Shown here: piece after piece, positions 1 through 24,969 of the stretch
Numbering within the stretch: the stretch's first letter is position 1
Layout: the number at the start of each line of letters is the position of its first letter
Virus record (IMG/VR): IMGVR_UViG_3300034152_001126
Coordinates: 1 to 24,969 of that record
Strand: one strand, 5' to 3'
Source of the DNA: a virus
Lineage: Duplodnaviria > Caudoviricetes
DNA length: 24,969 nucleotides
Translations under genes and position numbers: made by a program
Notes under the pieces: generated by a model
What the model was told of the DNA's origin: nothing
The model's input: only the letters and a program-made list of their open reading frames with translations
The model's database searches: none

Positions 1-176
1 AATACCTATTTCTTCCAAAAACTTTCTTAGTTCACTTTTACATTGAAAACCCTTACCTTTTCGATTCATACAAAGGTGGTAAACATAATCGTCACATTTT
101 TTTACCACTGAATTAAAAAGGTAAGGGTTTTCAACGTAAAAGTGAACTAAGAAAGTTTTTGGAAGAAATAGGTATT
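1..176. repeat. Long imperfect inverted repeat (fold-back), arms 1-61 and 116-176
   Basis: The reverse complement of 1-61 equals 116-176 with one mismatch (position 135). Pairing continues inward as ATTCA 64-68/TGAAT 109-113 and GTGGTAAA 76-83/TTTACCAC 101-108. Confidence 0.9.
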
Positions 177-629
177 TATGGGACAACATGTGGTGATAAG
201 TTTATTCCACATATGTATAAAACCGCTTCTTGGGAGGATAGGTTGGAGATCTTGGCCGGCCTAATAGACACAGATGGTAGTTATGATGGTGGTGGCTTTG
301 ATTTTGTTTCAAAATCGGAAAGTCTGGCAAATGATGTTGTTTTTATAGCGAGAAGCTTAGGGCTTGCCTCCTATGTAAAAGAAACTTGGAAAGCAGCGGC
401 TAATGGAAAAACTCAAATTAAGCAGAAATACTATCGTGTTTATATTTCAGGTGATTGTTCTATAGTTCCTTGTAGAATTAGCAGAAAACAAGTATCAAAA
501 AGGAAGCAGGTTAAAAATGTACTAAAAACTGGATTTTCTGTAAAACCGCTGGAAGAGGATGATTTTTATGGGGTAGAGGTCTCTGACGACAATCTGTATT
601 TAATGGGAGATTTCACAGCAACTCATAAT
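117..629 (+). mobile_element. C-terminal part of a LAGLIDADG intein in FtsK
   Basis: KFIP..Y..AS.E.RLEILAGLIDTDG (second LAGLIDADG motif), block F FYGVEV, and terminal THN followed by Ser+1 at 630-632. Confidence 0.9.
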
Positions 630-1283
630 TCTGGAAAATCTATAATGCTACAAACGATCATTAATAGTTTACTAATTAATGAAAAACAGTTTATAAATTT
701 CGCACTAATTGACCCCAAACGAGTTGAGTTCTCATATTATAGTTCTCTTTCTCAACTTTATGGACCCGTATCAAGAGATGTTACTGGTGCGATGAACTTA
801 CTAGAGAGTTTGGTAGCAGAAATGGAAAATAGGTTTTCTAGGCTTGAAAGATCTGGTGCTAGAGATATAAATACATATAAAGGCAAAATGCCGTATATTG
901 TAGTGGTGATAGATGAGCTTGCAGATTTAATGATGGTTTCCAAAAAAGTGACACAGGATTATATATGTCGATTGGCTCAAAAGTCAAGAGCTTGTGGAAT
1001 TCATCTCGTAATCGCCACTCAGAGACCTTCAGTAGACGTGGTAACAGGGCTTATTAAGGCAAACTTTCCTGCCAGGTTGAGCTGTCAAGTCAGTTCTGCG
1101 ATTGATAGTAGAATTTTATTAGATAGAAATGGTGCGGAGCGTCTTTCTGGAAAAGGAGACGCTATTATTAATTGTAGTGAACATAACTTTGCTAGATTTA
1201 AGGGGTCATTTATATCCGAAAGGGATATAACTCTTAATGTTAAGAATAAGAAATCTTGGTGGAGTAGAATATGGAATTCTTAG
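159..1283 (+). CDS. ftsK: FtsK/SpoIIIE-family ATPase, 5'-truncated, interrupted by an intein in the Walker A motif
   Basis: C-extein starts SGKS (end of Walker A) and carries the FtsK motifs LIDPKRVE, YIVVVIDELADLMM (Walker B), RLAQKSRACGIHLVIATQRPSVDVVTGLIKAN and SRILLD..GAERL.GKGD. The frame is open from 117 (TAA at 114-116). The TTG at 159 is not a real start. Confidence 0.88.
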   Translation: MEEIGIYGTTCGDKFIPHMYKTASWEDRLEILAGLIDTDGSYDGGGFDFVSKSESLANDVVFIARSLGLASYVKETWKAAANGKTQIKQKYYRVYISGDCSIVPCRISRKQVSKRKQVKNVLKTGFSVKPLEEDDFYGVEVSDDNLYLMGDFTATHNSGKSIMLQTIINSLLINEKQFINFALIDPKRVEFSYYSSLSQLYGPVSRDVTGAMNLLESLVAEMENRFSRLERSGARDINTYKGKMPYIVVVIDELADLMMVSKKVTQDYICRLAQKSRACGIHLVIATQRPSVDVVTGLIKANFPARLSCQVSSAIDSRILLDRNGAERLSGKGDAIINCSEHNFARFKGSFISERDITLNVKNKKSWWSRIWNS

Positions 1284-1909
1284 AACAAGATCCTAATAAA
1301 GCGTGGAAGTTTAAAAACATAGTAAACTCCAAGGTTTCTATCATAGATTTAATGCGTAAATATAATCTCAAGTTAGAAGAAAAACAAACTGGCCAAGACT
1401 TCACTCATCGAACATATTGTCCTTTTCATAAAGGGAAAAATGGAGGCCGTGAACGTACTCCATCTATGTTTGTGTCAGCAAAAACCAATTCCTTTTTCTG
1501 CTTTGGATGTGGTGCCAGTGGCACTCCAATTCATTTTGTAAGCTTAATGGACGGCACTCCTCCTCTTATAGCCCTGCAAAAATTGGCAAAAGATATTGGT
1601 CTAATAAAGAAAAATGGGCAGTGGGATGAATTGCAATTAAATGCTCTAAATGATATGGAGTATGTGTTTGATTCATCAAAAAACATTGAGCCATATATAC
1701 TCGAAATGAGCACAATAATTAGGTCGTATATTAAAGAGTTTGTAGGTACTGACGATTTTGAAAAAGAGTTGAAGTGGATAGAGAAAGTTGGCCGGCAACT
1801 TGACAGGTACCTCAATCAGATAGGCCATGAAGATTGGGAGGATGCAATGAAAATACGAGACAAACTCTCAAAAAAGGTTAAAAGTAGGGTTAAGGCTGGT
1901 GAGAAATGA
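1271..1909 (+). CDS. CHC2 zinc-finger protein (DnaG primase zinc-binding domain without TOPRIM domain)
   Basis: CPFH...ERTPSMFV....NSFFCFGCGASG..IHFV is the DnaG ZBD pattern. The protein is only 212 aa with a helical C-terminus. Confidence 0.85.
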   Translation: MEFLEQDPNKAWKFKNIVNSKVSIIDLMRKYNLKLEEKQTGQDFTHRTYCPFHKGKNGGRERTPSMFVSAKTNSFFCFGCGASGTPIHFVSLMDGTPPLIALQKLAKDIGLIKKNGQWDELQLNALNDMEYVFDSSKNIEPYILEMSTIIRSYIKEFVGTDDFEKELKWIEKVGRQLDRYLNQIGHEDWEDAMKIRDKLSKKVKSRVKAGEK

Positions 1910-3108
1910 AATTAGTTATTTTGGGAGATACTCATTTTGGTGGTGGATACTCACTAGGGACTATTAACTCTTACAGGCAACTTAATAGTCGCCTTATCGA
2001 TTTTTCTAACACTTTCGATCACGTAATTGATTACATAAAGGCAAATGATGTAAAGCATTTTGCTCTTACTGGGGATGTGTTTGAATACAGGAGACCTCAG
2101 GCATCTGAACTCAGTCTTTTTTCGGAAAAACTTCAGCGTCTTTCTGAGATCGGAGTACACACTCATATTGTTGTGGGCAACCATGATATGATTAGAGATC
2201 AATGTGCCACTACAATAGATGTTCTTGAAAAATTAAAGTTGCCTATGGTTCATATTTACAAAGACATTGATAGCGTAACATGTGAAGATGGTACAGGAGA
2301 TGTTATAAATCTTATCTTTTTCCCATTTAGAAAAAGACAAATGCTTAACTGTTCTACAAATGATGAAGCCATTGGACGCTTGTCGGACAGGCTACAATAT
2401 GAAATACGTGGGATAGGAAAAGGACCTAAAATACTAATAGGTCACTTTATGTTACAGGGCACAATGCTTGGTAGTGCCGTTATTGAAGGTCATGCTGGGG
2501 AGATATCGCTGCCCACAGAAATGTTCAAAGATCTTGACGGTGCAATTATGGGACACGTCCACCCCCATCATATTGTCCAGAAAACTCCCTTGGTGGCGTA
2601 TGTTGGCTCCATGGAAAGGAAGGATTTTGGTGATAGTGGTCATTTGAAATACTTTCTTACAGTTACCACAGAAAAGAATAAGTTGGTATATCAATTTGAA
2701 AAGCTTCCAGTAAGAGCACTATATGATGTTGAAATTGATCAGTCCGCTGTTAAAGACGGCAAAGTTGCCACAGAAAATTGCATAACTAAACTGAAGGAAT
2801 TTGCCAAGACACACAAAACTGCTGACAGCATTGTTAGAATAACCATTGCAGTTAATGAGCGTAGTCTACATGAACTTGATAAGGACCGTATTAGAAATTT
2901 CCTTAAAAAAGATCTACAAATACACTATTGTGTAAGTATACATACTCAAGTTGTATCTAAAAGACAGTTAAGGAAAGCCTCAATCACTGAACGTATTAAT
3001 CCAATTAAATCTTTTGAGGATTATCTTACCCTAATTGAAAATGAAGAAGTAAGGAGACTTATGAAAGAAAGAGGCACTAGAATTATTAATAGTAGGAGTA
3101 GGGGATGA
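1906..3108 (+). CDS. sbcD: SbcD/Mre11-like metallophosphoesterase nuclease
   Basis: Phosphoesterase motifs GDTH, TGDVF, GNHD, GH and GHVH, plus YVGS.ER.DFG. Adjacent to sbcC with an ATGA overlap. Confidence 0.92.
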   Translation: MKLVILGDTHFGGGYSLGTINSYRQLNSRLIDFSNTFDHVIDYIKANDVKHFALTGDVFEYRRPQASELSLFSEKLQRLSEIGVHTHIVVGNHDMIRDQCATTIDVLEKLKLPMVHIYKDIDSVTCEDGTGDVINLIFFPFRKRQMLNCSTNDEAIGRLSDRLQYEIRGIGKGPKILIGHFMLQGTMLGSAVIEGHAGEISLPTEMFKDLDGAIMGHVHPHHIVQKTPLVAYVGSMERKDFGDSGHLKYFLTVTTEKNKLVYQFEKLPVRALYDVEIDQSAVKDGKVATENCITKLKEFAKTHKTADSIVRITIAVNERSLHELDKDRIRNFLKKDLQIHYCVSIHTQVVSKRQLRKASITERINPIKSFEDYLTLIENEEVRRLMKERGTRIINSRSRG

Positions 3109-5300
3109 TTCCATTAAGATTAGTTCTTGAGAATTTCATTTCCCATGTCAAGTCAGAGCTGGACTTCACAAAATTTGACGCCGCGCTACTTATAGGTGCT
3201 CATAGTGGAAATCCTTATGTGTCAAACGGTGTGGGTAAAAGTGCCGTGTTCGATGGTATGAGGTGGGCACTTACTAACAAAAGTAGATTTAGTACAAAAG
3301 ATAAGGTTGTAAAGCGTGGAAAACCGTTATGTAAAGTTACTTTCGAGTTCATGATAGATAATGAGCAGTACAGAATAGTAAGGAAGCTTAATAAGCGCTC
3401 AAACCTAACGGACGTGGGGTTTTTTAGAAAGGTTGGAAACAAGTGGGAAGATGATGGTCTCACCTGTGACACTCCAACCATGACAAACAGGAAGATTATG
3501 GAAGTGATTCGTATGAGTGATGACACTTTTGTAAATTCTGTTTATTTTAAACAAAATGATATTTCTGGGTTTGCATCCGCAACAACATCAAAACGTAAAG
3601 AAATACTTAAGGAAGTTCTTCAAATTGGTATATGGGATGAATTCCAACAGGTTGCTAAAAGCAGTGTGAAGCAGTTCGAGGATCAGCGAGCTAATCTTGA
3701 GGAAAGACTTAAAATAATAGGAGACATGACAGCCCAGAAAAAAGAGAATCAGGCAAAAATAAAGAAGTTGGAAGAGCAAATGGGGGTTTCCAAAGCGGAT
3801 TTGGAAGAGATGGAGGAAGAGCTTGATGCTCAAAAACAGGTAATAGGTGGCTTGGAGACAATTGTGGCTCAAAAGGGTGGCTTCAACTTGTCGGATCTAA
3901 AAGAAGAAAAGAAGAGTCTTTCTGCCAGAGCTAATGAGATAAAAGAAAAGCGTAAAGAGCTAACTGCTCAGGTGAAAGCCAATAATAAGATATTAGAAAA
4001 TGAAAAATATGAAGAACTAGAAGAGCAGTTGCTTAATATTTCTGAAAGAATATTGAAAACCTCTAGAATTGGTGGGAAGAAAGCTAGAGAGGTTTTTACT
4101 AAATATAGCGATGACAAGCCGCCAGTTTGTCAGTATAGTCAGGCAGACTTGGATAGAAAAAAAGAGCAGCTTGAAATTCATCGTAATACACTAAATGGCT
4201 TAAAACAAGATCTCTCGAATCTAAAATCTGTAAGACCCGGAAAAGAATGTCCAACTTGTTTGTCGCAGATTAAAAATCCTAAAGATATTGCTCGCCGCCG
4301 TCGTGAAAGAAAAAAATCTCTACTGTCCCAGATAGAAGAGGCCGAGGCTTTTGTTAATGACCTTACCACTAGTGTTAAAAGAGAGCAGAACGCAATAGAT
4401 CGGGCAAAAGAAGCATTGGTTGAGCTGGAAAGAACCGAACTAGCATTGTCTAGGAAGAAAAGTAAGGTTTCTGATGCGGTTCGTCGTAACGAAGTTATTC
4501 AAATTGAACTTAAAAATCTCAGAGCCGCTTGGGATAAGCTCAGAGAAGAGTACGATAAGGTTAAAGCAATTTTGGATAATGTAAAAGGAGATAAAAATAT
4601 ACACGCTGAACTTGACAGGGCCAAGGCAAAATACAATGGTTTGCTAGAGGGCTTTGAGAAAGCTAGGTCGGAGTTTTTAGAACTAAGTGTACAACATGGC
4701 ATGTTAAAGGGCTATGGTGAGGAACTTGAACGCAGAGACTCCGAACGAAGTGTAATAAGTGGCCAACTATCCAAAGTTTCTAGAGAAGTCGATATTTATA
4801 AAAAGCTAGTAAAGGCATTTGGAAAAGATGGCATTCAGGCCATTATAATGGAAAATATAACAGAGGATCTTAGGAAATACGCGAACTCTGTACTTAAGCA
4901 AATATGTAGTGATCCTATGACCATTGACTTTGTGACACAAAAGCAAACTGGCAGTAGATCATGGAAAGAGCAATTTGATATAAGGATATCAGTTGGGAGC
5001 AGTGAGCTTGATTTTGACGATCTTAGTGGCGGAGAACAGGTTAGAATATCTATTGCGTTAAGACTGGCATTAAGTCAATTATTGATGAGGCGTGTTGGAA
5101 GCAATGTAAAGTTCCTATTATTAGACGAGGTTGACCAAGCACTTGATCGTCATGGAATTGATGCTTTAGCCTCAGCGATACTTAATTTATCAAAGAATCT
5201 TAAAATATTGGTAATTACACACAATGAGGGTATGAAAGAGAAATTTGAGAACATTATTACGATTCAGAAAGGAGCATCTGGCAGTGTTCTTAAGCAATAG
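3105..5300 (+). CDS. sbcC: SbcC/Rad50-like SMC ATPase
   Basis: LENFISH, Walker A SNGVGKS, Q-loop YFKQ, coiled coils with central zinc hook CPTC, signature LSGGE, Walker B LLLDEVD, H-loop VITH. Confidence 0.93.
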   Translation: MIPLRLVLENFISHVKSELDFTKFDAALLIGAHSGNPYVSNGVGKSAVFDGMRWALTNKSRFSTKDKVVKRGKPLCKVTFEFMIDNEQYRIVRKLNKRSNLTDVGFFRKVGNKWEDDGLTCDTPTMTNRKIMEVIRMSDDTFVNSVYFKQNDISGFASATTSKRKEILKEVLQIGIWDEFQQVAKSSVKQFEDQRANLEERLKIIGDMTAQKKENQAKIKKLEEQMGVSKADLEEMEEELDAQKQVIGGLETIVAQKGGFNLSDLKEEKKSLSARANEIKEKRKELTAQVKANNKILENEKYEELEEQLLNISERILKTSRIGGKKAREVFTKYSDDKPPVCQYSQADLDRKKEQLEIHRNTLNGLKQDLSNLKSVRPGKECPTCLSQIKNPKDIARRRRERKKSLLSQIEEAEAFVNDLTTSVKREQNAIDRAKEALVELERTELALSRKKSKVSDAVRRNEVIQIELKNLRAAWDKLREEYDKVKAILDNVKGDKNIHAELDRAKAKYNGLLEGFEKARSEFLELSVQHGMLKGYGEELERRDSERSVISGQLSKVSREVDIYKKLVKAFGKDGIQAIIMENITEDLRKYANSVLKQICSDPMTIDFVTQKQTGSRSWKEQFDIRISVGSSELDFDDLSGGEQVRISIALRLALSQLLMRRVGSNVKFLLLDEVDQALDRHGIDALASAILNLSKNLKILVITHNEGMKEKFENIITIQKGASGSVLKQ

Positions 5301-5337
5301 AAAACTATCAATTTTCTGATATTTAAAGGAGTTTACC

Positions 5338-5874
5338 ATGATAATTGGACTAGTTGGCGCTCCTGGAGCTGGGAAAGATGATGTGGTAGCACACGTATTA
5401 CAATATCAATACGGATTCACACGCTTTGCGTTTGCAGATCAAATAAAAAAATGTTACTACTATGAAATAGGCATTACAGATGAATATTTCAAATCTTGCA
5501 GAGGCACTCCAGAAGAAGAAAAAATTCGCAAAGGATTATGGGAGTTTAGCGATAAAAAGCGTGCTGAGCACGGCCCAATGTTTTTTATCGACCCCATGGT
5601 TAACGAAATGCTACGGCACAAAGATGCTGTGGTAACTGACATAAGAACAGAAGATGAGTTACAAAAAATATCAGAGATAACCAATGATATTATACTCGTT
5701 GTACGTGGTGATCCTCAATTTCTTTTTGACAAAAGTAACGAGTTGTTCCCAGAAACAAGGATCCCGCTAAACAAATTACTTAACTACTCGGTTTTTATGA
5801 ATGTTTCCAGCAGCTTGGAAGAAGCACGGAAAGATTTTAACAAATACTATCGAGAAATGATGGGAGGCAAATAA
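5338..5874 (+). CDS. Deoxynucleoside monophosphate kinase (phage dNMP kinase family)
   Basis: N-terminal IIGLVGAPGAGKD P-loop, FAD.IK and VVTDIR..DE motifs. SD AAGGAG upstream. Confidence 0.75.
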   Translation: MIIGLVGAPGAGKDDVVAHVLQYQYGFTRFAFADQIKKCYYYEIGITDEYFKSCRGTPEEEKIRKGLWEFSDKKRAEHGPMFFIDPMVNEMLRHKDAVVTDIRTEDELQKISEITNDIILVVRGDPQFLFDKSNELFPETRIPLNKLLNYSVFMNVSSSLEEARKDFNKYYREMMGGK

Positions 5875-5905
5875 TGGACCCTGACAGTTATTGTCACTGT
5901 AGTTA

Positions 5906-5941
5906 GGGCATCCTGATGTCGAAAGCGGTCATCGGATGCCC
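5906..5941 (+). promoter_or_regulatory. GC-rich stem-loop, not a terminator
   Basis: GGGCATCC 5906-5913 pairs with GGATGCCC 5934-5941, extended by GATG/CATC. It is followed by an A-tract and the SD of the next gene, with no U-tract. Confidence 0.55.
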
Positions 5942-5959
5942 GAAAAAAGGAGGTATGCG

Positions 5960-6142
5960 ATGATCGTAAAAACTTTCATTGGTATTAACAAGCAAAAAGC
6001 TGTTCGAAGAGCAATGGACTACTGGTACAGATACTTTAAAGACGACTGTGCCTTGATCAAATTTCTTTCAAGATGTGCGTGGAAGAAAAAAGGTAAAGAT
6101 TACATAGTGATATATAGAGGACCCGCACCAAAGGATCATTAA
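5960..6142 (+). CDS. Small basic hypothetical protein (60 aa)
   Basis: AGGAGG at 5948-5953 favours ATG 5960 over 5936. TAATG overlap with the next gene. Confidence 0.7.
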   Translation: MIVKTFIGINKQKAVRRAMDYWYRYFKDDCALIKFLSRCAWKKKGKDYIVIYRGPAPKDH

Positions 6143-7035
6143 TGGCTGTTATTGCAGTAACTGCTACAGAATTAGGACCACAACTTATATCTGGGATACC
6201 ATTTATGGTATCTTTATCAACAAATGTGCCAGCCACAATGTTTTATACATTGGATGGAAGTCAGCCTGGCATGTTGTCTCCAGTATATATTTCTCCAATT
6301 ATAATGCCTACCGAGTCTCCAGTAAGACTTAGAGTGTGGGCTTTAAGTGGTTCAGATCGCGGCGGTTTGGATATAACTTTTCGCTCTGATTCTTCTGATA
6401 CGCCATATTTCAGGAGAATCGATGGATATGGAATCGGCATAGCAGTTGATGCCTACGACGTAATCCCTGTCCTATTAGATGGGTATAAGCCAGATGAAAA
6501 TCTTATGGTTGACATTCCAGCCAGGTATTCTGATTATGAGTTGGAAGACCTAGAGATACAGGATAAAAAATATGATCTTGAGGGCACGGGAACGGTGGTT
6601 ATCACTACGCCAGTCATTGGAGGCCGAGGTTCATCTATTGATCCAACACCAAGTTCTCCTAACAATCAAAATGTATATTTTAATCCCCGATCTATGTATA
6701 TTACCATAGACGGAACCGATGGTTATGAAGATCAGTCGGTTTATATAATTAACAGACCTTACGGTAATACAATGGATATGACCAAGTATTTACAGGGCAA
6801 ATCTATGTATGAGCCGCAACCTTATATTTCAGGGGGTCATGTAAGAACGTTTTACACTATAAAAGATGGATATGGCCTAGCATGTTCCTATTATTTCGAT
6901 CATAACGAAACAAGATGGATAAAAAGCATACAAAGTTTTGATCCTGCTTCTATTCCAGAGGGTGTGGGAGATAGGAGACAGTTTGGGCCACCACTTGTAT
7001 TCAAGTGGATTTACAACAAGAGATCTGCAATATAA
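6142..7035 (+). CDS. Hypothetical protein with N-terminal chitobiase/beta-hexosaminidase C-terminal (Fn3-like) domain
   Basis: ATMFYTLDGSQP...SPVY..PI...VRLRVWA matches the YT.DGS.P Fn3-associated pattern. The remainder is acidic and Gly/Tyr/Pro-rich. Confidence 0.6.
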   Translation: MAVIAVTATELGPQLISGIPFMVSLSTNVPATMFYTLDGSQPGMLSPVYISPIIMPTESPVRLRVWALSGSDRGGLDITFRSDSSDTPYFRRIDGYGIGIAVDAYDVIPVLLDGYKPDENLMVDIPARYSDYELEDLEIQDKKYDLEGTGTVVITTPVIGGRGSSIDPTPSSPNNQNVYFNPRSMYITIDGTDGYEDQSVYIINRPYGNTMDMTKYLQGKSMYEPQPYISGGHVRTFYTIKDGYGLACSYYFDHNETRWIKSIQSFDPASIPEGVGDRRQFGPPLVFKWIYNKRSAI

Positions 7036-7628
7036 TGAAAAAGTGTAATATGTGTTCTGAAATAAAAGATGAAACAGAGTTTCATAAATGTAAAAGAAAT
7101 AAAGATGGATTACAATATCATTGTAGAAAATGTAGCACAAAATATAGAAGAAAGTATGCTAAAAAGAAACCTGAGAAAATTAAAGAATGGAATAGAACAT
7201 ATAGAGAAAATCATTCTGATCAAATAAGAAGATATTATAGAGATAACTCAGAGTATTTTAAGCAATATAGAATAGATCATGCTGAACACTATGAGGAATA
7301 TTATAGAAAAAATGCTGATAGGTTAAAGGAATATCGAAAACAGTATTATAGAGAGAATCCTCATATATGTGCTAACGCCAAGGCAAAAAGAAGGGCCTTG
7401 GTTGGTGATCAATCGATTTCAAAAGAAGATTGGCTTCTCATAATGGACTCTGGAGATTGGAGTTGTTTTTATTGTGGGGTGAAATTGAACGATAGCAACA
7501 GATCTATAGACCACTTTGTGGCTTTGGCGAAAGGTGGTGATCATGCGGTTCATAACCTTGTTTCATGTTGTATTAGTTGCAACTTATCCAAGGGAGATAA
7601 GACATATCGTGAATGGAAAAAATTATGA
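7035..7628 (+). CDS. HNH endonuclease with N-terminal zinc finger (free-standing, homing-type)
   Basis: KKC..C...K...EF.......DG....C..C, then Tyr/Arg-rich helical repeats, then CFYCG...IDH...L.KGG.H...NLV..C..CN.SKG. Start placed at 7035 from the TAATG overlap (track start 7005). Confidence 0.88.
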   Translation: MKKCNMCSEIKDETEFHKCKRNKDGLQYHCRKCSTKYRRKYAKKKPEKIKEWNRTYRENHSDQIRRYYRDNSEYFKQYRIDHAEHYEEYYRKNADRLKEYRKQYYRENPHICANAKAKRRALVGDQSISKEDWLLIMDSGDWSCFYCGVKLNDSNRSIDHFVALAKGGDHAVHNLVSCCISCNLSKGDKTYREWKKL

Positions 7629-8371
7629 CAGAAAAAAAAGATATTTTAGTTTTATCTGCGTCTAGAATTAAGACCTTCCAACAATGTCCCAGAAAATATT
7701 ATTACAATTATATCGAAAAGTTGCCTAGAAAAGACTGGCCTCATTTTGATTTAGGGACACTTGTGCACGGAGCCTTAGAAGGCTTCCACCAAGATTTTAA
7801 AAAGGATGGTTCCGACTTAAACCTAAAGAGAATAATGAAACTCTCGTTTAAGGCGCAGAGAGATGAGATGGAGAAAGAGAAGCCTTTGGATGACAAAGTT
7901 TTGCTAGAGGCTAGGGATCTTCTTTTGGAATACTTGCGATCTATGGAAACAGAGGGAATAGGTTCTGAAATTGTTTCATTAGAAGAAGAATTTGAAATAC
8001 CATTGGCAAAAGGCTTAAGTGTTAGAGGTTTTGTAGATAGAGTAGATCTTGATGCTGATGGCATTTATCATATTAAAGACTACAAAACCAACAAAAGTAC
8101 CAAATATATGGAGCCATTTCAGCTTCGCATCTATGGTATATATCTAGCGGATAAATACCCAGAGGCAGATCGCTTTAGAGGATCTTATATTATGATGCGT
8201 TTTGGAGGATCTTATATTAGTTATGATTTTAATATGGCAGATGTTGATAAGTGCAAAAAACAACTTATCGAATATGGAGAGCGTATTAAAGAAGAGGGTA
8301 AGTGGATTCCGAAGCCTTCACGCCTGTGTGATTGGTGCGATTTTAAGAACCCCTGTTTAACAACATGGTGA
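7625..8371 (+). CDS. PD-(D/E)XK nuclease, AddB/RecB/Cas4-like, with four-Cys Fe-S staple
   Basis: LSASRI..F..CP, G.LVH.ALE, RGFVDRVD, IKDYKT, QL.IY and C-terminal CDWCDF...C. Start placed at 7625 from the ATGA overlap (track start 7613). Confidence 0.88.
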   Translation: MTEKKDILVLSASRIKTFQQCPRKYYYNYIEKLPRKDWPHFDLGTLVHGALEGFHQDFKKDGSDLNLKRIMKLSFKAQRDEMEKEKPLDDKVLLEARDLLLEYLRSMETEGIGSEIVSLEEEFEIPLAKGLSVRGFVDRVDLDADGIYHIKDYKTNKSTKYMEPFQLRIYGIYLADKYPEADRFRGSYIMMRFGGSYISYDFNMADVDKCKKQLIEYGERIKEEGKWIPKPSRLCDWCDFKNPCLTTW

Positions 8372-8374
8372 TCA

Positions 8375-8947
8375 ATGCGGACTATTAATTCAAGAAAAAA
8401 ACGATTTGCTGGTTCCGTTACGGTAAAAGATCAAAAAATATATATCGATACCAGTGATGGAACCGGTTTTCCTAAGGTTTTTGAACTCATGAAACCCCAT
8501 ATGTATATGTTGGTTCGTTTTGGATTGTCACTTTGTTCATGGTCTACGTTTGAAGATATAAAGCAAGATATATATATTCTTATGCTTGAGGGCATTCCAA
8601 AATACAATCCTGATAGGGGCGCATCGCTTTCCACTTTTCTTCATAGATTTGTAAGGAATCGTCTAATAGATCAATCTCGAAAAAAGGATCCGTTACGTGG
8701 GAGGTGTAACTATGTCCAGATGTATGATGATATGGCTGGCTTTTATTATGATCCTTTGGATCCTGTTGAAAAAATAGATCTTCTAAGAAGAGTTCAATGT
8801 TGGGATGATAAATGGCGGCGCGTGATATTTAGGATATTTATTAGTGAAGATAAAATCGCTGACGTTGCTGGGGACGAGGGAATGTCACCATGGGGTTTAA
8901 CAAGGGCTGTTCGTAAAAGACTTGCGGAGGTTCGAGAATTAGGGTAG
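8375..8947 (+). CDS. RNA polymerase sigma-70 family factor (small, regions 2 and 4 only)
   Basis: Region 2: EDIKQD..I..LEGI.KYNPDRGASLSTFL...VRNRLID..RK. Region 4 HTH: KIADVAGDEGMS...L....RK.L. Confidence 0.82.
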   Translation: MRTINSRKKRFAGSVTVKDQKIYIDTSDGTGFPKVFELMKPHMYMLVRFGLSLCSWSTFEDIKQDIYILMLEGIPKYNPDRGASLSTFLHRFVRNRLIDQSRKKDPLRGRCNYVQMYDDMAGFYYDPLDPVEKIDLLRRVQCWDDKWRRVIFRIFISEDKIADVAGDEGMSPWGLTRAVRKRLAEVRELG

Positions 8948-8962
8948 CCAGCAGTAGCCAAT

Positions 8963-9016
8963 AAACTTGGACATTTTTAACCAAACTTGGAGAACTTGGT
9001 AAAAATGTCCAAGTTT
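8963..9016. repeat. 17-bp perfect inverted repeat containing four AACTTGG copies
   Basis: AAACTTGGACATTTTTA 8963-8979 pairs with TAAAAATGTCCAAGTTT 9000-9016. AACTTGG occurs at 8964, 8984 and 8993, and inverted at 9009-9015. Confidence 0.9.
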
Positions 9017-9032
9017 GAGGGAACGGTAAGAT

Positions 9033-11021
9033 ATGGAAGAAACTAACGATCAGGTTAAGAAATGGCTAGCTGAACACGCTGATCAGTTAGAGCCAGAAGA
9101 AATAATACCCGAAGTTGAGAAGCAAAAACTACTTAATGGTAGTTGGCCTCAACCCAGTGAAGTAGAAAACTTAGGCGTATTCGTTGGTATAAAGGACCCT
9201 GATGGATTTAACGAAATTATAGGTAACCCAGATAATTGGCCTGTCATACTGACCAGGCCAAATCTTTTTGAAAAATGGGTTTTGCCATATGCTGTACTAC
9301 ATTTTGGAAAATTGTGGTTCGATAGGGTCAAGAGGCAGGCTTCAATTTCCAGAGGAGTTCCGTTTCCTTTGTTTTCTGAGGAAGAAAGACACGGAAACAT
9401 AGAAAATACGCCATCTGGTAAAGCCAAAATTGCAAAAATTGTAGAAAAAATATCTGTAGTATTGCGAACCTATTTAGAGGGTAAGTGGTATGATGGTACG
9501 AGAAAAAACCCCAGTGGATATATTATAGAGTCTTTAAGAAATAAGTTTGTTAAAGAACTGGGTGTTGATATGGGCTATAAGTTTAAGGTCGCTTTAGCAT
9601 GTCCGTATTGTCTAACATCAACTCCTTCTGCAAAAGTAGTCTTAGATAGTCACCCATATAGAATGTATTCCTGCTCACGGTGTGAGGCAGCGGCTAAGAA
9701 TCTTTTTTTAGAGGTTGAAGCCCTAAAAGAGAAGAACAGCCCAGATCTTAATAGAATAAAAGACATGATGGAGAGAAGGAAAGCTTTCGAAAAGTTTTTG
9801 GGAATTACATGTATCTGTCCGTCTGATGATTGTGCTGGGCGCTTTGTTCCTCTTACATGTGTGGATAGTTCACGTCTGGGCAAAAGATACGTAAAAGGCG
9901 CACTTAAAAATCTGAGTATTAGCAAAAATACTCAAATATTTTGTAGGCCGCCTCCAACTTTATTAGATTTCCCCTTGACGTGCCCGTATTGTGGTACTAA
10001 GTTTACTCCTAGGAAAGCACTTCGAATGGCTTCTGGATTTAAGGGAAAATCTGGCCATTTCACGGGTCTTCCGTCCATAAGGGTTTGGGTTAAAAAAGAA
10101 GAAGCTATTTTAGATGAGCCTAAAATGATGAGAGATGGGTCTTTTTCTGGCACCTCTAAAGATGCGATAGCAGCTACACCAGATTATTCTGATAATCAAA
10201 TAGTTATAAAGCAAAGACTAAATTTACTTATTGGTGAAATTATAATACACATGAGCAGGGCAAATAAAAATACTGTGGCTGGACTTTCCACCTGGTATTT
10301 TCTATTAGCTACACTTCATTGGATTTCAAAGTATCCAGACGATGCCCATAACTATCTTTTTAACTGGAAGGAAAAGGAGCGAGATCTTACGGAACTGGAA
10401 AAAGCCAGATATCCAGGTCAAACCAAGAGGAAAGTGGTCACAAAGACAAGAGGTGTTGAGGCTGCCGTGCACCAAGCAATATTTCATGAGTGGATAAAAG
10501 TATTAGAAGATAATATTGCAGAATTTACCGAACTAGACCGCAAAATCCGTTCCCTTAAAGATTTTAGATGGTTTGCCAGATGCCCTAGCTTTTCTGGGGG
10601 ACCTGAAACCATATTTTATACAGTTGTTGATAGTGGTAGTAAGATCCCCAATCAAACTCCTATTAGAAAACGTGGATCAAAGAAAATTCCTCGTTTGGCT
10701 AAAATTTGCTCCATACGTTTAGATGGGAAAGAGTGTATACAGGATATGGAATCCAGCGAATGGCAGGCTATTAAATTAAAGCCTGATGCTAAATTAAAAA
10801 CCGGAGATAAGGTTTTAGTAGAGGCTTTAGTGATGTCTAGCCATCCCACTCATGCGCCAATACAACGCATTTTGCGTTTAAGATCCATGCTTTTAAAGGA
10901 TATTATAAACAAGATTTTGTTAGAGGAAAGAACAGGCCAGACTAATAAAGAGTTCTGGCAAATTTGGAAAAGAAGAGTTAAAAATGCTAGGAAAAAGACT
11001 GGCATTACTTTTGCGCTATAG
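9033..11021 (+). CDS. Large hypothetical protein with multiple Cys pairs (zinc ribbons) and a possible sigma region 2-like segment
   Basis: 662-aa ORF with CPYC, CSRC, CICPSDDC and a second CPYC. Basic composition; no family recognised. Confidence 0.75.
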   Translation: MEETNDQVKKWLAEHADQLEPEEIIPEVEKQKLLNGSWPQPSEVENLGVFVGIKDPDGFNEIIGNPDNWPVILTRPNLFEKWVLPYAVLHFGKLWFDRVKRQASISRGVPFPLFSEEERHGNIENTPSGKAKIAKIVEKISVVLRTYLEGKWYDGTRKNPSGYIIESLRNKFVKELGVDMGYKFKVALACPYCLTSTPSAKVVLDSHPYRMYSCSRCEAAAKNLFLEVEALKEKNSPDLNRIKDMMERRKAFEKFLGITCICPSDDCAGRFVPLTCVDSSRLGKRYVKGALKNLSISKNTQIFCRPPPTLLDFPLTCPYCGTKFTPRKALRMASGFKGKSGHFTGLPSIRVWVKKEEAILDEPKMMRDGSFSGTSKDAIAATPDYSDNQIVIKQRLNLLIGEIIIHMSRANKNTVAGLSTWYFLLATLHWISKYPDDAHNYLFNWKEKERDLTELEKARYPGQTKRKVVTKTRGVEAAVHQAIFHEWIKVLEDNIAEFTELDRKIRSLKDFRWFARCPSFSGGPETIFYTVVDSGSKIPNQTPIRKRGSKKIPRLAKICSIRLDGKECIQDMESSEWQAIKLKPDAKLKTGDKVLVEALVMSSHPTHAPIQRILRLRSMLLKDIINKILLEERTGQTNKEFWQIWKRRVKNARKKTGITFAL

Positions 11022-11029
11022 GAGCAAGA

Positions 11030-12406
11030 ATGACTAAAAAGAAACGTAAGAAGAGAAAAAAGTCTTCACCGCCAACAAAGATACAAACCACTCCCGTGAG
11101 CGAAACAAATACGGAAGAATGGCATCATGTTGTCACCATGGAAGATTTGGGCGGCCTTAAGAGAAAGCTTAATGTGGTATATGATACTACGGCGGTTCAA
11201 ATGGCTTTGGACAAGTCATGTGAACTTATAGGAAAAAGGGTTCAAATAAAGGGTTATCGCAGGGGTAAAGCCCCTAAGCCTTTAGTAGAATCGTACTGCC
11301 GAGAGGAAATTGAGAAATCGGCCTCTTCTTTACTTACTCAAGAAGGGTTTCTGCACGCATGTTTTGAGCAGAAAATTCAGCCACTTGGCGAGCCTAAGAC
11401 GGAAAACGCTGAATTTCATATCGACGGCACATTTAGTTGCGATATTATCCTAGATATTAAGCCTACTATTGAGGCTACGGGATACGTTGGACTACAACTA
11501 ACCAAGCCAAAAATAGATAGAGAGGAACTTCTAAACAAAATCCTCGATGAGGCTAAAACTGAACACGCCGTAGAAAAGCCGCTTGAAGAGGTTAAGATAG
11601 GCTCGGTTGTTTCCTTGGATTTTACTGTGGTCGGAGAAGATGGAGAGCAAATTACCGATGGAAAAGACCACCATTTTATGGTAAATGAGGGTCAGGAGCC
11701 TCCTTTTGGCGAAAACCTAGTTGGTAAGGCTGTTGGTGAAAACTTTACTGAAAGTGTAACCTTGCCAGAGGCAATGGAAGAACATGGTGGAAAGCCAGCC
11801 AGTGTAAATATCACAGTAAAGAATGTATTTGAGAAAGTTCCTCCCAAGGATGAAGAGTTGGTCAAATCTATGCAAGCTCCATCATATGATGAGCTTATGG
11901 AAACTTTCAAGAAGCGTGCTGAGTATGAGGCATCAGTGAAAGAAAGTCAAGCAGTAGAGGAGGAAGTTGTTAATAAGTTGCTCGAACTTCATACTTTTGA
12001 TGCTCCAGCAGAGTGGGTAAATGATGAAGAAAAATATATGTTTGCCCAATTGGGACTTCAGGGGGATGTAGATGAGAACATTAAGGGTCATATTAGGCAA
12101 ATGGCTGAACGAAATGTAAAAAGAACATTTGTGTTGGAAGCCGTATATGATGCTGAACCTGGATTAAAGATAACTCCTGAAGAATTTGAGGCTTGGCTAG
12201 AAAAGGAAGCCGAGCACAAGCAGATAAGTCCAGCTGTCCTTAAGAAGGATTTAAAAGAACAAAACATGCTTGATGGAGTTATGGGCCTAATAAAGCATCG
12301 AAAAGTTATGGACTTTATAGTTAGTCAGGCTCAGATTACTGTAGAGGGCGAAGAACCTCAAACATTAGAGGAGCCATATGAGATCCCAGAGGATCCACTA
12401 GGATAA
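11030..12406 (+). CDS. tig: Trigger factor (ribosome-associated chaperone/PPIase)
   Basis: Ribosome-binding signature IKGYRRGKAP (GFRxGxxP-type), FKBP-like middle region (GSVVSLDF...F.ENLVG..VGE), helical C-domain, 458 aa. SD AGGAG. Confidence 0.9.
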   Translation: MTKKKRKKRKKSSPPTKIQTTPVSETNTEEWHHVVTMEDLGGLKRKLNVVYDTTAVQMALDKSCELIGKRVQIKGYRRGKAPKPLVESYCREEIEKSASSLLTQEGFLHACFEQKIQPLGEPKTENAEFHIDGTFSCDIILDIKPTIEATGYVGLQLTKPKIDREELLNKILDEAKTEHAVEKPLEEVKIGSVVSLDFTVVGEDGEQITDGKDHHFMVNEGQEPPFGENLVGKAVGENFTESVTLPEAMEEHGGKPASVNITVKNVFEKVPPKDEELVKSMQAPSYDELMETFKKRAEYEASVKESQAVEEEVVNKLLELHTFDAPAEWVNDEEKYMFAQLGLQGDVDENIKGHIRQMAERNVKRTFVLEAVYDAEPGLKITPEEFEAWLEKEAEHKQISPAVLKKDLKEQNMLDGVMGLIKHRKVMDFIVSQAQITVEGEEPQTLEEPYEIPEDPLG

Positions 12407-12416
12407 GGAGTTAAAA

Positions 12417-12803
12417 ATGGCTGTTAGAGTAGTTCAAGGATTTGGAATTGTTAGCTTTACCTGTAAAGAAGAAAAGGTTAAGGTTACGTTAAGTGGAAGT
12501 AAAGATGATATTAGAGCAGGAGAGGGTGATATTGCCGATGTGTTAGAGTCACTAGAGTTACACTCTACGGCGGCTGATACGTCGGCGGTAAGTGTTGCTT
12601 TAAGAAACTCAGCAGATGCTGAGCAGTCTACATCTTACGAATTTACAGTTGCTAGCTTTGGAGTCAAACAAGACGAGATTAAAATGGTACTTCAAGCACA
12701 AACTTCTGATGTAGGTATGTCTGTTCTTGGAGCGCTTGGTACCCATGCTGCCGCAGAAGGAGAGCAAAGGCTCGTAGAGCTTACGATGCAACGACCTGAC
12801 TGA
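12417..12803 (+). CDS. Hypothetical protein built from two ~60-aa repeats
   Basis: SD AAGGAG. Internal similarity: FGIVSFTCKEEKVKVTL vs FTVASFGVKQDEIKMVL, and DVLESLELH vs SVLGALGTH. Confidence 0.75.
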   Translation: MAVRVVQGFGIVSFTCKEEKVKVTLSGSKDDIRAGEGDIADVLESLELHSTAADTSAVSVALRNSADAEQSTSYEFTVASFGVKQDEIKMVLQAQTSDVGMSVLGALGTHAAAEGEQRLVELTMQRPD

Positions 12804-13129
12804 TGGATATTACCACACCTAAATTAAAAAAATACGGTATTACACGTAGGAGTACGAAAAACTGTCAATGTAGTCAGAACGCATTTGTCTACCTAATTCC
12901 AGTAAAATTGGATGAAAGGGTGGTGAAGTTTATTGAACACATAGGAAAGCCTGCTTTCGATTTTAAAAAAACTTCCATTCTTAAAATAGAAAATCCAACT
13001 CTTATTATATCAGGGATTAGAAGGCTACGAGAAATAAGACTTACATTGAAGAAAAATGTGAAAGGCGTTATAGATATTTTCGAAGACGCAATTATTAAGT
13101 ATATAGAAAGTTTTAAGGAGAAAGAATGA
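12803..13129 (+). CDS. Hypothetical protein
   Basis: 108-aa ORF coupled on both sides (TGATG upstream, ATGA with dnaE). Confidence 0.7.
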   Translation: MDITTPKLKKYGITRRSTKNCQCSQNAFVYLIPVKLDERVVKFIEHIGKPAFDFKKTSILKIENPTLIISGIRRLREIRLTLKKNVKGVIDIFEDAIIKYIESFKEKE

Positions 13130-16100
13130 GGGACTTTGTACATCTACATGCCCACACTAATCTTGGGTCCATGTTAGATGCCCTTCAGAGTGTAGACGAT
13201 CTGTTCGATTTAGTTAACCTAAAAGGGCAAAAAGCATTGGCAATCACGGATCATGGGACTCTGGCCGCGCTCTTTGATGCATACAAAGCATATAAAAGAA
13301 CTGGTGTTAAGTTTATACCAGGCTGCGAGGCTTATTTTGTCCACTCATATGATATTATTGAGCCAAAAAAAGGTGAAAAAGGTAGGAAAAAGACCGAGAA
13401 ACGTAAGCATATGGTGTTGTTAGCTCAGAATGAAACTGGCTATAAAAACCTGCTTAAGATTAATTATCTAGGATTTCATCACTTTGTTGTTAGCATGGGC
13501 AGAGTTTTTCCAAGAATTAGTTGGGAGATTCTCGAAGAATATAATGAGGGAATTATTGCCATGTCTGCCTGTGCTAATGGAATATTGGCAGAACCCATTT
13601 TCCAGGATGATTATAAAAAAGCGGTGGAATATGCTAAACGTTTCGCTGATATTTTCAAAGGAAGGTTTTATTTAGAAATTCAACCACATGCCCTTGAAGA
13701 TGACAGACTTAGCCAGGTAAAGCTCAACAACCAACTAATCAAGATGTCCAAAGAGCTAGATTTGCCTTTGGTAACTGCGGTTGATGCGCATTATCTTACG
13801 AAATCCGATGCGACTGTACATGATGTGCTGATGGCTATTAATGCTAAAAAGCCTGTGGACGATCCAGATCGACATCGCTATGGTATAAATGAGTTTTATG
13901 TGAAAGATGGAGACGAAGTATATGACTTTCTTGCTAAATTTCACGGTGAAGAGGCAGCTGAAGAGGCCGTATCCAACACGGTAAAAATAGCAGATATGAT
14001 AGAGCCACCAGACTATATGGAATCTAAGGGTAACCATTTGCCTGTGTTTGACCCATCTAAAGAGCCAGACTACAAAGAATTTTTAGAATGGCGCGAGAAA
14101 TCGCACACTCCAGAAAATTTACCAATGGATAAAGCCTATATGAGGTTCCATATTATTGATGGCTTTAAAAGGAAGTTTGGACATCTTGGTCCTGCCGAGA
14201 GAAAAGAAAGGTGGGATCGTGTCAAAAATGAACTCAAAATATTGGAAGGCAATAATTTTTCATCATATATGTTGATTACAGCAGATATGATTAAATGGGC
14301 TAAGAAGAACGATATTCTTGTTGGCATTGGACGAGGGTGTTTATCCGGAGACACTATGGTTTTTACCAGCGATGGGTTCAAAAGGTTAGATAAAATAGTA
14401 AAAGGCGATGTTGTCTTAACCCACAAAGGTAGGTTTAGATCTGTTAAAGATACATTTAAATATGATGTTTCAAATGAAGATTTAGTTCAGGTAAGAACGG
14501 ATTACTCGTTTGGTCCAATTACATTAACAAATGATCACGAGGTTTATGGGACTAAAAAGCGCAAAACAAAATCGTATCAGCAATATTTAAATAATAACTG
14601 GAAGCCGCCATTTAAAAGAAGAAAATATTTTGTTAAAAATGATCCATCATTTGTGGCCATTTCTGAACTGAATAAGGATGATTTTATATTTATGCCTTTT
14701 CCTGACAGGCCAGATCATGATATAGAAAGTTTAGATTTGGGAGAGTATTGTGGTCCTAATGATATACTTGATGGTAATAATATTATATCTATGATCCCAC
14801 TAACAAATAATCTCTCTATTGGGGAGATTAGTAAAAAAACGGGTCTATCAAGAAACGCTGTACAAAGGGCTAAAAGAAATAATAAAATTTTAGTGAAGAC
14901 AAGACTTGTTATTTCTGATTATTTAGCCCAATCTGGTGTGTCTTTCGACGATTGGCAAAACAGCACAAACACAGAGAACAGAGAGATTGGCAGATATTTA
15001 GAAATTGATGAAGATTTTTGTTATATGATAGGAAGGTGGATTGGAGATGGCTGGATACATGATAAAAACCAGTCATATAGTATAGGGTTCGCATTTCATA
15101 GAGACGATGTAAGTGGAAAAGAAAAACTATTTAATTATTTTAGTGAGTTGGGGTTTAAATGTACTATTGCTCCACATAAAGAAAAAAAAATAGACCAACT
15201 ATATGTATATAGTTATATTTTAGCTAAACTTTTTAGAGATCTTTTCCCGAGTTATCAAGACACATCAAGTACTAAATCATTCGGTATTTTTTCTGGGTTG
15301 CCGTCTAACAAAACAAAACAAATTATAATGGGAATTAAACATTCAGATGGCCATTATAACATAGAAAGAGACAAGCGTGAAAATATTGACTCTACAAGCA
15401 TTAATCTTATTAATAATATTAGACAGGAACTACTGTATTTAAAAATACCCAGCAGTGTTTCAATAAGAAAAAGCTACAAATATGGAGAGTATGTTTGTAA
15501 AAAATCTTATAAATTGCGATTTAGAGGTATCGAGGGAGAGTTATCAAATAGAATTGATCACCGTATTTTTGAAAATGGATATTATGTTACAATTTTAGAT
15601 AAAAAGCAAATCAAAAAAGACTTTGTATATGATATTCACGTAGATGAGGACAAGTCCTATGTGACACAAAATTATGCTGTACACAATAGTGTCGGCGGAA
15701 GTTTAATTGCTCATCTGTTAGGTATTCACAACGTAGATCCTCTTGAGTATGGATTATTATTTGAGAGATTCCAGAATGCATATAAAACAGATCTCCCAGA
15801 TATAGATACAGATTTCACATCTAACGGCCGAGACAATGTTCAGGAATATGTAAGAGAAAAGTATGGCCGAGATAACTGTGCCCAGGTATCGAATATTAAC
15901 ACCTATACTCCCAAAAATGTGATCCCAGATCTTGTTAAATCTATGAGAAATGTAATGCCAGGTTTAATTCCAGAGGGAGCCTATTATGTAAAAATCGCAG
16001 AGGCTATTAAGGCTGCCATTCCAGATCAAGATCCTGACGGCAATAAGGTAAAGACTCTTGAGCGTGCTATGGAACTTTCTCCTAAATTACGTGATTTTGC

Positions 16101-18999
16101 TGATCGTTGCCCAGAACTAATGGAATGTGCTGATAAAATTGTTGGCATGCCAAAAGAGTATTCTACACACGCAGCTGGGATGGTAGTTTCAGATGTCCCA
16201 ATTTATGAGTTTGCTCCGCTACGTATTGATAAAAACAGGGAAATAGCAGTACAGTATGAGAAGAATCGCTGTGAGAGCGAGGGTTTGGTTAAGATGGATT
16301 TCTTGGCCATATCAACGTTGGATGTCATTGACGAGACATTTAAAAACATTAGAAGTCTTGGTATAGAAAATGCACCCAGACAAATGGAAGATATTCCACT
16401 GGATGACCCTGCCACATATGAGATGATTCAGCGCGGTCAAACCAAGTGTGTTTTCCAACTCGGCAAGTCAGGCATTATGGCGGCCCTATGTAAAAGGATT
16501 AAGCCAAAAAATATTTTGGATATTGCCATGGTAAATGCTCTTGGCAGGCCTGCAGCAAAAGGTAAGCCAGGAGAAAAAGGCACCAGAGAAGAGTATATAG
16601 ATCGCAGAACAGGCAAGGATGAGGTTACCTATCCTCACATATCTTTAGAAAAGCCTCTTGGCGAGACGTATGGTTTAGCCATCACAGAAGAGCAACTTAT
16701 GGGTGTAGCTGGCCATGTAGCTGGATGGGACCTAAACAAAGCAGATAAGCTCAGAAAGTTTACCAAGATTAAGGGTAAGGATCCAGATTTTGCTCTAAAA
16801 CTAGAGGCGGAGTTTATTGAGGGGATGATGAACACCCATGGTGTAGATTATGAGTTGGCTAAGGGAGTTTGGGATAAGTATGTAGCTGGCTTCGGGGGGT
16901 ACGGCTTCAATAAAACTATGCATAAAGATACATTAGTTTATACCACATCAGGCACAAAGAAAATGTCAGAGTGTAAGGTGGGAGATAAACTGTATAGTTT
17001 AGATGACGGGAAAGTTGTTGTATCAAATATTACAAACATATATGATCATGGTATAGTCCCTTTATGGAAATTAACATTCAACGATGGTTCTGTTGAAAGG
17101 TGCACATTAGATCATAAGTGGATTGTAAATGGGGAAAGGATAACTACTAGGAGGATATTAGAAGAAAATGCCGAAATCGATTCCATCAGTGTGTCCGGGT
17201 TGCCATCAGGAATTTCCCTCAAAAGCGAAGTTAAATGCTCACAAAAAAATATGTGTAGAGTATTGTTCTCAAGTAAAAACGGGGATAAATGCGAAAAGAG
17301 TAAGAAAGTTTTATTGTGGAGAGGAAAAGGTTTGTACAAAAGTGGAATGGTCAGAACACTTCCAAAAATGTCAAATATGTCAGAAAGTAAGAAAAGAGGT
17401 TCGTCAACAGACCATGTCGAAGGTAAACAGGTCGGACACAATGAGAAAAAAAGCCTCAGTAACTGCGAAGAAAACATCCTCAAGAATAGATATACAACTA
17501 AAGAGAGCAGAAGTTTTGAGGAAATGGAGACAAAACAATCCAGAGGAGTTTGCAAAAATATTGGCAAAGGCGCACAGTTCTCCAAAGAGATCAAAGATGG
17601 AAATGGAATTAGAGCCGCATTTGCAGAAAATAGGGTTCAAAAGAAACGGGACGATTTTGTGTGGCTCAAAACAGAAACAAGTAGATTTTGTCAACAAAGA
17701 GATAAGGTGTGTGATAGAGATAGATGGTCCTTGGCATTTCCTCCCAATCAAGGGAGAGGATCACTTGAAAACAGTACAGAGCAGAGATTGTATATTAGAG
17801 ACGGAGATCAGCAAGAGGGAATGGAAGTTATTGAGGATCGCCATGGATCAGTTCCCAAAATCTGGCAAACCATCAGAAAAACTCCTGGATATAATTATAA
17901 AAATTATACAAGAGAGGCCAAGCAAAATATACTATCTAGGAAAGTTATACAATTCAGTTTCGAGGGATTTGATAGGGGACTTGATATAGAAGTTGATAAT
18001 GAATCTCATAATTTTCTTCTTGCATCTGGTATATTTACTTCAAACTCGCATGCAGTATTCTATTCAATTAATGGATATATCACAGCTTATCTAAAATGTC
18101 ACTATCCTGCAGCTTTTCTTGCAGCCTATCTTAAGGTTAAAACTTCAAAGGGCGGCATTAACAAAGATGATGAGATTAATGGAGCGAAGGGTGAGTGCCG
18201 TAGGTTGGGAATTAGAATTATTCCTCCCGATATTAACAAAAGCAAAGCTGGATACGAGGTCTTGGATGATCAAACTGTCGTAATGGGCTTAGCGGCTATT
18301 AAGGGAATGGGAGCAAAGGCTCTAGATGAAGTTATAAGTAAACAACCATTCTCATCGTTTGTTAATTTTCTCCACAAAGTAGACGGTAGAATTATTAATA
18401 AAAGTAAAATCGAAGCTTTAGCTAAGGCTGGGTGTTTCGATTCTTTCAAAGTAAACAGAAAAGATGTTCATGATGAGGGTAAAAAGATACGTGATAAGAT
18501 GAACGCCTTCCTCAGAAAGAAGATCAAAGATGGTTATGATGCTGAAATGGCTATCGAAGATTTTCCTCTTAAATTCTCTGGAAATGAGTGGGGCCAACAG
18601 GAAAAACTTAGGTATGAGCAAGAGGTATTGGGCGAATTAGTATCTGGAAATATCCACGACCTTTTTCCCAGATTCTTTACCAATAATGGAGTTACTTTAA
18701 TCTCCAAGCTTCGAGTGCTACCAAATCGTCATAGAATTGTGGTAGAAGTTATTGTCAAGAGCTTTTTGCGTGAGTTTAAGATAAAAAATGGCAAATACGC
18801 TGGTCAGAAGATGGCCAAATACCTAGTGGAAGATGTCATGGGCACGGAGGTTGAGCTTACAGTGTGGCCAACTGAGTATAAAACTGCCAAAGATTTAATG
18901 ACTATTGGCAGGCCGGTTGGGGCCATCTGTGAGGTAAGTGACTTTAACGGTGCGAAAACATTAATGTTAAAAGAACTTCAAAAAGTTTATGGAAATTGA
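13126..18999 (+). CDS. dnaE: DNA polymerase III alpha subunit precursor with two inteins (1957 aa; 1130 aa after splicing)
   Basis: PHP motifs HLHAH, AITDHG, GCEAY and DAHY. GRG|S, LLFERF, catalytic PDIDTDF, STHAAG, KMDFL, GYGFNK|SHA, PPDINKS, HhH GLAAIKGMG and C-terminal OB region. Confidence 0.97.
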   Translation: MRDFVHLHAHTNLGSMLDALQSVDDLFDLVNLKGQKALAITDHGTLAALFDAYKAYKRTGVKFIPGCEAYFVHSYDIIEPKKGEKGRKKTEKRKHMVLLAQNETGYKNLLKINYLGFHHFVVSMGRVFPRISWEILEEYNEGIIAMSACANGILAEPIFQDDYKKAVEYAKRFADIFKGRFYLEIQPHALEDDRLSQVKLNNQLIKMSKELDLPLVTAVDAHYLTKSDATVHDVLMAINAKKPVDDPDRHRYGINEFYVKDGDEVYDFLAKFHGEEAAEEAVSNTVKIADMIEPPDYMESKGNHLPVFDPSKEPDYKEFLEWREKSHTPENLPMDKAYMRFHIIDGFKRKFGHLGPAERKERWDRVKNELKILEGNNFSSYMLITADMIKWAKKNDILVGIGRGCLSGDTMVFTSDGFKRLDKIVKGDVVLTHKGRFRSVKDTFKYDVSNEDLVQVRTDYSFGPITLTNDHEVYGTKKRKTKSYQQYLNNNWKPPFKRRKYFVKNDPSFVAISELNKDDFIFMPFPDRPDHDIESLDLGEYCGPNDILDGNNIISMIPLTNNLSIGEISKKTGLSRNAVQRAKRNNKILVKTRLVISDYLAQSGVSFDDWQNSTNTENREIGRYLEIDEDFCYMIGRWIGDGWIHDKNQSYSIGFAFHRDDVSGKEKLFNYFSELGFKCTIAPHKEKKIDQLYVYSYILAKLFRDLFPSYQDTSSTKSFGIFSGLPSNKTKQIIMGIKHSDGHYNIERDKRENIDSTSINLINNIRQELLYLKIPSSVSIRKSYKYGEYVCKKSYKLRFRGIEGELSNRIDHRIFENGYYVTILDKKQIKKDFVYDIHVDEDKSYVTQNYAVHNSVGGSLIAHLLGIHNVDPLEYGLLFERFQNAYKTDLPDIDTDFTSNGRDNVQEYVREKYGRDNCAQVSNINTYTPKNVIPDLVKSMRNVMPGLIPEGAYYVKIAEAIKAAIPDQDPDGNKVKTLERAMELSPKLRDFADRCPELMECADKIVGMPKEYSTHAAGMVVSDVPIYEFAPLRIDKNREIAVQYEKNRCESEGLVKMDFLAISTLDVIDETFKNIRSLGIENAPRQMEDIPLDDPATYEMIQRGQTKCVFQLGKSGIMAALCKRIKPKNILDIAMVNALGRPAAKGKPGEKGTREEYIDRRTGKDEVTYPHISLEKPLGETYGLAITEEQLMGVAGHVAGWDLNKADKLRKFTKIKGKDPDFALKLEAEFIEGMMNTHGVDYELAKGVWDKYVAGFGGYGFNKTMHKDTLVYTTSGTKKMSECKVGDKLYSLDDGKVVVSNITNIYDHGIVPLWKLTFNDGSVERCTLDHKWIVNGERITTRRILEENAEIDSISVSGLPSGISLKSEVKCSQKNMCRVLFSSKNGDKCEKSKKVLLWRGKGLYKSGMVRTLPKMSNMSESKKRGSSTDHVEGKQVGHNEKKSLSNCEENILKNRYTTKESRSFEEMETKQSRGVCKNIGKGAQFSKEIKDGNGIRAAFAENRVQKKRDDFVWLKTETSRFCQQRDKVCDRDRWSLAFPPNQGRGSLENSTEQRLYIRDGDQQEGMEVIEDRHGSVPKIWQTIRKTPGYNYKNYTREAKQNILSRKVIQFSFEGFDRGLDIEVDNESHNFLLASGIFTSNSHAVFYSINGYITAYLKCHYPAAFLAAYLKVKTSKGGINKDDEINGAKGECRRLGIRIIPPDINKSKAGYEVLDDQTVVMGLAAIKGMGAKALDEVISKQPFSSFVNFLHKVDGRIINKSKIEALAKAGCFDSFKVNRKDVHDEGKKIRDKMNAFLRKKIKDGYDAEMAIEDFPLKFSGNEWGQQEKLRYEQEVLGELVSGNIHDLFPRFFTNNGVTLISKLRVLPNRHRIVVEVIVKSFLREFKIKNGKYAGQKMAKYLVEDVMGTEVELTVWPTEYKTAKDLMTIGRPVGAICEVSDFNGAKTLMLKELQKVYGN
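14338..15687 (+). mobile_element. DnaE intein 1 (450 aa) with in-frame LAGLIDADG endonuclease
   Basis: Inserted in GRG|S. Begins CLSGDT, block B LTNDHEV, LAGLIDADG motifs YMIGRWIGDG and IMGIKHSDG, block F VYDIHV, ends VHN with Ser+1. Confidence 0.95.
17149..17154 (+). promoter_or_regulatory. Shine-Dalgarno for the nested endonuclease gene
   Basis: AGGAGG (Arg-Arg codons of the intein frame) 13 nt before ATG 17168. The spacing is on the long side. Confidence 0.55.
17168..17989 (+). CDS. Zinc-finger + DUF559/Vsr-like (EDxHD-type) endonuclease nested in the +1 frame of DnaE intein 2
   Basis: 273 aa: CPGC-x12-H...C finger, basic helical linker, then SKME..L...L...GF, VDFV, VIEIDGPWH, RD..L and WKLLRI, the Vsr/DUF559 nuclease pattern. 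Confidence 0.85.
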   Translation: MPKSIPSVCPGCHQEFPSKAKLNAHKKICVEYCSQVKTGINAKRVRKFYCGEEKVCTKVEWSEHFQKCQICQKVRKEVRQQTMSKVNRSDTMRKKASVTAKKTSSRIDIQLKRAEVLRKWRQNNPEEFAKILAKAHSSPKRSKMEMELEPHLQKIGFKRNGTILCGSKQKQVDFVNKEIRCVIEIDGPWHFLPIKGEDHLKTVQSRDCILETEISKREWKLLRIAMDQFPKSGKPSEKLLDIIIKIIQERPSKIYYLGKLYNSVSRDLIGDLI

Positions 19000-19008
19000 G
19001 AAAAACCC

Positions 19009-19036
19009 TTGACAATCTATCAATAAGGTTTAAATT
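19009..19036 (+). promoter_or_regulatory. Putative sigma-70-type promoter
   Basis: TTGACA 19009-19014, 16-nt spacer, TAAATT 19031-19036 in an AT-rich intergenic gap. SD GAGGTG at 19047-19052. Confidence 0.55.
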
Positions 19037-19060
19037 AATAGTTAGAGAGGTGGAAATTTC

Positions 19061-19702
19061 ATGCAATGCAGATCTTGTGGAACTCCGATACTTGCCACAT
19101 TTAAACACGCGATAGCACAGAATATATGCCCAGCATGTGGTGGCCAAATTATGGATGAGGAATCCCTAGCCTTAATAGAGGATGTGGGCAATACCATTCG
19201 TAATGAGGCTGCTGTACGTGGAGAAACGGCTCACAATCTGGCTGTTGCGTTAGTGGCAAGATATGACATTACCCTTCGTAATAATGAGCAGATGTCTCAA
19301 ATGCCTGTTCAACGAGTGCCAGCACAACCTGCTAGCCCTCAGTCTACAGCACAACAGCCTGTTACACAACATAAGGTTGCTCCACCAAGCGCCATGAAAC
19401 AGGCTATGACTCAAGATGTTATGTCAGCTCCAGAAATGCCAGATGGTATTTCTGAACGAGAGCGCGAGCAAATGCTTGAAGAGGCTGTACGTAGTAGATA
19501 TAATATGGTAGACCAGATACAGGCAGATACAATGACCAATGAGGATTTTGCTGACGAACAGGCTTTAGTTCCTGCGGAAGAGTCGGTTTTTTCTGAAGGC
19601 ACCCCTAATCCTATTTTAGAACGAGAGCGTTTGGCCAGATTGGCTAAACAGCAACAAGCTATGAACGGTGGGGGACAGGGAGTGTTCCGTAGAGGTAGTT
19701 AA
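19061..19702 (+). CDS. Hypothetical protein with N-terminal zinc ribbon and Gln/Pro/Ala-rich linker
   Basis: MQCRSC...CPACG, SD GAGGTG, TAATG coupling to the next gene. Confidence 0.75.
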   Translation: MQCRSCGTPILATFKHAIAQNICPACGGQIMDEESLALIEDVGNTIRNEAAVRGETAHNLAVALVARYDITLRNNEQMSQMPVQRVPAQPASPQSTAQQPVTQHKVAPPSAMKQAMTQDVMSAPEMPDGISEREREQMLEEAVRSRYNMVDQIQADTMTNEDFADEQALVPAEESVFSEGTPNPILERERLARLAKQQQAMNGGGQGVFRRGS

Positions 19703-19995
19703 TGCCCATTAGAATCATAGATTATAAAGAAGTTGATATGACTAATGAGGAATATGGTTACTATCAGCGAATTGTAGAAGAGTTTTCTAGTGGAATGTAT
19801 TCTGGTAAAGAACAGTTTCGTGACACGTTTGATGTAGATGAAGATGGTTGTATTACCTTAATCAGGCCTCCACTAAAAAAACAAACAGCATGGGCTGTTA
19901 TTGTTTTTCTACAAAATCTAATGATTAACCAAAGATTAAGACGTGCGGAGCGATGGATTACGGAGATTACTAATGACAGAAAAACTGACGGTTAG
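19702..19995 (+). CDS. Hypothetical protein
   Basis: 97-aa ORF with a coupled start. Confidence 0.7.
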   Translation: MPIRIIDYKEVDMTNEEYGYYQRIVEEFSSGMYSGKEQFRDTFDVDEDGCITLIRPPLKKQTAWAVIVFLQNLMINQRLRRAERWITEITNDRKTDG

Positions 19996-20491
19996 AAGAC
20001 AGCTTGACCTTGAACATTTCAATCCATTGGATATTGAAATTGAAGAATTTAAGGGTCTTGCTGATGCTATGCCCAGAGATGCTAATATAGATATAGCCAA
20101 TGCTGAAAAGCTTGCGGCTAGATTTTTAAGAGCGGCTGACCGGTGTAGTGAAATTTTATCCACTTTAATTTTAGTAGAAAACAAAGCTAAGTCGAGGCTT
20201 AGTGCAACAAAGAATAGATTGTATTTATCAGCAAGTGAAGAGGGCCATAGAACCGTAAAAGCACGTGAGGCTTACGCTGAAAGTCATGAAGAGTTTGTTG
20301 CCGCAACAGATAAATACAATGAAGCGTATGCAGTTCGTAAGTTTTTTGAAGCAAAGCAAAAATGGTTTATTGATGCGCATTATTTAATGAAACAGAGACT
20401 AAAAGGTGAATACGGACACCAGAAAGCCTCTGGTTTTTCTGAAACCTCTGGCCAGGAAAGGACCTGGGGAGAGAAGTCCTGGAACGACTAG
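19973..20491 (+). CDS. Helical protein, possibly a UvsY-like recombination mediator
   Basis: All-helical pattern with T...REAYAE..EEF-type segment; located near SSB, RuvC and RecA. ATG 19973 with GGAG at 19962 is preferred over GTG 19943. The function is an inference. Confidence 0.5.
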   Translation: MTEKLTVRRQLDLEHFNPLDIEIEEFKGLADAMPRDANIDIANAEKLAARFLRAADRCSEILSTLILVENKAKSRLSATKNRLYLSASEEGHRTVKAREAYAESHEEFVAATDKYNEAYAVRKFFEAKQKWFIDAHYLMKQRLKGEYGHQKASGFSETSGQERTWGEKSWND

Positions 20492-20500
20492 GAGAGAAAT

Positions 20501-20803
20501 ATGTCAACTTTTGATATGGATATGCATGTTAAGAAAGGTCAGTCTGATAAACCCTTATATGCAGTTTTTTTAAAGAAAAAGACTGCAAGATCACCAGACC
20601 GATATTTTATTGTAACTAAAAAGGCAGAGTATTTTCTCCCCAACGCTTTTCACGGTATTGGTTTTTGGGCTGATCAGATTCCAGAACTAGATCCAGAAAC
20701 CACTGCATCGAAACAGTACTTAGAGGATCAGAAATATTCAGAAGTATGGATTCCATACGAGAACATTGAGTTTATAGAAAGTTTAGTTTATATAAAAAGA
20801 TAG
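20501..20803 (+). CDS. Hypothetical protein
   Basis: 100-aa ORF with SD AGGAG. Confidence 0.7.
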   Translation: MSTFDMDMHVKKGQSDKPLYAVFLKKKTARSPDRYFIVTKKAEYFLPNAFHGIGFWADQIPELDPETTASKQYLEDQKYSEVWIPYENIEFIESLVYIKR

Positions 20804-20917
20804 GCCACGTTGGCTGGATGTCGTGACAGTCGATTCATCGTCTTGACAACAAACATCCGAAAATAATTATCCCGCTATGTACAATGCGTACCAGGGAACA
20901 CACACAGGAGGATTGAT

Positions 20918-21622
20918 ATGTCTGAAGTAAAATATGGAGAACTTGCAAGTTGGGATGACGGAGATGTTTCCGGACCAAATGATTTCATGAACCTAGAACA
21001 AGGTGATAATAAGGTAAGGATTGTTACAAATCCTTATCAGTTCGTAGTCCATTGGGTAAAGGACGAAAGTGGTAAGAATCGCAAGATTCGTTGTGCTATT
21101 AACGATTGTCCACTTTGCCGTCAGGGAGTTGATGCTCAAACTCGCTGGTATGTTGGCGTACTAGATTATAAGAGTGGCAGACCTAAAATCTTGGAGATTG
21201 GGAGCCAGATTTTCAGGGGCATTCGCGGTTACGTGAACAACCCTGACTGGAATGAAACAATCAAAAAGCCTTGGGGCCAGATCTTAGCCTATGACGTCAA
21301 CATCACTCGTGGGCCAAAGGGTACTCAGCCTCTTTATCAGGTTATGCCTAGCCCCAAGATGAAGGACATCACCGAAGAAGAAACTGCTCTTACAGAGGGT
21401 TTCTTGAAGAGGGTAAACATTACAAAGTTTACCCAACCTCCAACACCTGCAGAGGTTGAGGAGAAATTGGGCGTTTCTAGTGACAGCGGCGCAACGCCAG
21501 CTGGCCAGCAGTACGCTGTTGGAACCCAAACTGTCACTAACACTGAGGCTGGTGTGAAACCGGCTATCGGAGATGATGAGTTCGAGTTTGGCGACGAAGG
21601 TTTGGAAGGGGACGACGAGTAA
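20918..21622 (+). CDS. Single-stranded DNA-binding protein, T4 gp32-like
   Basis: F..L..G.N.VRI, HW...C....CPLC zinc site, KILE.G.QIF..I, YDV.ITR...G....Y.V, and a very acidic C-terminal tail. Strong SD AGGAGG. Confidence 0.78.
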   Translation: MSEVKYGELASWDDGDVSGPNDFMNLEQGDNKVRIVTNPYQFVVHWVKDESGKNRKIRCAINDCPLCRQGVDAQTRWYVGVLDYKSGRPKILEIGSQIFRGIRGYVNNPDWNETIKKPWGQILAYDVNITRGPKGTQPLYQVMPSPKMKDITEEETALTEGFLKRVNITKFTQPPTPAEVEEKLGVSSDSGATPAGQQYAVGTQTVTNTEAGVKPAIGDDEFEFGDEGLEGDDE

Positions 21623-21629
21623 TCAATTT

Positions 21630-21678
21630 GCCGGTGGGTCTCACAATCAACGTGGCCTGAGGCCCACCGGCTTTTTTT
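21630..21678 (+). terminator. Intrinsic terminator with an unusually large loop
   Basis: 14-bp stem GCCGGTGGGTCTCA/TGAGGCCCACCGGC (one G-U), 14-nt loop, followed by T7. Confidence 0.85.
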
Positions 21679-21690
21679 CTGGATGTGTAA

Positions 21691-22302
21691 ATGAGCAAAA
21701 GCGAATACAAGATCGATCTTTTAGATGTAGAGGATTTTAAAGTACTTCTTATTAATTCTAAGCCTCCAAGAATTGAGGCTAAGGTCATATTTGATCGTGA
21801 CCATATTAGCCAAAAGCTAATATTTACACTTATGGAGATTACTCATGAACATGGTTTTGGGTGCTCACCGCCCCATTTTAATGGGCCTGATGACTCATCC
21901 ATGACCTTTCTTATAGGATATATTCTTCCCAGCAAGAGATCACTTAAAAAGCACCTTGAGCGTATTAGGGAGTGTTTAGACGAAGTGAAAACGTTTGCAA
22001 ACGATTTTACTCAGCAACTAGATTTTAGTCAGCTGGATATATCGATGTTTCATAAAATAGGGCTTAGTGGGTTTTATCCAGAGCATTTAGCAGCCGTAAG
22101 AGATCAAAATTATAATGGATCTTGGAAAGAATTTTATGAGGCGATGGTTTCAGAAGATAGGGAAGACGAAGCTGAGATAGTTCAGCGATGTATGGAATTC
22201 GAAGAAATAAATTCCAAGGACATGGGGCTTGTGGGACATAAATTAGGGTTTATGCTTCACATGCTAGAGCAGGTTCCGCCAATAAGTAGTGATGCCAACT
22301 AA
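21691..22302 (+). CDS. Hypothetical protein
   Basis: 203-aa ORF in operon context; no motif recognised. Confidence 0.7.
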   Translation: MSKSEYKIDLLDVEDFKVLLINSKPPRIEAKVIFDRDHISQKLIFTLMEITHEHGFGCSPPHFNGPDDSSMTFLIGYILPSKRSLKKHLERIRECLDEVKTFANDFTQQLDFSQLDISMFHKIGLSGFYPEHLAAVRDQNYNGSWKEFYEAMVSEDREDEAEIVQRCMEFEEINSKDMGLVGHKLGFMLHMLEQVPPISSDAN

Positions 22303-22900
22303 AAAAAAATCAAGGGTGCGGTTTACAAACGTACCAGGGACAGTTTTGGATAATGAGCCTAGAATATTAGGTTTGGACTGTAGCTCCAGCACAATGGGCT
22401 GGGGTCTTGTTACGTTGAGAAACTCTCCTGTTTTGGTGGCACACGGACATATTAAACCTTTAAAGTCCCAGTATAATCTTTATGTAAGATTACAGGATGT
22501 CCACGAAAAAGTGGGCGAACTTTGTCAGCAGATAAATCCAACACACGTGGTTGTGGAGGATATAGTTTTTCATATACAGGGAAGGTCTAGTGCTAAGACC
22601 ATTACAACGTTGGCCATTTTTAACCGAGTAGCTGGATTATCTGTATATATGCATACAGGTATAACTCCAGAACTATTTGCTGTAGGGACTATAAGGAAAC
22701 TTATAAGAGGCGAACACACAGGGGTGAATCCAAAGTTTAAAAAAGAGGATATTCCTGATATTATAAGGAATCATTTAGAACCTAGATTTGCTAATATTAT
22801 CAATCGTAATGGTAATGTATCTGACGAAACCTATGACGAGTCTGATGGGATAGCGGCAGCATGGGCCTACGGAATACAGTTGGGAAAGAATAATGAGTGA
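22292..22900 (+). CDS. ruvC: RuvC-like Holliday junction resolvase
   Basis: ILGLDCS...GWG, VVVED and DESDGIAAA supply the RNase H-fold acidic residues. Start is GTG 22289 or ATG 22292. Confidence 0.8.
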
Positions 22901-23873
22901 TCCGTTTAAAGTTTTGGGGTTAGAACCCGGTGCTTCTGAAGCAGAAATAAAAAAGGCTTATAAAAATTTGGCCGTAAAATACCATCCAGACAAGCATCCT
23001 AATGATAAGACCGCCGAAGAAAAGTTCAAGGAAATTAGTGGTGCATATGAGGCTCTTAAAAAGAATAACTGGAAATACGAAAGCTTTGGCAACCAGTTTG
23101 GCTTTAACGGTTTTTCTTCAGTAAACCTCAACATAGATGATTTATTTAACCAAGCTTTTGGAGGTTTTAATCCGTTTGGGCGTGGAAGAAAGGTGGGGCG
23201 AGTTAGGACTGGACGGCTCGATATCACTTTAGAGGAAGCCTACCATGGATGTAAAAAGAAAATACACATTGAAGATACTGTAAGTTGTGCCTCTTGTAAA
23301 GGCAGGGGGTTTGAACTGTCTGACCAAAAATGTCCGTCTTGTGGTGGTACTGGGCAAACCAGAATGGCTCAGGGTGCTATTTCCTTGGTAACACCATGTC
23401 AAGTCTGTAAGGGCCTTGGGCGTTCTATTAAATCAATGTGCACAGATTGTGGCGGTAAGGGAAAGCAATTTAAAAAACAAGATCTTGTTGTAGATATACC
23501 GCCTGGTGTCCATCATGGCGCTAAAATTAACCCTACGAACGATTTGCAGATAAGGGTTCTATACAAACCTCATAAGGAATATAAAGTACTCAACAATATA
23601 GATATTATGAGCGAAAAAGAAATAGATATATTTACCGCTATATTGGGCGGCAAAGTTTCAATAAGTACCCTAGGAGGAGCCAAGAGTGTTAAAGTTCCCG
23701 CAGGATGCCAGCCAGAAACCATATTGCGTATAAGGCAAGCAGGTATGAAAACACGGCACAAAGTGGGCGATCATTTGTTAAACATTAAAATAAAAATACC
23801 AACCAAACTAACAGAACAGCAAAAAGAATTGTTACAAAAGCTCAAGGAGCAAATGGAGGAAAATAATGGCTAA
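22893..23873 (+). CDS. dnaJ: DnaJ chaperone (class A)
   Basis: J domain with YHPD, G/F-rich region, four CxxCxGxG repeats and C-terminal substrate-binding domain. Confidence 0.95.
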
Positions 23874-24969
23874 ATCTAAAGCTGCACTTATATTCGATAA
23901 GATGGAAAAACTATATGGTGATGATGGGTTGGGAAAAGTCATGGAAATTGCGACTATTTCCACGGGAAGTTACGCCCTGGACGATGCAATCGGTCCGTGG
24001 GGCATGCCGAGAGGAAGAATTGTTCAGTACGCTGGTAAGGAGAGTAGTGGGAAAACCTTTATGAGTTTGATGGCAATTAAACATTGGCAAAGCTTATCTC
24101 CTAACAACTGGGCTTATTTTATAGATGCCGAATGTGGATTTAATATTGGATGGGCCGAAATTCTTGGAGTAGATGTTTCTCCTGATCGTCTTAGACTATT
24201 ACGCTCTAACAATGGGGCTGAGATTTTCGAAAAACTATGTGGAGTACCACACAAAGAACCGGGAAAACCAAAGACCAAGCTTGGCTTGCTTGATATGGTA
24301 AAAGAATCTGGAGGTTCAGACGAATCTGGCCTAGGTATTATTGTTCTTGATAGTATTGCTGCAATGGCCCCGCCCCTAGAAATGGCAAGTCACTCGGGCA
24401 AATCTAATATGGCATTGTTGGCTAGATTTCTTCCGCCAGAACTTAGAAAGATTACTCCTTTACTTAGCGAAACTGGCGTGACATTTATTGCTATTAACCA
24501 GGTTAGAACTGATCCTGGAAAAATGTATGGTGATCCAACATCTACTCCTGGAGGAGCAGCTTGGAAGCATTATTGTTCTGTTATGGTTCATTTTCTAATG
24601 TCCGAGAGCAAAGATCGACAGATTTTTGATGAGGCTGGTGAACAGGTCGGTCACACATTGAAGGCTAGAATTGATAAAAACAGAGTTGGTCCGCCAAAGA
24701 GGATATGCGACCTTGATGTTAAATATGTAGAAGGCGTGGCTAATAAACATATAGAAATAGCTACTCTTGCTACTAAATATGGTGTTGTAAAAAGACCAAA
24801 CAACCGTACATATTTATATAATGAAGAGAAGATAGTTGGTAAAGACACTTATTATGAAGCTGTTTTAAATAACACTATACCTCAAGAAGAGTTGCTGATG
24901 AAAGTCAAGGAAGCAAAAAGTCAGGGTATGGAAGAAGTTCCTGTAGAATCTGAAGATGGAGTCTCATGG
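23866..24969 (+). CDS. recA: RecA/UvsX recombinase, 3' end beyond the window (absent from the ORF track)
   Basis: Manual translation from ATG 23866 (SD GGAGG): [18 protein letters not shown], Walker [14 protein letters not shown], Walker [24 protein letters not shown]. Open for 368 codons to the window edge. Confidence 0.95.

Follow-up and report, generated by a model that had tools for sequence, protein, structure and literature searches.

A predicted Vsr/EDxHD-like nuclease overprinted in the +1 frame of a contiguous phage DnaE intein and its relatives

The presence of an out-of-frame endonuclease inside a contiguous intein is an architecture already in print and is not new. A cyanobacterial DnaX intein whose homing endonuclease lies out of frame was described by Phillips, DeSimone and Gogarten (bioRxiv 10.64898/2026.09.14.751524), who, in the available part of their report, give credit to Gorbalenya 1998. 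Non-canonical inteins of actinobacteriophages, hosted by DNA polymerase, minor capsid, terminase and thymidylate synthase proteins, were reported by Gosselin, Arsenault and Gogarten (2025; bioRxiv 10.1101/2025.01.02.630785), and the accessible portion of that preprint proposes their origin through invasion by a free-standing nuclease. Closely related are the fractured genes of Dassa et al. (2009; PMC2677866), which include three DnaE loci where the 3' end of the nuclease gene overlaps the intein's C-terminal portion; the model given there, as far as the article was at hand, includes in-frame fusion and not a contiguous overprinted state. The initial annotation of the locus analyzed here suggested that its architecture was undescribed; this suggestion is not supported, since both bioRxiv reports, in their available parts, contain same-strand out-of-frame endonucleases in contiguous inteins.

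In this work, a computational analysis was applied to 24,969 nucleotides of viral DNA (Duplodnaviria; Caudoviricetes; IMG/VR record IMGVR_UViG_3300034152_001126), hereafter the window, in which all features described below lie on the plus strand. The gene for the phage DnaE (Pol III alpha; 13126-18999) is open throughout, without interruption, and encodes a 1957-aa precursor with two inteins and with Pfam matches to PHP, DNA_pol3_alpha, finger and HHH_6. Intein 2 (16915-18045; 377 aa) is inserted at FNK|SHA, the equivalent of residues 758|759 of E. coli DnaE, with the junctions FNK|TMHK...FTSN|SHA. Over its length the DnaE frame has 0 stops, compared with 9 in the +1 frame, none of them within 17162-17986, and 41 in the +2 frame. 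The N-terminal (16915-17166) and C-terminal (17944-18048) splicing regions flank a passenger linker in the intein frame (17167-17940), which comprises about 260 aa rich in K, S, E, R and G, is stop-free and contains no domain; a Pfam search of this middle part returned zero matches, as the first reading of an open stretch devoid of recognizable domains had suggested. Fractured gene status was rejected for the window, where the host gene is contiguous and not two ORFs.

The class 1 residue set is present in intein 2: Thr1, block B Thr64 (B:7) and His67 (B:10), block F Asp357 (F:4), Asn377 and Ser+1. The published criteria for this class are Thr B:7, His B:10, Asp F:4, a terminal Asn and Cys, Ser or Thr at +1; for residue 1, the text of the same article gives Cys1 or Ser1, and the legend of its Fig. 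3 permits Thr (PMC4031507). Thr1 is an unusual, rare option among class 1 first residues, and it is found in 12 of the 25 dual-coding loci introduced below. His in block B, Asp in block F, Asn and Ser+1 do not vary. The penultimate His, frequent in this class though not a universal trait, is not present in intein 2, where Ser occupies the position, and 22 of the 25 loci read SN at this end. Protein splicing is possible in inteins without a penultimate His. Class 3 inteins are marked by Trp B:12, Cys F:4 and Thr G:5 and by the absence of a residue-1 nucleophile; this class was rejected for intein 2, which has Asp at F:4 and Thr at residue 1. In cysteine-less (Ser1) inteins, motif NX supplies a conserved His upstream of block B and close to residue 1, and the Arg or Lys preceding it is reported as invariant. 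His45 of the D-H-G motif is a candidate motif-NX-like His, its counterpart being found in 40/40 Ser/Thr-start versus 4/16 Cys-start inteins examined (2 unparsed); the preceding residue is Asp in intein 2 and Asp, Asn or Tyr among those examined, not Arg or Lys. Both halves of the Hint domain, N and C, are present: the family profile matches cyanobacterial DnaE intein structures (E 2e-19) over two stretches confined to these ends, and the Pfam Intein_splicing match to intein 2 is below the cutoff.

The overprinted +1 ORF (17168-17989) encodes 273 aa plus TAG, with a zinc-finger-like N-terminus, a helical middle and a Vsr/EDxHD-like nuclease domain, and its stop overlaps the block F codons D-I-E, including that of Asp357. 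An in-frame TAG (17159-17161) shuts the +1 frame just upstream of its ATG, and a Shine-Dalgarno-like AGGAGG (17149-17154), read as Arg-Arg codons in the intein frame, lies 13 nt 5' of this ATG, which is a long spacing; these positions agree with those first annotated. AGGAGG may serve as the ribosome-binding site. The surrounding region (17110-17200) is unstructured, as 199 of 200 shuffles fold equally well or better, and a hairpin 5' of the nuclease start, a trait of the Dassa fractured genes, was not found in this comparison. Among the 25 dual loci, an SD-like 5-mer or longer accompanies the start codon in 12, versus 12 of 332 internal start codons; a strict SD-like site is missing in the other 13, and two loci (L021 and L059) have no such site with a start even in the lenient test.

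The AlphaFold model of the +1 protein (mean pLDDT 85) has Vsr as its top Foldseek match (1cw0, E 2.3e-5, prob 1.0; 1vsr, E 3.5e-4) and matches I-Bth0305I (3r3p) weakly (E 0.26). Because the Pfam matches are sub-threshold only (DUF559, E 0.008; zf-C2H2, E 0.019), and with no significant nuclease match in Pfam or PDB sequence searches, it is from the fold that the +1 protein is predicted to be a Vsr/EDxHD-like nuclease. Of the zinc finger and DUF559/Vsr nuclease named in the initial annotation, the nuclease, expected there as a hit in the +1 frame only, is supported by the Vsr fold, and neither has a significant Pfam match; the lack of a nuclease fold, which it had listed as a refutation, was not observed. 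The catalytic domain (17588-17953) contains E145, D173, E184, D186, H190 and D207, mapped by spacing and not by superposition; in 13 sequences E145 is nearly invariant and the other five are invariant. A putative zinc finger C-x2-C-x12-H-x3-C (17192-17254; residues 9-29) is recognized from its sequence and the weak zf-C2H2 match, and a second C/H/C/C set is located at residues 50-71, with C50, H64, C68 and C71 conserved. A NUMOD Pfam match is absent, zinc-finger-like motifs being present instead.

The double coding in intein 2 is real and common to many relatives. In synonymous shuffles of the window overlap, 10 intein-frame stops are expected, and 0 of 2000 shuffles reached zero. For 25 distinct dual loci with GC of 35-59%, the overlap holds 0 intein-frame stops versus about 315 expected, counts that are not independent trials because these loci are stop-free by definition and related to one another. 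T at nuclease codon position 3 is never found before AA/AG/GA codons (0/1340; elsewhere 1324/3430). The stop counts are bimodal, with 0 in contiguous loci and 18-56 in split ones; homologues with stops in the intein frame, another proposed refutation, occur among the split inteins and not among the contiguous loci. The probability of 2e-6 originally calculated for the open +1 frame was assigned to the wrong one of the two: the real gene lies in +1, and the improbable part is the open intein frame. The suggested per-frame comparison of relatives gave, in 12/12 pairs, pN/pS of 0.34-0.46 for the nuclease frame as against 1.2-1.9 for the intein frame; because synonymous sites are saturated, these values are uncorrected, and the spread is possibly old. 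At the level of sequence, these data show that amino-acid selection acts on the nuclease frame and that the intein frame is merely barred from stops. Decay strikes the nuclease and spares the intein frame, by a nonsense mutation in the +1 frame in L038 and by deletions preserving the intein frame in L004, L041 and L046.

Of the 25 distinct dual-coding loci including the window, 21 are at the same DnaE site and 4 in other proteins; they occur in phages and bacterial chromosomes, including full-length chromosomal dnaE, and were drawn, like the 22 split loci, from limited scans. The +1 offset is common to all 24 other dual loci, and at least three different host proteins, unlike in their flanks, contain inteins with this nuclease family. 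Gene callers, which had been expected to miss the +1 gene, do not always do so, as 10 relatives are present in a called-protein collection, one of them labelled hypothetical in a Desulfococcaceae MAG. Sister to the dual family in the tree are the 22 split ("fractured") inteins, which occupy the same site and carry the same nuclease, and because of this placement the two forms likely interconvert. At least one switch between the states is supported (AU p=0.008). We tentatively propose, at slightly below an even chance, a single DnaE intein lineage with two interconvertible same-site states (a trans-splicing split form and a contiguous form overprinting that nuclease in +1), switches in both directions (L006, split within the dual clade, and L093, dual within the split clade), a ribosome-binding site and start re-made in intein codons after loss, and natural Thr1 inteins. 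If true, this lineage would be the missing route linking contiguous and split inteins.

None of the six closest phage DnaEs (66-85% identical) has an insert at the site, where they read FN[KL]|SHAV. Monophyly of the hosts of the window's element group (n=13) is rejected (p-AU 4e-60), as is grouping of the hosts of the window and L002 (p 0.006), yet their nucleases are sisters at 98/93; between phage and chromosomal hosts, similarity is higher in the intein than in its flanks (L019 and L043 are 40% alike in the extein and 66% in Hint), and the window's element sits on a long branch. Empty close relatives and conflict between host and element trees fit the pattern that homing would predict. Taken together, the locus is probably a two-frame mobile intein, with an intact intein and its stop-free passenger linker in one frame and a Vsr/EDxHD-like nuclease in the +1 frame, the latter likely translated independently and likely homing into empty dnaE. 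The fold, stop avoidance, pN/pS, empty alleles and tree conflict support the original suggestion of a separate +1-overprinted nuclease for which the intein frame supplies only a linker. In the proposed mechanism, the DnaE frame, open across the 377 intein codons with both splicing halves conserved, would yield a precursor that splices in cis by a class 1 oxyester route through Thr1, block B Thr/His, Asp F:4, Asn and Ser+1, perhaps aided by the NX-like His, with the junk linker discarded. Initiation at the internal ATG 17168 behind AGGAGG would produce a nuclease of 273 aa, probably in low amounts; it would cut an empty allele near FNK|SHA, and repair would copy the intein in. Selection keeps the nuclease amino acids and denies the intein frame only stops.

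Separate initiation has to be weighed against a programmed +1 ribosomal frameshift that would fuse the nuclease to the DnaE N-extein and the N-terminal half of the intein. Such a fusion is improbable: 10 of the 25 dual loci have a +1 frame without stops as far back as block B and through it, the SD spacing in the window is long, and the database protein P0114 joins extein, intein-N and nuclease in frame, but this is one record only, a +1 stop lies downstream of block B in 15 of the 25, and in several (L051, L052 and L102) the first ATG after the +1 stop has AGGAG at 5-6 nt. In the window itself, a shift between TAG 17159 and the first Cys would have room in only about 10 codons, and no obvious slippery site was seen by eye. 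An expressed nuclease could alternatively cut elsewhere, whether in a nearby gene or in the DNA of a competing phage, or be inactive in this phage by now; the unlike flanks of its several host proteins and the long branch are compatible with this, whereas the intact predicted catalytic residues, the purifying selection holding in window pairs and a patchy, host-incongruent spread at one site, which fits self-homing, make it an unlikely reading.

There is little probability that the Thr1 intein does not splice, with the polymerase dead or working as cleaved pieces and the frame open for another reason. Thr1, the absent penultimate His and the long junk linker would suit that reading; against it, stops are still avoided in 25 loci, full-length chromosomal dnaE among them, although synonymous sites are saturated, the splicing residues noted above are invariant, and the D-H-G His tracks Ser/Thr starts. 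An artefact, in which compensating assembly indels mask an in-frame nuclease, or an intron removed at the RNA level is very improbable indeed. Both had been named at the outset as possible refutations; an independent assembly has 5 SNPs in 6819 nt, no indels and the same frames, the offset recurs in the other loci, the window has no Rfam match at gathering score and no group I/II ribozyme core was seen in it, and in-frame protein-splicing motifs flank the insert.

A layout known from few cases is represented here by a large and divergent family, with 25 dual-coding and 22 split loci, to which the probable two-frame mobile intein belongs; this makes a long-standing question, the origin of split inteins and the entry of free-standing nucleases into inteins, testable. 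A complete overprint, about 260 codons in length, can last long, even at 35% GC, where free or split relatives have 18-56 stops in that frame, and long "endonuclease-less" inteins deserve reading in every frame. The natural Thr1/Ser+1 inteins and their cysteine-independent split relatives are candidate protein-ligation tools, and the +1 proteins are predicted to be new site-specific nucleases whose target would be a conserved motif in dnaE.

Our literature search found no sense +1 Vsr-like family in DnaE with a same-site split sister group, at least one switch between the two states and Thr1 in 12/25 loci. The ShiLan domain (Arsenault et al. 2025; PMC11855218) likewise combines an out-of-frame homing nuclease with a stop-free host frame but, in the part of the article available, is an HNH nuclease in a methylase host with the splicing domain absent. 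I-Bth0305I (Taylor et al. 2011; PMC3239194) and E. coli Vsr share the Vsr fold and the 17-residue Asp-His spacing (D196-H213 in I-Bth0305I, D173-H190 here); I-Bth0305I, as described in the accessible text, resides in a group I intron and has NUMOD/HTH-type DNA-binding parts, whereas in the +1 protein zinc-finger-like motifs accompany a long helical stretch, and sequence searches with it gave no significant match. The fractured genes, as far as available (PMC2677866), similarly place a Vsr-like nuclease gene between intein halves, a layout shared by the 22 split relatives, but their host gene is broken and spliced in trans, while the window DnaE is contiguous. The actinophage inteins are likewise full inteins with an endonuclease in another frame, including Vsr-like/EDxHD ones; in the available part of the preprint these are antisense and the case on the same strand resembles endonuclease VII and lies in frame 3, to which its supplements may add cases (10.1101/2025.01.02.630785). 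The DnaX intein, in the portion at hand, resembles intein 2 in being contiguous, in a Pol III subunit, with an endonuclease in an overlapping ORF with a putative Shine-Dalgarno site of its own, a foldless intein-frame middle, dN/dS that is low for the nuclease frame and high for that of the intein, and a sporadic distribution; it differs in carrying a LAGLIDADG endonuclease in a '+2ORF' and not a Vsr/EDxHD-like one at +1, and a split sister group, none being described for it in that portion, is known for the DnaE family (10.64898/2026.09.14.751524). With a contiguous intein frame, a nuclease in another frame and selection on the nuclease frame, the window has the features of an out-of-frame-endonuclease intein.

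The DnaE gene of this phage (13126-18999) is uninterrupted by stops and contains two inteins; replication genes in the window further include ssb and genes for SbcCD-like, sigma-like, RuvC-like and UvsX-like proteins. Intein 2 (16915-18045) comprises 377 aa with the junctions FNK|TMHK...FTSN|SHA. The initial annotation had placed a second gene within it, and each reported element was recovered: a +1 ORF at 17168-17989, an AGGAGG at 17149-17154 with a 13-nt spacer to the start, a TAG at 17159-17161, and a stop codon overlapping block F. Compensating indels that would fuse the two frames are unlikely, because another assembly of this phage, L001, shows 5 substitutions relative to the window in 6819 bases and no indel. 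The dual-coding intein is real and well supported.

Intein 1 of the same DnaE (14338-15687; 450 aa; Cys1...His-Asn|Ser) shows two in-frame LAGLIDADG-like motifs by eye and no LAGLIDADG match in Pfam, and its site is empty in three to four close relatives. Elsewhere in the window, a free-standing endonuclease VII/HNH-type gene (7005-7628; phrog_1035, E 3.5e-33) sits between an Fn3-like gene and an exonuclease gene. The FtsK/SpoIIIE-like protein encoded at 159-1283, whose N-terminus matches weakly terminase families known for inteins, may hold a mini-intein.

A Pfam search of the intein frame of intein 2 alone gave no match, in agreement with the earlier reading that its middle lacks a recognisable domain. 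The DUF559/Vsr match expected in the +1 frame was borne out for the Vsr fold by structure comparison; DUF559 stayed below the Pfam threshold (E 0.008), as did all other Pfam matches of the 273-aa +1 protein. This protein has a PHROG match at E 2.5e-6 and no match in a PDB sequence search. For its AlphaFold model (pLDDT 85), the top two Foldseek matches are E. coli Vsr (1cw0: E 2.3e-5, probability 1.0), the homing endonuclease I-Bth0305I being weaker (E 0.26). Residues D173, E184, D186, H190 and D207 show no variation among 13 nuclease sequences, and the 17-residue spacing D173-H190 equals that of D196-H213 in I-Bth0305I. A putative zinc finger, read from the Cys/His pattern, finds weak support in Pfam.

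IMG/VR and JGI metagenomes were scanned for relatives, and the loci were de-duplicated and then classified. The full nuclease lies in the +1 frame in 25 distinct contiguous loci (dual loci; the window phage counted once): 21 at the same DnaE site and four (L008, L061, L055 and L059) in proteins of two further kinds that have no Pfam family, L055 and L059 being sigma-like by eye. Four more contiguous loci are decayed: in L038 a nonsense codon interrupts the nuclease and leaves the intein frame intact, and deletions in the other three (L004, L041, L046) preserve that frame. In 22 split loci, a nuclease of the same family lies between two intein halves; the N-half is at the same DnaE site in 21, and L007 has no N-half in the sequence examined. 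L098 and L108, which run off contig edges, are unclassified. A profile search yielded 139 clusters at E<1e-30. Several hosts are cellular: L040 encodes a full-length DnaE close to that of E. coli (E 1.6e-104), and gene fragments near cellular-host loci include rnhB, ispF, pqiA and phnA. The same DnaE site also holds split inteins whose halves adjoin with no nuclease in between (L023/L024, L025), as well as other Cys1 inteins (L027, L032, L033, L035, L047-L049), some of whose in-frame middles resemble HNH or LAGLIDADG domains by eye.

Over the overlap, the 25 dual loci contain no intein-frame stops, where synonymous shuffling within each gene predicts ~315. A T in the third position of a nuclease codon would create such a stop before AA/AG/GA codons; it occurs there in 0 of 1340 cases vs 1324 of 3430 elsewhere. 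Because the contiguous loci are related and, by definition, free of stops, stop counts are not independent trials. In seven controls, split or free, stops number 22-60, in line with their own shuffles. Stop avoidance is ongoing, because third positions are almost saturated (identity 0.31-0.46) and stop counts are bimodal (0 in contiguous vs 18-56 in split loci). All 12 pairs compared by uncorrected pN/pS gave 0.34-0.46 for the nuclease frame and 1.2-1.9 for the intein frame. The conserved product is the nuclease; the middle of the intein frame is a passenger.

Intein 2 is expected to be removed by protein splicing. A profile built from 15 members of the family matches cyanobacterial DnaE inteins of known structure (E 2e-19) at the two ends only, and in the 15 aligned the His of block B, the Asp of block F, the Asn and Ser+1 do not vary. 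Residue 1 across the dual loci is Thr (12), Ser (10) or Cys (3). The penultimate His is absent from intein 2, a loss that other inteins tolerate according to the available text of PMC7664689. A His ~22 residues ahead of the block B His is present in 40/40 Ser/Thr-start vs 4/16 Cys-start inteins (2 unparsed); it is reminiscent of the His of motif NX in cysteine-less inteins but lacks the preceding Arg/Lys of that motif, as far as it is described in the accessible part of PMC10189870. Many split relatives (among L069, L075, L076, L085-L099) have a Ser start and Ser+1 and are, by sequence, candidate cysteine-independent split inteins.

Of the 25 dual loci, 23 have a start codon accompanied by an SD-like motif of at least 4 nt, by a lenient test that 54 of 332 internal starts pass; the 5-mer test is passed by 12/25 vs 12/332, with about three loci expected at the chance rate given 87 candidate starts. 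In eight close relatives the SD-like site lies in the W-E codons of the intein, upstream of block B, with GAG in 8/8 (GAG fraction in the extein, 0.20-0.65). The window has lost this site; +1 stops run through its block B, and its AGGAGG is formed by R-R codons in an unstructured stretch ahead of a later ATG. The start seems to have moved, as would be expected if independent initiation were selected for rather than a frameshift conserved, and we infer that the nuclease is initiated independently.

A nuclease tree was built with four free-standing, distant nucleases as outgroup and without the partial nucleases of L004, L038 and L077. It contains two clades, one mostly dual (24 dual loci and split L006; support 89/89) and the other mostly split (dual L093 and 21 split loci), and requires at least three changes of state (starred branches). 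A single clade forced for all dual loci is rejected (p-AU 0.008), but trees that relocate just one of L093 (p 0.39) and L006 (p 0.16) are not rejected; therefore, at least one extra dual/split switch is supported, in one direction or the other. The L006 host is sister to those of dual L054/L057 (support 100). If true, two-way switching with split inteins would raise the interest of the finding. In P0114, a single database protein record, the DnaE N-extein and intein-N run on in frame into a nuclease of the same family; this fusion is a possible third state, or may be an indel artefact. For L040, 3.8 intein-frame stops are expected, and a GC-rich ancestor of this kind is one possible route from ~30 stops to a stop-free frame.

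The intein 2 site is empty in all six of the phage DnaEs closest to that of the window (66-85% identical). The window's element group is carried by hosts from several extein clades, gammaproteobacterial-type dnaE among them, and monophyly of these hosts (13 rows) is rejected at p-AU 4e-60; the nucleases of the window and L002 are sisters (98/93), their hosts are not (p 0.006). Empty sites and host/element tree conflict are as expected under homing, cleavage itself being putative. Judged from the HNH-like and LAGLIDADG-like middles seen by eye, the DnaE site is a hotspot common to unrelated nucleases. In L111 and L117, empty alleles read FNL|SH, not FNK|SH, and could be target variants escaping the nuclease.

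Overall, the mechanism proposed in the initial annotation, a separately translated nuclease inside the DnaE intein, is likely. In the literature searched, supplements aside, no Vsr-like family encoded in +1 on the same strand within DnaE was found, and no sister relation of dual and split forms at one site; the supplements may bear on both points. The suggestion that the architecture is new does not hold, since out-of-frame intein nucleases are already in print. The available text of one report describes a cyanobacterial DnaX intein with LAGLIDADG in an overlapping frame, an SD site and per-frame dN/dS (10.64898/2026.09.14.751524), and that of another, actinophage inteins whose nucleases are LAGLIDADG or Vsr-like on the antisense strand, or endonuclease VII-like in frame 3 of the same strand (10.1101/2025.01.02.630785). 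The ShiLan insert, as presented in the accessible part of PMC11855218, is a further case of an out-of-frame homing nuclease, and split inteins with Vsr-like nucleases, some of them in DnaE, are described in the portion available of PMC2677866.
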